A stretch of 64,000 bases of DNA from Spirochaetes bacterium ADurb.Bin218 (lineage in GTDB: Bacteria > Spirochaetota > UBA4802 > UBA5550). This document shows positions 1-64,000 of the stretch, one piece after another. The stretch lies in the NCBI GenBank assembly GCA_002069965.1, contig MWCI01000007.1, positions 873 through 64,872 on the forward strand, written 5' to 3'. How positions within the stretch are numbered: position 1 is the first letter of the stretch; every line of letters starts with the position of its first letter. Position numbers and translations under genes: made by a program. Under the pieces are notes generated by a model. It did not search any database. It was given only the letters and a program-made list of their open reading frames with translations, and had not been told where the DNA came from.

Positions 1-146
1 ACCATTGTAAAATAAATAGTTCCAAAAAAAATCTTTACATAAAAAATAGTTGTTCTCAAAGTGACTTGTTATTTAATTATAATTTAAAAAAGGCAAGGAC
101 TTTAAGAAAGTAATAAAAATTTCATTAATTAACTCAAAAGGTAGAC

Positions 147-1235
147 ATGGGAAAAGTATCAATAATAGTGCCCACATTTAAAGAAGCAGAGAATATTCCG
201 GAGCTAACAAGGCAAATCGATGTGGCTTTGAAAAAAACAAAATATAAATATGAGATCATAATAGTTGATGATAATTCTCAGGATGGGATAGACCAGAAAG
301 TTAAAGAACTGGAAAAAAACTATCCTGTAAAATTAAAAATACGACTTAATGAAAAGGGACTCTCCTCTGCTGTTATTGCTGGATTTGAGCTTGCCTCAGG
401 GGAAATCTTCCTTGTAATGGATGCAGATTTGAGTCATCCACCAGAGAAAATCCCGGAAATGCTGGACAAAATATCAAAAGAAAATTTTGACTTTGTAATA
501 GGCAGCAGATTTGTAAAAGGAGGCTCTGCCGAACACTTTAACATATTCCGCACCTTAAATGCTCTTGTTTCAAGGATGATAGCCCGCCCTTTTACTTCTG
601 TGAAGGATCCAATGGCTGGATTTTTTGCATTTAAAAGCTCACTTCTTGAACAAAAGGTTAAACTAAACCCTCTTGGCTTTAAAATTGGCCTTGAGTTACT
701 TGTGAAGCTCAACCCCAGAAGAGTCACAGAGATCCCGATTCAATTTCAGGAAAGGCTCTATGGCAAAAGCAAGCTTACGCTAAAACAACAGATTCTCTAT
801 CTCATACATATATGGAGGCTCTTTAGATTCAAATTCAGGACTTTAAGTGAATTTATTGTCTTTTCTCTCATTGGTGCCTCAGGCATGGTTGTTGACCTTA
901 GCTTTGTCTTTATATCATACGATATACTTAACCTAAACTTCCGTGTAGCAAGAGTTATAGGCTTTGTCTTTGCCTTAACATCAAACTTTATGCTAAACAG
1001 AAAATTCAATTTCCCAAAAAATGGTCATGGGATAATAAAGCAATATATACGTTTCTTCATAGTTAGCCTTACTGGCTTTGCTGTAAACTGGACAATCTCT
1101 GTTTACCTATATGAGACAAGACCATTCTTTAACAAATACTATCTGCTGGCTGCATTTCTTGGAATACTTGGAGGGTTATCTGTAAACTTTCTTGGATCAA
1201 AATTTTATGTATTTAAACAGGTAAAAGAAAAGTGA
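147..1235 (+). CDS. Family-2 glycosyltransferase (polyprenol-phosphate hexosyltransferase type) fused to a GtrA-like membrane domain
   Basis: N-terminal SIIVPTFKEAENI..IIIVDDNSQDG and VMDADLSHPP are GT2 signatures. The C-terminal third is hydrophobic and GtrA-like. AAAGGTAG lies upstream of the ATG. Confidence 0.85.
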   Translation: MGKVSIIVPTFKEAENIPELTRQIDVALKKTKYKYEIIIVDDNSQDGIDQKVKELEKNYPVKLKIRLNEKGLSSAVIAGFELASGEIFLVMDADLSHPPEKIPEMLDKISKENFDFVIGSRFVKGGSAEHFNIFRTLNALVSRMIARPFTSVKDPMAGFFAFKSSLLEQKVKLNPLGFKIGLELLVKLNPRRVTEIPIQFQERLYGKSKLTLKQQILYLIHIWRLFRFKFRTLSEFIVFSLIGASGMVVDLSFVFISYDILNLNFRVARVIGFVFALTSNFMLNRKFNFPKNGHGIIKQYIRFFIVSLTGFAVNWTISVYLYETRPFFNKYYLLAAFLGILGGLSVNFLGSKFYVFKQVKEK

Positions 1236-1243
1236 GGTAGCTT

Positions 1244-1447
1244 ATGGAATGCAAAAAAGAAAAAAACTTAGAAAAATGCAATTGCACCTATGATCCCTGC
1301 TCAAGAAAAGGCATCTGCTGTGAGTGCCTTCACTATCACAGAAAGTCAAGGCAACTTCCTGCATGTTTTTTTGACTCATCTTCAGAAAAAACCTATGACA
1401 GATCCTATGAGCACTTTGCAAAACTGGTCAAGGAAGGAAGAGTATAA
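1244..1447 (+). CDS. Small Cys-rich cytosolic protein (DUF6485-like, tentative)
   Basis: 67 aa with eight Cys (CNCTYDPCSRKGICCEC..LPAC). GAGGTAG Shine-Dalgarno lies 6 nt upstream, and the gene is tightly packed after the GT2 gene. Confidence 0.6.
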   Translation: MECKKEKNLEKCNCTYDPCSRKGICCECLHYHRKSRQLPACFFDSSSEKTYDRSYEHFAKLVKEGRV

Positions 1448-1453
1448 TTTATC

Positions 1454-2638
1454 TCAGTTGCTGAAAATTACAGCAACTGGAATGCCTCCATGTTTAAAGG
1501 GAATCTTTCTCTTATAGGGAAGAGCAAGAGCTTTTTCTGCCTCTTCACCTGGTGCGATTATGGCATAATTGCACTTTCTAAAATCTCTTCTTATTTTGCT
1601 TCCAATCTCTTTATAAAGCTTATTTGTATCAGATGCCTTAATCCTCTTCCCATAAGGTGGATTTAAAACAATGAGACTCTTCCCCTTAGGAAGAATGCTT
1701 TCTTTTAAAGAAAAAAAATCATCCACATCTGGCTTGATAAAATCTCTTAAGTGAGAAGGAACGTTTTTGCAAGCAATAGCCACTGCCTCCCTGTCAATGT
1801 CTGAAGTAATAATCGCCTTTCCTGTTTTCTCAGGAGCTATAACCTCCTTTAAAATCTCAGACTTAACATAGTTAAAATTCCTTTCTTTAAAAGATGGCCA
1901 GAGTCTAAAGGGAAAAGCTCTATCTATGTTAGGGGGAGTTTTCGTCCAGATTAAGGCTGCCTCAATGCTAAAGGTTCCTGAACCACACATTGGATCAAGC
2001 AAAACATCATAATCATTTAAATTAGCCTCCAGCAAAATTAAAGATGCAAGAGTTTCCCGCAGCGAAGCCTTCCCGGCATAGATCTTTATACCTCTTTTGT
2101 AAAGAAACTCACCAGAGGCATCAATGCTTACTGTTGCTATATTTTTATAATTCCGCACAAGGAGTGTTAGCGATGAGGTATAATCCCCATCAAAAAATAA
2201 AAGATCCTCTCCAAGTCTTTCTTTTATGTTTTTTTGAAAAATCTCCTTTAGTTTGCCTGTGTGATAAATCATAGAATTGGATGAGCTTATAGAAAAATCA
2301 ATTGGCGTATCTTTGGTTATATAAAGCTCCCATGGGAAATTTCTTATATTCCTTTCCAATTCAAAATAGTTGTGAGACTTAAACTCTGCAATGCGCATTA
2401 TAATCCTGGAAGCTGTGCGGCTTAACATACATGCCCTATAACAGGATGAAAGATCTCCTGTAAACTCAACACCTCCCTCTATATAATCTGGAGAAACAGA
2501 AAGGCCAAAGGAGCTAAGCTCTCTGCTAAGTGTTTGCTCAAAGCCTGGCTGCACAGAGGCAAAAAATTTATGCTCCAGAGCAATAACATGCTGTTTGATT
2601 CTTCTCTTGAGCCCCTTATCTGTTATTCTGTCAAACAT
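1454..2638 (-). CDS. THUMP-domain class I SAM-dependent RNA methyltransferase (RlmL/UPF0020-like)
   Basis: LDPMCGSGTFSIEAA is the SAM-binding motif I and VLNPPYG is the N-methyltransferase motif IV. The N-terminal half is THUMP-like. Confidence 0.8.
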   Translation of the reverse strand: MFDRITDKGLKRRIKQHVIALEHKFFASVQPGFEQTLSRELSSFGLSVSPDYIEGGVEFTGDLSSCYRACMLSRTASRIIMRIAEFKSHNYFELERNIRNFPWELYITKDTPIDFSISSSNSMIYHTGKLKEIFQKNIKERLGEDLLFFDGDYTSSLTLLVRNYKNIATVSIDASGEFLYKRGIKIYAGKASLRETLASLILLEANLNDYDVLLDPMCGSGTFSIEAALIWTKTPPNIDRAFPFRLWPSFKERNFNYVKSEILKEVIAPEKTGKAIITSDIDREAVAIACKNVPSHLRDFIKPDVDDFFSLKESILPKGKSLIVLNPPYGKRIKASDTNKLYKEIGSKIRRDFRKCNYAIIAPGEEAEKALALPYKRKIPFKHGGIPVAVIFSN

Positions 2639-3781
2639 TTAGATTTTCCTTTCCAGCAAAGCAAGAGTCTCTATGTGTGGAGTCTGAGGAAACATGTCAT
2701 AGGCAGCAAAGTGTGTAATTTTATAATTTTCTAATGCATGAAGATCATCCCGAAAGGTTGAGGGATTGCAGGACATGTAAATAATTCTCTCCGGCCTTAA
2801 TTCCTCAATGCGACCAATTACCTTAGGGTGCATCCCACTTCGTGGCGGATCCACTATCACTGTATCATACTCTCCCTTATGTTCTTTAATAAATTCCATG
2901 GCATCAGTGCAAATAAATTCTACATTGTCTATGGAATTATTTTCTCTGTTTTCCTCTGCTATAGCAACAGACTCCTGGGAGATCTCTACACCTGTGACGC
3001 TATCTGCTGCCTTTGCAACAAAAAGCGATATGCTACCAACTCCTGAATACAAATCAAGAGTCCTGCCTTTTACATAGGAAAGAATTTCACGATACATCTT
3101 TAGAGCTATCTCTGAGTTTGACTGAAAAAAAGAATTTGGCGTGATCATATATTCTATTTCATCAAAGGACTCTGTGATAAATCCTTTTTTGATAGTTTTA
3201 AAAAGAGGTGCAATGCTTAAATCTCCAAGACCACTGTTTAATAGTATTGAGCAGGAGTCCAGTTCATCCAAAATATCCATCAAGGCAAAACCAAACCTAT
3301 CCTCTGGTGATGCAACAACGAAATTAGCCATAACCTCACCTGTAAATCTGGCCTGACGCAAAATAATATAACGCAAATATCCCTCATGTGTCAGATAATT
3401 ATAATCTTCAATTTTTGAAAGTGCAAGGCGCAGCTTTCCATAAACCTCACTGGACTTTCCCTGCATAAGTGGACAGCTTTCAATATCCACAACATGTCTG
3501 TAAGTCCCGCTTCTCCTTAAACCCTTTTTGCCAAAGGCAGTAACCATATCCATCCTATTGCGATACATAAAAGGAACTGAAGGCACAATTGAATTTACCT
3601 CTATAAGTCCCTCTAAGATTATATTTAAATACTCAACTTTTAGCTTAAGCTGGTTTTCATAAGGAACATTCTGGAACAAGCAACCACCACAGTCTCCAAA
3701 ATACCTGCAAAAGGGAACTGCCCCTTCTCCTTTATATTTTTCTATGAGTTCATTAAAAAACTTTCTCTTCTTTTTCTTCAT
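2639..3781 (-). CDS. RNA (uracil-C5)-methyltransferase, RumA/RlmD/TrmA family, with N-terminal Fe-S cysteine cluster
   Basis: CRYFGDCGGCLFQ and a later C form the 4Fe-4S pattern of RumA. DLYSGVGSISL is the SAM motif, and VDPPRSG and YMSCNP are present. Its stop abuts the start of the downstream methyltransferase. Confidence 0.85.
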   Translation of the reverse strand: MKKKKRKFFNELIEKYKGEGAVPFCRYFGDCGGCLFQNVPYENQLKLKVEYLNIILEGLIEVNSIVPSVPFMYRNRMDMVTAFGKKGLRRSGTYRHVVDIESCPLMQGKSSEVYGKLRLALSKIEDYNYLTHEGYLRYIILRQARFTGEVMANFVVASPEDRFGFALMDILDELDSCSILLNSGLGDLSIAPLFKTIKKGFITESFDEIEYMITPNSFFQSNSEIALKMYREILSYVKGRTLDLYSGVGSISLFVAKAADSVTGVEISQESVAIAEENRENNSIDNVEFICTDAMEFIKEHKGEYDTVIVDPPRSGMHPKVIGRIEELRPERIIYMSCNPSTFRDDLHALENYKITHFAAYDMFPQTPHIETLALLERKI

Positions 3782-4009
3782 CTACATCTCCAGAAAAAAT
3801 TTTCCTTATAAAAACAAAAAAGACCTGTTACACTAAATTCAGGCCACGGGCTTTTTTGTCACTTATTTTTTATTTATACTTTAAAAACAGTAACTCTCAT
3901 TACCCCACATCAAAATCATAACAATTATCACTATAATTGACAAAGCTTTCAGAATGTGAGAGATCAACACCTACATTAAGTTTATAATTTGAATCAGAGG
4001 AGAATACTT

Positions 4010-4283
4010 ATTAAAGGCCACCAGCAATATACATGCCAAATCTATTAGCTTTATCAGGATTGACTTTTGTGTTTATACGATTATGAGTCATATATATAAA
4101 AAACCAGGATGATTCTCATATTTGCTTCTATTGTTAAATATAAAACTTTCTATACCCGAAGGCTTTACAGAAACATCAAGAATCTGCTCTTGAAATTCAT
4201 AGTCATAGTCAACATAGGAAATAGTGCCTATAAAATGATTATAGGCAAGTGGTGAATAGCCCTGGCTTGATAAGAAATAACAA
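4010..4283 (-). pseudogene. Possible decayed gene remnant (two short frame-shifted, start-less coding fragments)
   Basis: The minus strand reads ..YSPLAYNHFIGTISYVDYDYEFQEQILDVSVKPSGIESFIFNNRSKYENHPGFLYI* with no start codon. A second frame gives MTHNRINTKVNPDKANRFGMYIAGGL*. No intact ORF of 60 aa or more exists anywhere in 3782-4345. Confidence 0.3.
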
Positions 4284-4285
4284 CA

Positions 4286-4310
4286 AGAGGCCTACATCCA
4301 GTAGACCTCT
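4286..4310 (-). terminator. Hairpin terminator candidate downstream of the XRE regulator gene
   Basis: AGAGGCCTAC-ATCCA-GTAGACCTCT gives 9 of 10 bp paired. It lies 36 nt after the stop at 4346 and is followed on the minus strand by TGTTGTTATTTC. Confidence 0.5.
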
Positions 4311-4345
4311 CTTTTAAATATATTAAATTCAAAATACTTTTTAGA

Positions 4346-4774
4346 TCAGTTCAAAAGCTTATTGATCATCTTAATTACAACTTCTATATCTTCCTGTGAA
4401 CCCTTATCAAGAAGCTTTTTGAAAGTAACAAGCTCTTGTCCATAATTCTTTTCATTTGCAGTAACAAACTTGTCTCCAATTCCATATAACAGCCAATCCA
4501 GTGATATTTTATGTTTTATGGAAATACTCCTCAGGAACTTAAATGAAGGATTCTGAGAGCCGCATTCCACTTTAGCAACATATCTTCTGTCTATACCAGC
4601 AGATTCGCCAAATTCCCTCTGAGTTATTTTGAGTTCCTTTCTTACTTCTTTAAGCCTTATTCTGATTTGCTTAAAAAACTCCTGCTCTTTTTCATCATCA
4701 AGAACATCCTCACTGAGGAACTCATGATCATTATACCTTTCTCTGTACTTGCTTTGGTTACCAGTTGTATTCAT
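4346..4774 (-). CDS. XRE-family helix-turn-helix transcriptional regulator
   Basis: LKITQREFGESAGIDRRYVAKVECGSQNPSFKFL is a typical Cro/C1 HTH. AAAGAGGGAAT lies upstream of the ATG. Confidence 0.8.
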   Translation of the reverse strand: MNTTGNQSKYRERYNDHEFLSEDVLDDEKEQEFFKQIRIRLKEVRKELKITQREFGESAGIDRRYVAKVECGSQNPSFKFLRSISIKHKISLDWLLYGIGDKFVTANEKNYGQELVTFKKLLDKGSQEDIEVVIKMINKLLN

Positions 4775-5134
4775 ATTCCCTCTTTATTTATTAAAAATAT
4801 TTTTTAGACCCAACTGTTTAAACACTATAAAAACATGCTTATTTTTTTGCAATAAAAATACTATTTTTTAGAGTGAAAAAATTTTAAAAAACTCACAAAA
4901 GCGTTACATTTTATAGAAACATCTTTTATATTTTAATTTATTTATAAAAATTATAAAACTTGATAAACTTTAAAACATCAAAAATCCCTCAGTATACTTA
5001 AAAGATCCGAGTCATACTTAAGTGAAAAAAATTAATGAATGAAAAATGATTAAAAATACAGATTAACAAAAAATAATCCCTCTTGACATCTAAATATTTT
5101 TTTTAAAGCTGTTTAAAAAACAAGAGAGGAAAAT

Positions 5135-6865
5135 GTGCCACATAGCAATAAATCCTACGGATGGACAGGCAAAATACTTCTCATAGATCTATGCACTCAA
5201 AAATATGAAGTAATAAGGCCTGAGGAAAATATATATAAAAGCTTCTTAGGTGGAAGAGGACTTTGCTCTTACTATATGAGAGAAATAAAAAATCTTATGC
5301 CCAGTGAAATTCCACTTCTATTCTTCCCAGGAGCTTTAACAGGAACAAAAATTCCCTTTGCAGTAAAAACAATTATATCGTCAATATCTCCACTTACAAA
5401 GACTTTCTTTACATCTGCAGTTGGAGGCTTCTTTGGATGGCACCTAAAAAAAGCTGGATGGGATGGGATTATTATAACAGGAAAATCGCAAAATCAAATT
5501 GGGCTGACGGTAAAAGATGAAAATGTATCCTTTTTTGACTGCAATGATTTAAAAAATAAAAAGGCCTCTGATATATTCCATAAGCTTAAACCAGAGGGTA
5601 GCGCAGCAATTACCTCCATTGCTGCTGATAATGGAGTGGCTTTTTCAAATATAATTATAGACAAATATTTTTTTGCAGGCAGAGGAGGCCTTGGCCTTGT
5701 TATGGCGAACAAGGGGCTTAAGGCAATAGAGGTTTATGGCAGTTGCGATATTGCAGTTCATGACAGCGAAAATCTAAGCAAAGGCATAGAGGATTCCATG
5801 CGACTTGTCTCTGCATCCCCTTCTCTTATGGGTGAGTTGGGCTTTACAGAGTTTGGGACCTCTGCCCTATATGATCTCATTTTTTCACGAAATATCATGC
5901 CTGCAAAAAATTTTGCAAGCAGAAGTTTTCCTGATGCAGAACATCTCAACGCCTGGAATTTTAAAAATAAATATCCATGGGAAAAGACAGGTTGCCCAAA
6001 CTGCCCTATCTTATGTAAAAGAATAAGCTCCGAGGGATTACTCCCTGAATACAACTCAATGGCACATTTCTCATCTCTTATTGATAACAGGGATATTGAT
6101 ATTGTTATGGAGGCAAACAGACTCTGCAATGAAACAGGAATGGATACAATCTCTGCAGCCTCTGCAATTGCCTGTTACAGGGAACTAAAAGACAAAGACC
6201 ATAGCATCGATATTATTCAACTGCTTAAAGAAATTGCCTTTGCCTCAGGGGAAGGAAAACTGTTGATTAAAGGCTCAAGTGAATTTTCAAAAAAATTATC
6301 TTCTCCAGAATCATCAATGAATGTCAAAGGCCTTGACTTACCAGCCTTTGATCCCCGTGGTGCCTACGGCTTTAGCCTTGCCTATGCAACATCAACAAGG
6401 GGTGGCTGTTATCTTCAGGCATATCCCCTTTCTCACGAGATATTGCGCAAGCCCATTGCAACTGACAGATTTTCCTTTGAGGGTAAAGCAAGGATTACCA
6501 AACTAAACGAAGATATGAATGCAGCAATGGACTCCCTTGGGCTGTGTAGATTTTCTGTAAATGCCTTTGGACTTGAGGAGTGTGCAAAGCTTTTGAATGC
6601 TGTTACAGGAGAAGACTTTACTGCTGGGGATCTCATGAATTGTGGTGAAAGGATTTTTTATAATGAAAGAATTATAAACTATACTCTGGGATTTGATTCA
6701 AAGGATGATGATTTGCCAGAGAGATTTTTTGAATCAGAAAATGCTATCAACAGAGATGACTTCCTTAAAGCAAGAGCCAATTACTATCTAATAAGAGGAC
6801 TTTCACCAGAGGGAAAGCCTTTAGAAACAAAAACCAGGGAGCTTAAATTAAAATGGCTGGAGTAA
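5135..6865 (+). CDS. Aldehyde:ferredoxin oxidoreductase family (tungsten/molybdenum pterin enzyme)
   Basis: The N-terminus GWTGKILLIDL matches the family. GCPNCPILC gives Cx2Cx3C ligands for the 4Fe-4S cluster, and DSLGLCRF is the family motif with the fourth Cys. The start is GTG, preceded by AGAGAGGAAAA. Confidence 0.85.
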   Translation: MPHSNKSYGWTGKILLIDLCTQKYEVIRPEENIYKSFLGGRGLCSYYMREIKNLMPSEIPLLFFPGALTGTKIPFAVKTIISSISPLTKTFFTSAVGGFFGWHLKKAGWDGIIITGKSQNQIGLTVKDENVSFFDCNDLKNKKASDIFHKLKPEGSAAITSIAADNGVAFSNIIIDKYFFAGRGGLGLVMANKGLKAIEVYGSCDIAVHDSENLSKGIEDSMRLVSASPSLMGELGFTEFGTSALYDLIFSRNIMPAKNFASRSFPDAEHLNAWNFKNKYPWEKTGCPNCPILCKRISSEGLLPEYNSMAHFSSLIDNRDIDIVMEANRLCNETGMDTISAASAIACYRELKDKDHSIDIIQLLKEIAFASGEGKLLIKGSSEFSKKLSSPESSMNVKGLDLPAFDPRGAYGFSLAYATSTRGGCYLQAYPLSHEILRKPIATDRFSFEGKARITKLNEDMNAAMDSLGLCRFSVNAFGLEECAKLLNAVTGEDFTAGDLMNCGERIFYNERIINYTLGFDSKDDDLPERFFESENAINRDDFLKARANYYLIRGLSPEGKPLETKTRELKLKWLE

Positions 6866-8016
6866 AAGAAAAATACCTCCAAAAGCTTATATCACAGAGG
6901 CTTTGCAATAGCACAGATCCCCTTGTGGGATTTTTAGATGCAGATCTTCAGTGGAACCGAGAATCCGATAAAACAGAAATACTCTCTCAGGTGGTTAACT
7001 CCCTTGGCGTATCAGCTATAATATATTCAATTCCTCGTGAGCCATATAAATCTATGATAAAATATCTGGCCAGCTATGAAGAAAAAGATTTCCTTAAACC
7101 TGAAGATACAGAAACAAGAACATTTCTTCACGACATCCCCATAGCACAAAATCTCAATGTTGGAGAGCTAACACAAAAGCTCAAGAAAAGAAAGGGTCTT
7201 GTGCTAAAAGACGGTTCTGTCATTGCTCAGGGTGCAATAGGTGTTGAACAGGCCTTTGTTACATTCAGTTCAATCTGCTTTAGCCTTTTTGTAAAATTCA
7301 TGTGCGATTTTTATTATCACAGAAAAAATCTCATGAAAATGGAGGGCGAGGTAGAGGAAATTGCCAAAAAAGCCATAAAATGCTATGAAGACCATCTACT
7401 ACCTTTTGACAAAATGCCACAGAGTCCATATCCCTTTGAAAAAGAAGATGATGCTATTGCTGCAATTATTGAGGCAGGTTCCCTCACTGTTGAATCAGGC
7501 CTTGTTGACTCATTCTTTGGGAATATATCATGCCTCTTTGAAAATACAATATATATAAGCCAAACAGGGAGTTCCCTTGATGAGCTTGAAGGCTATATTG
7601 ATCCATGCCCCATTGACAATAGCAAAACCAATGCAATAACAGCATCCAGTGAATTCTCTACACACAGGGCCATATACCTTAAAAAAAAATTTAATGCAAT
7701 ACTACATGGACATCCAAAATTCAGCGTCATCTACTCAATGCTCTGTGATAAAATTAACTGCCCCAATAGAGGTAAATGTCACATATCCTGCTCAGATAGA
7801 AGATTCATGAAAGATGTCCCAATTGTTACAGGAGAGGTTGGCAGAGGGAAAAACACACTACTGCAAACTGTCCCAGAATATATCTCTGGTAGAGGTGTTA
7901 TAGTTTTTGGTCATGGAGTATTTACAGCAGGAGGCTCCGGATTTTATGAAATTTTCCGAAACCTCCTTGAAATAGAAAAAGAAGCTCTTTGGGCATACAA
8001 AGATCTTGTTTTTTAG
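6853..8016 (+). CDS. Class II aldolase/adducin-domain protein with an extra N-terminal lobe
   Basis: The C-terminal half carries ASSEFSTHRAIY..ILHGHPKFSV..VFGHGVFTAGG, the Ser-Glu and His metal-site pattern of FucA/AraD/MtnB-type enzymes. The ATG lies 13 nt inside the 3' end of the AOR gene. Confidence 0.65.
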   Translation: MAGVKEKYLQKLISQRLCNSTDPLVGFLDADLQWNRESDKTEILSQVVNSLGVSAIIYSIPREPYKSMIKYLASYEEKDFLKPEDTETRTFLHDIPIAQNLNVGELTQKLKKRKGLVLKDGSVIAQGAIGVEQAFVTFSSICFSLFVKFMCDFYYHRKNLMKMEGEVEEIAKKAIKCYEDHLLPFDKMPQSPYPFEKEDDAIAAIIEAGSLTVESGLVDSFFGNISCLFENTIYISQTGSSLDELEGYIDPCPIDNSKTNAITASSEFSTHRAIYLKKKFNAILHGHPKFSVIYSMLCDKINCPNRGKCHISCSDRRFMKDVPIVTGEVGRGKNTLLQTVPEYISGRGVIVFGHGVFTAGGSGFYEIFRNLLEIEKEALWAYKDLVF

Positions 8017-8912
8017 ATATAAGAAAAAAGTCCCTTTTTCACAACCGCCTTTCCTTTTGAAGAAAAGACATTAAAGCTAACCTCCTTTCTTCCATTTCTA
8101 AAAAAGCGCCTGCCCTTGAGAGTTAAGGTATCCCCAGGAATAACAGGATAGGCAAATCTTCCAGAAACACTACTGAGTCTTTTAATCTCCCTTTGAGCAA
8201 GATTATCTATCAGAGAATTTGTGCACATGGCAATTACACATACTCCATGTAAAATAGTTCCTGGCAAACCTGCAAGCCTTGCAAAAAGCCTGCTTGTATG
8301 TATTGGATTGGTATCATTTGAAACCTTCGCGTATCTCTTCTCCTGACCTGCTTCTGTCTTTATCAATATCTTAATTTCATCATCATCGCCAGTTATAAAA
8401 CTATACTCCTCTGAATTCTTATTACCCACATCATCACTATCAATATGCCTTTTTCTTCTCACAACAAAACCTGTGTCTCCCTCAATAACCAATTCTCCCT
8501 CCTTATATGCCCTTGTCACTATTCTAAGAATTTCACCTGCGGAGGTATCAGTAATATCCTCAATCCTCATCTCTACATCAATAACATCATCCCTTTCAAT
8601 AAGATCATAACAATTCAGGCCCTGATATCCATGAACCATTCGAATTAAATCTACCCCCAGATCCCTGTGGGTTATAATCTTCTTAAACATGGGATATAAC
8701 TCCTTTGAAAAAAAGAAGGGAGGCGCAGGAGACAATTTTCCATGATACTTCGATATATCATCAAGAGTAGCATAAACATAGTCATCAATTTCCTTTTGCG
8801 TAAATGGCCCAAACCTTTGCTTTAAAGTATAACCAATCATTGCTCTATTCATGAATGTGGAGTTTCTATTGCGCATCATAGCAGCAAAGACTGGTATATT
8901 GTTGAATATCAT
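8013..8912 (-). CDS. MaoC-like (R)-specific enoyl-CoA hydratase, double hot-dog
   Basis: YAKVSNDTNPIHTSRLFARLAGLPGTILHGV is the hydratase-2 motif region. The ATGA start/stop overlap links it to the upstream ligase gene. Confidence 0.8.
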   Translation of the reverse strand: MIFNNIPVFAAMMRNRNSTFMNRAMIGYTLKQRFGPFTQKEIDDYVYATLDDISKYHGKLSPAPPFFFSKELYPMFKKIITHRDLGVDLIRMVHGYQGLNCYDLIERDDVIDVEMRIEDITDTSAGEILRIVTRAYKEGELVIEGDTGFVVRRKRHIDSDDVGNKNSEEYSFITGDDDEIKILIKTEAGQEKRYAKVSNDTNPIHTSRLFARLAGLPGTILHGVCVIAMCTNSLIDNLAQREIKRLSSVSGRFAYPVIPGDTLTLKGRRFFRNGRKEVSFNVFSSKGKAVVKKGLFSYI

Positions 8913-10633
8913 GCAACCCCTCCTCTCTTTACAACATCTCTATCCCACAACCCCTTGACTCTGAGATCCTCAATTATTCCAAGAGCTCTTGTTTTTAATT
9001 CCATGAGATCTACCTTTGCAACTCTATTTAAAGGCATGCCTCCAGGTTCCAGGATAACCACATGGGAAGGTCTTGAATAAGAGGATATATCAAGACAGGC
9101 ATCCATAACCTCCTGAGCTGTAAGCTCAACCCCTGGATATGGTTCCACAAAGGCAATAATTGCCTCAATGTATATATCATGGGGTGCACCAATACATGCA
9201 ACATTTGCAACTTTATCTGCAAGCTTTGCAGATATATGATTGTTAACATCCTGAGGATATACCTGATAGCCCTTTGGCTTTATAACAAATTTGGCTCTTC
9301 CTGCAAAATGCAACCCATCGCCATCATAACTGCCTATATCACCTGTATAGCATATACCATCCTTCGATATAGCACGGGCAGTGTTTTCAGGATCATCATA
9401 ATATCCAAGAAAAACCTGAGGCCCAGAAAAGCAGATCTCTCCAATCTGACCCGAAGGTAATTCCTCACCAGCAGTTCCATCACTTTTCATAGGTGCTCTA
9501 ATTGAAAGAGGAGTCACTGCCATGGAATATCCTATGCTTCTTGCAATCTCCTCAACAGTGGCATCAGGATCTGTATAGGTGCAAAAGCCAGCTGTTTCTG
9601 TAAGTCCAAGTCCGGTTCCAATTTTTGGAGCCATTTCCTTCATCTTTTTCAAAAATTCAGCAGAGACCTCCTGACCACCATAGATAATAAATCTCAAAGA
9701 GGAGAGATCATATTTATTATAATCTGGGAGATTCCATTCAAGATTAAAAAGCGCAGGGATCTGGCCAATAACAGTTACCTTATGCTGCTGGATTGCATTG
9801 AGGCTCTTTTCAGCATTGAATACATGCAATATAACAGAGGTCCCTCCTGCAAAAATAGTAGTTGCCAGTTGCTCTGTAATACACCCAACATGAGATGGCG
9901 GTAGATTTACAAGCATCACATCCTCGTCATTCATATCAAAACCAGCATAGAGCCCAACATTTTGAATTAAAATATTTTCATGACACAACATTGCAGGTTT
10001 TGGAGAACCTGTAGAACCAGTGGTAAAAATTATCAGGCAGGGATCTCTTCTTTGTACTAAATCCCTTGCTCTTTCAACGCTTTTTGTAAATCTGCTTTTT
10101 ATAAATTGCCACTTGATATCACTGGCAAATTTTGTTATGCCAATGGCGCCATCAATTATCTCATCCTCCTCTTTCTGAAATTGAACCCAGTGTTTTACAA
10201 AAGAAATATCCTTCATGACCTCACTTACAATTGGCCTGAAATCAGCCACAGGAGTTCTACCAAGAAAAAAATAAGCAGCAGGCTTTATGCGATTAAGGCA
10301 ATATTTAATCTCTTCAGCTTTGAGTCTAAGATCCAGAGGGGCTACTATAATTCCAGTACGATAGCAGGCATAGATAAGATAAATGTGCTCCTTAAGTAAA
10401 GGCAAAGAGGTTGCAACTATATCTCCTTTTTTAAGGCCAATGGACAAAAGCTTTGCAGCAAAGGCCTCAATGGCTTTATTAAAAGCCTTCCAGGAAATTT
10501 TTTCCCCTGTATCATGTTCAATTATTGCAATACGATCTTTTTTGATATCTGCAAAATTTTCCACGTAATCTGCCATATTGTCAAGAAGCGACATAGACAG
10601 ATTTAAAGCAATTTGTTCCCTTGCATTTTTCAT
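8909..10633 (-). CDS. AMP-forming acyl-CoA synthetase / ligase
   Basis: IIFTTGSTGSPKPAM is the AMP-binding P-loop. LGLTETAG, YTGDIG and FVIKPKGYQV are also present. Confidence 0.9.
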   Translation of the reverse strand: MKNAREQIALNLSMSLLDNMADYVENFADIKKDRIAIIEHDTGEKISWKAFNKAIEAFAAKLLSIGLKKGDIVATSLPLLKEHIYLIYACYRTGIIVAPLDLRLKAEEIKYCLNRIKPAAYFFLGRTPVADFRPIVSEVMKDISFVKHWVQFQKEEDEIIDGAIGITKFASDIKWQFIKSRFTKSVERARDLVQRRDPCLIIFTTGSTGSPKPAMLCHENILIQNVGLYAGFDMNDEDVMLVNLPPSHVGCITEQLATTIFAGGTSVILHVFNAEKSLNAIQQHKVTVIGQIPALFNLEWNLPDYNKYDLSSLRFIIYGGQEVSAEFLKKMKEMAPKIGTGLGLTETAGFCTYTDPDATVEEIARSIGYSMAVTPLSIRAPMKSDGTAGEELPSGQIGEICFSGPQVFLGYYDDPENTARAISKDGICYTGDIGSYDGDGLHFAGRAKFVIKPKGYQVYPQDVNNHISAKLADKVANVACIGAPHDIYIEAIIAFVEPYPGVELTAQEVMDACLDISSYSRPSHVVILEPGGMPLNRVAKVDLMELKTRALGIIEDLRVKGLWDRDVVKRGGVA

Positions 10634-10714
10634 ATCCCCCTCCTTTTTTAAAATTAAACACTAATAATTATATGTTTAATTTATTACAGGAGAGGGATTT
10701 TTCAAAAAATTTTT

Positions 10715-11503
10715 TTATTTAGCAGCCATGCCACCATCAAGAGGTATAACTGCACCAGTCATATAATCAGAAGCCTTAGATGCTAAAAAAACAGCCAGGC
10801 CCTTTATGTCATCAATCTCCCCTGCTTTTTTTAGTGGAATTACAGAGAGCATTGCATTAAGCATATTTTCCATACCTGGCTTAAATACATAGCCCATCAT
10901 ATCTGTATGGAAAAATCCTGGGGCAATGCAATTTACATATATTTTATGATCAGCAAGCTTAACAGCTAAATTTTTTGTCAGCACCTCAATTGCGGCCTTT
11001 GAGGAATTATAAGCAACTGCCGGATGAGCGATCTCAAGGGAGCCCCTTGAACCAAAAATCGATGATATGTTAATAATCTTTCCACCACCCTGCTCTTTCA
11101 TAATACGGGCAACCTTTTGTGTTAAAATCCACACTCCCCTTACATTGACATTAAAGATCTTGTCCCATCCCTCAAGAGGATAATCCAAGGTAGGTGCACC
11201 CCATGTTACACCTGCATTGTTTACAAGGATATCAATCCTGCCAAACCTTGCCATGGCCTCATCAACTAATTTTTCAACATCCTCTTTAACAGCAAGATCG
11301 CATTTAACTGCAAGATAATTGATCCCATTCTCATCAGCAAGCCTCTTGCCAACCTCTTCACAGTTTTCAACCTTACGGGAAGCAAGGACAAGATCTGCAC
11401 CAGCCTCAGCAAGACCTGTTGATATGAACTCACCAATACCACGGCCACCGCCAGTTACAATGGCAACTTTGCCTTTAAGGCTAAACATTTCATTTACTTT
11501 CAT
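10715..11503 (-). CDS. Short-chain dehydrogenase/reductase (SDR)
   Basis: VAIVTGGGRGIG is the cofactor-binding motif, with NNAG and the YNSSK catalytic motif. I moved the start to the internal ATG at 11503, preceded by GGAGTTATACA. The ORF-track N-extension has no Shine-Dalgarno. Confidence 0.85.
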   Translation of the reverse strand: MKVNEMFSLKGKVAIVTGGGRGIGEFISTGLAEAGADLVLASRKVENCEEVGKRLADENGINYLAVKCDLAVKEDVEKLVDEAMARFGRIDILVNNAGVTWGAPTLDYPLEGWDKIFNVNVRGVWILTQKVARIMKEQGGGKIINISSIFGSRGSLEIAHPAVAYNSSKAAIEVLTKNLAVKLADHKIYVNCIAPGFFHTDMMGYVFKPGMENMLNAMLSVIPLKKAGEIDDIKGLAVFLASKASDYMTGAVIPLDGGMAAK

Positions 11504-11647
11504 TGTATAACTCCTATTTAAATTTACCGGCACTGAGGTTGCCCAAAACACTTAGCTATTTTGAACACCCCATCTGTCTTGATTTAAAAGTTGCCATAGC
11601 TAAAGTCAAACTGTTTTCTAAATAAAAGTTCTGCTTTTGATAGTTTT

Positions 11648-11679
11648 CCATGAAATAACTTTTTTCTTGCTTTATTTTC
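11648..11679 (+). repeat. Direct repeat copy 1 (32 nt) flanking the DUF4160/DUF2442 cassette
   Basis: CCATGAAATAACTTTTTTCTTGCTTTATTTTC matches 31 of 32 nt of 12327-12358. Confidence 0.9.
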
Positions 11680-11752
11680 AACAGTAAATTTTAGTTTACT
11701 TATTGAGTTATAAAGTATAACTTTAATACAAATTTTATTAGCAGGAGTAGCA

Positions 11753-12013
11753 ATGCCAGAGATAAGTAGATTTTATGGCATAATTGTGAGAATGTTTACA
11801 GATGATCATGTACCACCGCACTTTCATGCTTTCTATAATGAATTTGAAATTCTCATGGATATTGAAGACTTCAGAATTCTTGCGGGAAATTTTCCACCAA
11901 AAGCTCTTGCACTGACAATTGAATGGGCAGCTATTCATCAATCAGAATTATTGAAAAACTGGGAACTTGCATGCAACAAAAAACCCACTTTTAAAATTGA
12001 TCCACTTATATAG
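11753..12013 (+). CDS. DUF4160 domain protein
   Basis: MPEISRFYGIIVRMFTDDHVPPHFHAFY is the characteristic DUF4160 N-terminus. AGCAGGAGTAGCA lies upstream. Confidence 0.85.
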   Translation: MPEISRFYGIIVRMFTDDHVPPHFHAFYNEFEILMDIEDFRILAGNFPPKALALTIEWAAIHQSELLKNWELACNKKPTFKIDPLI

Positions 12014-12021
12014 GAGGGCTT

Positions 12022-12306
12022 ATGTATTTTAATGTTGTTGAGGCTCTTTACATTGAAGAATACAAAATCAATTTAAAATTTGAAAACGGGAAAACAGGGG
12101 TTGTTAATCTTGCTGAATATATTTTGCAAGGAGAGATATTTCAACCATTACAATCTCTGGAAAATTTCAAAAATTTTACTGTAACTTATGGAACACTTAC
12201 ATGGAATAATGGAGAGATTGATATTGCACCGGAAACTCTATATGAAAAAGCTACAGCAGAAAAAATTATTTTTGATGAGGCTCCTCAAAAAGTGGCTACC
12301 CTTTGA
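12022..12306 (+). CDS. DUF2442 domain protein
   Basis: Y.I.LKFENGKTGVVNL....GEIFQPL....F..F......LTWNNGEIDIAPETLY fits the DUF2442 pattern. It starts 8 nt after DUF4160, with AGGAGGG upstream. Confidence 0.8.
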   Translation: MYFNVVEALYIEEYKINLKFENGKTGVVNLAEYILQGEIFQPLQSLENFKNFTVTYGTLTWNNGEIDIAPETLYEKATAEKIIFDEAPQKVATL

Positions 12307-12326
12307 TTAATCCCAATAAAGACTTC

Positions 12327-12358
12327 CCATGATATAACTTTTTTCTTGCTTTATTTTC
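12327..12358 (+). repeat. Direct repeat copy 2 (32 nt)
   Basis: CCATGATATAACTTTTTTCTTGCTTTATTTTC. It contains TTGCTT followed 17 nt later by TAATCT, a promoter-like pair, upstream of the NUDIX gene. Confidence 0.9.
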
Positions 12359-12403
12359 TAATTTAAGATAATCTGTGATTACCTACATCATTGAGGGAGA
12401 ATT

Positions 12404-12817
12404 ATGAGCCAAAATTTTAGAAATCCAGTCCCAACAGTTGATATAATAATAGAAACAGAAGGTGCAAGCAAAAGAGGTATTGTTTTAATAAAGAGAAAAA
12501 ATCCTCCCTATGGATGGGCAATACCTGGCGGATTTGTAGATTATGGGGAAACCTTAGAGGATGCAGCAAAGCGAGAGGCCTTTGAGGAAACAGGGCTTAC
12601 AGTGGAACTTGTGCGTCAATTCCACACCTACTCAGATCCATCTCGGGATCCAAGACAACATACCATATCAACAGTCTTTATTGCCAAAGCAAAGGGAGAG
12701 CCAAAAGGAATGGATGATGCAATGGAGGCTAAGATATTCAGGTTTGATGAAATACCTCAAGATATGGCCTTTGATCACAGAAAAATTCTTGAAGATTATT
12801 TTACAGCAAAGTATTAA
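12404..12817 (+). CDS. NUDIX hydrolase
   Basis: [24 protein letters not shown] is the Nudix box. GAGGGAGAATT lies upstream. Confidence 0.9.
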
Positions 12818-12839
12818 AGAATTATTTAAGGAGCAACTT

Positions 12840-15014
12840 ATGCCTCTGTCAAAATTTTTAATGAATGCTACAAAGCTCACACTGAATGCTGCCTTTGGCG
12901 CATCTCAGGCTGATATAAGAGTTCACAATATAGAAAACGTTCCAGCAACACATGTCCTTTATGTGGTAAACCATTTTACAAGGATTGAAACCGTTTTCCT
13001 TCCATATATCATACACAAACATACAGGTCAATACTGCCTCTCACTGGCTGACTCTTCATTTTTTAAGGGCAAGTTTGAGACCCTTATGAGAAAGCTTGGT
13101 GCAGTATCTACAAAAGATCCAGATAGAGACAAGGTTCTCTCTAATGCCCTACTTACAGGAAAAATGTCTGTTATAATATATCCAGAAGGCCAGATGGTTA
13201 AGGATAAAAAAATAATAGAAAAAGGCAAATTCCTTGTATACAATGCAGGCATAAGACGACCACCACACTCAGGAGCAGCAAAGATAGCACTGAGGGCTGA
13301 GCTGTTTCGCCAGATAATAAGAAAGCTATACGAAAGTGGGCGAAAAGAGGATCTCAAGGTCTTTATGGATGCCTATGGCATAAAACATGAGGATATGGGA
13401 GGAGTCCTGACTGGTTCCACCTACATAGTCCCTGTTAACATAACATATTATCCCATAAGAGCCAGAAACAATATAATAAAATCTCTCATTGAAAAATTTA
13501 AAGGGGAAGTCACAGGCCGCTTTGCAGAAGAGCTTGAGGTTGAAGGAACAATGCTAACCAAGGGAGTGGACATTGACATAAACTTTGGCAAAGCAATAAA
13601 CATGGCAGAGTATATAAACAAAACAAAAATTGTTAAGAATATTTTTAAATGCAACAAAGAGACTTGCATAGATGATATTGTAAAAAATAAAAAAATAAAA
13701 AAAATAAGCCTGAAGGTTATGAAAAGGTATATGAATGGCATATACAGCATGACCACAGTAAATCATGATCACATATTTGCATACATTCTTGCCAATTATC
13801 CAAAAAATGTCATTCACGACTACGACTTTAAAAACAGAGCATCCCTTGCAATTGAAAGAATAAAGGCTCTTAAAATAACATCATTTCACTCAACCCTCTT
13901 AAACAGAAACAATATAGGAGGAGATGTCTTTCACGAAAAATATAACAGCTTCATGGAAGAGGCAGTGAAGAACAATCTTGTTGAATTAAAAGGTGACACA
14001 ATAATAAGAAACAATGATCTATTCTCCAGGGTATATAATTTCCATCTGATAAGAAAAGATAATTTTGTTGAGGTTTTAAAAAACGAGATAGAGCCTTTGT
14101 ATGAGCTAACAAAAATGCTCAGGCGTATTATGTTTATGCCACCATGGCTTATAAAGATCAAACTGCGCAATACCTTTCTAAGGCTTGATAGAGAGATCTT
14201 CCTTACAGATTACAATAAATTCTACAGAGAAGGAGAGACAAAGCCAAAAAATATAGGCGAACCAGTCTTTCTCCATAGATTTTTCAATAGATATGGGATT
14301 GTTCTTGTCCATGGATACATGGCAGCCCCTGCAGAGATGAAGCAATTGGCAGAGAGATTATATAAAGCAGGATACTCTGTATATATAGTAAGACTCAAAG
14401 GCCATGGGACCTCTCCACGGGATCTCATGGAGGCAAAGTGGCAGGATTGGAACGAGTCTGTAAATAGAGGCTATGTCATTATGAAAAATAGCGTCCGCAA
14501 ATTTGCAATATGCGGTTTTTCAACAGGTGCAGGACTAACACTCCTACAGGCAGAGCAAAAGGGTGAAAAATACAGTGCCCTGATTTCTATAGCGGCACCT
14601 CTAAGACTTCAGGATATTAGAGCCTATCTCTCTGGAGCTGTTAATATATTTAATACCATACTGGAAAAACTAAATCTCAAAAAAAGCACTGTGGATTTTA
14701 TTCCAAACGCTCCAGAAAACCCTGATATAAATTATAGCCGAAATCCTGTTCATGGGATAAACGAACTAAACAAGCTTATGAAAATTGTAGAGCCCAATCT
14801 CTCCTCTATAAAAATCCCATCACTGATCATACAGGCAAAGGGAGACCCTGTGGTAAATCCCAAAAGCGCCATAGAAATTTATAAAGGGATTTCTTCCACA
14901 GATAAAAAATTAGTAATAATTGATGCCAACAGACATGGGATAGTAAGAGGTCATGAGCTTGATCAGGTGGCAGGTGAAATAATATCCTTTCTTAAAAGAA
15001 TCTTTGGAAAATAA
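12840..15014 (+). CDS. Fusion protein: PlsC-type acyltransferase domain plus C-terminal alpha/beta-hydrolase (lysophospholipase/esterase-like)
   Basis: The N-terminal domain has VVNHFTRIE (HX4D-like block, with E) and IIYPEGQMV (block III). The C-terminal domain has VLVHGYMAAP, the GFSTGAG nucleophile elbow, and later KGDPVV and NRHG. I set the start at ATG 12840 after AAGGAG. The longer ORF-track start overlaps the NUDIX gene out of frame. Confidence 0.75.
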   Translation: MPLSKFLMNATKLTLNAAFGASQADIRVHNIENVPATHVLYVVNHFTRIETVFLPYIIHKHTGQYCLSLADSSFFKGKFETLMRKLGAVSTKDPDRDKVLSNALLTGKMSVIIYPEGQMVKDKKIIEKGKFLVYNAGIRRPPHSGAAKIALRAELFRQIIRKLYESGRKEDLKVFMDAYGIKHEDMGGVLTGSTYIVPVNITYYPIRARNNIIKSLIEKFKGEVTGRFAEELEVEGTMLTKGVDIDINFGKAINMAEYINKTKIVKNIFKCNKETCIDDIVKNKKIKKISLKVMKRYMNGIYSMTTVNHDHIFAYILANYPKNVIHDYDFKNRASLAIERIKALKITSFHSTLLNRNNIGGDVFHEKYNSFMEEAVKNNLVELKGDTIIRNNDLFSRVYNFHLIRKDNFVEVLKNEIEPLYELTKMLRRIMFMPPWLIKIKLRNTFLRLDREIFLTDYNKFYREGETKPKNIGEPVFLHRFFNRYGIVLVHGYMAAPAEMKQLAERLYKAGYSVYIVRLKGHGTSPRDLMEAKWQDWNESVNRGYVIMKNSVRKFAICGFSTGAGLTLLQAEQKGEKYSALISIAAPLRLQDIRAYLSGAVNIFNTILEKLNLKKSTVDFIPNAPENPDINYSRNPVHGINELNKLMKIVEPNLSSIKIPSLIIQAKGDPVVNPKSAIEIYKGISSTDKKLVIIDANRHGIVRGHELDQVAGEIISFLKRIFGK

Positions 15015-15222
15015 AAGATGAATCTCCTGCCTAAAATACACTATGGGTAATAGCCCAACCTCTCACTCAAAAAGGGATAAATAAATGAACAAATAAACTA
15101 TTGCCTTCTTTATGTCTATTTATTAAGAATAATCTAAAAATCTTAAATAATAATTAACCAATCAATTAAAATATTGACAAAAAAATGCTCCTCCGAAACA
15201 CTATCCCAAAAGGAGGAAGCAA

Positions 15223-16023
15223 ATGTCCAATCTAAAGAAATATATTTTATCTTTCTTTTTAATCCTTTCAGGTTGCGAATCTGACTATTTTAAATACAGC
15301 ATTCACGAGACAGATAGTCAATATGACGGCCAGAATTACAATATTAAAAACGCTGCAATAATTGAACAAAGCTGCAACAATCCCTCTGAGGATTTTACCT
15401 TCGCAGTTTTAACAGACTCTCACAGCAGTTATGATAAACTTGAAAAGGCTATTAACATTATTAACTCAAATCCAGATGTTAAGTTTGTGTTTCACCTTGG
15501 TGATTTTACAGAAACAGGGCTTCTCTTTCAATATGAGCAGACCGTGAAAAAATTGGAAAAACTTAAAATTCCATTTTTAGTTGTAATAGGAAATCACGAT
15601 ACACTGGGAAATGGAGTTGATATCTTCAGAAATATTTTTGGCAAAACTGATTTTTCATTTACATGCAATGGCGTATTTTTCTTTGTTGGAAATAATAATA
15701 ACTGGGAATCTTCCATTGGTGATGTAGACTATGTTAAAGAAAAACTCTCACAGCACCAAAGCGATAAATTCAGAATTATAGTAGCTCATATCCCAATGGA
15801 TGATGACGACCGATATTCTGATGAAATGCGCCAGGGTTATATTAAACTCTGCGAAGATTATAATGTTGACCTTTCTCTCCACGGCCACAGACACAGGCAC
15901 CAATATAATCCAGCTTTTACAACCAAGACAGCTATGCTTGTAGCTGATGCGATTATTTATAACAGCTTTTATCTTATTCATGTTAAAAGCAGTTCAATAG
16001 AATACGAAAAAATAAATTTTTGA
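15223..16023 (+). CDS. Metallophosphoesterase lipoprotein
   Basis: The signal peptide carries the lipobox LILSGC. DSH, GDFTETG, GNHD and GHRHRH are calcineurin-like phosphoesterase motifs. AAGGAGGAAGC lies upstream. Confidence 0.8.
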   Translation: MSNLKKYILSFFLILSGCESDYFKYSIHETDSQYDGQNYNIKNAAIIEQSCNNPSEDFTFAVLTDSHSSYDKLEKAINIINSNPDVKFVFHLGDFTETGLLFQYEQTVKKLEKLKIPFLVVIGNHDTLGNGVDIFRNIFGKTDFSFTCNGVFFFVGNNNNWESSIGDVDYVKEKLSQHQSDKFRIIVAHIPMDDDDRYSDEMRQGYIKLCEDYNVDLSLHGHRHRHQYNPAFTTKTAMLVADAIIYNSFYLIHVKSSSIEYEKINF

Positions 16024-16032
16024 AGGTGCATC

Positions 16033-16602
16033 ATGAAACGAATCATTGCAACTTTAATTATATTACTTTCATTTATTTCCCTCAAGGCAGAGGATCAAAA
16101 AAGATATATGCCGGACTTTTTTGTATCTCAATTTGCAGGTTATATAGGATTTATCTCTGGGGGCTTAGGCTATCATCTCTCAGAGGAAAAATCAAGTATA
16201 GAATTTCTCTATGGATACGTCCCAGCCTTTGCAGGTGGAATAGAGATCCACATGCTTACAACAAGGATCAATGGAAGGCCCTTTGTGTATAAAAGCAAAA
16301 ATGATTTTTACTTTTATCCATTAAATCTTGCATTTTTTGTAAATTATACCCATGGTCAACAATATAAATTAAAATGGTCATCAAAATATCCAAAGTGGTA
16401 TTATAGACCAACAGCCCTATATAGTGGCGAATCTGTAGGAATGGCTATAAAAAAAGCTTGCAATGAAAGGTCTATTGCAGCTTATGAGATCTATGCTGAT
16501 CTGGTCACGATGAGCGAGTTTTTATATGAATACTCTCAAAATGATTCAGTTACATTTAAAGATATTATAAGCCTTGCCTTTGGAACAAGGATCTACTTCT
16601 AA
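16033..16602 (+). CDS. Secreted, probably outer-membrane beta-barrel-like protein of unknown function
   Basis: It has a signal peptide (LSFISLKA/ED), an aromatic-rich alternating pattern, and a C-terminal ..GTRIYF ending in Phe. Confidence 0.5.
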   Translation: MKRIIATLIILLSFISLKAEDQKRYMPDFFVSQFAGYIGFISGGLGYHLSEEKSSIEFLYGYVPAFAGGIEIHMLTTRINGRPFVYKSKNDFYFYPLNLAFFVNYTHGQQYKLKWSSKYPKWYYRPTALYSGESVGMAIKKACNERSIAAYEIYADLVTMSEFLYEYSQNDSVTFKDIISLAFGTRIYF

Positions 16603-16607
16603 TTTTT

Positions 16608-17963
16608 ATGGAAATGAATAATCATAGCAGAGATTTATCAGAAAAAAAGATTAGCTCCCTACTATGGAGTTATTTTCTTCCTGCCTTTGTGGGAGTTATG
16701 GCCAATGCCCTTTACAATATAGTAGGTCGCATCTTTATTGGGCAGTTTGTTGGCACAGAGGCTCTCTCTGGTCTTACTGTAGTTTTCCCTGTAATGATTA
16801 TAATCATGGGATTTGGAATGTTATTTGGCATAGGGTCTGCTATCTTGATCTCCATTGAACTTGGCAGAGGCAACAGAGAAAAAGCAGAATTTATTCTCGG
16901 AAATGGACTATTCCTTATGATAATCTCTTCTTTGTTCCTCACAATTGCTGGATTTTTTGTTAAGGAAAAGCTCCTTCATTCCTTTGGAGCAACTGAATCT
17001 ACCATACAATATGCCAATGAGTATCTCAACATAATTCTTGCAGGCACAGTCTTTGGTCTCACTGGATTTGCTCTAAACACCTCAATCAGAGCTGAGGGAA
17101 ATGCCCGTATATCAATGAACTCAATGCTTTTAAGCGCAGGTCTTAACGTGGTCTTTGATGCAATTTTTATAATATTGCTAAAGATGGGAGTTAAGGGTGC
17201 AGGACTTGCTGCTGTTATTTCACAGATGATCCTCACATTCTATGTTTTATATCATTTTAGAAGCAAAAATTCTGTAATAAAACTTTATATAAAAAATCTT
17301 ATCCCTGATTTTAAAACATCTATTTTGATAATATCTTCTGGCATGGCTCCCTTTATTATGCAGATAGCCAATAGCTTTGTTCAGGCTCTCTTTAATGCTC
17401 AGCTTATTAAACACGGAGGAGATATAGCTGTAGCAGCAATGGGAGTGATAAATAGTGTTGCCACTCTTATTATAATGTCAATAGTAGCTCTCAATATGGC
17501 TTCTCAGCCAATAATAGGATACAACTTCGGAGCTGGCAAATTTGGAAGAGTCAAAGAAGCATTGACAATTACTGTAAAATACTCCACTGTCATAGGAATA
17601 GTTGCCTTTATTATAATTCAAATATTTCCATATCAAATAATATCAATATTTAATAATAGCAAGGATCTGCTAAACACGGGAACTCCTGGCTTGAGAATAT
17701 TCCTTGCAATGGTTCCCTTTACTGGTTTTCAGATTGTCACAAGTAATTACTTTCAGGCTATTGGCCAGCCACACATAGCTACAGTAATGACAATTATGCG
17801 TCAGGTGGTATTTTTAATTCCTCTGATGATTATTCTTCCGCCTCTTCTTGGGATTACAGGTGTATGGCTAAGCGCACCCATTTCTGATTTTATAAATGCC
17901 ATTGTTGTTTTCTTCTTGCTTCAAAGAGGATTGAGATCTTTAAATACTAAGATTACAGTATAA
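16608..17963 (+). CDS. MATE family efflux transporter
   Basis: About 12 hydrophobic segments. The N-terminus LLWSYFLPAFVGVMANALYNIVGRIFIGQ is typical of NorM/MATE proteins. Confidence 0.85.
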   Translation: MEMNNHSRDLSEKKISSLLWSYFLPAFVGVMANALYNIVGRIFIGQFVGTEALSGLTVVFPVMIIIMGFGMLFGIGSAILISIELGRGNREKAEFILGNGLFLMIISSLFLTIAGFFVKEKLLHSFGATESTIQYANEYLNIILAGTVFGLTGFALNTSIRAEGNARISMNSMLLSAGLNVVFDAIFIILLKMGVKGAGLAAVISQMILTFYVLYHFRSKNSVIKLYIKNLIPDFKTSILIISSGMAPFIMQIANSFVQALFNAQLIKHGGDIAVAAMGVINSVATLIIMSIVALNMASQPIIGYNFGAGKFGRVKEALTITVKYSTVIGIVAFIIIQIFPYQIISIFNNSKDLLNTGTPGLRIFLAMVPFTGFQIVTSNYFQAIGQPHIATVMTIMRQVVFLIPLMIILPPLLGITGVWLSAPISDFINAIVVFFLLQRGLRSLNTKITV

Positions 17964-19806
17964 AGTCAAGCTCAACAGTATCTCCCTCATATCGCTTTAC
18001 AGGTTTTACACTTACCTTTTCAAATACCTGTAGCATTTTTTGATTCTGAGAAAGCACAGAGGCCTTCAGTTTCTTGATACCTCTCTCCTTTGCTATCTTT
18101 ATAAGATAATTAGCCATAAAGGTAGCAATCCCCTTACCCTGATAATCCTCATCAACCAGAAAGGCCATTTCATAGGCATCCTCATCAGGATAAACAGCAT
18201 ATCTGGCTTCCGCAACTATTCGCTCGATATTGCCCTGCTGATGAACTGCTACAATGGAAAGAATATTCTCATAGTCAACGCTTAGGTACTTCTGCATATT
18301 CTTATGAGGCATTACCTTTACATGAGTAAAATACCTGTAGTACTTTGACTCATCAGAAAATTTATAAAAAAGCCTCCGCATCATATCTTCATCTGAGGCT
18401 TTAATTGGCCTTATTTTTAATTCAAGCCCATCTTTAAAAGTCTTGACTGTTTCTAACTTATAAGGATAGTTAGCTGCAATTGATTTATAAATCTGATCCG
18501 GATAAATGTATCCTTCTTTTTTAGCCTCATTAAAAAGTCTCTCCCTGTGTTCTGGATGAGCGATCTCTATCAATGAAAGAGCTCTCTCCCTGATAGACTT
18601 ACCAAAAAGAGATGCCACTCCAAATTCCGTAACAACATAGCGAGCAGCACTGAGAGTAGATTTTACTCTGTTGTTATCCCTGTCAAATGATAAAACAATA
18701 TTGCTCTCACCATTCTTATCAACAGAGTTGAGAACAAATATAACCTTCCCGCTCCCAGAAAAGGCAGTCCCTGCAGCAAAATTAAACTTACTCTCATAAC
18801 CAGAAATAAGATCATCTCCTGAATATACCAATACCCTTGCTGCAGTTATATCGATCTTTTCTACATTCATTATGCTGATAAGTCTTGGAATATCCTTAAG
18901 AAACAAAGGATTTGCAAGTCTTGCAATAGGATAAAATCCAAAAAGCTGATTGCGATCAACAAAATCATACAACTCCTTTGTGCCATAACAATAAGAAGTA
19001 GAGATCTGTCCTCCACTTTCCTTTTTACGATCCACTGATATTGCCCCTGCCTTAACAAGATCAATTACCCAATCAGAGACCACATTGGTCAAAATCCCAA
19101 GATTTTTCTTTGACATTAAATGCATTGCAATTGCATCAAAGATTTTACCAACATGAAGCACCACAGTTGACCCATCCTGAATTAGATTGCTTACATGCCA
19201 GCCTATTCTCTCCTGAACATTGTTAAAGGGCTTTCTTTCTCTTTCAAGGAGCGGATGATTGCTCTGCAGTATATAATCTACCTGATCAATGTGGATTGAG
19301 GTCTCTCCGTATGTCACTGGCATGTTTGGATTAACCTCTGCGATAACAATTGAAGCGTTTTTTATTACTGTTGAGGCAACATCTATGGCAACCCCTAAAC
19401 TCATAAATCCATGCTTATCTGGAGGGGATGCCGATAAAATAGCTATGTCAATTTCAATTGCCTTTGTAGCAAATATATATGGAATCTCTATTAAGTTTGC
19501 AGGTATAAAATCCTCTTTGCCATCACAGGTATTTTCAGAAGTTGTCTCACCACTTCTAAAGGTCTTCAATCTATAGCTTTGTAAATCACAGGATAATTGA
19601 TTGAAAAAATAATCCAGAGAAAAGAGTTGTATTATTTCAAGGTCATAATTTTTGAGCCTTTCACTTGTAGTAATCTCCTTTGCCGCCACCTGGGGAATTG
19701 CAGGCCCGCTTGTCAAAAAGATCTTATTGCCAGGCTTTATGAGTTCGATAAATTTATCTACAGTTATTAACTTTTTTTCAAAGTCATCCTGTCTAAGCAT
19801 ATACAT
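17953..19806 (-). CDS. Acetyl-CoA hydrolase/transferase family domain fused to a C-terminal GNAT acetyltransferase domain
   Basis: The N-terminal ~450 aa look like a CoA-transferase. The C-terminus IRPIKASDEDMMRRLFY...FLVDEDYQGKGIATFM.. is a GNAT with the Q/RxxGxG/A-like acetyl-CoA site. Confidence 0.7.
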   Translation of the reverse strand: MYMLRQDDFEKKLITVDKFIELIKPGNKIFLTSGPAIPQVAAKEITTSERLKNYDLEIIQLFSLDYFFNQLSCDLQSYRLKTFRSGETTSENTCDGKEDFIPANLIEIPYIFATKAIEIDIAILSASPPDKHGFMSLGVAIDVASTVIKNASIVIAEVNPNMPVTYGETSIHIDQVDYILQSNHPLLERERKPFNNVQERIGWHVSNLIQDGSTVVLHVGKIFDAIAMHLMSKKNLGILTNVVSDWVIDLVKAGAISVDRKKESGGQISTSYCYGTKELYDFVDRNQLFGFYPIARLANPLFLKDIPRLISIMNVEKIDITAARVLVYSGDDLISGYESKFNFAAGTAFSGSGKVIFVLNSVDKNGESNIVLSFDRDNNRVKSTLSAARYVVTEFGVASLFGKSIRERALSLIEIAHPEHRERLFNEAKKEGYIYPDQIYKSIAANYPYKLETVKTFKDGLELKIRPIKASDEDMMRRLFYKFSDESKYYRYFTHVKVMPHKNMQKYLSVDYENILSIVAVHQQGNIERIVAEARYAVYPDEDAYEMAFLVDEDYQGKGIATFMANYLIKIAKERGIKKLKASVLSQNQKMLQVFEKVSVKPVKRYEGDTVELDFIL

Positions 19807-19905
19807 ACCCTCATAGATCCAGATTTACATCTAAGGACTTTAAAGCAAGTTACTCTTTTACCTCAATATGGTCAAGAATAATAAATTAAATAAAACCTAT
19901 AAATC

Positions 19906-20826
19906 TCACGGATAAAAGAAAACCAATCTATTTCCTATGTTGCTATAGAGATCATATAAGATCCCTTTTGATGTCACAACAATTGCATCATCATCAAAAA
20001 CAGAAGTCCCCTCTCCAGAAAAAACAGAAGAAGGGCCAGCTATAGATCCACCATCAAGCTCTCTTAAAACTTTTCCAGAGCTTATAGAAAATTCAAAAAC
20101 CGTCCCTTTGGTAAAATCACAAACTATGAGATTATCTCCTTTTTTCATTAAATCATCAAAAACATGCAAAGGTCGACAATAGAGTTCTTTTATTTTTCCA
20201 GGATTACCTTTTATAATTGGAATCATCTTTATCTTGCAAAGATCAGTTATATAGAGATTCCCGCAATCATAGAGCATACCATTTGGGGAAGTTAAGCCAT
20301 AATCCAGCCACACATATTCATTTACCACAGAACCACTGCTATGATCAATCTCAAGCTTTATAATTCTTCCAAGCTTAAAGGATATTTCAATCTGATCTGC
20401 CACATATAAATTACCCTCTGAATCAAAGGCAATCCCATTTGGCATTAAGACCTTTGAGAACCTGTAGACTCTATAACTTTTTCCTGTGGCCGGATTATAT
20501 GCTATCAGATTACTCTCTGTTAAGCTTTTCATCTGGGCTATATAAATTATACCATTAAACTCAGCAATACCAAGGAAGTTACCACTATCATCTATAATTT
20601 TAGTTTTTTTATAAATAGCGCTTTCACCAAATCCAGAAACCTTTTCTATTTCATAAACGCCATTTGTGCATGTTATGAAAACGCCTCCTGTTGAAGAAAC
20701 AAGAGAGTTTTCTGCATCAGGAAGACCTTGCACAGCTGTGATAATCTCCACATCATAGCATCCTGTAGCAAAAAATAAAAAGAAAGCTGGTAGCACAAAA
20801 AAGAAAAACCTTTTCAATTTTTTCAT
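19906..20826 (-). CDS. Lipoprotein with beta-propeller-like repeats (SMP-30/NHL-like, tentative)
   Basis: I moved the start to MKKLKRFFFFVLPAFFLFFATGC (lipobox), preceded by GGAGATATTC. Repeated ..G.LYVAD/..NGI..D.. strands are present. Confidence 0.65.
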   Translation of the reverse strand: MKKLKRFFFFVLPAFFLFFATGCYDVEIITAVQGLPDAENSLVSSTGGVFITCTNGVYEIEKVSGFGESAIYKKTKIIDDSGNFLGIAEFNGIIYIAQMKSLTESNLIAYNPATGKSYRVYRFSKVLMPNGIAFDSEGNLYVADQIEISFKLGRIIKLEIDHSSGSVVNEYVWLDYGLTSPNGMLYDCGNLYITDLCKIKMIPIIKGNPGKIKELYCRPLHVFDDLMKKGDNLIVCDFTKGTVFEFSISSGKVLRELDGGSIAGPSSVFSGEGTSVFDDDAIVVTSKGILYDLYSNIGNRLVFFYP

Positions 20827-20895
20827 GAATATCTCCAATAAAATTTTGATCAAAACAAAATCCTTTATTATTTTATACAAAATAATAATTTTAAA

Positions 20896-23800
20896 ATGAA
20901 ATATATGATATTTAATAAACTTTGTCAAAAAATTAAAAAATTTTTTACCCTTGAACCCAAATCTAAGCTGATCTGGGTTATGCGAATAGCATTAATCACA
21001 ACAATAATAACTTCACTATGGAGCTATACCTCTGCTATAAAAGAAATAAAAAATGCTATTGAGCAAAAACTTTCTATAAAAGCTGACATGCTAACAATAT
21101 ATCTCTCTATGCTAAGTCAAAATGTTGACTCAATGGCCTCAAGCATAAGCTCAAACTATGGTGCAAAAAAAATCCCATATCTTTCAAAAGTAAGGTTATA
21201 TAGTAAAGAAAAGGTATGGGGGCTATCGGGCTATGATTCTGATGGAGGAGTTGCAGATATAACTGGAACATGCACAGGCACAGGGGATTTCCCTCTTTCT
21301 AAGGGAATAATTGAGGAGCTTAATGCAGTTTTATCAATTGATCCTCAGATAAAATCCCTTATGGAGCACAATAAAAACATTATATGGGTCTATTATACTT
21401 CAAAAAATAAATTTCTCTATCTTGCACCAAAGCTAACTATAAGTCAGTATCAATTCTCAGTGGATGAATATAAAAAGCCCTTCTGGTATCAGGCAATACC
21501 TCAAAATAATAAAACTCTTAAACAGATAATATCAGATCTATATTACGACAGCGTAACAGGCCTGCCAATGATTACAATATCATCTCCTGTTATAATAGAA
21601 AAAGAGTTCAAAGGCGTAATATCACTGGATCTTCTCACTTCGTTCTTAGAAGAGCTTACAGAAATAGAGAATATACCAGGAGAGACCATATTAATAGACG
21701 AAAAAGGCCAATTCGTTGCAGGTTCAACAAAAAGATCTCAAGAGAAAAAATACAATATCAATAATATAATAGGGCCCTGGCATTATGGTGAAGAAGGAGC
21801 TCTATGGATTGGATATGAGATCTTTCCAGGAGAATTAATTCTTGGACATAAAATAACTAAAGCCGACATCCTTATCCCTGGCCTAAAGGAAAGACTTCCG
21901 ATGTGGATATTGATCTTATTTTTTCTATTGTTTTATGGAGGCACCTTAAAATATATATCTCTAAAACAAGAAGGTAAAATTCTCCTTAATGAAATAGAAA
22001 CAGAAAAAAATCTCTCAATGGAGATTCTCAGAGAAAAAGAGCGGTTCCTTGAAACACTCATAAGCAATCTTCCAGGCTTTATATACAGATGTGCCTATGA
22101 CAGAGACTGGACAATGTTTTTTATAAGTGATGGATGCAAGGCAATAACTGGCTATGATCCCGAGGATCTCATAAACAATAAAACCCTTGCATTTAATGAT
22201 CTCATCGATCCAGAATACAGAGAGCCTATATGGCAGGAATGGATTGCTATTATAAAAAATAAAAGACACTTTGAATATGAATATCCCATAATTACAAAAA
22301 GTGGAGAGAAAAGATGGGTATGGGAAAGAGGAGTACCTATATTCTCTACTTCCGGAGAGATTGAGGCCTTAGAGGGATTTATCACTGATATTACAAAGCG
22401 CAAAGAGGCAGAAAAAATTCTGGAGATATTTAAAGCATCTGTAGAAAACTCCACAGATGCCATAGGCATGTCCACACCTCAGGGGAAGCATTTTTATCAA
22501 AACAAAGCATTTACCGAACTATTTGGCGATGTTGGTCAATACCCCCCAGATACAGTATATGTTGACCAAAAAATTGGCGAAGAGGTCTTTAAGACAATAA
22601 TCTCTGGCAACAGCTGGAATGGCGAAGTGCTAATGTATTCAAAGAATAAAGATATACTAAACATATCCCTAAGAGCCTATGCGGTAAAAGATGAAAAAGG
22701 CAAAATAATGGCTCTTGTAGGAATACACAGCGATATTACAGATAAAATAAAAAATAATGAAGAGAGACAAAAATTACAGGAGGAGCTTTTCCACTCACAG
22801 AAAATGGAATTAGTTGGAAGACTTGCCGGAGGAGTAGCCCACGACTTTAACAATATGCTCACTGTAATAATAGGCCAGGCTGAGCTTGCTTTGCTTAAAA
22901 TTTCTCAGGAATCCAATGTATACAAGAATATCGTTGAAATAGAAAAAGCAGCCAAGAGATCAGCAAATATAACAGGCCAGTTGCTTTCCTTTGCGAGAAA
23001 ACAAAGTGTTCAACCAAGAGTTATAAACTTAAACAATTCTATAGAATCCATTATTTCCATCATTAAGAGAATGATTGGCGAGCTAATTACATTACAATGG
23101 AAGCGCAATGACAATGCAGGTAATATTTTCATAGATCCATTGCAGATTGATCAAATTCTTACCAACCTCTGCATAAATGCAAAAGACGCAATGAATGGTA
23201 AAGGTAAAATAACAATCTCAACAGACAGTGTAATTATAGATGAAAATACTAAGGGAAATTTTTATACAGAAATTATCCCTGGCAAATGGTCAATTCTCTC
23301 AGTCAGGGATACAGGAAAAGGGATGTCTGAGGAAGTACTTGCTCATCTTTTTGAACCTTTTTTTACAACCAAAGCTTTAGGCAAAGGGACAGGACTTGGC
23401 CTTGCAACTGTCTATGGTATTGTAAGGCAAAACAAAGGACTGATAGAGGTAGTTAATTATCCAGGAGAAGGGGTAGAGTTCAAAATATATTTCCCTGAAG
23501 TTGAAACACCCTCTGAGACAGAAAAAAAAGCTGAAGAAGCTCTTGATACAGAGACATCTGGCAAATCAATTTTACTTGTTGAGGATGAGCCCATGATGCT
23601 TGAAATGACAGAGGCCATGTTGCATGAACTTGGATATAAGGTAACAGCCCTGACTTCTCCTCTCAAAGCCATTGAGACTGCAGAAACAAATCACTTTGAC
23701 CTTCTTCTTACAGATATAATTATGCCTGAGCTCAATGGTCTTGATCTTGTAAAAAATATATTACAAAAAAATCCTACCTTAAAAATACTTTATATGTCTG

Positions 23801-23931
23801 GCTACACCTTTGACATAATATCCTCCGAGGGTATAGAAGAAAAAAATATTAATTTCTTGCAAAAGCCTTTCAACATAGCAGAGTTATCTCAAAAGATAAA
23901 AGAGGCCTTACTCTCTCAGAAGGTAAACTAA
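20896..23931 (+). CDS. Hybrid sensor histidine kinase (periplasmic sensor domain, PAS domains, HisKA/HATPase, receiver)
   Basis: Two TM segments flank a ~300-aa extracytoplasmic domain, followed by PAS-like repeats. The H-box is [12 protein letters not shown] and the G-box is [15 protein letters not shown]. The C-terminal receiver has [21 protein letters not shown]. Confidence 0.9.
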
Positions 23932-23932
23932 A

Positions 23933-24727
23933 ATGAAAAATAAGATCCTTAAAATTAAAGATAATATATATGCTGTCCGTGGTATATGGCTGTGGCACTT
24001 CTCCTTTTTTCCTACATATTGCTATATTATACAGAATAAAAAAAATGGGGAAATTATACTTATAGATACATGCGGTCCAGGCACTTCACATCTTATCAAA
24101 GAGGCTATTGAATTTATGGGAGGGAAAGCCACCGACATTACAGCAATAGCTCTTACACACTGGCACCAGGATCATACAGGAAGCATCTGTGAAATTGCCA
24201 CGATGATTGGCAAAAGGGATAAGCCTCTTAAAATATTTATACACTACAGGGATGCTGACTTTTTGATCTCCCAAAAGCTGAGATGGCTAAATATTCACCC
24301 TTTCTTAAAAATAAAAGTCTGCCACAAACCAGGAAAACTGCCATCCAATGAACTCTACGAACTTGTTCCCTTTGGCAATAGTAACAATAATCCTCTTTCT
24401 TCCTATGGAATTGATTTTATTCACTCACCAGGACATACCCCAGGGCACAGCGCCTATCTCTACAAGGAAGATGGGATACTTTTTTCAGGATGCGGCCTTT
24501 CTATCCTTGGGAAGAAAACAGTTGGAATAGTTCCAGTATTTTACAACAGAAAAGAGCAAATTGAATCTGCCAAAAAACTTGCACAGATGGATTTTAAATA
24601 TTTATATCCTGCTCACCTTTATTTGAATCACAAAGAGATAAGCAAAGGCAAAAGAGTTGCTTGCAACCAAAAATCTTTCATAAACAGAATATTTGGAAGT
24701 CTGCCATTATTTAAATACATGGATTAG
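23933..24727 (+). CDS. MBL-fold metallo-hydrolase
   Basis: LTHWHQDHTG is the HxHxDH motif. The ATG lies 1 nt after the kinase stop. Confidence 0.8.
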   Translation: MKNKILKIKDNIYAVRGIWLWHFSFFPTYCYIIQNKKNGEIILIDTCGPGTSHLIKEAIEFMGGKATDITAIALTHWHQDHTGSICEIATMIGKRDKPLKIFIHYRDADFLISQKLRWLNIHPFLKIKVCHKPGKLPSNELYELVPFGNSNNNPLSSYGIDFIHSPGHTPGHSAYLYKEDGILFSGCGLSILGKKTVGIVPVFYNRKEQIESAKKLAQMDFKYLYPAHLYLNHKEISKGKRVACNQKSFINRIFGSLPLFKYMD

Positions 24728-24730
24728 ATC

Positions 24731-25303
24731 TCAGACAATATGCTCAAAGAGTATTCTACAGCCTATAAGCAGGAGTATAATTCCCCCTGCAATTTCAACC
24801 CTTTTGCCAAAAAATTCCTGCAGCCTGCAACCCATTCTAACTCCAATAAAGCTAAAGGCAAAGGTTGTAACACCTATAATCACAGCTGGATAAAAAATAT
24901 CAATGCCAATTAAAGAAAGAGATAATCCAACAGCCAGAGCATCAATGCTTGTGGCAATGGAAAGGACAAAAAGCCTGTGATAGTCCATAACAAATTTTTC
25001 CATGGAGCAAGCACCCTTTGCATCATTATAGCCTTTTATCCCCTCAACAATCATCTTTGAGCCAACATAAAATAAAAGGCCAAAGGCAACCCAGTGATCA
25101 TATCTTTCTATGAATTCAGAAAAAAAAGTTCCTCCATACCAGCCAATGATTGGCATAAAAGCCTGAAATCCACCAAAAAAAATAGCTATTGTAGATGTAT
25201 ATCTAAAAGGGACCCTATTGGCTGAGCAACCATAGGCAATGGCAACAGCAAAGGCATCCATTGAAAGTCCAATGGCAATACCAAAAATTATTAAAAAGGA
25301 CAT
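24731..25303 (-). CDS. mntP: Manganese efflux pump MntP
   Basis: GLSMDAFAVAIA near the N-terminus and SIDALAVG in the second half are the duplicated MntP motifs. It has 6 TM segments. Confidence 0.85.
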   Translation of the reverse strand: MSFLIIFGIAIGLSMDAFAVAIAYGCSANRVPFRYTSTIAIFFGGFQAFMPIIGWYGGTFFSEFIERYDHWVAFGLLFYVGSKMIVEGIKGYNDAKGACSMEKFVMDYHRLFVLSIATSIDALAVGLSLSLIGIDIFYPAVIIGVTTFAFSFIGVRMGCRLQEFFGKRVEIAGGIILLLIGCRILFEHIV

Positions 25304-25322
25304 CCTTCTTCACCTTCAAAAA

Positions 25323-26696
25323 TTATTCAAGATAAACCTTCTCCTGAGCAGGAACAATTGTCCCTTCAGGAATATCACTTTCCTGTAATGCAAAAAAAGG
25401 AGAGATTTCAATTACATCAACGACATCAGGAATTTTTACTCCTCTATTTGAAAGCCATCTTCTAAAAAGGGCATTCATCATTGCCTGTGCAGTGTGAACC
25501 GAATCTGCACCTGAAGCATTTTTTACAGGAGCAAATTCCTCTTCTCTTTTTGTCTCAAGTATAACAGTTTTTTCTGCCATGGGAATTGCGTCAAATACAA
25601 ATTTTTCAAATTTTAAACCTGTAATCTCACACTGCTGACCGTCTTTAAAGGCCTCAATCTTTTTCTTTGCCACATGGTATGGCAGATTTACATTTGAGCT
25701 TCCTGTAATTTTATCCACAAATTTTATATCAAAAAGATGAATTGCAGGATTTGCTGCACAGTAAAGAATCCCACCTTCGGAATCCTTTGCAAAAATCTTT
25801 TCCTGAGGCATATCTGAGTATTCAATAATGCCAAGTTTACCATTTTTGAATCTAACAAAAACCCCAGTCTTTTCTTCATGATAGGCCTTCATCAAAGCCT
25901 TGCTTGAAACATCAGCTTTATTTAAAATGTGAAAACCTATAAAAATTGGATCAATAATCTTTACAAGGGGATTATCCACCTGAAAATATGAAATTACCTC
26001 AATTCCCATATCCTCCAGTAGCTTAAGTGCACCAGAACTTCTAAGAGCAGAAAGACTGCCTCCATGCCCATCGGGATTCATAAATATTGTACTCTTATCA
26101 GAAAGTATAAGCTTTCCATCAAGATCAAGAGAAGGTATCATATTCTGTGGAAAGATATGAACCAGAGCAGGGGTCAGTCCAAAAAAGTGATTTTCCCTGA
26201 AAAAGTCCACAGTCTCTTCATGATTATCCCTTGATGTCATTATAAGAAAAGGAATCTTAACTCCATATTTTATCTCTGAGGCACGAATCTTTTCTGCATG
26301 AAAGTGAAAAAGCGTTTTTCCTGAGACAGGACCAACAGGAAACTTCCCCTTAGGCCCCTTAAAACCAAGACGAGATCCCTGACCTCCTGCAACTAAAAAA
26401 GCCGCAACCTTACCCTCTTTAATAAATTGCACGCCAAGATCTCTTGCTTTCATAAACTCAGGATCCCTTTCATCCTCTGGCAATTTTATGTAAGGAGCTG
26501 GAGAAAAATCCTCAGGCACAGAATTTTCTTTTAACTTAAAAATTTTTTCAAGAAGATCAAAATCTATTATTCCAAGTTCATCGAGCAAAGCCTTTTTTTC
26601 AGAATCAATCAATTGATCCCAATACTGAAATACATGCTCCTGTTTATATTTATAAACCCTCTGTATAACATCATCATATCCAGCAAAACTTATCAT
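25323..26696 (-). CDS. UDP-sugar / UDP-N-acetylhexosamine pyrophosphorylase (UDPGP family, eukaryote-like UAP type)
   Basis: LVAGGQGSRLGFKGPKGKFPV is the nucleotide-binding loop of UAP/UGP enzymes. NPDGHGG is also present. Confidence 0.75.
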   Translation of the reverse strand: MISFAGYDDVIQRVYKYKQEHVFQYWDQLIDSEKKALLDELGIIDFDLLEKIFKLKENSVPEDFSPAPYIKLPEDERDPEFMKARDLGVQFIKEGKVAAFLVAGGQGSRLGFKGPKGKFPVGPVSGKTLFHFHAEKIRASEIKYGVKIPFLIMTSRDNHEETVDFFRENHFFGLTPALVHIFPQNMIPSLDLDGKLILSDKSTIFMNPDGHGGSLSALRSSGALKLLEDMGIEVISYFQVDNPLVKIIDPIFIGFHILNKADVSSKALMKAYHEEKTGVFVRFKNGKLGIIEYSDMPQEKIFAKDSEGGILYCAANPAIHLFDIKFVDKITGSSNVNLPYHVAKKKIEAFKDGQQCEITGLKFEKFVFDAIPMAEKTVILETKREEEFAPVKNASGADSVHTAQAMMNALFRRWLSNRGVKIPDVVDVIEISPFFALQESDIPEGTIVPAQEKVYLE

Positions 26697-26755
26697 ATAA
26701 CTATCCCTTCAATAAAAATGGAATTGCCTCTTCTTACAAAATAATAATAAAATAG

Positions 26756-27676
<921 letters not shown>

Positions 27677-27718
27677 ATTATCCTTGTGCCAAAATTAAAA
27701 ATTTTGTATTTTTTTTGT

Positions 27719-27746
27719 TTGACAATAATAGCCATGTAACTAAATT
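27719..27746 (+). promoter_or_regulatory. Sigma-70-type promoter for the tRNA-Ser pair
   Basis: TTGACA, 16 nt, TAAATT, ending 7 nt before the mature tRNA 5' end. Confidence 0.6.
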
Positions 27747-27753
27747 TGTTAGC

Positions 27754-27837
27754 GGAGAGTTGTCCGAGTGGTCGATGGAGGCGGTCTTGAAAACCGTTGG
27801 GTTAACAGCCCCAGGGGTTCGAATCCCTTACTCTCCG
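27754..27837 (+). tRNA. tRNA-Ser (anticodon UGA)
   Basis: Acceptor GGAGAGT/ACTCTCC, anticodon loop CTTGAAA, long variable arm, T-loop GGTTCGAATCC. No CCA is encoded. Confidence 0.9.
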
Positions 27838-27863
27838 AATTTTTTTTATAAACAACATCAAAA

Positions 27864-27950
27864 GGAGAGGTGCCCGAGAGGCCGAAGGGGGTTGCCTGCT
27901 AAGCAATTGCACCGTTTTAGGTGCCGGGGGTTCGAATCCCCCCTTCTCCG
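27864..27950 (+). tRNA. tRNA-Ser (anticodon GCU)
   Basis: Acceptor GGAGAGG/CTTCTCC, anticodon stem GTTGC/GCAAT with loop CTGCTAA, long variable arm, T-loop GGTTCGAATCC. Confidence 0.9.
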
Positions 27951-27964
27951 GATGCGTTAAGAAA

Positions 27965-28405
27965 ATGGTGCTTGATTTAAAAAACATTAAATTACCAGAA
28001 AAATTAAACCTTTACCTAAAAAAGGCAATGGCCTTATCTCAACATATTTATATCCAATATATCAAGCCCTTTGATATACTGAATTTAAGTTATTTTCCTT
28101 TTATTGGCTGGTTTGTCCCTATGATTTTAAACAGGGATGATTTTGATAAATATCACGCAAAACAGGGATTTGTTCTTGCTGTATTTTTTACTTTCACATG
28201 CTCTTTTTTATATTTCTTCAAGTATTTTGTCCCAGAAAGAGCAGATATAGTTCAACTTGTAGTAATTCTCTTAATATATGTTCTATATATCATATATTTT
28301 ACAATCTGCTATTTAGGCACAAAGATGATCCTAAGGAGGGAGATAGGGGAATTTGCCTACATAGACAAATATGTAAAAATGTTAACTTCAAAAATAGACA
28401 TATAA
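27965..28405 (+). CDS. Small membrane protein (DUF4870-like, tentative) embedded in the tRNA cluster
   Basis: YFPFIGWFVPMIL....HAKQGFVLAVFF is followed by hydrophobic helices. Confidence 0.5.
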   Translation: MVLDLKNIKLPEKLNLYLKKAMALSQHIYIQYIKPFDILNLSYFPFIGWFVPMILNRDDFDKYHAKQGFVLAVFFTFTCSFLYFFKYFVPERADIVQLVVILLIYVLYIIYFTICYLGTKMILRREIGEFAYIDKYVKMLTSKIDI

Positions 28406-28413
28406 TATAAAAT

Positions 28414-28487
28414 GCGTCCGTAGCTCAGCTGGATAGAGTAGCGGACTACGAATCCGTTGGTCGGGGGTTCGAATCCCTCCGGACGCG
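28414..28487 (+). tRNA. tRNA-Arg (anticodon ACG)
   Basis: Acceptor GCGTCCG/CGGACGC, D-arm GCTCAGCTGGATAGAGT, anticodon loop CTACGAA, T-loop GGTTCGAATCC. Confidence 0.9.
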
Positions 28488-28490
28488 AAT

Positions 28491-28526
28491 TGAGGGCTTT
28501 GAGAGATCAAGGCCCTCTCTTTTTTA
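28491..28526 (+). terminator. Rho-independent terminator after tRNA-Arg
   Basis: GAGGGCTTT-GAGAGATC-AAGGCCCTC followed by TCTTTTTT. Confidence 0.8.
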
Positions 28527-28642
28527 CGAAAATCAAACATTCAACTTAAGTGGCTATTCATAGATAAACAAAATTCTTAAAAAAATTGAACTCCTATAAA
28601 GACTTTCTTGAAAAAAAATAAACTATAGGTGATAATAGCTTT

Positions 28643-28987
28643 ATGAGTGGCTCTGAATTGAATATAAATTATACAATAAAAAATAACTATATAATAGTCT
28701 ATCCAGAAGAAAGGCTGGATCTGTCCTCATCAGCCTATCTGGAAAAATCGCTCCGTTCCCTCTGTCAGGAATATCCTGACAAGAATATAATAATCAACTT
28801 ATCCAGGGTCCCTTTTATAAATAGCGCTGCCATAGGAGTCATATTGCTATTTTCGCGCCAGCTTGCCTCAACAAATCTCTCCCTTAAGGTCACAAATCTC
28901 AATGACAACGTCAAAAAAATAATAAACATCCTTGAGGCAGAGGATTTAATAGACATTTATGAAGACGAAGAAAAGGCTATGGAATAA
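28643..28987 (+). CDS. STAS-domain protein (anti-sigma-factor antagonist-like)
   Basis: The SpoIIAA-like layout is present. The conserved loop reads FINSAAIGVILL, where SpoIIAA has DSSGLGVIL. An extended -10 (TGATAAT) lies upstream. Confidence 0.75.
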   Translation: MSGSELNINYTIKNNYIIVYPEERLDLSSSAYLEKSLRSLCQEYPDKNIIINLSRVPFINSAAIGVILLFSRQLASTNLSLKVTNLNDNVKKIINILEAEDLIDIYEDEEKAME

Positions 28988-28991
28988 AAAT

Positions 28992-29240
28992 ATGAAAAAA
29001 ACTCTGTCCCTTCTATTGCTCCTTTTAATTTCCTGCAGCTCTATACTCAAAGAGCCAACATGTGAAGAAAAATGTGAATATGCAAAAAGAGACTGTCTGG
29101 AATCTGCACGACAGGATAGCATAAACTTCTCTTTTTTTATGAGAGACCATGGCCGCTTTGTTCCCTATGCCTGGACAAAAAAATGCGAAGAAGATGCAGA
29201 AAAATGCAAAAAAACCTGCAACATAAGCGATGGAAAATAA
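28992..29240 (+). CDS. Small Cys-rich lipoprotein
   Basis: I moved the start to MKKTLSLLLLLLISC (lipobox). Six further Cys are spaced Cx3Cx6C ... Cx6Cx3C. Confidence 0.65.
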   Translation: MKKTLSLLLLLLISCSSILKEPTCEEKCEYAKRDCLESARQDSINFSFFMRDHGRFVPYAWTKKCEEDAEKCKKTCNISDGK

Positions 29241-29613
29241 AATTCTTTTACATATTCTGGACTACTTTTTTATAATTTTTCACACTCTGTGGACTCTCTT
29301 TAACATGGTGGGATGGATCTGGGAAAAAACAAGACCTCTTCACCTTTTCACAGTATCTGCAACTGCCCTTTCATGGTTTGTCCTTGGATATTTTTATGGT
29401 TGGGGCTATTGTCTATGTACTGATTGGCACTGGCAAATAAGGGAAAGCCTTGGTAAAATGCCAAAGAGCAATTCATTTATACATTTTGTTATAATTGAAA
29501 ACTTTGGCTTTAAAATTTCACCGGAAATCATAGATCTTACAGTTTTACTGACCTTTATCTTTCTATTGCTCATGTCTGTTATTCTCAACCTTAGAGACAG
29601 AAAATTTAGATGA
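29230..29613 (+). CDS. Membrane protein (DUF2784-like, tentative)
   Basis: Four hydrophobic segments with WGYCLCTDWHWQIRE between them. The ATG overlaps the lipoprotein gene by 11 nt. Confidence 0.5.
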   Translation: MENKILLHILDYFFIIFHTLWTLFNMVGWIWEKTRPLHLFTVSATALSWFVLGYFYGWGYCLCTDWHWQIRESLGKMPKSNSFIHFVIIENFGFKISPEIIDLTVLLTFIFLLLMSVILNLRDRKFR

Positions 29614-29646
29614 CTGCTAAGAATATATAATTATCTTTGATTCATT

Positions 29647-31302
29647 ATGAAAAGACTGAAGCTCATAGCCATAAATGCTCGCTTTGTGCACACAAACCCT
29701 GCCCTATTTTACTTAAAAAGATATATAAGGGATCTGGACTTTGAGACTCATATTGAGGAGTTCACAATTAAAGAAGATCCTTTTTTAATATCTAAAAGGA
29801 TATGCAGCAATAGCCCGGATATTATTGCAATCTCAGTGTATATATGGAACTCAGCAATTGTAGATAAAATAATCCCTGACATAAAGGAAAAACTACCCTG
29901 GTGCAAAATAATACTTGGTGGCCCGGAGGTTGCCTTCAATCCAGAGAGATGGATTGAGAATCACAAAGAAATAGATTATATTATATGCAACGGAGAAGAG
30001 GCCTTCAAAGGACTACTTGTTGAGGGATTAAATCTCAAAGAAAAAAAAATTTATAAGCCAAATCCTCACTTTAACGAAATACCCTTCCCTTACTCCCATG
30101 AGGACATGGATAAGTTTAAAGGCAGATTTATATACTACGAATCATCCCGTGGATGCCCCTTCAAATGCTCCTACTGCCTTTCATCAAGAAGGGATAGCGA
30201 TTTACAGTTTAAAGACATAGAAAAGATCAAGGAGGAGTTAAGCTTTTTTAAGGCTTATAATACTCCTCTTATAAAATTTGTAGACAGAACCTTTAATAGC
30301 AAAAAAGAACACTACAGAGCTATCTGGGATTACATAGTCAAAAATTTTTCAGGCACAAGATTCCATTTTGAGATATATCCAGATCTCCTTGACCAGGATG
30401 ATTTAGACTTTTTACAGAGAGTGCCCCAGGATATGTTTCAATTTGAAATGGGAGTTCAATCTCTTAATCCCAAAACTCTTGAGGCAATACATAGATCCAT
30501 AAATGAAGAAAAACTTTTGCAAAACATAAAAAAATTACAGGAGATGGGAAATATTCACCTTCACGTTGATCTCATAGCAGGCCTGCCTTATGATAGCCTA
30601 AGGGAATTCTCAAAATCCTTTGATAGAATTTATTCACTGCAATGCCATCACCTTCAATGTGGTTTTTTAAAGGTTCTTCCAGGAACAGAGATGGAAGAAA
30701 AAGGCAATGACTTTGGCATAAGTTATAATATCAAGGCGCCATATACAATTATACAAAACAACTGGATGAGCAAAGAGGATATAGCAAAACTTGAAGTTAT
30801 TGCCCGACTTCTTGATATTTATCATAACGGGGAAAAATTTACAATTACAGAAAAAAATCTACTATCCCTTTATAATTCTCCATTTAAACTCTATGAAGAC
30901 CTTGCAAATTTTATTAAAAATAAAAATTTAATCATATCAAAAGATTGGGAAAAGGCAGCTGCAATACTCATAAGCTTTAACTTGCAAAAAGCATTAATTG
31001 AAGAAAAGCTGCTCATGGACAGCCTCAGATGGGACTGGTGCAGCACAATAAAACTTCACTATTACCCTCCTCTGCTTAAGTCCGAATTCACCCATAATAT
31101 CAAAAAAAAGTGTTTCTCTTATATTGAAAAAATAATTAATGGAGATAATCCCTCAGAAAAATTTAAAACCCTAAGTAAGGGAGATCTAAAGCAATCAATC
31201 TTCTTTGCCCCTGAGACCAAGGACTTCAAGGGCACAATTCATTCTGATTATGTTATGTTTTTACCAAATAAAAAGGCTATATATTTCAATATTGAAATAT
31301 AA
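29647..31302 (+). CDS. B12-binding-domain radical SAM protein (DUF4080-type C-terminus)
   Basis: The N-terminal region is cobalamin-binding-like. YESSRGCPFKCSYC is the CxxxCxxC radical SAM cluster motif. Confidence 0.8.
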   Translation: MKRLKLIAINARFVHTNPALFYLKRYIRDLDFETHIEEFTIKEDPFLISKRICSNSPDIIAISVYIWNSAIVDKIIPDIKEKLPWCKIILGGPEVAFNPERWIENHKEIDYIICNGEEAFKGLLVEGLNLKEKKIYKPNPHFNEIPFPYSHEDMDKFKGRFIYYESSRGCPFKCSYCLSSRRDSDLQFKDIEKIKEELSFFKAYNTPLIKFVDRTFNSKKEHYRAIWDYIVKNFSGTRFHFEIYPDLLDQDDLDFLQRVPQDMFQFEMGVQSLNPKTLEAIHRSINEEKLLQNIKKLQEMGNIHLHVDLIAGLPYDSLREFSKSFDRIYSLQCHHLQCGFLKVLPGTEMEEKGNDFGISYNIKAPYTIIQNNWMSKEDIAKLEVIARLLDIYHNGEKFTITEKNLLSLYNSPFKLYEDLANFIKNKNLIISKDWEKAAAILISFNLQKALIEEKLLMDSLRWDWCSTIKLHYYPPLLKSEFTHNIKKKCFSYIEKIINGDNPSEKFKTLSKGDLKQSIFFAPETKDFKGTIHSDYVMFLPNKKAIYFNIEI

Positions 31303-31306
31303 ACCC

Positions 31307-31336
31307 TTGACATTTTTCTAATAATGTTTGTATAAT
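31307..31336 (+). promoter_or_regulatory. Sigma-70 promoter of the TetR gene
   Basis: TTGACA, 18 nt, TATAAT, with TG at the extended -10 position (TGTATAAT). Confidence 0.75.
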
Positions 31337-31381
31337 TTATCTTAAAAAAATTAACCTATTACTTCTAAATGGCGGAAACTG

Positions 31382-31999
31382 ATGGGCAGAATGGATGCAG
31401 ATCAAAGGAAAAGACAGATACTTGAGTGTGCAAAAAAGCTCTTTGCACAAAAGGGATATTATCAGACACAAATATCTGATATACAACAGGCAGCAGGAGT
31501 AGCCCGCGGGACCATATATCAGTACTTCAAAAACAAAGACGATATATTTATGACAATACTTGAAAATCTTCATTTAGAGATGAGGGATATTATTTCTTCC
31601 AAACCCGAAAATTATGAAGAGGATTTCAGCAATGCAAAGAAGGTCTTTAAATATAGAATAAGGAAAGCCTTTGCTCTATTTACCAATGATCCAGACTATT
31701 GTAATATCTTGCTTCGTGTTGGCCTTGGCCTTGGAGATAACTTTGAATGTATACTAAGGCGATTTGACAACCAGATGGTAGAACTTATTAAAGCCTATCT
31801 TATATCTGGGATTAAACTTGGAAGAATAAAGCCAGATATTGACACAGAGCTAATGTCAAATCTTATAGGCGGCGCCTTTATGCGAATGGCTTATTATTAT
31901 GGAGTCACAGGAAAGGGCCGCAAAAAAGAGGAGTTTGAAAAGCTCACAGAGGAATTTGTAGAAACCTTTGCCTATGGGATTTTTTTAGAAAAGCCTTGA
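31382..31999 (+). CDS. TetR/AcrR family transcriptional regulator
   Basis: ILECAKKLFAQKGYYQTQISDIQQAAGVARGTIYQYF is the TetR HTH. Confidence 0.9.
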   Translation: MGRMDADQRKRQILECAKKLFAQKGYYQTQISDIQQAAGVARGTIYQYFKNKDDIFMTILENLHLEMRDIISSKPENYEEDFSNAKKVFKYRIRKAFALFTNDPDYCNILLRVGLGLGDNFECILRRFDNQMVELIKAYLISGIKLGRIKPDIDTELMSNLIGGAFMRMAYYYGVTGKGRKKEEFEKLTEEFVETFAYGIFLEKP

Positions 32000-32026
32000 C
32001 AAAAGGCTTATATTTACATAAAAGTG

Positions 32027-32042
32027 AACTGACATGTCAGTT
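32027..32042. promoter_or_regulatory. Perfect 16-bp palindrome (operator candidate)
   Basis: AACTGACATGTCAGTT, with a further half-site CTGACAT at 32053-32059. It sits 3 nt after a TTGACA-17-TAAAAG promoter-like pair at 31996-32024. Confidence 0.5.
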
Positions 32043-32137
32043 GATAATATGCTGACATTTTTAGGAGTCTGCACAAGCAGCTCTTATTTTAAGTGACTTT
32101 GCTCTGCGGATCTTAAATCCTATTCATGTTATTTTAA

Positions 32138-32197
32138 AGGTGTCTAAAAAAGTCGTTCCTCCTCATCTAAGGTGACTCTTTAGACACCTGAATTTTT
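32138..32197 (+). terminator. Long-loop hairpin with T-run between the convergent TetR and helicase genes
   Basis: AGGTGTCTAAA ... TTTAGACACCT is an 11-bp perfect stem with an inner AGTC/GACT pairing, followed by GAATTTTTATC. Confidence 0.45.
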
Positions 32198-32229
32198 ATC
32201 ACTAAAGATAAAATCTTCAGATACTGATT

Positions 32230-34194
32230 TTAACTTTTTAACAAAATTTCTCTATATTTGCCTTTAAGTTCACCTATGGTGCTCACCTTTACACAATTTG
32301 GGAGTGATTTTTCAAAAATACTTCCATATTGCTTTGTCTTTATCCTTGAATCCAGAATTGCAACTATTCCTATATCTGCTGCACTTCTTATAAGTCGTCC
32401 TACACCCTGCCGCATCTTTAAAACAGCCTCCGGTATCTGAATATGGACAAAGGGATTGTGTCCTGAATTTTTACACATCTCAACCCTTGCTTCCATAACA
32501 GGCGTGTCTGGAACAGAAAAGGGGAGACGTGTTATTATTACGCATCTTAGTAGATCTCCAGGGAGATCTATACCCTGCCAGAATGAATGAGTTCCCATAA
32601 GGACAGATCCGGGATTTGCCAGATAAAGTGCAAGAGCCTTTGAGGCAGTCATCTCATCTTGAGAAAAAATGAGATTATCTATCCTCTTTGCCAGAAGAGA
32701 CTTTATATTTTTTAATGTAGAGTATGAAGTAAAAAGAATAAGACAATTACCCTCTGTAATCTTGATCATCTCTTCACAGTATTTTGCTGTAACATCTGTA
32801 TACTCACTATCATCAGGCTCTGGCAATTGCCCGCTTAGAAACATTATCATCTGCCTGGAATAGTCAAAGGGTGAGGGGAAAATTTTTTCCAGACCATCAT
32901 TAAATCCTATGCTTTCTTTAAAAAAAGAAAAATCATCTTTTACAGAAAGAGTAGCAGAAACAAAAACTGAAGATTTATAGAAAGGATAGACATCATTTAT
33001 AAATGCCCTATCTACTTTAACAGGACGAGCGTTTAAAAAAATATTCCCCAAAAGGCCCGACTCATTCTTTTCTATCCAATAAACATACTCCTCAAGGGTC
33101 TGATGTAAAAAGGCATGCAGTGAATTTTTATATGCTGTTATCCGTAGCCTTGCTGGCTCAAATACAATCTTAAAATCCTCCCCTGACTGTTCTTTGCATT
33201 CATCTAAAAGATCTACAAAGTCTTCAAGGGTTTTCAGCAAATCATATCCTGTTGGAACTTCTGACTTTATTCGTCTTGTTATCTCCTTTTCTCCAAAATC
33301 ATTTCTTAGCTTTTCAAAAAACTTATTTGCCTCTCTGCTTATTTTATCAACAAAAGCTATTGCCTTATCGCGAAAATCCTCATCCTCTATGACGTAGATA
33401 GCACCCCTGCCTTTCTTTTGATGAAAGCGCTGTAAAAGAGAAACAAGCATTTCATAATCAATAGAAAACCCCAACTGCCCAATTGCAACTGACTCCAGAG
33501 AGTGGGCCTCATCAAAGATCACAGTTTCTGTCATAGGAAGAAATGTTTTCCCTGATGCAATATTTGAAAAAAATAAATAGTGGTTTATAACTAAAACATC
33601 CGATTGCATCCATTCTCTTTTTGCAGCCATAAAGGGACAATTATATGACAAAAAACATCTTTGCTGCTCACACATCTCAGAATCCCTGCATATCTCCGCC
33701 CATATCCTAAAAGGGGCATCTGCCTCGTGAGAAGTAAAAATCTTTCTGGATTTAAATAGAGAAATTATCTTTTCTATATATTCCATGTCAGATTTTTCAT
33801 ATTCACCCTTTTTTACAAAGTGATCAAATCTCCTCCTGCATGGATAATTAGAACTGCCAAGGGCTATGGAGTATTTAAATTCCACACCTAAATATTTATG
33901 GAATATATTTTGCACAAGAGGTAGATCCTTTTCTACAAGCTGTCTCTGCAAGGCCTTTGTTTCTGTTGAAATAGCTATTTTTTCATCATTTTCCTTTGCA
34001 TGGACAATAGCTGGTATAAGGTAGGCCATTGTCTTTCCTGTGCCTGTTCCTGCCTCCACTATTGCGTTGCTATTTTTTTCCAGTGATTGAAAAATAAGCT
34101 CTGCCATCTGCTGCTGACTTTCCCTGTATTCAAAAGAGCTTAGCTCATGTTCTAAGAATCCATTTATGCCAAAAAAATCAGAAAAATCTTTCAT
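32230..34194 (-). CDS. DinG/Rad3(XPD)-family ATP-dependent DNA helicase with Fe-S domain
   Basis: AGTGTGKT is the Walker A motif and VIFDEAHSLE is the DEAH box. A four-Cys cluster (CRRR..C..C..C region) lies between them. C-terminal helicase motifs (QGVGRLIR) are present. Confidence 0.85.
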   Translation of the reverse strand: MKDFSDFFGINGFLEHELSSFEYRESQQQMAELIFQSLEKNSNAIVEAGTGTGKTMAYLIPAIVHAKENDEKIAISTETKALQRQLVEKDLPLVQNIFHKYLGVEFKYSIALGSSNYPCRRRFDHFVKKGEYEKSDMEYIEKIISLFKSRKIFTSHEADAPFRIWAEICRDSEMCEQQRCFLSYNCPFMAAKREWMQSDVLVINHYLFFSNIASGKTFLPMTETVIFDEAHSLESVAIGQLGFSIDYEMLVSLLQRFHQKKGRGAIYVIEDEDFRDKAIAFVDKISREANKFFEKLRNDFGEKEITRRIKSEVPTGYDLLKTLEDFVDLLDECKEQSGEDFKIVFEPARLRITAYKNSLHAFLHQTLEEYVYWIEKNESGLLGNIFLNARPVKVDRAFINDVYPFYKSSVFVSATLSVKDDFSFFKESIGFNDGLEKIFPSPFDYSRQMIMFLSGQLPEPDDSEYTDVTAKYCEEMIKITEGNCLILFTSYSTLKNIKSLLAKRIDNLIFSQDEMTASKALALYLANPGSVLMGTHSFWQGIDLPGDLLRCVIITRLPFSVPDTPVMEARVEMCKNSGHNPFVHIQIPEAVLKMRQGVGRLIRSAADIGIVAILDSRIKTKQYGSIFEKSLPNCVKVSTIGELKGKYREILLKS

Positions 34195-34230
34195 TGTCCT
34201 TTGTAAAACTTTTCCTTATATCTATAAATA

Positions 34231-34680
34231 TCATTTACTTTTTTTTCTCATAAATATCACAAATACTATAACAAAAATCACCAGTGGTAAAATAAATGAT
34301 GGAAGATCAAAAAAATCAGCAAGCATCGCAATAACAGGCATAACAATAAAGAGCAATGTCAATATCTTTGAAACAGGAGCATTTTCTGGAAATATTTCAC
34401 CTTCTGGTTCCTCATCAATTCCAGATGGCACTTTTGTCTCTTCCTGTGAGGCAGGGATATAATCTTTATAAGAAGGTGATTTCTCGATTTTTGTCTCAAC
34501 TCTTGACTTGCTAACTTCACCATACTCTATTGCATCTGTCTCTGAGGAAGATCGCAACAAAGACATAACGCCCTTTAATTTATTTTCATAGCCACAAGAT
34601 CCACAAACAACTGATTCGGTTCTTTCTGGAACAGTAAGACTATAACCACATCTTTTACATTTAACATTGAGATAATTCAT
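34231..34680 (-). CDS. Zinc-ribbon protein with C-terminal transmembrane anchor
   Basis: CKRCGY...CGSCGY is the zinc ribbon, followed by an acidic linker and then LTLLFIVMPVIAMLADFF..LPLVIFVIVFVIF. Confidence 0.55.
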   Translation of the reverse strand: MNYLNVKCKRCGYSLTVPERTESVVCGSCGYENKLKGVMSLLRSSSETDAIEYGEVSKSRVETKIEKSPSYKDYIPASQEETKVPSGIDEEPEGEIFPENAPVSKILTLLFIVMPVIAMLADFFDLPSFILPLVIFVIVFVIFMRKKSK

Positions 34681-34853
34681 AATCTCACCTCAAAATTATC
34701 TAATTGTGATCTCCCCTGACAATTGCTTAAGCACAATTCAGGAAAGTCAATTATTTTAAAAAGTAATAAGAAATTTGTAAAAGTAAATAAAAGTAACTTC
34801 TACTTGACATAGCTTTAAAGAGCTATTTCTTTTTAAGATAACAGGGAGGGTTA

Positions 34854-36296
34854 ATGAAAAATTTCCTAACTAAAGTTAATGATTACACATTTGAAATTCC
34901 CGCTGACTATAAAAAAGGGATGAATGTGCCAGCAAGAATATATGGCTCCGAAAATATTATAAAAACAATGGACTCTGCTGTATTTGAACAAATTACAAAT
35001 GTAGCCACTCTTCCTGGTATTATAAACTATGCCTTATGTATGCCAGATGGACATTCAGGATATGGTTTTCCAATAGGTGGTGTTGCTGCAATTCTTCCAG
35101 AAACCGGGGTAATATCTCCAGGGGGTATTGGCTTTGATATAAACTGCGGAGTCAGGCTCATTGCAACAAATCTCACGGAAGAAGAAGTGAAACCTAAAAT
35201 AAGGGAACTGGTTGATTCAATCTTTCGCCATGTACCATCAGGAGTTGGTTCTGGCGGTATAGTATCTCTCTCTCACAAAACATTTGATGAGGCTATGGTT
35301 GAAGGAGTTCACTGGGCTGTAAAAAATGGCTTTGGCCAGGACTCCGATATTGAGATGTGTGAAGAGCAGGGTAAAATTAAAAATGCAGATCCATCAAAGG
35401 TATCATCAAAGGCCAGAGAAAGAGGTGCAGAGCAAATAGGATCTCTTGGCTCAGGGAACCATTACCTTGAAATTCAATATATAAAAAAAGGACATATTTT
35501 TGACCACCAGATCGCATCTGTTTTTGGTATAAAAGAGGGCTCCATCTGCATAATGATCCATTCAGGAAGCAGAGGCTTTGGCCATCAAATAGCAACAGAT
35601 TATCTCAAGGAGTTTTCCTCTCTGCAAAAAAAATTCAACTTTTCTTTTCCAGACAGAGAGCTTGCCTCAGCGCCTTTCTTATCAGAGGAAGGCCAGAACT
35701 ATTTCAAGGCAATGAACTGTGCAATAAATATTGCCTTTCTCAATCGTCAGCTTATAAAACACCGAGTAACAGAAATATTATTTGACCTCTTTGGTAAAAA
35801 AGGAGACCTAAAGGTTAATACCGTATATGATGTCTGCCATAATACAGCAAAGCTTGAAAACTTTACTATAAATGGCAAAAATAAAACTCTCCTTATCCAC
35901 CGCAAGGGTGCCACAAGATGTCTTCCACCTGGCAGAGAGGAGCTACCATTAAAATACAGAAACACAGGTCAACCTGTAATAATTGGCGGTAGCATGGAAT
36001 CCTTCTCTTACCTGATGTGTGGAACAGAAAGCGCATCAGAGACTTTTTTCAGCACAGTGCACGGCAGTGGAAGAGTTCTATCACGCCATCAGGCAAAGAG
36101 CAAGTTTAACGGCAAATCATTAGCCTGTGACATGGAAAAAAAGGGCATCTATATAAAGACTGCATCTTACTCAGCCCTTTCAGAGGAAGCTGGTGGAGCT
36201 TACAAAAATGTAGATGAGGTTGTTGCAAGTGCAGAAAAGGCAGGCCTTGGCAAAATCGTTGCAAAATTTACTCCCATTGGAAACATAAAGGCATAA
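34854..36296 (+). CDS. rtcB: RNA 3'-phosphate ligase RtcB
   Basis: MPDGHSGYGFPIGGV, GFDINCGVR, GSGNHYLE, HSGSRGFGH and HRKGAT are present. Confidence 0.95.
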   Translation: MKNFLTKVNDYTFEIPADYKKGMNVPARIYGSENIIKTMDSAVFEQITNVATLPGIINYALCMPDGHSGYGFPIGGVAAILPETGVISPGGIGFDINCGVRLIATNLTEEEVKPKIRELVDSIFRHVPSGVGSGGIVSLSHKTFDEAMVEGVHWAVKNGFGQDSDIEMCEEQGKIKNADPSKVSSKARERGAEQIGSLGSGNHYLEIQYIKKGHIFDHQIASVFGIKEGSICIMIHSGSRGFGHQIATDYLKEFSSLQKKFNFSFPDRELASAPFLSEEGQNYFKAMNCAINIAFLNRQLIKHRVTEILFDLFGKKGDLKVNTVYDVCHNTAKLENFTINGKNKTLLIHRKGATRCLPPGREELPLKYRNTGQPVIIGGSMESFSYLMCGTESASETFFSTVHGSGRVLSRHQAKSKFNGKSLACDMEKKGIYIKTASYSALSEEAGGAYKNVDEVVASAEKAGLGKIVAKFTPIGNIKA

Positions 36297-36297
36297 A

Positions 36298-36726
36298 ATG
36301 GATTACGAGATAATAGAGGACATAACCCTTGCAGACATAGCTATTAAAGTTAGAGGTTATTCTCTTGAGGAGATCTTTATTAAAGGTGGCAATGCCCTTG
36401 TTTCCCTCATGGCGCAAGATCCCTCTTCCATTGAAAAGACAGAGATAATTCATGGTGAGATTACCTCCCATGAACTTGAGATTTTATACTTTGACTTTCT
36501 CAATGAAATTTTATACTATAAAGATGCAAAAAGGCTTATACTTATGCCTCAAAGCGTTGAAATGACCATAGATGATGATTTGTTTAGATGCAAATACAAT
36601 CTTTGTGGAGATAAAATATCACAAAAATACACCTTTAATATTGATATAAAGGCTATTACTCTCCATGGATTGAAAATTTATAAAGAGGGAGATGAATTCA
36701 TTGCTGAATCTGTCTTTGATGTATAA
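36298..36726 (+). CDS. Archease (RtcB activator)
   Basis: It starts 1 nt after the rtcB stop. LADIAIKVRGYSLEEIF and C-terminal IKAITLHGLKI fit the archease pattern. Confidence 0.8.
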   Translation: MDYEIIEDITLADIAIKVRGYSLEEIFIKGGNALVSLMAQDPSSIEKTEIIHGEITSHELEILYFDFLNEILYYKDAKRLILMPQSVEMTIDDDLFRCKYNLCGDKISQKYTFNIDIKAITLHGLKIYKEGDEFIAESVFDV

Positions 36727-36729
36727 AAA

Positions 36730-36758
36730 TTAGCATAAAATCAAAAATACTGTATAAT
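36730..36758 (+). promoter_or_regulatory. Sigma-70 promoter upstream of the second AOR-family gene
   Basis: TTAGCA, 17 nt, TATAAT, with TG extended -10 (TGTATAAT). Confidence 0.6.
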
Positions 36759-36817
36759 GTAGTTGATTTTTTCTCCCTATCTTCTAAAAAATTTCTTATA
36801 AATAAGTGAGGTTTGGT

Positions 36818-38695
36818 ATGAATACATATCTTAAAGTGCTAATTGTCGATGCTAATACTGGATTTTACAGACTATCAAGGTTCAAGGTTGGAGATTACTT
36901 TGGTCCAGTGGATCTTGGTCTTCATCTCTCAAGGCGTTATGGAAGCCTCAATATAGGCACAGGACTTCTTGCTGGTTCAATATTTCCAGGGACAAACCGA
37001 TTGATATTCTCTGGTTTTTCCCCATGCTGGAGTGGATTTTATATTTCAACAATGGGAGGCGCAGGACTTGTCTTCAACAACTTAGGTATTGACATGCTTG
37101 CCATTGCAAATAAATCAACAATGCCTTCCATACTCTATCTCAACAGAAGCCACGGAGAAGAAATTCAGGTTGCCATTCACCCTGTTGATCTCAACCAGGT
37201 TTGGTTTTCTGGAAGAGGAGGTATTTATTCACTGACTGATTATGTCCATGAAAGATTTGCAGATTCATACGATAATGATCCACGAATTCTTGTCACAGGT
37301 CCTGCTGCAGCAGCTACCGCCTTTGGTGCTATTGCCTCAATGCCAATTAAAAAGAAAGAGATTACCTATGTGGATACATGGGCAGGGCGAGGCGGTTTTG
37401 GTTCCAAAATGCTTCAGGAACATGGAATTGCTGCAGTAATATATGGAGGAACATTCATTGATGATGACTTTAGAGATAGAAAGGTTGCAGATCAATGGTT
37501 TGTTGACAAATACAATAAAAAACTTGCTGCAAAGGATCTTGAGGCAACAGCCAAATATAGGTTTGACCCTAATTTTGATACAGGGGGAACCTTTGGAGTA
37601 AACTATGCAACTCTTGGCGGCAGGATGATTTCTTTTAACTATAGAAGCATTTACTGGAGTGAAGAGAAGAGGCTTGAGATTCACGAAAAGTTTATTCGCA
37701 ACCATTATTTAAAACAGTTCAATGAAGAGACGATTAAGCCACAAAAGCAAACTACCTGTGGCGAGCCATGCGTTGCTGTGTGCAAAAAAATGAGAGACAT
37801 TTACAAAAAAGACTACGAGCCATATCAGACCATGGGACCTCTTTCTGGAATATTTGATCAAAGAGCAGCAGAAAAACTCAACCATCATGCAGACATGTAT
37901 GGCTTTGATGCCATATCTGCCGGAGGTCTGGTTGCATGGCTGATGGACTGTCTTTCAGATGGACTAATATCCCATGAGGATCTTGGTATCTCTGACAAAA
38001 AGCCAAATTTTGATCCAGACAACTTTGATGTAGTTGCTGACTCTATGAGAAATGCAGACATAGGCTGTGAAATACTTGATTCCATTATCTATAAAAGGGG
38101 AACTCTCAACCTGCAGTCAGGAGCAAGAAAACTTGCAAGAAAGCTCGCTGGAGCAAAAAGCAAAGAGATATTGGATCGCCTTGTATGCGTTGGTTTTGCA
38201 CGCAACGGATGGATGGTGCCAAACCAATACTGGACACCAGGGGTTCTCTCGCCAATGGCAATAATGGGTAAATACTTTATGTATTATGGAGAGGATTTTC
38301 TGCCACCAAGGGAGCTCGGCAGGCAGGATGCGGATCGATTCAAAAAAGAGCTTATACTGGATAACATGGGAACCTGCAGATTTCACAGAAAATGGGCGGA
38401 GGAAATTCTTCCAGAGGTAATGGGCTCCCTCTTTGGATTAGAAAAAGAGTACCTTCAGAAGATATCCAGAGCTGCAACAAGGATCAACAGTAGAAACTCC
38501 TCAATATTCTGGGAGAGCGAAAGAAATATAGATTTTATCTATACCTTCCTTAAGCGCAAGAGAGATGTTGATGGAGTAAAAAATCCAGAGCTTGATAAAT
38601 GGATAGCAGAATTTGAAAAGGATAAAAAAGAAGCTGCCCTTGAATTCTGGTATGAAATACACAAGGGAATTCAGGAGAGCCTAAGGGATTATTGA
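36818..38695 (+). CDS. Divergent aldehyde:ferredoxin oxidoreductase-family protein
   Basis: The N-terminus is AOR-like. The cluster motif CGEPCVAVC has Cx3Cx3C spacing, and NMGTCRF carries the fourth Cys. I moved the start to ATG 36818 after GTGAGG. Confidence 0.7.
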   Translation: MNTYLKVLIVDANTGFYRLSRFKVGDYFGPVDLGLHLSRRYGSLNIGTGLLAGSIFPGTNRLIFSGFSPCWSGFYISTMGGAGLVFNNLGIDMLAIANKSTMPSILYLNRSHGEEIQVAIHPVDLNQVWFSGRGGIYSLTDYVHERFADSYDNDPRILVTGPAAAATAFGAIASMPIKKKEITYVDTWAGRGGFGSKMLQEHGIAAVIYGGTFIDDDFRDRKVADQWFVDKYNKKLAAKDLEATAKYRFDPNFDTGGTFGVNYATLGGRMISFNYRSIYWSEEKRLEIHEKFIRNHYLKQFNEETIKPQKQTTCGEPCVAVCKKMRDIYKKDYEPYQTMGPLSGIFDQRAAEKLNHHADMYGFDAISAGGLVAWLMDCLSDGLISHEDLGISDKKPNFDPDNFDVVADSMRNADIGCEILDSIIYKRGTLNLQSGARKLARKLAGAKSKEILDRLVCVGFARNGWMVPNQYWTPGVLSPMAIMGKYFMYYGEDFLPPRELGRQDADRFKKELILDNMGTCRFHRKWAEEILPEVMGSLFGLEKEYLQKISRAATRINSRNSSIFWESERNIDFIYTFLKRKRDVDGVKNPELDKWIAEFEKDKKEAALEFWYEIHKGIQESLRDY

Positions 38696-39369
38696 TTTGT
38701 ATCTTTCTTTGAGGTTATAACAAAAAAGCCATATTGAGCAAATAAATTTGGCATGATTCTTACCTTACAAGATTTACTTTTATTTGTGTGTGGGTCACCA
38801 CACACAATTTTTTTTATAAAATTGAAAATTTTATTTTTGCCTTCACCGACCAAAGAAAAATGCTGCTGCTGCAAAATCTTAAAAGAAAACTCCTTTTCCA
38901 TCCTTTTCATATCCTTTATTGTAAGAAGATGTATGTTTGGAGAATTATACCATTCATAAGGGAGCAACTTGCTCACAGGCATTCTTCCTTTAAATAAAAG
39001 AAAGAGCCTTATCCTGTAATAGCCAAAATTAGGAAAGCTCACTATAACCTTTTTACCTATGCGAAGAACTTCCTTTAATACAAGATCCGGCCTCTTGGTA
39101 TTTTGAATTGTCTGATTGAGAATTACATAATCAAAGGAATTATCTCTGTAATCAGATAGACCCTCATCAATGTCTGCCTGATAGGAATAAACACCTTTTT
39201 CAAGGCATCTGCTAACTCCCTCCTCAGAGATCTCCACTCCACATCCATTGACGCCTTTGTTCTCCTGCAGCAAAAACAAAAGGGTTCCGTCACCACATCC
39301 CAGGTCAAGGACTCGAGAACGCTCCGGGATTTCCTCAACAACAAGATCATAGCCTATATACTCTTCCAT
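38689..39369 (-). CDS. metW: Methionine biosynthesis protein MetW
   Basis: RVLDLGCGDGTLL, FDYVILNQTIQ, VSFPNFGYYRIR and WYNSPNIHLLT are present. Confidence 0.85.
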   Translation of the reverse strand: MEEYIGYDLVVEEIPERSRVLDLGCGDGTLLFLLQENKGVNGCGVEISEEGVSRCLEKGVYSYQADIDEGLSDYRDNSFDYVILNQTIQNTKRPDLVLKEVLRIGKKVIVSFPNFGYYRIRLFLLFKGRMPVSKLLPYEWYNSPNIHLLTIKDMKRMEKEFSFKILQQQHFSLVGEGKNKIFNFIKKIVCGDPHTNKSKSCKVRIMPNLFAQYGFFVITSKKDTNQ

Positions 39370-39372
39370 AAA

Positions 39373-40536
39373 TTAAAACTCACTTTTTTTAAATTCGCTT
39401 TTCAAAAAATTTTTGATATTCTTTTCAAGGATCTCATTGGGCAACAAAAAGGCATCGTGCCCATTGTCTGTCTCAATATCAATATAGTTTACATTCTTGC
39501 CATTGACTCTCAAGGCTCTAACTATCTCCTTTGAATTACTACTTGGATAAAGCCAGTCAGAGGTAAAACTAATGACAAGATAATTAGCACTTACATTTTC
39601 AAAGGCTGCTGTTAAGCTACCGCCAAAATCCTCTTTAAGGTCAAAGTGATCTATAGCTCTTGTAATATAGATATAGGAATTCGCATCAAACCTCTCTACA
39701 AATTTTATACCTTGATACTTTAGATAGGACTCAACCATAAATTCAGAGCTTACACCTGCTTTTCCCTGATGAGAATCCTGAAACTTTCTTCCGAACTTCT
39801 CGTGCATGTGTTTTTCTGACATATATGTAATGTGGCCGATCATCCTTGCAAGGGATAATCCAGCCTTTGGTATTCTTGAGTTATAGTAATTGCCATTATT
39901 CCAGTGAGGATCGTTGAAAATAGCCTGTCTGCCAACCTCATTAAAGGCAATACCCTGAGCAGAAAGAGAGGCGGATGTTGCTATGGCTATACAGGATTCC
40001 ACCATATCAGGATAAGATATAGTCCATTGCAAAGCCTGCATCCCGCCCATAGAACCACCTGCCACTGCAAGAAGCTTTTTTATGCCAAGGTGATCAATGA
40101 GTTTTTTCTGAGCATTAACCATATCTGCAATTGTAACCATGGGAAAATCCATTCCATAGGCTCTTCCTGTCTCTGGATTTATTGAAGCAGGGCCTGTGGA
40201 ACCTGAACAGCCACCAAGAACATTGGAGCATATAACAAAATATTTCTCAGTATCAAAGGCTTTTCCAGGACCTATATAGAGATCCCACCATCCTGTATTT
40301 TTATCCTTTTCTGAGTAAAAACCCGCAGCATGAGCGCTGCCAGAAAGAGCATGTAGTATCAATATGGCATTGCTCCTATTTTCATTTAAGACCCCATAGG
40401 TCTCATAAGCTAAAGTAACAGGTCCTATTTGACTTCCATTGGATAAAATAAAATAATCAGGAGGATAAGAGAAAGTAAAATACTCTGTTTTAACAACACC
40501 TACTGTTCCCTTTTTTGCGCTTTCCTTTTTTGTCAT
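39373..40536 (-). CDS. metX: Homoserine O-acetyltransferase MetX
   Basis: [10 protein letters not shown] and the nucleophile elbow [12 protein letters not shown] are present, with an alpha/beta fold and C-terminal GHDAFL. Confidence 0.9.
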
Positions 40537-40558
40537 AAAACCGCCCTTATTTTAATAA

Positions 40559-40705
40559 GACAGCGGCTCTTAAAAAAGTTAAAGCTGCTGTCTCATCTCT
40601 CGTATTATTAAGCAATAATACGCTGGAATTAGCACCTGCCCTTATTAAAGGGTGGTTGCCGCAGTTTCCCAGGGCCAGTCCCTCCACTGCTCTTGATAAG
40701 ACATT
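40559..40705 (-). promoter_or_regulatory. SAM-I (S-box) riboswitch with expression-platform hairpin, leader of metX-metW
   Basis: The minus strand reads TCTTATCAAGAGCAGTGGAGGGACTGGCCCTGGGAAACTGCGGCAACC...GGTGCTAATTCCAGCG...AGAGATGAGA (P1 is TCTTATC/GATGAGA). GACAGCAGC...GCCGCTGTC plus TTATT follows. Confidence 0.9.
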
Positions 40706-40760
40706 AAAAAACGCTAACGTGCTAAAACAGGTCTGTAAATGTGTCAATAAAAATTAATTA

Positions 40761-41345
40761 CTACTGGCCAAGAAGCTTTAAGGATTCTTTAATTATTTGC
40801 TCTATGGTAAGATTTTTTGAATTTTTCATTATCTCATTTACAGAGGCTCTTGCCTTTGCTTCATCAAATCCAAGAGAAACCAGGGCCTCTAAGGCATCAT
40901 TTTTTTCATCAGGAGTTGGATTCCCATCCATGGGAATCATCTCAAGCTTTGGAAGAAGCCTTTTAAGCTCAAATAGAAGCTTTTCCCCTTTTGCTTTGCC
41001 TATACCAGGAATTTTTGTAAAGGCAATAAGATTGCTATTTTTCACCGAGGCCATTAAATCCTCAGGAGACATGCCAGATAAGATTGCAATAGCCATGGAA
41101 GGACCTATGCCGCTGATTGAAATAAGAATCTTAAAGAGATCCCTTTCTGTTTCACTATAAAATCCAAAAAGTCTAAACTGATCCTCCTTATGCAATGTCC
41201 AGACAAAAAGAGTTACTTCTTTGTCTTCATGTATCTTTTGATATGTTGAAAAAGGTATTGTCAGTTCAAAACCTATATCATGGACATCTAAGATAAGTTC
41301 TGTTGGCTTAATATGAATTATCTTGCCCTTGAGTCTTGCTATCAT
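40761..41345 (-). CDS. ruvA: Holliday junction branch-migration complex subunit RuvA
   Basis: The N-terminus MIARLKGKI matches RuvA. The two HhH motifs are ISGIGPSMAIAILS and IPGIGKAKGEKLL. No ruvB gene is adjacent. Confidence 0.9.
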   Translation of the reverse strand: MIARLKGKIIHIKPTELILDVHDIGFELTIPFSTYQKIHEDKEVTLFVWTLHKEDQFRLFGFYSETERDLFKILISISGIGPSMAIAILSGMSPEDLMASVKNSNLIAFTKIPGIGKAKGEKLLFELKRLLPKLEMIPMDGNPTPDEKNDALEALVSLGFDEAKARASVNEIMKNSKNLTIEQIIKESLKLLGQ

Positions 41346-41376
41346 AGGATTCCCTTTGAAATTATGAGCAAAAATT

Positions 41377-42492
41377 TTAGAGGTTCTTCATAATAAATTG
41401 CTCAATATATAGCTTCTCAGAAAGCTTGAGAGTTGAAGTCTTAAGTCTCATCATTTCACTGTCAAAGGCCTTTATATCAGAAATATCCACCATTTTTTTA
41501 TCAACAGAATTATTAACACTGTATTGCTTTATTAAGTTATTCAATGATTCAACTCCCTTTTTGCTAACAAGGAGTATTTCCTCTGTATTCAAGTCTATAG
41601 AACTCCTCACAAGGGCAATGTCAGATTTCTTCATTTCACGCTCTGAGTAATTCCTGCCAAAAAGCCTATAAAAATAAATAACTGCATCCTTCTTTGCAAT
41701 AAAATGGTAAGACCCAGAAAACAGTGCAATAATAAAGATAATAAGGAAGGAAAGTAAAAGCCCAAGTAAAGTATCAATAACAGTTACAACCATAAAACTT
41801 GCATCAATAGCTGGCAAAAGAGAAAAGTGTATTATATGAAAAAATCCATAGTATATACAAAACAAAAAGGCGATCTGAATAGGGTTATATCTAACCTTCC
41901 AGCTTATCTCTGCAAAATCCCTCCTCTCCATTGTTTTTATAGAGGAGTTATCAGGTATTACTATGCTATAGGGATTATAGGCATGACGCTTTTCTATAAG
42001 GTGAGAAGGTATCTCTGTGTTTAAGGTAACCTTCAAAGACATTGCCTTTTCAAATCTTTTGGCAAAATTAAGAGCCTTTTCTTCATCATAAAAACGTGAC
42101 ACAAGCATAAGAGAATTATATCTGTTTCTAAGCATTATCTCGTATTCAGGCTTATCCCTGTTTATTAAATACTGAATTATTATCTCACTGAAATATTTAA
42201 AGGGAATTTTCAAAGGAGATATATCCCACCCAGTAGATTCCACAAGGCTTAAGTAACCTGGCTCTTCATTAATCAGGATCTTATAGTAGCTTGAATTAAA
42301 TAGAAGAAATAATCCTGAAAACAAACAAACAATACCAAGACCTATAAGAAGATGATCTATGTGACGCACAATGCTTATAAAATAAACACCACAGGCAAGC
42401 ATTACTGCACCTGCTGAGGCTAACAAAAAAGGAGCAAATATTGAGGTTTTAACATTTATTCCATTGTCAGAAAAACTTACAACTGATTTCAT
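41377..42492 (-). CDS. Membrane protein of unknown function
   Basis: Two pairs of hydrophobic helices are separated by soluble ~130-aa segments. I recognised no motif. Confidence 0.5.
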   Translation of the reverse strand: MKSVVSFSDNGINVKTSIFAPFLLASAGAVMLACGVYFISIVRHIDHLLIGLGIVCLFSGLFLLFNSSYYKILINEEPGYLSLVESTGWDISPLKIPFKYFSEIIIQYLINRDKPEYEIMLRNRYNSLMLVSRFYDEEKALNFAKRFEKAMSLKVTLNTEIPSHLIEKRHAYNPYSIVIPDNSSIKTMERRDFAEISWKVRYNPIQIAFLFCIYYGFFHIIHFSLLPAIDASFMVVTVIDTLLGLLLSFLIIFIIALFSGSYHFIAKKDAVIYFYRLFGRNYSEREMKKSDIALVRSSIDLNTEEILLVSKKGVESLNNLIKQYSVNNSVDKKMVDISDIKAFDSEMMRLKTSTLKLSEKLYIEQFIMKNL

Positions 42493-42618
42493 AGATTATT
42501 TCTCTTTATATTGGATTTTATTATAGCCACTGTTTTAATTATATAAGCAAAGTCTCATTTTCAACAATTTTTTTAAAATTTAAGTTGCTCTTTTCAATAA
42601 AATGCTTAAAATGTTTTT

Positions 42619-43077
42619 ATGAAACAGAGCAATTTCCCACTAAAAAAATTCTCGGATTTTCTTAGAGAAAATGAAATACTGCAAAGGCATGACCCTCTTT
42701 TTAGAAGTGCCTTTGGTTCCAGCAAAGAGGGAAACCTTTTAAGTTCATGGGAAATGTCCTTTCGCTCCATAGGATTTTTCTCAAGCCTTGGCGGAAGAAA
42801 TATCTTTGGAAAAGAAGAGGTTGTTTTTATAAATGTCCCTCCTACAGAAACAGGGATAAAACCCCTTGCTTCAGATTTACCCTATGGCTGGACTGGTAAG
42901 ATCAATGAATATATATCTGAGCTGGCGGTTTGCTGGGCCTTTGAATTGCTCTCAGATGACGAAACCATGAAATTTTTGAAAAAAAACAAACCTTTTGTTG
43001 ATTTCAGCTATCTGGACAGCAATGGACCTGGTGAAATTACTGTCCAGTTTAATGGCGATTTCTGGATTATAGTTTAA
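42619..43077 (+). CDS. Hypothetical protein
   Basis: An ORF with coding-like composition. I recognised no motif. Confidence 0.45.
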   Translation: MKQSNFPLKKFSDFLRENEILQRHDPLFRSAFGSSKEGNLLSSWEMSFRSIGFFSSLGGRNIFGKEEVVFINVPPTETGIKPLASDLPYGWTGKINEYISELAVCWAFELLSDDETMKFLKKNKPFVDFSYLDSNGPGEITVQFNGDFWIIV

Positions 43078-43538
43078 TTTTCCTCTTCTCTGTAATAGAG
43101 ATCTATGTCAAAGCCACCAAAGGATGATTTAAAGGAGATGTTTACATTATCATAAAGAGCCTTTACAGAAATAGCCTCCTCATTAAACAGTGGAGGAGAA
43201 AGCACAAGATCATGCTTAGAATATTGCATTAGATTGGCAAAGGTTCCTGTTATCATATTGGCTATTTCACCTGCAACATCTGTAGATACACTCTTGCTTA
43301 TCTTTGCCTTCGAATCCCCTATAAAATAGCGGGATATTTCTGTAAGAGTCTTTTCTGGCATATTGATAACAAGCTCCCCCTTTAATGTGCCATTTATTTC
43401 AATTGAAATTTGGGGATCCCTTGGAGATGCCTGAGACTCATAGACCTCAGAAATCGAGTGATCATTAAGAAATTTCTTAAATATATGATTCACAGATTTT
43501 GTAAGAATCTTTGAATATGCATCATAATTATCGCTCAT
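43074..43538 (-). CDS. cheX: CheX-like chemotaxis phosphatase (tentative)
   Basis: Its size and the GEIANMITGTFANLM segment resemble CheX/CheC-class proteins. I moved the start to ATG 43538 after GAGG. A TTGACC-17-TATATA promoter lies at 43607-43579 on the minus strand. Confidence 0.55.
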   Translation of the reverse strand: MSDNYDAYSKILTKSVNHIFKKFLNDHSISEVYESQASPRDPQISIEINGTLKGELVINMPEKTLTEISRYFIGDSKAKISKSVSTDVAGEIANMITGTFANLMQYSKHDLVLSPPLFNEEAISVKALYDNVNISFKSSFGGFDIDLYYREEEN

Positions 43539-43767
43539 AAAAAACCTCAATATCTATAAGCTGTCAGATATTATGTCATATATAAGTCATTTCATAATAA
43601 TGGTCAATTAAAAATTTCTCAAAAAAAATCTAATTCTGGAGTTTCTAATCTCATCTTTAAAAGCTTCACTTTTCTTCTTTTGAAAATATTTATCTTTTTT
43701 GTTCCTTTGAGGTAAAGAATAAATAGCTTCTTTTTTTATCTTTTCCCTTTGCCTTTATACATAAAAT

Positions 43768-44235
43768 TTACTTATTCAATATATAGAGATAAAAATTCAA
43801 TAGTGCAGCAAAACTCACCCATAATATGTAGGGGACAAGCAAAATACCCGCAGGCTTTGACACTCTATAAAAAACAATTATATTCACCAATATGGCTAAC
43901 CATAAAACGATTATATCTATAAGAGCCCAAAAAGGGCTTCTTAGACCAAAGAAAAATAAAGACCAAATCAAATTAGCAAAAAGTTGAGTAAAAAAAATAT
44001 TAAGTAAAAGGACCTTCTTACCACCAAAATTATTCTTCCATATAATGTAAAATGACAAGCCAATCAATATAAACAACAAGGTCCACACTGGAGAAAAGAC
44101 CCAATTTGGCGGATTAAAATCAGGCTTTTTTAAAGTTTTGTACCATGTATCAACAGAACTTGAGGTAAAAAAAGATCCAATGAATCCTATAAATAAAGGG
44201 ATTGCAATTGAAATTACAAGTTTTATATAATTCAT
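43768..44235 (-). CDS. tspO: TspO/MBR tryptophan-rich sensory protein
   Basis: Five TM helices, with WYKTLKKPDFNPPNWVFSPVWTLLF and a Trp-rich pattern. Confidence 0.85.
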   Translation of the reverse strand: MNYIKLVISIAIPLFIGFIGSFFTSSSVDTWYKTLKKPDFNPPNWVFSPVWTLLFILIGLSFYIIWKNNFGGKKVLLLNIFFTQLFANLIWSLFFFGLRSPFWALIDIIVLWLAILVNIIVFYRVSKPAGILLVPYILWVSFAALLNFYLYILNK

Positions 44236-44500
44236 ATTGGAACTCCTGAATTTTTTATGTTTCTTCTATATTATTCTTCAAGAAATTATATATAACTTAC
44301 AGTAAATAAATAATTAAAGGAATATAGCAGAACTGAATTAAATTACAACATACTTTAACGTTAACCCTATAACTTTTCAAACTTTCTAAGACTTTAATAA
44401 AAAAAATATTTACAACCTATCATTATTTTTTAATAGTGCATGTTTATTTTTGAAAAAAGTAAGCATAATAATTAATTTTTTCTACAAAAAGCGAGGTATT

Positions 44501-45733
44501 ATGGCAAAAATCAAAGCCTTCAGGGCCTTAAGACCAAAAGTGGAATTGGCTTCACAAATTGCAGAACTACCCTATGATGTTGTATCCCTTGATGAGGTAA
44601 AGGCGATCACAAAGGACAATATCTATAATTTTTATCATATAACCCGTTCAGAAGCTGACCTGCCAGAGGGAACAGATCCTTATAGCCAGGAGGTATATAT
44701 AAAAGCAAAAGATACTCTCGATGACTTTATAAAAAAAGGATATTTGATTCAGGAAGAAAGCCCAAAGCTATACCTATACTCTCAGATAATGGATGGACGG
44801 ATGCAAACAGGTATTGTGGCATGTGCAAGTATTGATGACTATATGAATGGCATTATAAAAAAGCATGAGCTCACACGGGAGGATAAAGAATTAGACAGAA
44901 CTCGACATACTGATATTGTAAATGCAAATACAGGTCCTGTTTTTCTTTTTTACAAAGACACAGATGAAGGCCGCAAAAATCTCATAAAAAAAGCAATTGC
45001 GACACCCCCAATATATGACTTTACAGCTACAGATGGCATAAGGCATATTGTAAGAATAATTGACGATGAAACTATTTCAAAAGAACTAATTGCCTCCTTT
45101 GAAAAGGAAGAGCTTTATATTGCAGATGGTCATCACAGAGCAGCCTCTGGTGTGAGAGTTGGGAAAATGAGGAGAGAAAAATTAGAAAAATACACAGGGG
45201 ATGAAGAATTTAACTACTTTCTTTCTGTAATATTTCCTCACTCTGAACTTAAAATTCTCTCTTATAACAGAGTAGTAAAGGATCTTAACTCAATGTCAGT
45301 TGAAGATTTTAAAAAAGCCCTCGGGAAAAACTTTAAACTGACCAGAGATAATAAAAAAATCCCAGAAAGAGTAAACACCTTCTCAATGTATCTGCAAAGG
45401 GAGTGGTATACCCTCACCCCTCTCTTTGAAATATCCGATGACCCAATTGAATCCCTTGATGTAACTATAATTCAAAAATATATCCTTGAGCCTCTACTTG
45501 GCATAAAGGATCCTAGGAAGGATAAGCGAATAGATTTTATAGGAGGCATAAGAGGAACAGCTGAGCTGGAAAGGGTTGTTGATGCCGGTGATTTTGCAGT
45601 GGCTTTTTCAATGTATCCAACAGAGATTGAACAGCTAATTAAAGTCTCTGACGCTGGTTTAATTATGCCACCAAAATCTACATGGTTTGAGCCTAAACTC
45701 AGAGATGGGCTTCTTATACACCTGCTTGATTAA
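44501..45733 (+). CDS. DUF1015 family protein
   Basis: MAKIKAFRALRPK....ELPYDVVS is the typical DUF1015 N-terminus, and YIADGHHR is present. I moved the start to ATG 44501 after GCGAGG. Confidence 0.8.
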   Translation: MAKIKAFRALRPKVELASQIAELPYDVVSLDEVKAITKDNIYNFYHITRSEADLPEGTDPYSQEVYIKAKDTLDDFIKKGYLIQEESPKLYLYSQIMDGRMQTGIVACASIDDYMNGIIKKHELTREDKELDRTRHTDIVNANTGPVFLFYKDTDEGRKNLIKKAIATPPIYDFTATDGIRHIVRIIDDETISKELIASFEKEELYIADGHHRAASGVRVGKMRREKLEKYTGDEEFNYFLSVIFPHSELKILSYNRVVKDLNSMSVEDFKKALGKNFKLTRDNKKIPERVNTFSMYLQREWYTLTPLFEISDDPIESLDVTIIQKYILEPLLGIKDPRKDKRIDFIGGIRGTAELERVVDAGDFAVAFSMYPTEIEQLIKVSDAGLIMPPKSTWFEPKLRDGLLIHLLD

Positions 45734-46671
45734 AAAGTATAGATCTCAATTGCATTGCTACCCTTTTCACAGGCAGAGGTTGTAGCAAACTCAGACCTTC
45801 TTATAAATGACTCAAGTATGAGTTCATTTATAAGTTGAGTCTCTGCATCGCCACCCTTTACCATATCTGATGGATCAAGCTCTGATATGCCTATGGTTAA
45901 ACAGGGCTCAATATATTTATCCTTATACTTAAACTTCTTTTCCTGGATTTTTTTTATAATTCTCTCAGCAACCTTTTTTGCATCCTCACTTCTGGCGTGG
46001 GGTAGATATATAAGGAATCTACTAAACTCAAAACGCCCAATCTTATCATAGGGCCTTATGGACTTCTTAAGCCTTGAGGCAAGCTCAGCCAAAAAGGCAT
46101 CAAAAACTTTAAGTCCAAAGTCTCTTTGGATCTCATCATAGTTGATAAGATTAATCATTATAGCGGAGGCAAACTCATTTTGCCTTGAGGCTCTTCCCAT
46201 CTCACTTTGAATTTCATCTATGAGAGCTCTCCTGTTGAGCAAAGAGGTAACAGGATCTTCCTTCGCAAATTTTAAAAGCTTTTTCTTTGTTTTAATAAAT
46301 GATCTATTAAGTTCAATCACTCTCCTTGCAACTGTTATCTTGGCAAGGACCTCTTCCCGTGAAAATGGAATAAGGAGAAAATCATCTGCTCCAGAGCGAA
46401 CTCCCTCAAGAAGTCCTTTCATGGAATCCTTTGTGCCTATTACAATTAAATATATGTAACCAGATTTAATTTTAATTTTTTTTATGTCAGAGCATACAGC
46501 GGGATTTAAACCCTCTGACCAATTTAATATAATTACCTCAGGGGAATGCTCTTTGATACTTTCTTCAATGGAATCAATATTGCTGGAAATTAAATCAAAA
46601 CCAGAGGAAAGACCCAACTCCTCTATGGCTTTGGTTAATGTTCTGGTCTGATTGACAAGAAGAGCTTTCAT
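45730..46671 (-). CDS. Pseudo-receiver plus degenerate GGDEF-domain protein
   Basis: The receiver fold lacks the acidic pocket (LLVNQ, IILNW, IPF). The GGDEF domain begins LTSLLNRR, and its active-site region reads RPYDKIGRFEFSRF. Confidence 0.75.
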   Translation of the reverse strand: MKALLVNQTRTLTKAIEELGLSSGFDLISSNIDSIEESIKEHSPEVIILNWSEGLNPAVCSDIKKIKIKSGYIYLIVIGTKDSMKGLLEGVRSGADDFLLIPFSREEVLAKITVARRVIELNRSFIKTKKKLLKFAKEDPVTSLLNRRALIDEIQSEMGRASRQNEFASAIMINLINYDEIQRDFGLKVFDAFLAELASRLKKSIRPYDKIGRFEFSRFLIYLPHARSEDAKKVAERIIKKIQEKKFKYKDKYIEPCLTIGISELDPSDMVKGGDAETQLINELILESFIRRSEFATTSACEKGSNAIEIYTF

Positions 46672-46767
46672 ATCCCCCCTCCTCTTTAAATTTTCTCTTA
46701 AATTATCTCAAGGGAATCTATTTGTCAATAAATTTAACTTATTAAAAATATCCCCTAAAATAAAACT

Positions 46768-49182
46768 TCATTCTATTTCTATGATATATGGTGTTATATA
46801 AAGAACCTTCTCATCAGGGATATTGTATCTTTGAATTATTTTTAAAAGTGGCTTTATATCAGACCAAACACTCTCTTCACTTTTCTTTATAATTCTTTGC
46901 AGATAGCTTCCTCTTTCAGGTAAATGCCTAACCTGGTAGGAACTTTCTATACCACTTAAGTTCCTTACATATTCTATTGCCGCAAGCAGCCCCTTATTCT
47001 CATCAACGAGTTTATTTTCCCTTGCAGCTTTCCCGGAATGAATTTTACCTTCTGCAACAGAGCTTATATCTTCCTTAGAAATTCCTCGTGCCTCAATTAC
47101 CCTTTCTGTAAACCTATCGTATATAAAATCAATATTCTTTTGAAATAGCTCTTTTTCCTTCGGAGTCAAATCCCTGGACTCAGAAAATATATCAGCAAAG
47201 TCACTCATCTTTATAGTCTCTGTAGAAATACCAAGCATTGAGTATAGCCTTGCAAGAGATACCTTACCCGCAACAACTCCTATTGACCCTGTAATTGTTC
47301 CTTTCTCTGCAAAGATCCTGTCCCCTGTGCAAGAGATATAATAGCCGCCGGAAGCTGCCATATTACCAAAGGAAAATACAACTGGCTTTGGAAATCTTTT
47401 TTTCATAACCAATAAATAATTCCACATAAAATCAGATGCTGCAGCAGAACCTCCCCCTGAATCAATCCTTATAACAACGCCCTTGATGTTATCATCCATA
47501 AAAGCACGATTCAAAGACTCTCTGTAATCATAGTCCCCTGTTGTTGTAGAAAAAGAATTAGCCGCTCCCTCCCCGGAGACTATTGACCCTGTGACATGAA
47601 TTACTGCTATCTCAGGTATAGCTCCCCAGCTTCTTACTTTTTGATATTCTTCTATGTAATGCTCAAACTTAACAAAATCAACTGCCTCTACCATAGATTC
47701 TGTAACGCTATCTCTGTGCATGACCTCATCAACAAATCCCTTTGCCTTTGCTGTTGCTGGCTCATAAAAACCAGCAGCAAATAACTCTTTAACAGAATCC
47801 TCCGTAATCTTCCTTGACTCGACAATATCAGATACATACTGATTATTCAAATCTTCAAGCAATTCCTTCAAATTCTCCCTTGCTGCATCAGACATGTTTT
47901 CCCTTGTAAACTGCTCATTAAAAGACTTATACCTTCCCTTTGACACTGACTCATACTTTACTCCAGCCTTATCCATAAGCCCCTTAAAAAAGTAAGCCTG
48001 CATTTTAAGGCCTGTTATTGCAAATGTGCTGTTTGGAGTAAAATAGATCTTATCCGCTGCTGTTGCAAGATAGTATTCTTTATTGCCAGAGTAATTTAGC
48101 AAAGCAATGACTCTCTTTCCCCTCTTACGTAAAATTATAAGCTCTCGCCTGAGCTCCTGTATTTGAGCAAATCCAAAGGCAACTGAATCAATATCAATAA
48201 CCAGTCCATTGATGGACTCATCATTGGCAGCACATCTCAGTCCATCAATCAATGAATGAAAGTTCCTTTCCCTGATCATAATAAATTGTTGCTGAGGATT
48301 TTCTTCAGCAAAATTTCCATTGACCCTTAAATAGAGAAACTTTTCCCTATCATAAAACCTTATTGCATTATCATCCCTTGATAAAATAAAAGCAAATCCA
48401 CCTGAGGAAAATCCCTGTTCATCCCTATGATTCTTTCCTCCATTGGCATTGAGAGATAAAATAAGAGGTCTTTCCTTCCTGAAAGAAAAAGGAGAGCTCA
48501 GCCCAAAAGAAAAATTTTTGTCGCTATCATATTTTGCAGTAAAAGCAATCCCGCTATAAACAATAGCCTCAAAGCCAAAGGAATAGTAATTATCAAAATC
48601 TAAATCCTTGCTAAAGAAGGTAGCATCTGCAGTCCATGTTAAATTCTCTCCAAAAGGCCTAAGTGCAACAGAATAAGTCGCCGTTTCAAAATTTTTAACA
48701 ACTGCAGACTTATCTCTGTAATCCCTTAAGACCACCCCAAAAGATAAAAAAGAAAAAGGCCTTAGCAAAAAACCAACATGCCATATTCTATTACTGTCCA
48801 GAGCCTCATAAGTAGAAGAAGTGGTTGTGTATCCTATACCAATGCCAAAGGAGTTATTAAATAAAAATCCTCTATTTATGCTATAAAGAGAAACCTTTTC
48901 TCTAAGTACTCCATCATCTGATGATAGATTATAATTGCTATAGATAAAATCAAAATCAAGGATATTGACCAGAGCAAAGTGATCATAGTTTGAAGAGTTT
49001 TTTACAAAGGAATAGGCTAAAAATGGATAATTATATCCCTGAGTAAACACAGGATTTGCCAATGATGAAAAAGAGTCAGCTGAATAAGCAGAGGAAAGCA
49101 CCTGAGGAGGATTATAATACTTTGTATTTGAAGCAAAGGCAATATATGGAATTATTAAAAGCAAAAGCAAAAATTTTTTCAT
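46768..49182 (-). CDS. sppA: Signal peptide peptidase SppA (two S49 domains) with a ~280-aa N-terminal extension
   Basis: A signal peptide is present. The second S49 domain has DSGGGSAAAS and GNMAASGGYY, and the first has IDSVAFGFAQ. The N-terminal extension is aromatic- and Ser-rich with alternating strands. Confidence 0.85.
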   Translation of the reverse strand: MKKFLLLLLIIPYIAFASNTKYYNPPQVLSSAYSADSFSSLANPVFTQGYNYPFLAYSFVKNSSNYDHFALVNILDFDFIYSNYNLSSDDGVLREKVSLYSINRGFLFNNSFGIGIGYTTTSSTYEALDSNRIWHVGFLLRPFSFLSFGVVLRDYRDKSAVVKNFETATYSVALRPFGENLTWTADATFFSKDLDFDNYYSFGFEAIVYSGIAFTAKYDSDKNFSFGLSSPFSFRKERPLILSLNANGGKNHRDEQGFSSGGFAFILSRDDNAIRFYDREKFLYLRVNGNFAEENPQQQFIMIRERNFHSLIDGLRCAANDESINGLVIDIDSVAFGFAQIQELRRELIILRKRGKRVIALLNYSGNKEYYLATAADKIYFTPNSTFAITGLKMQAYFFKGLMDKAGVKYESVSKGRYKSFNEQFTRENMSDAARENLKELLEDLNNQYVSDIVESRKITEDSVKELFAAGFYEPATAKAKGFVDEVMHRDSVTESMVEAVDFVKFEHYIEEYQKVRSWGAIPEIAVIHVTGSIVSGEGAANSFSTTTGDYDYRESLNRAFMDDNIKGVVIRIDSGGGSAAASDFMWNYLLVMKKRFPKPVVFSFGNMAASGGYYISCTGDRIFAEKGTITGSIGVVAGKVSLARLYSMLGISTETIKMSDFADIFSESRDLTPKEKELFQKNIDFIYDRFTERVIEARGISKEDISSVAEGKIHSGKAARENKLVDENKGLLAAIEYVRNLSGIESSYQVRHLPERGSYLQRIIKKSEESVWSDIKPLLKIIQRYNIPDEKVLYITPYIIEIE

Positions 49183-49184
49183 AA

Positions 49185-49802
49185 CTACATTATCCTCCCA
49201 TGAATCTTAAGTAGTTTTAGAAAATCATCTTTTATCTCTCTGTGAATTTCATTAATATCTCTATTCCCATCAATAACCAGAAATCTCTCATCGATCAACT
49301 TAAGATAGTTATCCCTGACCTTTGTTAAAAAATCAATTTTCTCAAAAAGCTCAATATTACCATTTCTCCTCAGTTGAATTCTATCCATTGCCTCTTGAGG
49401 CAAGATATCAATAAAATAGACTCTATGAGGTAAAGGAAATCCTTCATCTATATTCATTTTTATTATATCTATAGCATCAAACTCCACTCCTCCCTGATAT
49501 GCTGCGTTGGAATAAAAATAGCGATCCATAATAATGACATCCCCTCTTGTTAAAGCAGGCTTAATGTTGAGTTCAACGTCATCATGCCTATCCTTTATGA
49601 AGAGATCAATTTGTTGTAAAACAGGTGGCAGAGTATTTGATTTTAGAATCTCCCTTATTTTTTTCCCAAAAAATCCTTCTGTGGGTTCATGTAAAAGCAG
49701 AGAATTGATTCCATGGTTCAATGTAAATTCATATAACATTCTGCTCTGAGTAGATTTGCCAGAGCCATCAATGCCTTCAAAAACACAAAAGATTCCATTC
49801 AT
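49185..49802 (-). CDS. tmk: Thymidylate kinase
   Basis: FEGIDGSGKSTQ is the P-loop, and DRYFYSNAAYQ is present. Confidence 0.9.
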   Translation of the reverse strand: MNGIFCVFEGIDGSGKSTQSRMLYEFTLNHGINSLLLHEPTEGFFGKKIREILKSNTLPPVLQQIDLFIKDRHDDVELNIKPALTRGDVIIMDRYFYSNAAYQGGVEFDAIDIIKMNIDEGFPLPHRVYFIDILPQEAMDRIQLRRNGNIELFEKIDFLTKVRDNYLKLIDERFLVIDGNRDINEIHREIKDDFLKLLKIHGRIM

Positions 49803-49863
49803 AGAATAACCTGAAGAGATAATTTATTTTTTAAAAGTAAGTTGCCTTTTATGTTAAATCTTA

Positions 49864-50832
49864 TTAACTGAAATTCTTAAATTTCATTGAAGCCTTTTTC
49901 AATCTATCCATTATAGCAAGACCAAGACCCTTTTCTGGAAGTCTTTGAGCATAAATTCTTTTTATGTCGAGAGAATCAAGAAAATGCAAGGCTAAAAATA
50001 AATTTGCAGCTGCCTCTCTAAGATCTCCATCAGCAGAAAGAATAAAGCTTCTATCTAAGGGAATATTAAAGGAAGGTTTTGTAAAGAATAAAAATCCAGC
50101 ATTATTATCATCAACAGGAATTTTATCCACAAGGACAACTGGCTTTTGTGGTGAATAGTGATAATCCAGTTGACCTGGAGCCTCAACTTTTAAATGTTGT
50201 TGCATTTCCACAACTTCAAGACTAAGGCAATCCTCAATAGCCTCTTTGGGGATTCCTCCTGGCCGCAATAATTTTATAGAATCCTCCTCGATTTTCACTA
50301 TGGTGGACTCAATTCCAACCAGACACTGCCCTCCGTCTAAAATAAAATCAACAGCATTACCCAATTGCTCAAAGACATGTCTTGCAGTTGTAGGGCTCAG
50401 GGAGCTAAACTTATTGGCACTTGGTGCTGCAACAACTGTGGAGCTCTCCCTTATAAGAGAAAGAGCGGTTTCATGTGAAGGCATTCTCACAGCAACAGTT
50501 TCTAAACCTGAGGTTACTATATCTGGAATATTTTCTCTCTTTTTTAAAATCACAGTTAAAGGACCTGGCCAGAATCTTTCTATAAGAAACTCAGTTCTTC
50601 TGTCCGGGCTTTGGGCGACTTTTAAAATATCAGCTTTATTTGCTATATGAACAATCAGAGGATCAAAATAGGGTCTTTCCTTTGCCTCAAAAATTTTAGC
50701 CACAGCCTCAGGATTTGTAGCATCAGCCCCAAGTCCATAAACAGTTTCAGTTGGAAAAGCAACCAGGCCTCCCTTTTTTATTACCTCTGCTGCTTTCTTA
50801 ATGTTTTCTTCACTGTCTTTTAATATAATCAT
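49864..50832 (-). CDS. L-threonylcarbamoyladenylate synthase (Sua5/YwlC type, YrdC domain plus Sua5 C-domain)
   Basis: VAFPTETVYGLGADA, SAPSANKF and LLRPGGI are present. I moved the start to ATG 50832. Confidence 0.85.
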   Translation of the reverse strand: MIILKDSEENIKKAAEVIKKGGLVAFPTETVYGLGADATNPEAVAKIFEAKERPYFDPLIVHIANKADILKVAQSPDRRTEFLIERFWPGPLTVILKKRENIPDIVTSGLETVAVRMPSHETALSLIRESSTVVAAPSANKFSSLSPTTARHVFEQLGNAVDFILDGGQCLVGIESTIVKIEEDSIKLLRPGGIPKEAIEDCLSLEVVEMQQHLKVEAPGQLDYHYSPQKPVVLVDKIPVDDNNAGFLFFTKPSFNIPLDRSFILSADGDLREAAANLFLALHFLDSLDIKRIYAQRLPEKGLGLAIMDRLKKASMKFKNFS

Positions 50833-50961
50833 GGCTAAATACCTTTGACAATATCCTTTGTTTTGCCTCAATAGAGTCAACAAAATTTTAAAGCAATTCT
50901 TTTAAAAAATATTCTTTACAAAGTAAGGAAAATAAATATTTAGCTATCATCCCTTAAATTT

Positions 50962-52008
50962 ATGGAGAAAAAAATGTCTATAAGCTATAAAGATGCAGGA
51001 GTTGACGTTCATGCTGGAAACCTTTTTGTAAAGAAAATAGCTCCCTTTGTGCGTTCCACTTTTACAGAAAAGGTCCTCACTGATATAGGAGGCTTTGGAG
51101 CTTTATATGATGGCTCATTTAAGGAGATGGAAGAGCCTGTGCTTGTTTCTGGAACAGATGGAGTGGGAACAAAACTCAAAATCGCCCAGATGATGAACAA
51201 GCATGATACAATAGGAATTGATGCTGTTGCTATGTGTGTCAATGATATAATTGTAAATGGAGCAAAACCGCTTTTCTTCCTTGATTATATCTCCTGCGGA
51301 AAATTAGATATAGACAAAATGACGGATATAGTTAAAGGAATTGCAGAAGGGTGCAGGCAGGCTAAATGCTCACTTGTTGGGGGAGAAACAGCAGAGCACC
51401 CTGGCATAATGAAAGAAGATGATTACGATATAGCAGGATTTGCTGTAGGAGTTGTTGACAAAAAGAAAATCATAGACGGCAGAAATATTTCCCATGGTGA
51501 TATAATCATAGGACTGCCTTCCAGCGGAATTCACTCAAATGGATTTTCCCTTGTGAGAAAGCTTCTTCTGGAAAAAAAGGGATATGCCCTTACTCAAAAA
51601 TTTTCAGATCTAAGTGAGAACTTAGGAGAAACTCTCCTTAAGCCAACTGTTATATATGTAGATCAAATATTTCACCTCCTCAGCAATGGAATAGATATAA
51701 AAGGCCTTGTCCACATAACAGGGGGAGGCTTTTATGAGAATATACCAAGAATACTGCCAGATACAACCTCTGTCAAAATTGACAAGAATTCCTATCCCCT
51801 ACTACCTATTTTTAAGATTATTCAAAGAGAAGGAAACATAGAAGAAAGGGAAATGTACACCACCTTCAATATGGGAATAGGCATGATGATTTTTGTTGCA
51901 AGGGATTTAGCCTCTAAAGCTATATCTCTACTTAAAGAGATCAACTGTCCTGCTTACACAATAGGAGAGGTTATTAACAGAGACTCTGAGAAAGTTATTG
52001 TAATATAA
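50962..52008 (+). CDS. purM: Phosphoribosylformylglycinamidine cyclo-ligase (AIR synthetase)
   Basis: SYKDAGVD, SGTDGVGTKLKIA and DYISCGKL are present. The alternative ATG at 50974 is equally possible. Confidence 0.9.
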   Translation: MEKKMSISYKDAGVDVHAGNLFVKKIAPFVRSTFTEKVLTDIGGFGALYDGSFKEMEEPVLVSGTDGVGTKLKIAQMMNKHDTIGIDAVAMCVNDIIVNGAKPLFFLDYISCGKLDIDKMTDIVKGIAEGCRQAKCSLVGGETAEHPGIMKEDDYDIAGFAVGVVDKKKIIDGRNISHGDIIIGLPSSGIHSNGFSLVRKLLLEKKGYALTQKFSDLSENLGETLLKPTVIYVDQIFHLLSNGIDIKGLVHITGGGFYENIPRILPDTTSVKIDKNSYPLLPIFKIIQREGNIEEREMYTTFNMGIGMMIFVARDLASKAISLLKEINCPAYTIGEVINRDSEKVIVI

Positions 52009-52074
52009 AAAATCTAAAAAACTACATAACTTCTGCCGATAACAAAATATAATCCAGATTATCCAGAGGGATAT

Positions 52075-52722
52075 ATGCGCAATATATTTTTGGCAATTAT
52101 GCTATTGTTTGTTTCTGTGATTTCGTACAGTCAAAACAATAGCACCACAGTGGACAATAACCAGAATCAGAATAATCCAAAACAGGAAGTTCCAAAGGAA
52201 AATACAGATAAATCCTCCATACCAGAGGGATATGGCAACATTTCCTGGGGCATTCTTCTTTCAGATGCCAAGGACAAAATTGCTGGCAGGCTCACCTATA
52301 CTGATGAAAAAACAGTAATTATATCAAAAGAAAGCGAGATTCAATATTACTACGGTTTCTTTTATAAAGAGCCAGAGGAAAATGAAGCAGCAGAAAATAC
52401 AGAGGCAGTGCAACAAAAAGACGAAGGAAAGCTTTTTTATGTATTGATATCATTTCCCTACATTGACAAGGATCTGATATATGAAAAGATAAAAGAAAAA
52501 TATGGCATTCACACAGGGGAAACCCTGAAGGACAATCAGGGAGCAATAGTGTGGGATTCAGAAAAAACTGTAATTATCATGTGGGTTGAGAGATACAACA
52601 AAAAACCCTATTGCAGAAAAATCACATATCTAAGCAAAGAAATTGCAAAAGAGCTGAATGAGTACACAAAGAATATGTTTATCAAAAAAGAACTGGATGT
52701 TTTAAAAAATCTAAAGCCATAA
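52075..52722 (+). CDS. Secreted protein of unknown function
   Basis: The signal peptide is LLFVSVISYS/QNN. It is followed by a low-complexity N/Q/E linker and then a globular part. Confidence 0.5.
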   Translation: MRNIFLAIMLLFVSVISYSQNNSTTVDNNQNQNNPKQEVPKENTDKSSIPEGYGNISWGILLSDAKDKIAGRLTYTDEKTVIISKESEIQYYYGFFYKEPEENEAAENTEAVQQKDEGKLFYVLISFPYIDKDLIYEKIKEKYGIHTGETLKDNQGAIVWDSEKTVIIMWVERYNKKPYCRKITYLSKEIAKELNEYTKNMFIKKELDVLKNLKP

Positions 52723-52752
52723 AAAAAGGGGGCAAAATCGCTCCCTTTTTTT
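52721..52752. terminator. Bidirectional terminator between convergent genes
   Basis: A7-GGGGGC-AAAATC-GCTCCC-T8. Confidence 0.7.
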
Positions 52753-52758
52753 ATTATA

Positions 52759-55512
52759 TTATTGATGAGTTATAAATATAGGAATTAATCCTATTCCATC
52801 ATCTAAATAATCAAGAGCCTTCCCTATTACAGAACCAATCTTATCGAAGGAATCAATAACTCCTTTCATAGCACATCCTGGCGTATCTGAAGCAACAAGG
52901 AGATCCCCTGGCTTTATGGGATTTTGTCTTGCATCAACTCTACAAAGACCCTTGCCTGCAAGAATTACAGGATAAACTTTTTCTTCTTTCCCTGAGTTAT
53001 TAATTACAACAAGAGGATTGCCAGAAACAACACCTATAACTGCTGTAGTGTAACTCTTTGAGGATCTGGAAAGTATGGACTTACCCTTGTCACTTGCAAC
53101 AAGCAGATCTCCAGTAGCAATAAACTCTGCCTCATCAGCCTCAAAAAACTCAACTATATTCCCTGGATATTCTAAGTTTAAAGAAGAAAAAGAAACATTC
53201 CCATGGAATTCACAGGAACCCTTTGCAAAAAGCGCCTTTCCCTCTCCCTTAAGTTCTATAGAAGAATCAAAAGACTTAAGCTCATTTCCATAGCCATCAG
53301 CAATAAGCGCAAAGTCATGCTCGCTGCCAAAAAGGCCTCCTGCACCAAACCTTGATATTCCAAGAACACCTGCACCTCTTTGAAAATCTCCACTGGACTG
53401 ACCTCTAACTCCAACATGAGAGCTATGTCCAACTATACCATAGGTAAGAATATAATCCTTAGATAAAACCCCTGCAATCCCTGTAATACCAACTGAATGA
53501 GACTTATCTGAAATATTATTTGCATATATTATAGATGAATCATGAGAAGGTGCTGTAATATCCTTGAAAATCTCTTCCTTTTTATCTTTTATAACTATAG
53601 TTCCAGAGTGACTGCTGAAATCATGGTTAATCGGTGCATAATCATGACTATGAGGCAAAGGTTCTCTTTTATCACTTAACCTCTCATCATCCCCCTGAAC
53701 TACTTTCCCGTGGGCTTTTTCTCCATTTTTTGCAAGGCGAACAATTCCTGAAGTTTCCTCTGTTGCATCCTTTAAGCGCCTGTCATTTCCCTGAACTACT
53801 ACTCCTTCTCTATCCTCTCCATCCTCCGCAAGCTCCACTATCCCCTTGCTCAAGGTAGTTGCATCCTTTAAGCGCCTGTCATTTCCCTGAACCACTACTC
53901 CTTCTCTGTCCTCTCCATCCTCCGCAAGCTCCACTATTCCCTTGCTCAAGGTCGTTGCATCCTTTAAGCGCCTGTCATTTCCCTGAACCACTACTCCTTC
54001 TCTATCCTCTCCATCCTCCGCAAGCTCCACTATTCCCTTGGATGATATTGTGGCATCTTTAAGCCTTCGATCTGTGGAAAGAACAACTGCTCCTTCAGTA
54101 ACAGCACCATCAGCAGCAAGAAGAACTATTCCCTTTGAATAAACACTTGCATCTTTAAGACGCCTGTCATTGCCCTGAACCACTGTTCCCTGATCTGTTC
54201 CGCCATCTGGCGCCAACTTTGTTATTCCATAGCTTTCAGTGGTAGCCTTCTGAAGCCTTGAGTCATTTCCAGAGACAACTGCATGCTCCTTATATTCTCC
54301 ATCAGGACAAAGCCTCACTATTCCAAAATTAGTCTCTGTGGCATTTTGCAACCTTGAATCATTGGATTGAACAACAGCATTGGGATTTGTTTCTCTGTTA
54401 TAGGCAAGCCTGACAATACCAGGCCTTTGCTCTGTGGCATTTTGCAACCTTGAATCATTGGACTGAACAGCCAGACCTTCTGTAGATTCACCGTCATTTG
54501 CAAATTGGACTATCCCTTTAAAAACAGTTGAGGCCTCCCGTAACCTGCTGTCTGTGGATTGGACAACCTTCCCTGGAGCAACCTCTCCATCCATTGCAAG
54601 CCTAACAATACCAGCATGAAAAACAGAGGCATGGGGAGTAATATCTCCTGCTGTATGAGTATGATAAAAATTAACAGGAGCAGCTGAGATCTCCATGTTT
54701 TTAATTTTTATTCCCTTTTTACCCTGTCTTAAACTTTTACTATAGGCCTCAAGCTTTACAAATCTTGCAGATCTAATTCCAGTGACCCAGCTATAGCTTT
54801 TATTCATCTCTGACTCAAAATTAGTCTCATGAACCAGTGTGAGCCATATCTCATTGTCCACAGATGTCTCTATGGTAAACTTCTCTGGAAATCCATCAGT
54901 GGCAGATGTAAGAACTATTCTGTTAATGGATACAGTTTTACCAAGATCAACAAGGACATATTCAGTATCTCTATCATTTGAGGATTTCACCTCCCAGCAT
55001 TTATCCCCACTTAAAAATAAATTATCTGGCGAGCATCCCTCTTCCCAACCACTGGCCTTGACCTCACTATAACCGGAGATGCCAATTTCAACTCTGCCTA
55101 TCTCTGCAAAGTAAGAGCTACCAGAGACAGCAGGCTCAAGAATGAGCACCTTAAGATAACGCATAAGTGTAAGGGGAATGTCAATATCATAGCTGTTTGC
55201 TGAAAGAGAAGTATCCCTCTCTGAATAGAGAACACTCCAGGCAGATGTATCATTGCTGTATTCAAGCCTGAATGATATTGGGAAGGTTCCTGGTCCCTTT
55301 GGTGAAGTGCTGAGCCTGATATAATCAACTGGAAGTTCCTCTCCAAGATCAATAATTACATATTCATGAATCGCTGCACTGCGTTTTTTTGTGCTCCAAA
55401 ATCCACTTTCTTTAAGTAAATTTTCTGGAGAGTTTATATCACTCTCACAGCTGGAAAAGCTATGTATTTTTCCTGTATAGTATTTTCTCTGACATATATT
55501 TATAAATTCCAT
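52759..55512 (-). CDS. Large repeat protein: two F5/8 type C (discoidin)-like domains, ten 32-aa tail-fibre-like repeats, Gly/His-rich C-terminal domain
   Basis: Residues ~1-280 show two discoidin-like units (..YVIIDLGEELPVDYIRL.. and ..YVLVDLGKTVSINRIVL..). Residues 295-614 are ten A(T/S)xxxxGIVxLAxDGExxxGxVVQxNDxRLxD repeats. The C-terminus has duplicated GDLLVASD motifs. There is no signal peptide. Confidence 0.8.
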   Translation of the reverse strand: MEFINICQRKYYTGKIHSFSSCESDINSPENLLKESGFWSTKKRSAAIHEYVIIDLGEELPVDYIRLSTSPKGPGTFPISFRLEYSNDTSAWSVLYSERDTSLSANSYDIDIPLTLMRYLKVLILEPAVSGSSYFAEIGRVEIGISGYSEVKASGWEEGCSPDNLFLSGDKCWEVKSSNDRDTEYVLVDLGKTVSINRIVLTSATDGFPEKFTIETSVDNEIWLTLVHETNFESEMNKSYSWVTGIRSARFVKLEAYSKSLRQGKKGIKIKNMEISAAPVNFYHTHTAGDITPHASVFHAGIVRLAMDGEVAPGKVVQSTDSRLREASTVFKGIVQFANDGESTEGLAVQSNDSRLQNATEQRPGIVRLAYNRETNPNAVVQSNDSRLQNATETNFGIVRLCPDGEYKEHAVVSGNDSRLQKATTESYGITKLAPDGGTDQGTVVQGNDRRLKDASVYSKGIVLLAADGAVTEGAVVLSTDRRLKDATISSKGIVELAEDGEDREGVVVQGNDRRLKDATTLSKGIVELAEDGEDREGVVVQGNDRRLKDATTLSKGIVELAEDGEDREGVVVQGNDRRLKDATEETSGIVRLAKNGEKAHGKVVQGDDERLSDKREPLPHSHDYAPINHDFSSHSGTIVIKDKKEEIFKDITAPSHDSSIIYANNISDKSHSVGITGIAGVLSKDYILTYGIVGHSSHVGVRGQSSGDFQRGAGVLGISRFGAGGLFGSEHDFALIADGYGNELKSFDSSIELKGEGKALFAKGSCEFHGNVSFSSLNLEYPGNIVEFFEADEAEFIATGDLLVASDKGKSILSRSSKSYTTAVIGVVSGNPLVVINNSGKEEKVYPVILAGKGLCRVDARQNPIKPGDLLVASDTPGCAMKGVIDSFDKIGSVIGKALDYLDDGIGLIPIFITHQ
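53671..54630 (-). repeat. Coding tandem repeat array, 10 x 96 bp (32 aa)
   Basis: The period of 96 bp is read directly from the translation of residues 295-614. Confidence 0.9.
53767..54054 (-). repeat. Three near-identical 96-bp copies (repeats 7-9)
   Basis: The units starting at 53765, 53861 and 53957 differ at about 4 positions per 96. Repeats 8 and 9 encode identical peptides. Confidence 0.9.
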
Positions 55513-55571
55513 TACAGCTCCACATTATTTTTTAAAATTTATTTTGATCTGCTACAACTTTTATTCTTATG

Positions 55572-55967
55572 TCAATTATAAAAAGAACGTATAAAGCTTA
55601 TGATTAAAATAACGCACAGCAAAAGCCTTATAACTGCATCAAACCTTATAACTCCCTTAAGCCCACCAGAGGAAAAAGTAATCTCTGCATCACTAAAAGC
55701 GGATCTTATCTTTTCAGGATATATTAAAAGCAGAGGCCCTGTTAAAGCAATAATAAGACCAATATAAAAAATAATTCTACTCATATAGCCTTTATAGATG
55801 CTCAAAACAATTCCGATAAAAATAAGAACAATCCCATGGGAAGGAAAAAATTTACTAAAAACCCATCTCTTCCATAATTCAAAAGATTTAAGAGGGAAAA
55901 AAAACTCCATGAAAAAAATCAATCCCTGAATTAAAGCAAAGGACACAACAATATAGTCAATCATCAA
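55572..55967 (-). CDS. Small integral membrane protein
   Basis: Four hydrophobic helices. It overlaps the upstream hydrolase gene by 11 nt. Confidence 0.55.
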   Translation of the reverse strand: MMIDYIVVSFALIQGLIFFMEFFFPLKSFELWKRWVFSKFFPSHGIVLIFIGIVLSIYKGYMSRIIFYIGLIIALTGPLLLIYPEKIRSAFSDAEITFSSGGLKGVIRFDAVIRLLLCVILIISFIRSFYN

Positions 55968-56709
55968 ATCTCCTCAACCATTCCCTTATGTGATTCATTA
56001 TAAAAGCTATATCCTCCTGCCGTGTAAGGTTGTGATCACCATCATCAATTACATAGCTTGCAACCTCCCCTGCAAGATTATTAAGAAGTATACTGTGATT
56101 TACAAAAGGTACAACAGAGTCAAGCTTTCCATGGAACAAAATTGCAGGCTTTGATATTGACCTTGCAGCCTTAACTAAATCAACGCTTTTTAGCTCTTTA
56201 AAAAATTTATTATTTATTTCAATTCCAGAAAGCTTACTGGATCCTTCAGGATCCAGTTTGTCCACATCATCAGGAGTCATTTCAGGTATAATCTCCAGAA
56301 GATTAACTGGAGTGGCTATGAGAATAAGGCTTTCAAAGTCATCAAACTCTGAGGCAACATAAAGGGATACAGCAGCGCCCATACTTGATCCCATGAGATG
56401 AAGCCTTTTTATCCCATGTTTTTTGAATTCATCAATTGCCGCCCTAAGATCAGCAACCTCCTGCATAAAGGATATCTCTTTTATATTGCTCTGAGACTCC
56501 CCTGCATAAGAAAAATCAAAGGTCATAAGATGATAACCACAGGAAACAATATCCTCTGTCATTCCAGTAATCTTATAGCCATCCTTTGTTGAAAAAAGGC
56601 CATGACTAAAAATCACACCTTTGTCTGATGGAATTTCAGGGGAGCAGATCCTTGAACTTAAAGGAATCCCCTTTTTATTCAAAAATGAAAAATCTTTTCT
56701 TTTCATCAC
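55957..56709 (-). CDS. Alpha/beta hydrolase
   Basis: IFSHGLFS and the nucleophile elbow HLMGSSMGAAV are present, with later Asp (GKLDSVVP) and His (DGDHNL). Confidence 0.8.
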   Translation of the reverse strand: MMKRKDFSFLNKKGIPLSSRICSPEIPSDKGVIFSHGLFSTKDGYKITGMTEDIVSCGYHLMTFDFSYAGESQSNIKEISFMQEVADLRAAIDEFKKHGIKRLHLMGSSMGAAVSLYVASEFDDFESLILIATPVNLLEIIPEMTPDDVDKLDPEGSSKLSGIEINNKFFKELKSVDLVKAARSISKPAILFHGKLDSVVPFVNHSILLNNLAGEVASYVIDDGDHNLTRQEDIAFIMNHIREWLRRFDD

Positions 56710-57176
56710 TTTCCCTTTTTCTCAAGTTTTATCAGTGGTTCAAAATATCCCTCAGAGGTATTGCCATCAATATATATTTGAAGAGGAATCAGTTCCATAT
56801 AGCTTTTGTTATGTTCTTTAATTACCTTGCAATTAAACAAAAAGTAAGAGGATTTTGCCTTTTTATAAGCACCATGAGTGTTTAGATTTTTGACCTTTTC
56901 CTCTCTTTTCATCTCAGATATATTTATCCTGAGAATTCCCTTATCCTCAAAGGTATATATGCCTCTAAAAATCACAGAGGCACTATTTAGATATAAGATA
57001 ACCTGAGCCTTATAGTTCTTACCAAAGGTAAAGGAATAGCCGTAATCATTTTCATAGTGCAAGTCCCAGTTTCCAGAAACATTCGTAAAATCTCCAGGCT
57101 GAGACTCTTGAGCAAAGGAAAAGCAATTAAGTAAAAAGACAAATATAAAAATTTCCAAAAAAGTAAGCTTTTTCAT
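56706..57176 (-). CDS. Secreted or lipoprotein of unknown function
   Basis: The signal peptide is FIFVFLLNCFSFA/QE. Its stop overlaps the hydrolase start by 4 nt. Confidence 0.55.
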   Translation of the reverse strand: MKKLTFLEIFIFVFLLNCFSFAQESQPGDFTNVSGNWDLHYENDYGYSFTFGKNYKAQVILYLNSASVIFRGIYTFEDKGILRINISEMKREEKVKNLNTHGAYKKAKSSYFLFNCKVIKEHNKSYMELIPLQIYIDGNTSEGYFEPLIKLEKKGK

Positions 57177-57256
57177 AAAAAATTTCCTGTAACAAAAGGT
57201 ATATTATCTGTCTTATATAATGTTAGTATAATTTTATGTGTCAAATATTTAATTTA

Positions 57257-57284
57257 TTGACAAAAGTTAATGCTCTTTTAAATC
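57257..57284 (+). promoter_or_regulatory. Sigma-70-type promoter of ssrA
   Basis: TTGACA, 16 nt, TAAATC, about 12 nt before the tmRNA 5' end. The architecture matches the tRNA-Ser promoter. Confidence 0.55.
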
Positions 57285-57295
57285 AAAGAAAACCA

Positions 57296-57644
57296 GGGGA
57301 CGATCTGGTTTCGACTGCAACAGTAGTTCTGTAGTTGCATGCCGAGTGCGCTGTCATCTCGTAAATAATGGCAGATTAAACATAAGTGCAAACGAAAACT
57401 ACGCTTTAGCAGCATAAAACCTGCTATGTCTTTCTGCATATTGCTCCTCTGGGTAGCAGAAAGGCATGAGCTACAGAGGATAGCCTGATACTTTGCCCCT
57501 AAGTTGAAGGCGAAAATCTAAAGGGATCGGCTTTTGAAACAGTGCCACATTCTGGTTCAAAGGCTTAAATGAAAAAGTGTGGATAAGCATGTAGACGCTG
57601 CAGGAGTATTTTGCAGGACGCGGGTTCGACTCCCGCCGTCTCCA
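57296..57644 (+). ncRNA. ssrA: tmRNA (SsrA)
   Basis: The 5' end GGGGACGATCTGGTTTCGAC pairs with the 3' end CGTCTCCA, and the T-arm is GCGGGTTCGACTCCCGC. The tag reading frame GCA AAC GAA AAC TAC GCT TTA GCA GCA TAA at 57388-57417 encodes ANENYALAA. Confidence 0.95.
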
Positions 57645-57649
57645 CAGAA

Positions 57650-58438
57650 CTATTTTATGAGAGCAAGAATCTTCCTTCCATATTCAGAAAGCATCACCTT
57701 AGAAATAGTGAGGGAGCTTTCATAATCAACAATACCAAAATTGTTCATCCAGTTAATGAGATAAAACTCAACAAAGGAAATTGCAAAGGCATCATCTCTC
57801 TCTGCAATCTCTGTCATTTCAAAAAAATCACGGATAAAATCCCCAATATCTACAGGAATAAAAAACTCACCAAGAAAGTCTATAAAGATAGAACGTGTAG
57901 AAAAAAGCCTCTCTGCCAGTTCAGGGGATGATGGAAAGATATTTTTCCATTCAGTTTCATTCCAGAAGGATTTTAATATTTTTATAAAAAGCTCTTCTCT
58001 TGAAAGAGAACAGGATATTGTAGCTATTCTTTTATTATTCTGAACAATTCCTGCACTTCTGAGTATGTGCATCATCTGCTTTAGATAAATAACCACAAGC
58101 TCTTCATCATTTTCATGAAAAAGATGAAGAATCTCCCTTGCAAGAGAAATATAAAAGTCCTCAGTAAAGGAATTATCTGCCTTTATCTTAATGTTACCAG
58201 AGGTAATCTTTTCTATTATTGCCTGAGCGAGAATAAGGGCATAACAATTCTTTATTTTCATCTCATTGTTTTCTATATAGCCATCCTGTAGGGACATATA
58301 AAATTTTGTTACAGTGGAATAGCTTGATAATATATCTAAATTACTCCCCTGTGGCTCTATTAACAAAAATTTTCGGAAAAAAAATAAATCCTCTTGTTTT
58401 TTATTTACTATAACTTTATCTAACTTTCGTGATCTCAT
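57650..58438 (-). CDS. Hypothetical protein, no recognisable motif
   Basis: A 262-aa ORF with coding-like composition. Its TAG stop lies 5 nt from the tmRNA 3' end. Confidence 0.55.
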   Translation of the reverse strand: MRSRKLDKVIVNKKQEDLFFFRKFLLIEPQGSNLDILSSYSTVTKFYMSLQDGYIENNEMKIKNCYALILAQAIIEKITSGNIKIKADNSFTEDFYISLAREILHLFHENDEELVVIYLKQMMHILRSAGIVQNNKRIATISCSLSREELFIKILKSFWNETEWKNIFPSSPELAERLFSTRSIFIDFLGEFFIPVDIGDFIRDFFEMTEIAERDDAFAISFVEFYLINWMNNFGIVDYESSLTISKVMLSEYGRKILALIK

Positions 58439-58518
58439 TATTACTTCATCTAATTTTTTTGCTCTGAGTCTACCGCATTAATAAAAAATCAAAAAAGGCA
58501 AGAAATAACAGACATCTC

Positions 58519-58547
58519 TATTTATGATAGAAATTAATTTAAGTCAA
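58519..58547 (-). promoter_or_regulatory. Sigma-70 promoter candidate for the 262-aa gene
   Basis: On the minus strand: TTGACT, 17 nt, TAAATA. Confidence 0.5.
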
Positions 58548-58599
58548 ATAATTTTTCTATACAAATATTTTTTTTGCAAAATAATATCAATGGTAATTC

Positions 58600-58760
58600 T
58601 TAATATTTATCTGGAATAAAATGCTCCAATATCCCCGCCATATTCGGCGCTTAGGATATTGAAAATAGTATTTATTACACTAAAAGATATCCCCGAGAAT
58701 TAATACTGAAACAGCATAATCATTACAATCACTTAAATCAATAGACGATGCCCCATCTAT
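58600..58760 (+). repeat. Intergenic element copy B (degenerate hairpin plus conserved blocks)
   Basis: Hairpin CAATATCC-CGCC..GGCG-GGATATTG at 58627-58661, then TTACACTAAAA, then AATTAATACTGA. The order and spacing match copy C. Confidence 0.7.
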
Positions 58761-58766
58761 ACTCTA

Positions 58767-59408
58767 TTAAATTAAGCTAAGGGCTCTCTCCTGTGACATA
58801 TTCCCTTGAGCTGAAATTGCTTCATAACTACTTTTTGCAATCATAGAAGCTGTGTTTCTATTGAGATTTTCAAAATCCTGAGCAGAGCCCGAAAGCCTTA
58901 TACCTGGAAAGGATAGTAAAGCCCTTTTTATTGTGCTATCAATTTTCTCAGCTTGAGACTCAAAGGTTTTAGTAAAGGAATTAAAGACCTCCGGGGATAT
59001 CTTTTCCCCTGAACTCATATCATCATAGGCTCTCATAAGTTCACCAGCTTCTCTGGTAAAGGAACCGCCAGAGACTCCTACAATTGGGGTAAAGATATTC
59101 TCTCCATAATTAGAGATAACGCTTTTAAATCCCGCAATATCTCCACCAACAAGATCAAATTCCACCTTGCCACCAGTCATAGTCTCAAAAGCCATACTTC
59201 TAAGCCTTGCTGAAATATCAATTGCCTTTTGAACTATCTGTCTTGATGTTTGAGCCATTGCCAGAGCCTCTGCTATTGCTCTGTCTCTTTGAACCTTTAA
59301 GCTTAAAGCTCTTTCTGTTGCAATATCTGAGGATACCTTTGCAGAAGATCTTTCAGTTGCATTACCACTTTTGAATGCAACAGTTGTAACATCCATTGTT
59401 ATTTTCAT
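58767..59408 (-). CDS. Hypothetical 213-aa protein with weak flagellin-terminus-like motifs
   Basis: GGGAGGGGG Shine-Dalgarno is present. The N-terminal region has MAQTSRQIVQKAIDISARLRSMA, and the C-terminal end has AISAQGNMSQERALSLI. See findings. Confidence 0.7.
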   Translation of the reverse strand: MKITMDVTTVAFKSGNATERSSAKVSSDIATERALSLKVQRDRAIAEALAMAQTSRQIVQKAIDISARLRSMAFETMTGGKVEFDLVGGDIAGFKSVISNYGENIFTPIVGVSGGSFTREAGELMRAYDDMSSGEKISPEVFNSFTKTFESQAEKIDSTIKRALLSFPGIRLSGSAQDFENLNRNTASMIAKSSYEAISAQGNMSQERALSLI

Positions 59409-59455
59409 AATACCCCCTCCCTGGTATTATTTTTGCTACTCTTATATAAAAACTT

Positions 59456-59770
59456 TTACGAAAGCAATTTCTCCAGCTTTTTAGCAGTTTCCTCATCAAC
59501 ATCTATAAATTCAATGCCCATGCCAGCTCTCTTTTCTGGAGATTCATCATTTCTTACCCATCGGACTATGCCCTTTACCTCAACCTCACCATCATCAGGG
59601 AGCATTACCGTCAGCTTAACACTTGCTCCATCACCAAGAGGTTCAGGTGTTGATATAAAAATGCCACCGCGACTTACATCAACTGCTGTGCTGCGAGAAA
59701 CAAAATCATCCCCTCTGACTTCAGATTTTATTTTTTTTGTTACCCTTGTGCTCTTTCTCTTTTCTGACAT
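59456..59770 (-). CDS. Stand-alone PilZ domain protein (c-di-GMP receptor)
   Basis: RKSTR is the RxxxR motif and DVSRGG is the D/NxSxxG motif. GGAGGGGGAAG Shine-Dalgarno is present. Confidence 0.85.
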   Translation of the reverse strand: MSEKRKSTRVTKKIKSEVRGDDFVSRSTAVDVSRGGIFISTPEPLGDGASVKLTVMLPDDGEVEVKGIVRWVRNDESPEKRAGMGIEFIDVDEETAKKLEKLLS

Positions 59771-59840
59771 CTTCCCCCTCCAGTAAAATCTCCACCACTT
59801 TTAACAATACAATAAAATGCAAAAAATTACAACTTTTTTT

Positions 59841-60030
59841 CAGTATTTATTCCTTAAGTTCTTGTAAAATAAAAATACTCTATTATCCCAGCCGCCTTCG
59901 GCGGCTGGGATAATATTTTCTTAATTTTACACTAAAAACTATATTTAGGAATAATTACTGACTTTTTTTTGCAAAGTGAAAGCTATTATTTAAATTGAAG
60001 CATTTTTATTCTTACCGCATGCCCATCTGC
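59841..60030 (+). repeat. Intergenic element copy C (GC-rich hairpin plus conserved blocks)
   Basis: A perfect ~14-bp hairpin TTATCCCAGCCGC(C)-TTC-(G)GCGGCTGGGATAA lies at 59882-59914, followed by TTACACTAAAA and AATAATTACTGA. The similarity to copy B continues into the 3' end of the 55-aa ORF. Confidence 0.7.
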
Positions 60031-60179
60031 AGTTTTTTCATCTTGCTTTTTATAAGATTAATCTCCTCAATCAAATTACCATAGGTGGAACTCATCCCCT
60101 TATTCTTTGCCTCCATGGCTTCCTGTTCTTTTCTTTTAAGGGATTGCTGTAGTTTTTCAAGAGTTTCCTTCTGTTCCAT
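60012..60179 (-). CDS. Unannotated 55-aa coiled-coil-like ORF (below the ORF-track cutoff)
   Basis: MEQKETLEKLQQSLKRKEQEAMEAKNKGMSSTYGNLIEEINLIKSKMKKLQMGMR*. GAGAGG lies 5 nt upstream of the ATG. It has its own strong promoter. Confidence 0.55.
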   Translation of the reverse strand: MEQKETLEKLQQSLKRKEQEAMEAKNKGMSSTYGNLIEEINLIKSKMKKLQMGMR

Positions 60180-60221
60180 AAAAACCTCTCAAAAGCGGGA
60201 TAATTTAAATGTGACATAAAA

Positions 60222-60286
60222 ATTCTGGAGTATATATTTATTTACATACTCCAGAATAGTATATAAAAGCAATATAATAATGTCAA
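60222..60286 (-). promoter_or_regulatory. Near-consensus promoter immediately followed by a perfect 12-bp inverted repeat
   Basis: On the minus strand: TTGACA (60286-60281), 17 nt, TATACT (60263-60258). ATTCTGGAGTAT, 12 nt, ATACTCCAGAAT (60257-60222) follows, and then TTTTTAT. Confidence 0.65.
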
Positions 60287-60321
60287 AAAATTTTTTAAAG
60301 CGGTAGAAAATTTTTTCCAAA

Positions 60322-60339
60322 AAAGCCCTACAGGGCTTT
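60322..60339 (-). terminator. purD terminator candidate overlapping the stop codon
   Basis: The minus strand reads AAAGCCC-TGTA-GGGCTTT followed by TTTGG. The stem includes the last codons and the TAG stop. Confidence 0.5.
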
Positions 60340-61563
60340 ATAACCTATATCCCTTCTATAAAAGGCTCCATCAAACTTTATCTTGTCTATTTGGGAATAG
60401 ATCTTTTCCTTCGCCTCTTTAAGTGAAGAGCCTGTTGCTGTTACATTAAGAACTCTACCTCCAGAGGATACTATTTGACCATTTTGCTCCTCTGTCCCTG
60501 CATGAAAGACCATGACATCCTGGACATCATTGAGACCTGAGATAACCTTATTCTTCTCATAGCTCCCTGGATATCCCCTTGATGCAATAACTGTGGTCAT
60601 GGCGTGCTCATTTTTGAACCTCACAGACACCTTATGAAGATTTCCATCAATGGCTGCCTTAAAGAGAGTACCAAGAGGAACATCAAGTAAAGGCAATATT
60701 ACCTGAGTTTCAGGATCGCCAAACCTTGCATTGAATTCAAGGACCTTTATGCCATTTTTTGTTACCATAACACCCGCATAGAGTATGCCAACAAAGGGAG
60801 CGCCTTCACTTCTTAAGCCATCAATTACAGGCTGCATTACTTCTTTTTGAATAAAATCCATTCTCTCTGAGGTGATTACCGGAGCAGGGGCATAGGCACC
60901 CATACCTCCAGTGTTTGGGCCTTTATCTCCATCAAAAACTCTTTTGTGATCTTGCGCTGCTATAAAAGGAATGACTGTAGTGCCATCAGAAATTCCAAGA
61001 ACAGAGGCCTCTTCTCCTTCAAGATATTCCTCTATATATACATCTGTTGATTCGCCAACATTTTCTTTTACAAAGGAAAATGCCTCTTCATAGTTTTCTG
61101 GTATAGCAACGCCTTTGCCAGCAGCAAGTCCGTCCAATTTTATGACCACAGGGAAGTGGCTCTTTTTTAAAAAATCCAGCAAATCACTCTGCCCTTTAAA
61201 ATCATAATGCTTTGCCGTTGGGACATTATACTTTTCCATTATTCTTTTGGCAAAGAGCTTGCTCCCTTCTATCATTGCAGCTGCCTTCTTTGGACCAAAG
61301 CATGGAACACCCCTGTCTATAAAAAAATCCACTATACCGGCAACAAGTGGAACCTCAGGCCCAACTACAACCATATCTATGGATTTTTCTTTCACAAATT
61401 TATAAAGCCCTTCAAAATCTGTTGCAGATATATTAACCCTGAAATTCTTATCTATGCCTCCATTACCTGGTGCAACGTAAACCTCACTGGCACTGCCATC
61501 ACTCATGAGTCTACAATAAATCGCATGTTCTCTGCCACCAGAACCAACTACAAGATATCGCAT
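60328..61563 (-). CDS. purD: Phosphoribosylamine-glycine ligase
   Basis: MRYLVVGSGGREHAI is the N-terminus, with an ATP-grasp body. I moved the start to ATG 61563 after GGAGAAAAAG. Confidence 0.9.
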   Translation of the reverse strand: MRYLVVGSGGREHAIYCRLMSDGSASEVYVAPGNGGIDKNFRVNISATDFEGLYKFVKEKSIDMVVVGPEVPLVAGIVDFFIDRGVPCFGPKKAAAMIEGSKLFAKRIMEKYNVPTAKHYDFKGQSDLLDFLKKSHFPVVIKLDGLAAGKGVAIPENYEEAFSFVKENVGESTDVYIEEYLEGEEASVLGISDGTTVIPFIAAQDHKRVFDGDKGPNTGGMGAYAPAPVITSERMDFIQKEVMQPVIDGLRSEGAPFVGILYAGVMVTKNGIKVLEFNARFGDPETQVILPLLDVPLGTLFKAAIDGNLHKVSVRFKNEHAMTTVIASRGYPGSYEKNKVISGLNDVQDVMVFHAGTEEQNGQIVSSGGRVLNVTATGSSLKEAKEKIYSQIDKIKFDGAFYRRDIGYKAL

Positions 61564-61642
61564 CTTTTTCTCCATTAACAAAGTATAAATTTCAATTTCT
61601 TCATCTCAATTTATTCCTTAACGCTTTTAAGTCAAGAAATGC

Positions 61643-61664
61643 TTTATTACCACAGGGTAATAAA
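61643..61664 (-). terminator. AT-rich hairpin downstream of the phosphohexomutase gene
   Basis: The minus strand reads TTTATTACC-CTGT-GGTAATAAA, a 9-bp perfect stem. Confidence 0.4.
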
Positions 61665-61692
61665 CCTCATTACTTCCTACTAAATGTCATTC

Positions 61693-63231
61693 TTAGGAAT
61701 TATCGTTGTTTTTTGCATATTTACTCAAAGAACTGTACTCTATATTTTCAAACCTTTTTAGAAAATCACAGAGTTTTACTGCTATATTTTTTACACCTCC
61801 AATTACCTCTGATTCAACATTTAAAGGCAAAACAGGATCATGAAGGGATAATCTCAACAAGAACCAGCCCTTTTCATCAATATTGGTACAAGAAACTCTA
61901 TAGCCCTCAAAATTCTTTTGAGCAGGAAGCCAACCATCTACAATAGACACATGTTTTTTAAACTCTTCTATGATTGCTTGCCCCTGAGCCTTAAAATCAT
62001 CATCCAGTAGTTTAATCCTGAATTCCTTTTCCTCAACAGGCAAAGGCATATCTTTTATTAGATCAAGGATACTCCTACCTTCCTTCCTGAGTAAAGCCGC
62101 TTTGATTATAATCTTAGCAGCCATATAAGCCCCATCATCCAGAAAATAATTTTCCTTCATTGCTCCATGACCTGAGGTCTCTATGGCAAGATAGCACTCC
62201 TCCCCTGATTCATTAAGCCTTATAGCTTCATTTATAACATTTTTATATCCTCTCTTAAATCTATGATGCCTGCCTCCAAGTATTTTTTCTATAAAATAAG
62301 TTAGCCCTTCAGAGGTTACTGAATCTGTAACTATAGTTGTTGATGGATGCTCCGCGAGAACTATGGCAGCCATTAAAGCTATGAGTTTATTCCTGTTGAT
62401 AATCTCTCCAGAAGAATCTACAATTGCAGAGCGATCCACATCTGTGTCAAAAATTATGCCAAGATCTGCCTTCGATTTTACAACTGCTTCCTGAATAGCC
62501 CTCATAGCCTCATCGTTTTCTGGATTTGGCTCATGATTTGGAAACATGCCATCTGGCTCCAGAAATTGACTACCCTTTGTATCTGCCCCAAGAACCTTTA
62601 AGACCTTCTCCACAAAAAAACCACCAGCGCCATTTCCAGCATCAACAACAATATGCATAGAATCTAAGGGGTTATTAAAATTTTCAGAAGCAACGCCTCT
62701 TTTTATAATATCCACAAATAAATTGGAATAAAGGCTCATGAGATCGAAACTACTTAATTCAGCCTTATCCATTGGCTCATTGCTAAAATTTTTAGAGGCA
62801 ATCGACAGAATTTCTGTTATATCCTCCTTTTCAAGTCCGCCATCGGATGTAAAAAATTTAAATCCATTCCTGTTAAAGGGCAGATGACTTGCTGTAATCA
62901 TAACAGAAGCTGCAAAATCTGTTTCCTTAAAAATAGTTCCCATAAACATAGCAGGGGTTGAAGCAAGGCCACAATCTATTACCTCTGCCCCTTCACTTTT
63001 AAGTCCACAGGCAATGGCCATGAGCAAATCCGGCCCAGAAATCCTTGAATCTCTTCCTACTCCAATTTTTATTTTTGAATTCCCATAGCCTTTATTTCTT
63101 AGCCATATAACAAAAGCCTTCCCTATTGCATATGCAACCTCTTTTGAAAGATTTGCCTCTTCATCTCCATGGCTAATGGCAATTCCTCTTATGTCAGAAC
63201 CATTTTGTAATTTATTCCACTGAAAAGTCAC
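61693..63231 (-). CDS. Phosphomannomutase/phosphoglucomutase-family phosphohexomutase
   Basis: TASHLPFNRNG is the active-site Ser loop, FDTDVDR is the metal loop and IETSGHG is the sugar loop. The start is GTG after GAGAGGTGAGAG. Confidence 0.85.
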   Translation of the reverse strand: MTFQWNKLQNGSDIRGIAISHGDEEANLSKEVAYAIGKAFVIWLRNKGYGNSKIKIGVGRDSRISGPDLLMAIACGLKSEGAEVIDCGLASTPAMFMGTIFKETDFAASVMITASHLPFNRNGFKFFTSDGGLEKEDITEILSIASKNFSNEPMDKAELSSFDLMSLYSNLFVDIIKRGVASENFNNPLDSMHIVVDAGNGAGGFFVEKVLKVLGADTKGSQFLEPDGMFPNHEPNPENDEAMRAIQEAVVKSKADLGIIFDTDVDRSAIVDSSGEIINRNKLIALMAAIVLAEHPSTTIVTDSVTSEGLTYFIEKILGGRHHRFKRGYKNVINEAIRLNESGEECYLAIETSGHGAMKENYFLDDGAYMAAKIIIKAALLRKEGRSILDLIKDMPLPVEEKEFRIKLLDDDFKAQGQAIIEEFKKHVSIVDGWLPAQKNFEGYRVSCTNIDEKGWFLLRLSLHDPVLPLNVESEVIGGVKNIAVKLCDFLKRFENIEYSSLSKYAKNNDNS

Positions 63232-63711
63232 CTCTCACCTCTCTTTTTAATTCTTATCTTCTTTACTCTTTCTTATATACAAATATACTTTCATTCCCTT
63301 TTGTAAATCCTTCAGTGAACCACTTATTAAATGACATTTTGAGTTAGAATTAATTTCCCTTAAATAGTTTTAAATATATTTTAACAGTATTTATTCCTTA
63401 ACTTCTTTTAATGTTTTATTCTCTATTTAAAATAATAGTCTTTCTTTTATATGAAATAAATTACAATAAGTCAACTTAAAACTTGTGCATATTTGCTTTT
63501 CAGATGACATGGGCTAAATTCTTTTTTTGTCAATTTATCATTGACATTGCACAAAAAAAGTTTTAGAGCTATTTAATTTTATTGACAATTTTTTATAAAA
63601 ATATTTATCTTTAAGTTTAGCTTCTCCGTGAGCTCTTATAGCTTTCAATTTAATACTAAAATTTTTATGTACTGATTTTCTCTTTAACTAAGAAAAACTA
63701 CTGAGGTTGTA

Positions 63712-64000
63712 ATGTCAAATAAAGCTAAAGCAAAAATATTTATCATCTGTCTTGTTCTTCTTGCTTATCCTTTTCTAAATGCAAAAGATCTGCTATTAAA
63801 AAGCAATAAGCTCGTTGAATATAAAGGCTATACAGGTCAATGGATTGACAACAACAATCCAGATGAATTGGACAAAATAATAAGCTTATACAGCTCTGGC
63901 GAAAGAGATGTTATATCGTTAAATGGTTCTGATTACAAGCTTAAGGACACAATTTTTATTCCTTTCTCTCAATCCTATATAGCTTTTATAAAAAATAAAG
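63712..64000 (+). CDS. Secreted protein, 5' part only (runs off the window)
   Basis: ATG follows GAGG. The signal peptide is IFIICLVLLAYPFLNA/KD. The frame is open to the window end, and the ORF is absent from the ORF track. Confidence 0.6.
   Translation, partial: MSNKAKAKIFIICLVLLAYPFLNAKDLLLKSNKLVEYKGYTGQWIDNNNPDELDKIISLYSSGERDVISLNGSDYKLKDTIFIPFSQSYIAFIKNK

Follow-up and report, generated by a model that had tools for sequence, protein, structure and literature searches.

The locus studied here raises the question of how a gene whose product resembles a phage tail fibre comes to be situated among the housekeeping genes of a spirochaete chromosome. Within the window (the whole 64-kb stretch of DNA that was analysed), the gene specifies a protein that an earlier note, made from the sequence alone, had described as a possible new class of host-encoded fibre or adhesin. 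"New class" was too strong a term, as each module has a known phage counterpart, while a host-encoded protein made from tail-fibre parts is supported by the domain identities, the distribution and the synteny that we observed, to which a polymorphism of the repeat number is added. We consider it probable, if by no means certain, that this is a phage-derived, domesticated host protein, most likely a homotrimeric glycan-binding fibre. If that is right, it would be a clear instance in which tail-fibre modules of phages were adopted as a core host gene across an uncultured clade, with the polarity reversed (lectin heads at the N-terminus and a conserved chaperone-type module at the C-terminus) and a shaft of strain-variable length. 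A literature search for this fibre family in spirochaetes found nothing.

Gene layout and N-terminal domains

The protein carries, in this order, two discoidin domains, ten 32-aa repeats enclosed by His motifs and a Gly/His-rich C-terminus, so that every element of the architecture claimed previously, including the length of 917 aa, could be found in the sequence (Table 1). Judged by its domains, the protein is composed of phage tail-fibre parts: the heads are of a sugar-binding type, the shaft consists of repeats and differs in length, and the tail is a module of a self-folding kind. The GC content of the gene is host-like and without anomaly. PADLOC profiles gave no defence-system match for the fibre protein, its partner or the products of five upstream genes, and no regulatory RNA adjoining the fibre gene was found with Rfam.

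Table 1. Location of the fibre gene, its parts and the neighbouring features (positions within the window)
Feature	Position	Strand	Basis or remark
Fibre gene, 917 aa, discoidin-headed	52759..55512	-	ORF, ATG start
Two tandem F5/8 type C (discoidin, CBM32-like) domains, aa 1-294	54631..55512	-	Pfam PF00754
HxH motif H284-T-H286, directly before the repeat array	54655..54663	-	In 116/118 homologues
Ten 32-aa repeats, aa 295-614	53671..54630	-	Exact register, consensus, profile matches
Three near-identical repeat copies, 96-nt period	53762..54040	-	TRF, 97 % identity
His-rich segment, aa 615-637, KREPLPHSHDYAPINHDFSSHSG	53602..53670	-	Alignment A1
Gly-rich G[VI]xGxS-type segment, aa 638-783 (YGIVGHSSHVGVRGQSSG..GAGVLGISRFGAGGLFGSEH)	53164..53601	-	Profile matches
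Predicted C-terminal beta-barrel module, aa 784-917	52762..53163	-	AF2, Foldseek, profiles
N785-I-V-E788-F-F790, at the position of the phi29 cleavage-site motif D692-F-A-E695-Y-F	53143..53160	-	Alignments
Partner gene, 215 aa	52075..52722	+	Convergent to the fibre gene
Perfect 15-bp hairpin with A and T runs at its sides	52719..52754		Sequence
Three upstream genes, overlapping or with short junctions	55572..57176	-	ORFs, Pfam

The two N-terminal units match Pfam F5_F8_type_C (PF00754) in two stretches, well above the gathering score (78.2 bits, with the cut-off at 28.2; E 7.5e-22), which confirms the proposed discoidin pair; weak sequence matches to CBM32 modules were also obtained in the PDB. 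They thus belong to the same Pfam family as the CBM32 or F5/8 type C modules of bacterial glycoside hydrolases, but are not accompanied by a catalytic domain and cap one end of a shaft of fibre type. Members of this family bind a carbohydrate or another ligand with loops on one side of the beta-sandwich. Discoidin and CBM32-type domains typically bind glycans outside the cytoplasm, and we infer that those of the fibre protein bind sugars as well.

The protein had been said to have no signal peptide, and the data agree with this: the first discoidin domain starts at residue 1 of the maximal ORF, and inspection of the N-termini of 120 homologues likewise revealed none. As no known export tag is present either, an extracellular location is an assumption. 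A family consistently devoid of signal peptides would also be expected if the protein were an intracellular or periplasmic structural element (a lectin-tipped strut of the cytoskeleton or envelope) in which the phage-fibre modules serve only as a rigid spacer, although the usually extracytoplasmic occurrence of discoidin domains speaks against such a role.

The repeat shaft

The ten consecutive repeats proposed earlier are in exact register over their whole length, with the consensus ATTxSKGIVELAEDGEDKPGVAVQGNDRRLKD. Chance is far from sufficient to account for it, as 118 homologues contain the unit 1,779 times in total, and positions G7, D27 and R29 are essentially invariant (G7 in 99 % of the units). 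Its number is polymorphic at strain level: near-identical strains have between 8 and 13 repeats while the protein termini are 99.7-100 % identical, and the near-identical 96-nt unit is present in one to six copies among them.

The likeness to a phage fibre repeat, with an ending ND.RL where the phage repeat has TP..L, was pointed out in the earlier note and is borne out by sequence comparisons. The repeat profile retrieved T4-type Gp12 (E 0.0025) and Gp34 from the PDB and the repeats matched PHROG 910 "tail collar fiber" (E 8e-10); tblastn with the array matched a "long tail fiber proximal subunit" (gp34-type) over 80 % of its length; and the alignment with gp34 stays in register over several consecutive units, with ND.RL falling on TPKKL. 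These similarities place the repeats, as a compact variant, with the T4 gp34/gp12 "mixed alpha-beta fibrous" repeat, a solved trimeric fold in which a conserved (S/T)-P at consensus positions 43-44 caps the central helix (PMC5537660). Units of gp34 and gp12 also begin with A-T-E-x-x-x-G-(I/V)-x-x-(L/I)-A, the conserved Gly starting a strand. The (S/T)-P cap is not present in the spirochaete repeat, being replaced by N/S-D followed by x-R-L, and for this reason we regard it as a variant rather than a typical member. It differs further in being shorter and strictly 32 aa long, where the T4 units have 33-47 aa with variable loops, in the invariance of D27 and R29, in its ten to sixteen copies without interruption, and in belonging to a fibre that has neither a virion nor a recognisable gp57-type chaperone gene nearby.

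The repeat end NDRRLK was also considered as a mimic of the Peptidase_S74 cleavage motif SDxRLK, a candidate that was rejected since the motif is present in every repeat and aligns to TPKKL of gp34. Pfam Peptidase_S74 gave no match in the fibre protein at E <= 1, and a C-terminal S74 domain with its catalytic motif S-D-x-x-x-K is likewise absent.

Histidine motifs on both sides of the shaft

The HxH-type motifs which had been reported to flank the repeats are well conserved. The HTH in front of the array is nearly universal (Table 1), and in the His-rich segment that follows it (PLPHSHDY..NHDFSSHS) the residues H621, H623, Y625, H630 and H635 are invariant, as judged from columns H7, H9, Y11, H16 and H21 of alignment A1 with its 31 diverse homologues. 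In solved fibres, HxH motifs of three chains form octahedral Fe/Zn sites (PMC6116203). The fibres of R-type pyocins, P2 and T4 (gp37) resemble the spirochaete protein in having HxH motifs beside fibrous segments and a lectin-type domain at one end. In those fibres, however, the lectin is C-terminal and distal and the N-terminus binds the baseplate, whereas the lectins of the spirochaete protein are N-terminal and particle genes are not present at the loci examined.

The glycine-rich segment and the C-terminal module

Many small proteins match the C-terminal profile from positions ~30-75 to 303, and by its profile matches the Gly-rich segment is an abbreviated version of a cassette located in front of the same module in thousands of unrelated proteins. 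The combination of Gly-rich segment and module was found in 18,660 protein clusters at 50 % identity, the module being located at the C-terminus in 110 of 119 carriers. Structure prediction was carried out for two monomers, aa 615-917 and the partner protein. In the former, the first 168 residues (aa 615-783) are of low confidence, with pLDDT below 50, so that the AF2 model says nothing on the structure of the His/Gly-rich segment, while aa 784-917 reach a pLDDT of 75-92. The GDLLVASD..G motif, previously noted as duplicated, indeed occurs twice in the C-terminus, and both GDLLVASD hairpins fall inside this module.

A Foldseek search with the module retrieved pre-mature phi29 gp12 (3suc; E 5.5e-4, probability 1.00) together with Pam3, BB1, TW1 and lambda gpD, trimeric cement proteins being among these matches, with modest TM-scores of 0.26-0.33 on the query length; fold matches in BFVD were to viral "preneck appendage barrel" proteins and tail fibres. 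A profile built from diverse modules (A3) matched PDB sequences 3gqh, the phi29 gp12 chaperone (E 4e-4), and 6qz9 (E 1.7e-3) as well as 3suc, the match to 3gqh beginning at its very first residue, whereas the narrower C-terminal profile of the family (A1) gave chance-level matches only. The top Pfam match is Peptidase_G2 (PF11962), which is below threshold (15.6 against 25 bits, E 0.011); such sub-threshold matches were seen in 6 of 23 diverse modules. When the last 135 aa were compared by tblastn with 50,697 phage records (INPHARED) there was no match, and the relation of the module to phages is thus visible by profiles and folds only. The last ~135 aa are therefore best described as a putative distant relative of the C-terminal auto-chaperone of phi29 gp12 and of phage cement proteins. 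The Gly/His-rich C-terminus, left unrecognised in the earlier note, would accordingly consist of a phi29-gp12-type intramolecular chaperone placed after a widespread Gly-rich cassette.

The chaperone of gp12, the pre-neck appendage (tailspike) of phi29, is needed for trimerisation (PMC3357383), and residue 691 is the last one of mature gp12* (PMC6542822). Chaperones of this type are released by autoproteolysis once the trimer has folded. At the position of the phi29 cleavage-site motif (S|D-x-A-E-x-[FY], in which the Glu is essential), the spirochaete family retains the Glu in 119 and the Phe in 120 of 120 sequences, while the Asp position is occupied by Asn (63), Gly (44), Ser (11) or Asp (2); cleavage is thus uncertain, because the family keeps the Glu but nearly always has another residue where phi29 has its P1' Asp. 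In the uncleaved PDB entry 3suc, Gln occupies the position of this Glu. The spirochaete protein and phi29 gp12 are both fibrous in type and close with a module whose body is a beta-stranded barrel; the modules are similar at profile level from residue 1 of the chaperone that phi29 releases, and both have the Glu of D-x-A-E-x-[FY]. They differ in that the spirochaete module is preceded by a Gly-rich segment and gp34-type repeats and not by a beta-helix depolymerase, in that the gene is chromosomal and not viral, and in that the PF11962 match is below the gathering score.

A search of NCBIfam with the module found nothing. The chaperone-type module and its Gly-rich cassette are very common in cellular proteins and yet sub-threshold in Pfam and without an NCBIfam model, so that a domain model would improve the annotation of many "hypothetical" proteins.

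Gene neighbourhood and a secreted partner

There are no phage genes among the 30 large ORFs of the window, in line with the previous statement that phage neighbours are lacking, and specifically no genes for sheath, tube, baseplate, capsid or lysis proteins. The same holds for the 10 kb around four distant homologues, where phage or particle genes were not found, and none of the homologues lies within a prophage in the neighbourhoods examined. This bears on the alternative, in part already raised in the earlier note, that the protein is the receptor-binding fibre of a tailocin, an extracellular contractile injection system or a GTA-like particle which is encoded elsewhere in the genome and released by lysis. 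Shaft and tail modules are all of phage-fibre type, and a signal peptide missing throughout the family is what would be expected of lysis-released particles; but, with particle genes lacking in the window and at all four loci, positive evidence for this alternative was not obtained, and the N-terminus is a lectin pair instead of a recognisable baseplate-attachment domain.

The gene had also been called an orphan, which is only partly right. In 73 of 85 loci (44 of the 45 loci longer than 15 kb) it has a partner gene as its immediate neighbour in convergent orientation, and all 94 homologues of the partner come from the same clade as the fibre gene; at the distant homologue locus L088, a partner gene was not found. 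The partner protein has a Sec-type signal peptide without a lipobox Cys, a low-complexity linker and a conserved domain of ~150 aa, and had no match in Pfam or PHROGs. We assign no function to it, because its AF2 model (pLDDT 79) yields only weak fold matches (DUF4309/SAV1118-like).

Distribution and direction of conservation

The fibre family comprises at least 388 clusters from at least 116 species, all of them uncultured Spirochaetota/Leptospirales. The gene is present as one copy in each stretch examined, and its neighbours are housekeeping genes in conserved synteny. A search of IMG/VR (2.9 million viral contigs) found no relative. That the gene is a decaying prophage remnant, or recently acquired phage cargo without host function, could be argued from its phage-type modules and from 3 of 85 loci in which it is split within the repeat array. 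Intact genes of the same architecture are, however, maintained at 50-65 % identity in at least 116 species with conserved synteny, neither IMG/VR nor the phage records contain a match, GC is host-like, invariant residues are found throughout, and the split genes are interrupted within the repeats, a kind of sequence prone to misassembly. We regard this explanation as extremely improbable and largely refuted.

Conservation is not uniform along the protein. The discoidin heads are the most variable region (median identity 41 %) and the tail module is the most conserved (66 %), which is opposite to the direction in phage fibres and lends support to the "reverse polarity" suggested previously. Overall, the fibre sequence is conserved at 57 %, compared to 44-46 % for neighbouring non-housekeeping genes. 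Both observations argue against a particle component, as the gradient is the reverse of that in a particle-attached fibre and 57 % is high for a receptor-binding protein; together with the lack of particle genes in the window and at the four homologue loci they make a tailocin or injection-system fibre decidedly unlikely. The role as intracellular strut fares slightly better. The gene is under strong purifying conservation and is inherited in single copy and in synteny, as a core structural gene would be, and most of the small proteins with Gly-rich segment and module also have no signal peptide (22 of 114 look signal-peptide-like); but strain-level length polymorphism and a variable lectin end are typical of surface-exposed proteins, and the linked partner is secreted. 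We consider such a strut unlikely.

Proposed assembly and function

For the preferred reading as a domesticated, glycan-binding fibre, we envisage that the C-terminal beta-barrel module brings three chains into register, and that folding then runs from the C- to the N-terminus via the Gly-rich and subsequently the His-rich segment. Buried metal sites are expected to arise from the HxH motifs, to which all three chains contribute. The shaft would form next, as ten alpha-beta repeats of gp34/gp12 type, where in each unit the invariant Gly opens a strand and ND.RL caps a short helix, and these helices would pack as a three-helix bundle on the fibre axis. Each chain would contribute two discoidin lectin domains, so that six of them constitute the end of the fibre. 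The discoidin end would be the variable, ligand-binding one and the conserved C-terminal end would serve in assembly or attachment. Shaft length could be tuned in populations via gain or loss of one repeat unit. We infer that the fibre attaches to extracytoplasmic glycans, serving as an adhesin or an anchor, and that it cooperates with the secreted partner protein. The protein is an expressible target for addressing how a signal-less fibre exits the cell, and it permits one to ask whether a phi29-type auto-chaperone can persist as a functional end-piece.

A broader version of this proposal, which we consider doubtful and rather improbable, is that fibre and secreted partner form a hitherto unknown, vertically inherited envelope appendage of this uncultured spirochaete clade. 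A chaperone module of phi29 type that is kept and does not cleave would assemble the phage-derived, lectin-tipped fibre in the cytoplasm, and export would follow a route independent of a Sec signal, with the conserved C-terminal module doubling as the end that docks to the partner. In a wider sense the cassette of Gly-rich segment and module, with over 18,000 clusters, would mark a large, unrecognised class of signal-less, self-assembling cellular fibres.

The spirochaete protein did not prove to belong to a characterised adhesin family with a known secretion route, an outcome that would have spoken against the earlier note. The MAT fibres of Bdellovibrio bacteriovorus are also host-encoded, phage-like trimeric fibres, many of them with a C-terminal intramolecular chaperone; for the spirochaete protein, a trimer is the likely form. 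MAT fibres have a signal peptide, a conserved N-terminal anchor of ~130 aa, S74-type chaperones and variable C-terminal tips, with 21 paralogues per genome, and at least one member binds glycans (PMC10769870). The spirochaete protein, unlike these, has no signal peptide, begins with lectins, carries a module of G2 type, is conserved at its C-terminus, and occurs as one copy per stretch examined as against 21 paralogues. Since MAT membership is defined by a signal peptide plus the ~130-aa N-terminal domain, and the spirochaete N-terminus is a discoidin domain, we do not assign it to this group.

Transcription units at the locus

The fibre gene and the convergent partner gene probably share a bidirectional terminator, for which the perfect hairpin between them is the candidate. 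The partner is transcribed convergently with the fibre gene and is not co-transcribed with it. On the other side, the three upstream genes and the fibre gene probably form a four-gene operon, a second respect in which the gene is no orphan. Their products are a lipoprotein-like protein of 156 aa, an alpha/beta hydrolase of 250 aa and a multi-spanning membrane protein of 131 aa, and the best promoter-like site is at 57244-57217 on the minus strand. These three upstream genes are kept in one subclade only, corresponding to 20-25 of the 85 loci.

Domain architecture and repeat array

The fibre protein contains every element that the earlier note had described from sequence alone, namely two N-terminal discoidin units, an array of phage-like repeats, His motifs on both sides of the array, and a GDLLVASD motif occurring twice near the C-terminus. 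The two F5/8 type C stretches score far above the Pfam cut-off (78 vs 28 bits), and CBM32 modules are found as weak PDB sequence matches. Nearly all homologues (116 of 118) have an HTH motif ahead of the array, and the PLPHSHDY..NHDFSSHS segment following the array has five invariant His/Tyr residues. The GC content is unremarkable. The first discoidin domain starts right at the beginning of the maximal ORF and nothing resembling a signal peptide is seen by inspection at the N-termini of 120 homologues, as had been noted for the window protein. This absence is the sole point in favour of an intracellular or periplasmic strut, a role that we consider unlikely.

Features of the region (window positions, or residues where marked aa)
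Feature	Position	Strand	Remarks
Aldehyde:ferredoxin oxidoreductase gene	5135-6865	+	
Aldehyde:ferredoxin oxidoreductase gene	36806-38695	+	
Alpha/beta-hydrolase-fold gene	39373-40536		387 aa
SAM riboswitch	40590-40702	-	93.6 bits; directly upstream of the 387-aa gene
ORF with PHROG matches	45730-46671	-	313 aa
Partner gene	52075-52722	+	215 aa; convergent to fibre gene
Perfect hairpin	52719-52754		between fibre and partner genes
Fibre-type ORF	52759-55512	-	encodes 917 aa
Repeat array	aa 295-614	-	ten 32-aa units, exact register
tmRNA gene	57296-57647	+	full length; 201 bits
Listed ORF	57611-57931	+	overlaps tmRNA gene; probably spurious
Gene without family match	58767-59408	-	213 aa
ORF adjoining the 213-aa gene	59456-59770	-	104 aa; PilZ-like by eye

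The repeat consensus, derived from 1,779 32-aa units extracted across the 118 homologues, is ATTxSKGIVELAEDGEDKPGVAVQGNDRRLKD, with G7, D27 and R29 essentially invariant. The commonest repeat count in the family is 16, and three of the ten units in the window protein are 97 % identical in DNA. A profile built from 92 diverse units matched, in the PDB, the T4-type short tail fibre Gp12 (E 0.0025) and the proximal subunit of the long tail fibre, Gp34, both through the ATxxxxGIVxLA half of the unit, and the fibre protein matched the PHROGs family 'tail collar fiber protein' (E 8e-10). When the whole array was compared with 50,697 phage genomes by tblastn, the sole matches were to the 'long tail fiber proximal subunit' of four T4-like phages, covering 80 % of the array. 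Over consecutive repeats, the phage unit ATEDRRGVLEIATQAETNAGTDDTTAITPKKLDTRR can be aligned in register with the spirochaete unit ATTLSKGIVELAEDGEDREGVVVQGNDRRLKD, ND-R-R-L of the latter corresponding to TP-K-K-L of the former. [quoted passage not shown] As profile, PHROGs, tblastn, alignment and solved fold agree, the initial description of a tail-fibre-like repeat with ND.RL in place of TP..L was accurate. Judged by sequence, the spirochaete repeat represents a compact, strictly 32-aa variant of the gp34/gp12-type unit with a different helix cap.

The C-terminal module

An AF2 model of residues 615-917 was confident for the last ~135 residues only. Foldseek related this modelled C-terminus to trimeric phage cement/decoration proteins and to pre-mature phi29 gp12, the match to 3suc (the gp12 tailspike with its auto-chaperone still attached) having an E of 5.5e-4 and the maximal Foldseek probability; matches in BFVD were phage proteins of the 'preneck appendage protein barrel', tail-fibre and collagen-repeat kinds. 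A profile of 22 unrelated carriers' modules plus the window's own matched the phi29 gp12 chaperone 3gqh (E 4e-4) from its first residue, D-F-A-E-Y-F, and also matched residues 691-743 of full-length gp12 and a tailspike 'chaperon domain D4'. Peptidase_G2 was the top, although sub-threshold, Pfam match of the window's module (E 0.011) and of 6 of the 23 modules in all, with Phage_cement_2 in 4; there is no NCBIfam model. By profile and predicted fold, the module thus appears related to the phi29 gp12 chaperone, at a level below the Pfam threshold.

The gp12 chaperone is required for trimer folding and is cleaved off afterwards (PMC3357383, PMC4690869), mature gp12* ending at residue 691 (PMC6542822); the uncleaved 3suc entry carries Gln in place of the Glu of the cleavage motif. 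At the corresponding position the spirochaete family has x-N-I-V-E-x-F, where Glu is kept in 119 and Phe in all of 120 members, while the Asp position is occupied by N (63), G (44), S (11) or D (2). In contrast, D.AE.[FY] is kept in 112 of 135 other module carriers.

When the C-terminal profile was searched exhaustively, 18,660 representative clusters (50 % identity) were retrieved, 10,162 of them at E <= 1e-10, with the module at the extreme C-terminus of proteins 130-3,100 aa long. The stretch ahead of the module, described as Gly/His-rich, is an abbreviated version of a G[VI]xGxS cassette that occupies this place in many small proteins. Among the carriers inspected (P0135-P0269; loci L086 and L087) are giant proteins from Woesebacteria and Falkowbacteria as well as many proteins of 250-450 aa, the latter mostly without signal peptides; 27 of 135 have two or three module copies. 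Other carriers, in the loci examined, likewise lie in cellular contexts.

Distribution and gene neighbourhood

Homologues of the fibre protein form at least 388 clusters, the named ones all from Spirochaetota or Leptospirales MAGs, and a scan of GTDB species representatives yielded 116 carriers, all uncultured. Each source examined has one copy. Neither the fibre family nor the module is covered in the literature or in Pfam, NCBIfam or PADLOC entries. Five neighbourhoods, two of them on 4.8-4.9-Mb contigs, hold cellular genes only, and 30 large ORFs distributed over the 64-kb window represent metabolic or housekeeping genes, which bears out the reported absence of phage neighbours; family-specific patterns found no relative in IMG/VR. 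An origin as a mere prophage remnant is largely refuted, and it is quite improbable that the fibre serves a particle encoded elsewhere in the genome. Besides the fibre gene and a phosphoglucomutase, the region's only phage-family signal comes from a 313-aa ORF, which has matches to five PHROGs of unknown function (best E 7e-20).

Synteny was assessed by tblastn of the window's neighbour genes against 85 loci. The partner gene is found next to the fibre gene in 73 of these (44 of the 45 loci >15 kb); genes upstream of the fibre gene recur in 17-25 and purM in 16. In the partner protein, a Sec-type signal peptide is combined with low-complexity linkers and a conserved domain of ~150 aa. A confident model of the protein gave no informative structural likeness; its 94 homologues are confined to the fibre-carrying clade. 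More distant proteins (P0128, P0131 and P0139; 839-867 aa) share the discoidin, repeat, HxH and module architecture. At the sole locus of this kind examined (L088), the gene lies among adk, rnc, acpP, fabG, plsX and che genes, and the partner gene is absent, so that the architecture reaches beyond the partner-linked clade. The tmRNA gene is situated within the conserved block that lies upstream of the probable fibre operon, and gaps of ~480-530 nt at the equivalent position in two homologous loci (L001, L003) suggest that it is part of the conserved synteny. The 213-aa protein is kept in 17 homologue loci.

Length variation and a possible fibre

The repeat number ranges from 8 to 13 among ten proteins that share 99.7-100 % identity with the window's in their N- and C-terminal regions. 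Three of these forms, with 8, 10 and 13 repeats, had their units listed and differ solely in the copy number, from 1 to 6, of one unit. Three MAG loci (L010 7621-10915, L044 8100-10912, L080 5737-9353) have two overlapping ORFs in place of an intact fibre gene, the break falling within the array, which could reflect assembly errors in repeats or real frameshifts. Compared with the window protein, the discoidin pair shows a median identity of 41 %, the His/Gly-rich segment one of 56 % and the module one of 66 %; the lectin end is therefore variable and the C-terminus conserved, the reverse of the polarity in phage fibres.

Domain identities, distribution, synteny and repeat polymorphism are established observations, and we favour, as the somewhat more probable reading, a host-encoded homotrimeric fibre of phage origin. 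The putative trimer would be nucleated by the phi29-type module and its chains stapled at predicted HxH metal sites, as such motifs do in trimeric fibres (PMC6116203); a shaft of gp34/gp12-type repeats, adjustable in length, would carry a tip of six discoidin lectin domains. In function, the MAT fibres of Bdellovibrio are the closest analogue; they are likewise host-encoded and, as is proposed for the spirochaete protein, trimeric and assisted by a chaperone domain. They differ from it in their signal peptides and dedicated N-terminal anchor, in having S74 chaperones and variable C-terminal tips, and in their many paralogues (PMC10769870).

Other features of the region

The SAM riboswitch upstream of the 387-aa gene fits the expectation for a methionine-pathway acyltransferase. 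An anaerobic lifestyle of the source organism would fit the presence of the two aldehyde:ferredoxin oxidoreductase genes alongside a B12-binding radical-SAM gene and RtcB.

Follow-up and report, generated by a model that had tools for sequence, protein, structure and literature searches.

Organization of the PilZ-X Locus

The window, by which we mean the whole 64,000-nucleotide stretch of DNA analyzed here, from Spirochaetes bacterium ADurb.Bin218, contains two closely spaced genes that encode a 104-aa PilZ protein and a 213-aa protein, which we name X. Both open reading frames exist as described in a first-pass annotation of this DNA, and both lie on the minus strand. From the upstream to the downstream end, the locus is composed of the following features.

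59839-59970, strand not applicable: one copy of a ~125-bp dispersed repeat, which contains a palindrome (59881-59915) and bounds the PilZ gene upstream
59456-59770, minus strand: PilZ gene, 104 aa, stand-alone and single-domain, matched by Pfam PilZ and TIGR02266
59409-59455, minus strand: 47-nt gap between PilZ and X
59428-59455, minus strand: probable rearrangement junction, from the PilZ stop codon to the point at which the sequence begins to resemble the X leader of relatives
59407-59430, minus strand: X leader hairpin AUAAUACC-AGGGAGGG-GGUAUUAU, recognized by its fold and by the same arrangement in most relatives
58767-59408, minus strand: gene X, 213 aa, very likely a diverged protein of the flagellin superfamily
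58616-58664, minus strand: terminator-like hairpin with a U-rich tail, about 100 nt 3' of the X stop codon, recognized by its fold and by the ends of RNA contigs
57650-58438, minus strand: gene Y, 262 aa, of no Pfam family, the downstream neighbor of X

The first-pass annotation had also reported a 47-nt gap, a strong ribosome-binding site and no terminator between the two genes, all of which were borne out. The ribosome-binding site of X, GGGAGGGGG, corresponds to 59413-59421 read on the minus strand, and 4 nt separate its end from the ATG. When the minus strand between PilZ and X was scanned for consensus signals, neither a terminator-like site nor a sigma-70-like promoter was found. The leader hairpin (-7.7 kcal/mol, z -2.28) presents the Shine-Dalgarno sequence in its loop and has the start codon at the foot of its stem, an arrangement that recurs in most relatives, with no covariation shown.

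PilZ Is an Ordinary Stand-Alone Receptor

As for the PilZ protein, its identity and the presence of both c-di-GMP-binding motifs, as first proposed, were confirmed by profile matches and by the motifs read in the sequence. The Pfam PilZ model (PF07238) matches residues 3-103 with an E-value of 1.8e-17 (64 bits, cut-off 22.5), and TIGR02266 scores 69.3 bits (cut-off 68.7). The motifs are RKSTR (RxxxR) at residues 5-9 and DVSRGG (D.S..G) at residues 31-36, both of which recur in 11 orthologues, apart from an S-to-G substitution in a single orthologue (DLGTGG). Judging by its sequence, the protein is predicted to bind c-di-GMP. It shows similarity to the YcgR/MotI-type PilZ brakes in having a PilZ domain with both c-di-GMP motifs in a flagellated bacterium. 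However, in contrast to these brakes, it is a bare domain: the 104-aa protein lacks the YcgR/PilZN N-terminal domain, its PilZ match leaving no room for another domain, and in 11 loci its orthologues are unlinked to flagellar genes.

Of 41 related genomes, 35 have a single-copy orthologue, with 44-61% identity. These orthologues are surrounded, in the 11 loci seen, by their own, different set of conserved neighbors, none of which is a flagellar gene. These usual neighbors are absent from the 64-kb window, and one of them (a 194-aa gene) is located on another contig of the same genome. All in all, this is an ordinary gene for a stand-alone c-di-GMP receptor, conserved and present in single copy, that is usually located elsewhere.

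X Is Very Likely a Distant Relative of Flagellin

The resemblance of X to flagellin that had been noted by eye was not recovered by direct comparison with flagellin models. The Pfam and NCBIfam flagellin models, including Flagellin_N and Flagellin_C, produced no match to the 213-aa protein at E<=1, and the same Flagellin_N model matches six other genes in the source genome. Similarly, PF00669 and PF00700 are not among the matches listed for 75 members of the X family, a listing that comprises 25 families and leaves aside 48 more, each matched by one member. The matches to the NCBIfam BspR anti-sigma model (E 0.059) and to DUF2533 (E 0.088) were discarded as noise. A word-index search with the single protein retrieved X itself alone, and the profile version of this search retrieved six proteins, all annotated as "hypothetical."

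In contrast, the resemblance stood as remote homology in profile-profile, profile-versus-PDB and structural comparisons. When 75 X sequences were aligned by hhalign with 19 spirochaete FlaB, a probability of 88.4% was obtained (P 2.8e-6) over 195 collinear columns, which join residues 35-229 of X to 51-288 of 290 in flagellin. With only the five FlaB of the source genome, the probability was 46.5% (E 2e-4). The three controls, in which X was aligned with Y, with reversed flagellin or with Z (a chaperone-type gene described below), gave 0.4% or less.

The profile of 75 X sequences was also searched against PDB sequences. The best match is the Leptospira biflexa flagellin 9lrz_A (E 6.4e-5), in two collinear stretches (19-82 with 19-97, and 153-227 with 197-280), followed by at least 12 more flagellin entries, all C-terminally anchored. 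Since a designed coiled coil scores 8.7e-5 in the same search, these E-values are inflated by helical composition. The flagellin signal emerged only with the 75-sequence profile; a profile of 11 sequences returned helical noise (haemagglutinin HA2 and designed bundles) and no flagellin. The two stretches that the first-pass annotation had singled out as flagellin-like are those that the profile methods align to flagellin. Moreover, the X profile matches open frames of 281-376 aa throughout the phylum over their last ~75 residues, with per-genome E-values of ~1e-4. Such FlaB-type frames were matched in all 45 genomes of family f15 and in >80 genomes overall, and each of the 14 frames that were retrieved is a FlaB-type flagellin.

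We then compared AF2 models of X (pLDDT 79.8, and 65.8 for an earlier model based on 11 sequences) with known structures. In VIA-align, which covered 48,161 chains, the three best-ranked entries are the FlgL structures 5ziy_B, 5ziz_A and 7c7z_B (Z 10.3, 10.1 and 10.0; rmsd 2.9-3.0; 132-141 residues aligned), scores with which generic helical bundles tie at Z 9-10, values below ~13 being common for such bundles. Flagellin, FlgL or FliD account for 17 of the 50 best entries. Foldseek matches were non-significant for both models (best E 0.22 and 0.33), and for the better one the four-helix bundles of NarQ and Tar ranked over flagellins. Among the ESM Atlas clusters nearest to X, 12 of 30 belong to sets with Flagellin_N. 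In the Foldseek output for the 11-sequence model, flagellins were frequent among the non-significant rows.

Could X instead be an unrelated, lineage-specific helical bundle, its likeness to flagellin being due to convergent composition and a chance C-terminal motif? This would fit the negative Pfam and NCBIfam searches, the lack of significance in Foldseek and the fact that sensor four-helix bundles and designed bundles score as high as flagellins both in VIA-align and when the profile is run against PDB sequences. However, convergence would not be expected to raise the hhalign probability from 46% to 88% with a more diverse flagellin profile while all three controls stay flat, nor to yield full-length collinear alignments anchored at both flagellin-like blocks. 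The same residue offset is found in the sequence and structure alignments, residues ~21-30 of X corresponding to ~44-52 of flagellin, and the cross-matches to FlaB-type frames also argue against this alternative, which we regard as improbable. We conclude that X is very likely a distant, shortened relative of flagellin. The X family, with 187 representatives of 213-250 aa, is confined to one order of uncultured spirochaetes and very likely descended from flagellin.

X Lacks the N-Terminal D0 Region

The alignments define which parts of flagellin have been preserved. X retains the long ND1 helix, including its R..R..A core, together with the second helix of D1. It also retains the D1 helices of the C-terminal part and, at the C-terminus, a D0-like helix with the pattern "AQGN...L." In place of the first ~50 residues of flagellin, with ND0 and the LSSG.RIN.A.DDA motif, X has a short start, M-K/R-I-T/N, followed by a disordered linker. 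Neither the ND0 helix nor the motif was found in X, the alignments beginning at flagellin column 51-52, and residues 1-24 are non-helical in both AF2 models (pLDDT about 34-53). The first-pass annotation had already noted that X lacks the usual MRINHN start and most of the length of a flagellin. In axial proteins, ND0 and CD0 together form the inner tube. Because it is devoid of ND0, X is unlikely to be a normal subunit of the filament core.

X shares with FlaB (Pfam Flagellin_N/Flagellin_C; PDB 9lrz) the ND1 block, the C-terminal helices of D1 and a C-terminal helix of the "LAQAN...LL" type. In contrast, FlaB proteins are about 281-376 aa long in the frames analyzed here and start with MIINHN...LSSG.RIN.AGDDA, a start that X does not have; five canonical FlaB genes are found elsewhere in the source genome. 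With FlgL (HAP3), X shares the best superpositions and a start, M-K/R-I-T, that resembles the MNRITNQM of the source genome's FlgL. However, the latter is a canonical protein of 420 aa that passes Flagellin_N (63 bits), which X fails, and the Z-scores between X and FlgL tie with those of generic bundles. The apparent symmetry created by the two ERALSL sequences of X (residues 32-37 and 207-212), to which attention had been drawn, did not hold up, since neither copy is conserved in relatives; it is particular to the X of this genome.

The PilZ-X Adjacency Is Most Probably a Recent Rearrangement

The proposal that PilZ and a mini-flagellin form a conserved pair was contradicted by a co-occurrence check, which revealed no adjacency in other genomes. 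When 32 X loci, which come from about 25 other genomes, were searched with an HMM of the PilZ orthologues, no match was obtained, and in none of the 31 other X-bearing genomes is the single-copy orthologue of PilZ located less than 20 kb from X. These counts rest on the PilZ orthologues and leave aside the wider set of PilZ-domain proteins in relatives, the listing of which omitted 141 matches. The two genes are 21-28 kb apart in genomes G002, G009 and G017 and 160 kb apart in G016; elsewhere, they are on different contigs. Order-level searches for X, PilZ and Y covered 41 genomes, and the phylum-wide draw with the X profile included 45 of the order.

The region upstream of X is also altered. 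In 17 relatives, X is preceded by the promoter AATTGACA, its TTGACA about 50-60 nt before the ATG. This promoter is missing upstream of X in the source genome, where the 3' end of PilZ takes its place. No sigma-28-type promoter was found upstream of X, the one loose match, in one relative, overlapping the TTGACA site. On the other side of PilZ, the dispersed repeat has 47 matches in the source genome, about 40 of which have 79-97% identity. Its internal palindrome is a terminator-like hairpin according to the consensus scan and has the appearance of a bidirectional terminator. DNA depth at the repeat (59839-59970) jumps 8- to 40-fold in two metagenome runs. The junction itself is real: it is spanned by a DNA contig of 5436 nt from run X2 (57500-59868) and by the RNA contig from run X15 described below. 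Furthermore, the arrangement is present in contigs of many metagenome runs, 14 DNA rows containing 85-89% of the words sampled from this stretch.

These findings lead us to hold with high confidence that the adjacency is secondary and arose by a recent rearrangement in this one species. This event, flanked by the dispersed repeat, would have placed PilZ 47 nt upstream of X and, at the same time, removed the strong promoter that X had of its own. A simple deletion of 21-28 kb joining PilZ to X was considered and rejected: of the gene blocks of G002, G009 and G017, the X-side block alone has matches in the window, the intervening and PilZ-flanking genes being unmatched, and both flanks of PilZ differ from its usual context. 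A tidy two-gene "operon" can thus be a rearrangement of a single species, and conservation checks combined with promoter archaeology can expose such cases.

PilZ and X Are Probably Cotranscribed

Having lost its own promoter in the rearrangement, X would now most likely be transcribed by read-through from PilZ. The cotranscription proposed in the first-pass annotation is indeed probable, considering the gap free of promoter and terminator, the disappearance of the ancestral X promoter and a 1065-nt RNA contig from metatranscriptome run X15 that bridges PilZ and X (58651-59692). In run X17, RNA covers X and leaves PilZ uncovered, and for this reason X may have a start of its own that was missed by the consensus scan; in run X15, most of Y is uncovered. 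These comparisons are to be read with the understanding that contigs cannot establish a single PilZ-X transcript and that gaps in their cover prove nothing. At the other end, RNA contigs stop near the hairpin 3' of X, at 58651 in run X15 (with adapter) and at 58604 in run X17. Although unreported by the consensus terminator scan, the hairpin at 58616-58664 is likely to be the 3' end of the X transcript.

An alternative is that PilZ and the mini-flagellin act together as a functional module under c-di-GMP control, PilZ binding or controlling X by analogy with the action of YcgR on the motor. The tight, uninterrupted spacing of the genes, the loss of the ancestral promoter, the bridging RNA contig and the occurrence of the arrangement in contigs of many metagenome runs are all compatible with such a module. 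However, none of the 31 other X-bearing genomes displays the adjacency, and PilZ is equally conserved in genus g25 of family f6, where X is only weakly recognizable. Since PilZ additionally has a conserved neighborhood of its own elsewhere, is bounded here by a dispersed repeat and consists of a bare domain without the N-terminal domain of YcgR, we consider this module very unlikely and retain the rearrangement as the origin of the pair.

X Is Linked to a Chaperone-Type Gene in Other Families

In five other families, X has a different partner. Directly downstream of X and on the same strand, in nine of nine loci, is Z, a 134-aa CesT/YbjN-like chaperone-type gene; no such X-Z linkage was found in the source genome's own family. 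When 45 Z members were compared with Pfam, 35 matched CesT_Tir_1 (best E 1.9e-5), 21 TY-Chap1, five CesT and one YbjN, all below the cut-offs, and the Z of the source genome itself scores 20.6 bits against a cut-off of 27 with a chaperone-clan profile. The Z profile had no match among PDB sequences. A complex prediction for X and Z scored 0.00 and, having been run without controls, carries no weight either way.

The source organism is flagellated, its genome encoding FliW, CsrA and FliS in addition to the five FlaB and FlgL. No flagellar gene was found next to X in the 32 loci inspected. In genomes G024 (95% complete) and G212 (94%), both of which are flagellated, X has no match, which indicates that it is dispensable for flagella.

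We propose that X is an accessory, non-core substrate of the flagellar type III export apparatus or, alternatively, a regulator that uses the partner-binding surfaces of flagellin. In most families of the order, X and Z make up a two-gene unit. That X is an export substrate or regulator with Z as its partner we put forward tentatively, as a possibility somewhat short of probable, export, chaperoning and regulation all being inferred. Taken as a whole, a flagellin-derived X that acts as an accessory export substrate or regulator, and beside which PilZ came to lie through rearrangement, is the best explanation of the data and, in our estimation, a reasonably probable one.

A competing possibility is that X is neither a regulator nor a freely exported protein but a low-copy structural component of the periplasmic flagellum (junction-like, terminal or sheath-contacting). 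Its best structural matches are to the hook-filament junction protein FlgL, and its D1 "R..R..A" block aligns with the LQRIRELA region of flagellin. Likewise, the strong consensus promoter and strong Shine-Dalgarno sequence of X across the order, and the RNA contigs over X in two metatranscriptome runs, would suit a structural part. However, no ND0 helix aligns, X was not found in the two near-complete flagellated genomes mentioned above, a canonical FlgL is present and, in the 32 loci inspected, X is never beside flagellar genes. We therefore view this possibility as unlikely, and the accessory substrate or regulator remains our preferred reading.

Relation of X to Known Export-Coupled Systems

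The closest precedent is FlaC of Campylobacter jejuni and other Campylobacterales, which is described in PMC4863622 and PMC5466977 as a small non-structural flagellin-like protein without D2/D3, secreted via the flagellar type III apparatus and unnecessary for motility. X is similar in size, its gene lies apart from flagellar genes, and some flagellated genomes do without it. However, FlaC is described in PMC4863622 as keeping D0 and D1 and as being "very closely related" to other flagellins. In contrast, X lacks the N-terminal D0 (as well as D2/D3), has diverged too far for the Pfam flagellin models and in most families has a CesT/YbjN-like partner gene, and its export is postulated by us.

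A second parallel is with partner switches. CesT, a type III chaperone, binds CsrA according to PMC5864733, and FliW antagonizes CsrA according to PMC7829508 and PMC4894983; in the flagellin-FliW-CsrA and Tir-CesT-CsrA switches, a substrate secreted by a type III apparatus keeps a partner protein bound until its export releases it. X and Z recall these switches in that a flagellin-like gene lies beside a CesT-like gene and that CsrA and FliW are encoded in the source genome. In addition, the hairpin loop of the X leader displays a GGA-containing Shine-Dalgarno sequence, a putative CsrA site by its motif. They differ in that X and Z are unlinked in the source family and that any binding or export by X and Z is hypothetical.

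It is conceivable, if quite unlikely, that X and Z are a third export-coupled partner switch. A flagellin-derived decoy without ND0 would leave via the flagellar apparatus into the periplasm, its export freeing Z to act on CsrA or another regulator, with the GGA-rich Shine-Dalgarno sequence in the X leader as the target of that control. In this species, the circuit would newly be under the promoter of a c-di-GMP receptor gene. If true, X-Z-PilZ would be a natural rewiring of flagellar feedback to second-messenger signaling.

An important implication concerns the periplasmic flagella of spirochaetes, which are built from few known parts and are unexplored in uncultured lineages. Conserved and apparently highly expressed, yet devoid of the polymerization-critical ND0, X would add a new type, accessory or regulatory, to the known flagellar proteins. 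The spirochaete phylum is not known to have an injectisome. The CesT-type neighbor Z in such a phylum makes it possible to test directly whether the flagellar export gate is served by class I-type chaperones.

As for the downstream neighbor Y, it is present in 40 of 41 genomes and adjoins X in 19 of the 21 X-bearing genomes of family f1, to which the source genome belongs, and in none of 11 from other families. The Atlas model of Y resembles clusters with Y4jL_N (TM 0.62-0.67).

A PilZ gene lies directly upstream of a conserved gene of no named family

The PilZ protein encoded in the window matches Pfam PilZ with an E-value of 1.8e-17 (64 bits, cut-off 22.5) and, narrowly, TIGR02266 (69.3, cut-off 68.7). 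As the first-pass annotation had proposed, it carries both c-di-GMP-binding motifs, RKSTR and DVSRGG, which are kept across 11 orthologues with one S-to-G exception. It is followed on the same strand by a gene that we call X.

59456-59770, minus strand: PilZ gene, 104 aa, with Pfam PilZ and TIGR02266 matches
58767-59408, minus strand: gene X, 213 aa, an ORF belonging to a conserved family
~58616-58664: hairpin with a U-rich tail 3' of X, predicted by folding, near the ends of both RNA contigs described below

The spacing previously described is borne out by the sequence and a consensus scan: 47 nt separate the genes, 4 nt lie between the end of GGGAGGGGG and the X ATG, and the scan of the minus strand between the two genes found neither a terminator nor a sigma-70-like promoter. 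The PilZ-X junction does not stem from misassembly: a 5436-nt DNA contig from an independent-looking run covers 57500-59868, and of the words sampled from the stretch, 14 DNA rows contain 85-89%. Co-transcription, which had been presumed, is probable. A metatranscriptome contig of 1065 nt bridges both genes (58651-59692, comprising X, the intergenic 47 nt and 237 nt of PilZ); contigs are no proof of a single transcript, and a second RNA run covers X alone, from 58604 to 59414.

Naive longest-ORF gene calling replaces PilZ with a 117-aa ORF on the plus strand (59433-59786), which covers PilZ fully, is longer than it and is almost certainly spurious.

X is very probably a diverged member of the flagellin superfamily

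When X was compared with Pfam and NCBIfam, nothing but noise was found at E<=1, so the flagellin likeness suggested earlier finds no echo in these family profiles. X is nevertheless a genuine and conserved gene: a search of 1.84 billion proteins with a profile built from 11 relatives gave 187 cluster representatives, and almost all of these are 200-260 aa long. Public records containing X are titled as uncultured Spirochaetota, Spirochaetia or Leptospirales MAGs, and sources that give the protein a name call it "hypothetical." We aligned the window's X with 74 of the 150 listed representatives, excluding fragments and N-terminally extended proteins (alignment A3). Full-length A3 matches (E <1e-17) are confined to the window's order of uncultured spirochaetes, in families f1 (the window's own), f2, f3, f5 and f7 and genus g33 of f6, while genus g25 gives weak matches of ~203-219 aa. 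The ERALSL repeat, which had been noted as lending the protein a symmetric look, does occur in the window's X, but other family members do not keep it.

Outside the order, the last 75 positions of the A3 profile recurrently match open frames of 281-376 aa across the phylum, for instance in all 45 genomes of family f15. Fourteen such frames, picked across families, were without exception FlaB-type flagellins starting with MIINHN or MVINHN. Using hhalign, A3 aligned with the five FlaB of the window's genome at 46.5% probability (E 2e-4), and with 19 FlaB (these five plus the 14 fetched across phylum families) at 88.4% (P 2.8e-6), over 195 collinear columns pairing X 35-229 with flagellin 51-288 of 290. 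Controls scored 0.4% (family of Y, a neighbor of X described below), 0.2% (family of Z, likewise) and 0.1% (reversed flagellin alignment). Among PDB sequences, the top A3 match is Leptospira biflexa flagellin 9lrz_A (E 6.4e-5), with both flagellin-like blocks aligned; the other flagellin matches (including 10lk, 6pwb, 10lm, 10ll, 5wjw, 5maw and 6gow) are all anchored at the C terminus, and designed coiled coils are interleaved with flagellins at similar E-values.

The AF2 model of X built from A3 is all-helical (pLDDT 79.8). Foldseek found no significant match for it, ranking sensor four-helix bundles top. When 48,161 chains were searched exhaustively with VIA-align, FlgL structures took ranks 1-3 (Z-scores 10.3, 10.1 and 10.0) and 17 of the top 50 were flagellin, FlgL or FliD, but generic bundles tie with FlgL, and the tool cautions that helical bundles often reach such Z-scores. 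Of the 30 ESM Atlas clusters nearest to X, 12 fall in sets carrying Flagellin_N. The X-flagellin residue offset is the same in sequence and structure alignments. We consider it very probable that X belongs to the flagellin superfamily as a diverged protein in which D1 and a D0-like helix at the C terminus are retained. No part of X aligns with the first ~50 residues of flagellin; in their place, X has M-K/R-I-T/N as a conserved start, together with a stretch that is non-helical and modelled at low confidence.

The link to PilZ is local

A PilZ-orthologue HMM run over 32 X loci (flanks of 1.5-5 kb), which represent ~25 distinct genomes because seven loci were counted twice, gave nothing at E<=1. 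Single-copy PilZ orthologues (44-61% identity) are present in 35 of 41 genomes of the order, and none lies within 20 kb of X in the 31 other X-bearing genomes: the distance is 21-28 kb in three (G002, G009 and G017) and 160 kb in G016, and elsewhere the genes are on different contigs. The idea of a conserved PilZ-X pair is therefore abandoned. In relatives, PilZ is flanked by a divergent 194-aa gene, which is on a different contig in the window's genome, and by a GDSL-type gene.

At the PilZ orthologue loci L038-L048, the stand-alone PilZ normally forms a divergent pair with the 194-aa gene (start M..IFYLKKKVLFPHCT), after which comes a 150-aa gene, with the GDSL-type gene flanking. It may be in these surroundings that the conserved PilZ truly functions.

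Throughout the order, X is preceded by a conserved AATTGACA element ~50-60 nt before the ATG and by a conserved Shine-Dalgarno sequence, CAGGGAGGG. In the window, similarity to relatives starts only ~19 nt 5' of the ATG and the PilZ 3' end fills the region upstream; therefore, the ancestral X promoter is gone. The most fitting reading of the link is that transcription of X was rewired in this one species, rather than that the two products form a receptor-effector pair.

~59839-59970 (palindrome 59881-59915): dispersed palindrome-bearing repeat of ~125 bp, directly upstream of PilZ
59407-59430, minus strand: short X leader hairpin, its loop containing AGGGAGGG and its stem ending at the AUG, also found in X leaders of the relatives' loci L002-L057

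The palindrome has a 16-bp stem and resembles a bidirectional terminator. About 40 more copies of the repeat (79-97% identity) are spread over many contigs, and the repeat may be a source of rearrangement in the genome, which is reduced in size (3.0 Mb). The leader hairpin presents the Shine-Dalgarno sequence in its loop, and flaB leaders of the same genome have GGA hairpins (e.g., CUGGC-AAGGA-AGCCAG). By their sequence, both look like candidate CsrA-type sites.

Neighbors and possible role of X

Outside f1, X is directly followed on the same strand, after ~9-200 nt, by a 134-aa gene, Z, in 9/9 loci (9 of the 11 non-f1 loci were examined). Z is highly conserved (51-66% identity to the copy in the window's genome, which is on a different contig from X). 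Its 45 members match CesT_Tir_1 (35), TY-Chap1 (21), CesT (5) and YbjN (1) in Pfam, all below cut-offs and all type III chaperone families save one stray match in one member.

The organism is flagellated, with five FlaB, FlgL, FliW, CsrA and FliS. Among axial proteins, a flagellin lacking ND0, the N-terminal D0 segment, should not form the filament core. Since X lacks ND0 and went undetected in two flagellated genomes that are nearly complete, an accessory or regulatory role is favored. Our tentative proposal, plausible but somewhat short of probable, is that X would be an accessory export substrate or, alternatively, would act as a regulator through the partner surfaces of flagellin, in either case with Z as its likely chaperone. 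The closest described analogue is Campylobacter FlaC, a secreted flagellin that is not needed for motility and consists of D0 and D1 alone (PMC4863622). Together with the CesT-CsrA and FliW-CsrA precedents (PMC5864733, PMC7829508 and PMC4894983), the Shine-Dalgarno-in-loop hairpin might suggest, speculatively and by analogy, an export-coupled switch involving X. The accessible portions of the literature on spirochete PilZ, c-di-GMP and flagellin, and on flagellin-like proteins of periplasmic flagella, describe no such family or pairing.

57650-58438, minus strand: Y, 262 aa, without a Pfam family
57296-57647, plus strand: tmRNA (ssrA), tag peptide ANENYALAA, its 3' end abutting the stop codon of convergent Y

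In f1, Y directly follows X in 19/21 genomes, while in the 11 X-bearing genomes of other families the two are on separate contigs; Y occurs in 40/41 genomes of the order regardless of linkage. The clusters that its Atlas model resembles (TM 0.62-0.67) carry Y4jL_N, SEC-C and pRiA4b ORF-3 domains, and the fold is a widespread one. The f1 block is syntenic throughout (X, Y, tmRNA, lipoprotein, hydrolase, membrane protein, discoidin protein); in the window, 52759-57176 (minus strand) encodes a 917-aa discoidin/repeat protein, a 131-aa membrane protein, an alpha/beta hydrolase and a small lipoprotein, syntenic family-wide. A conserved small "ORF" at 57278-57439, opposite the tmRNA, was rejected as an artefact of the ssrA RNA gene. 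Coverage of the tmRNA is very high in both RNA runs.
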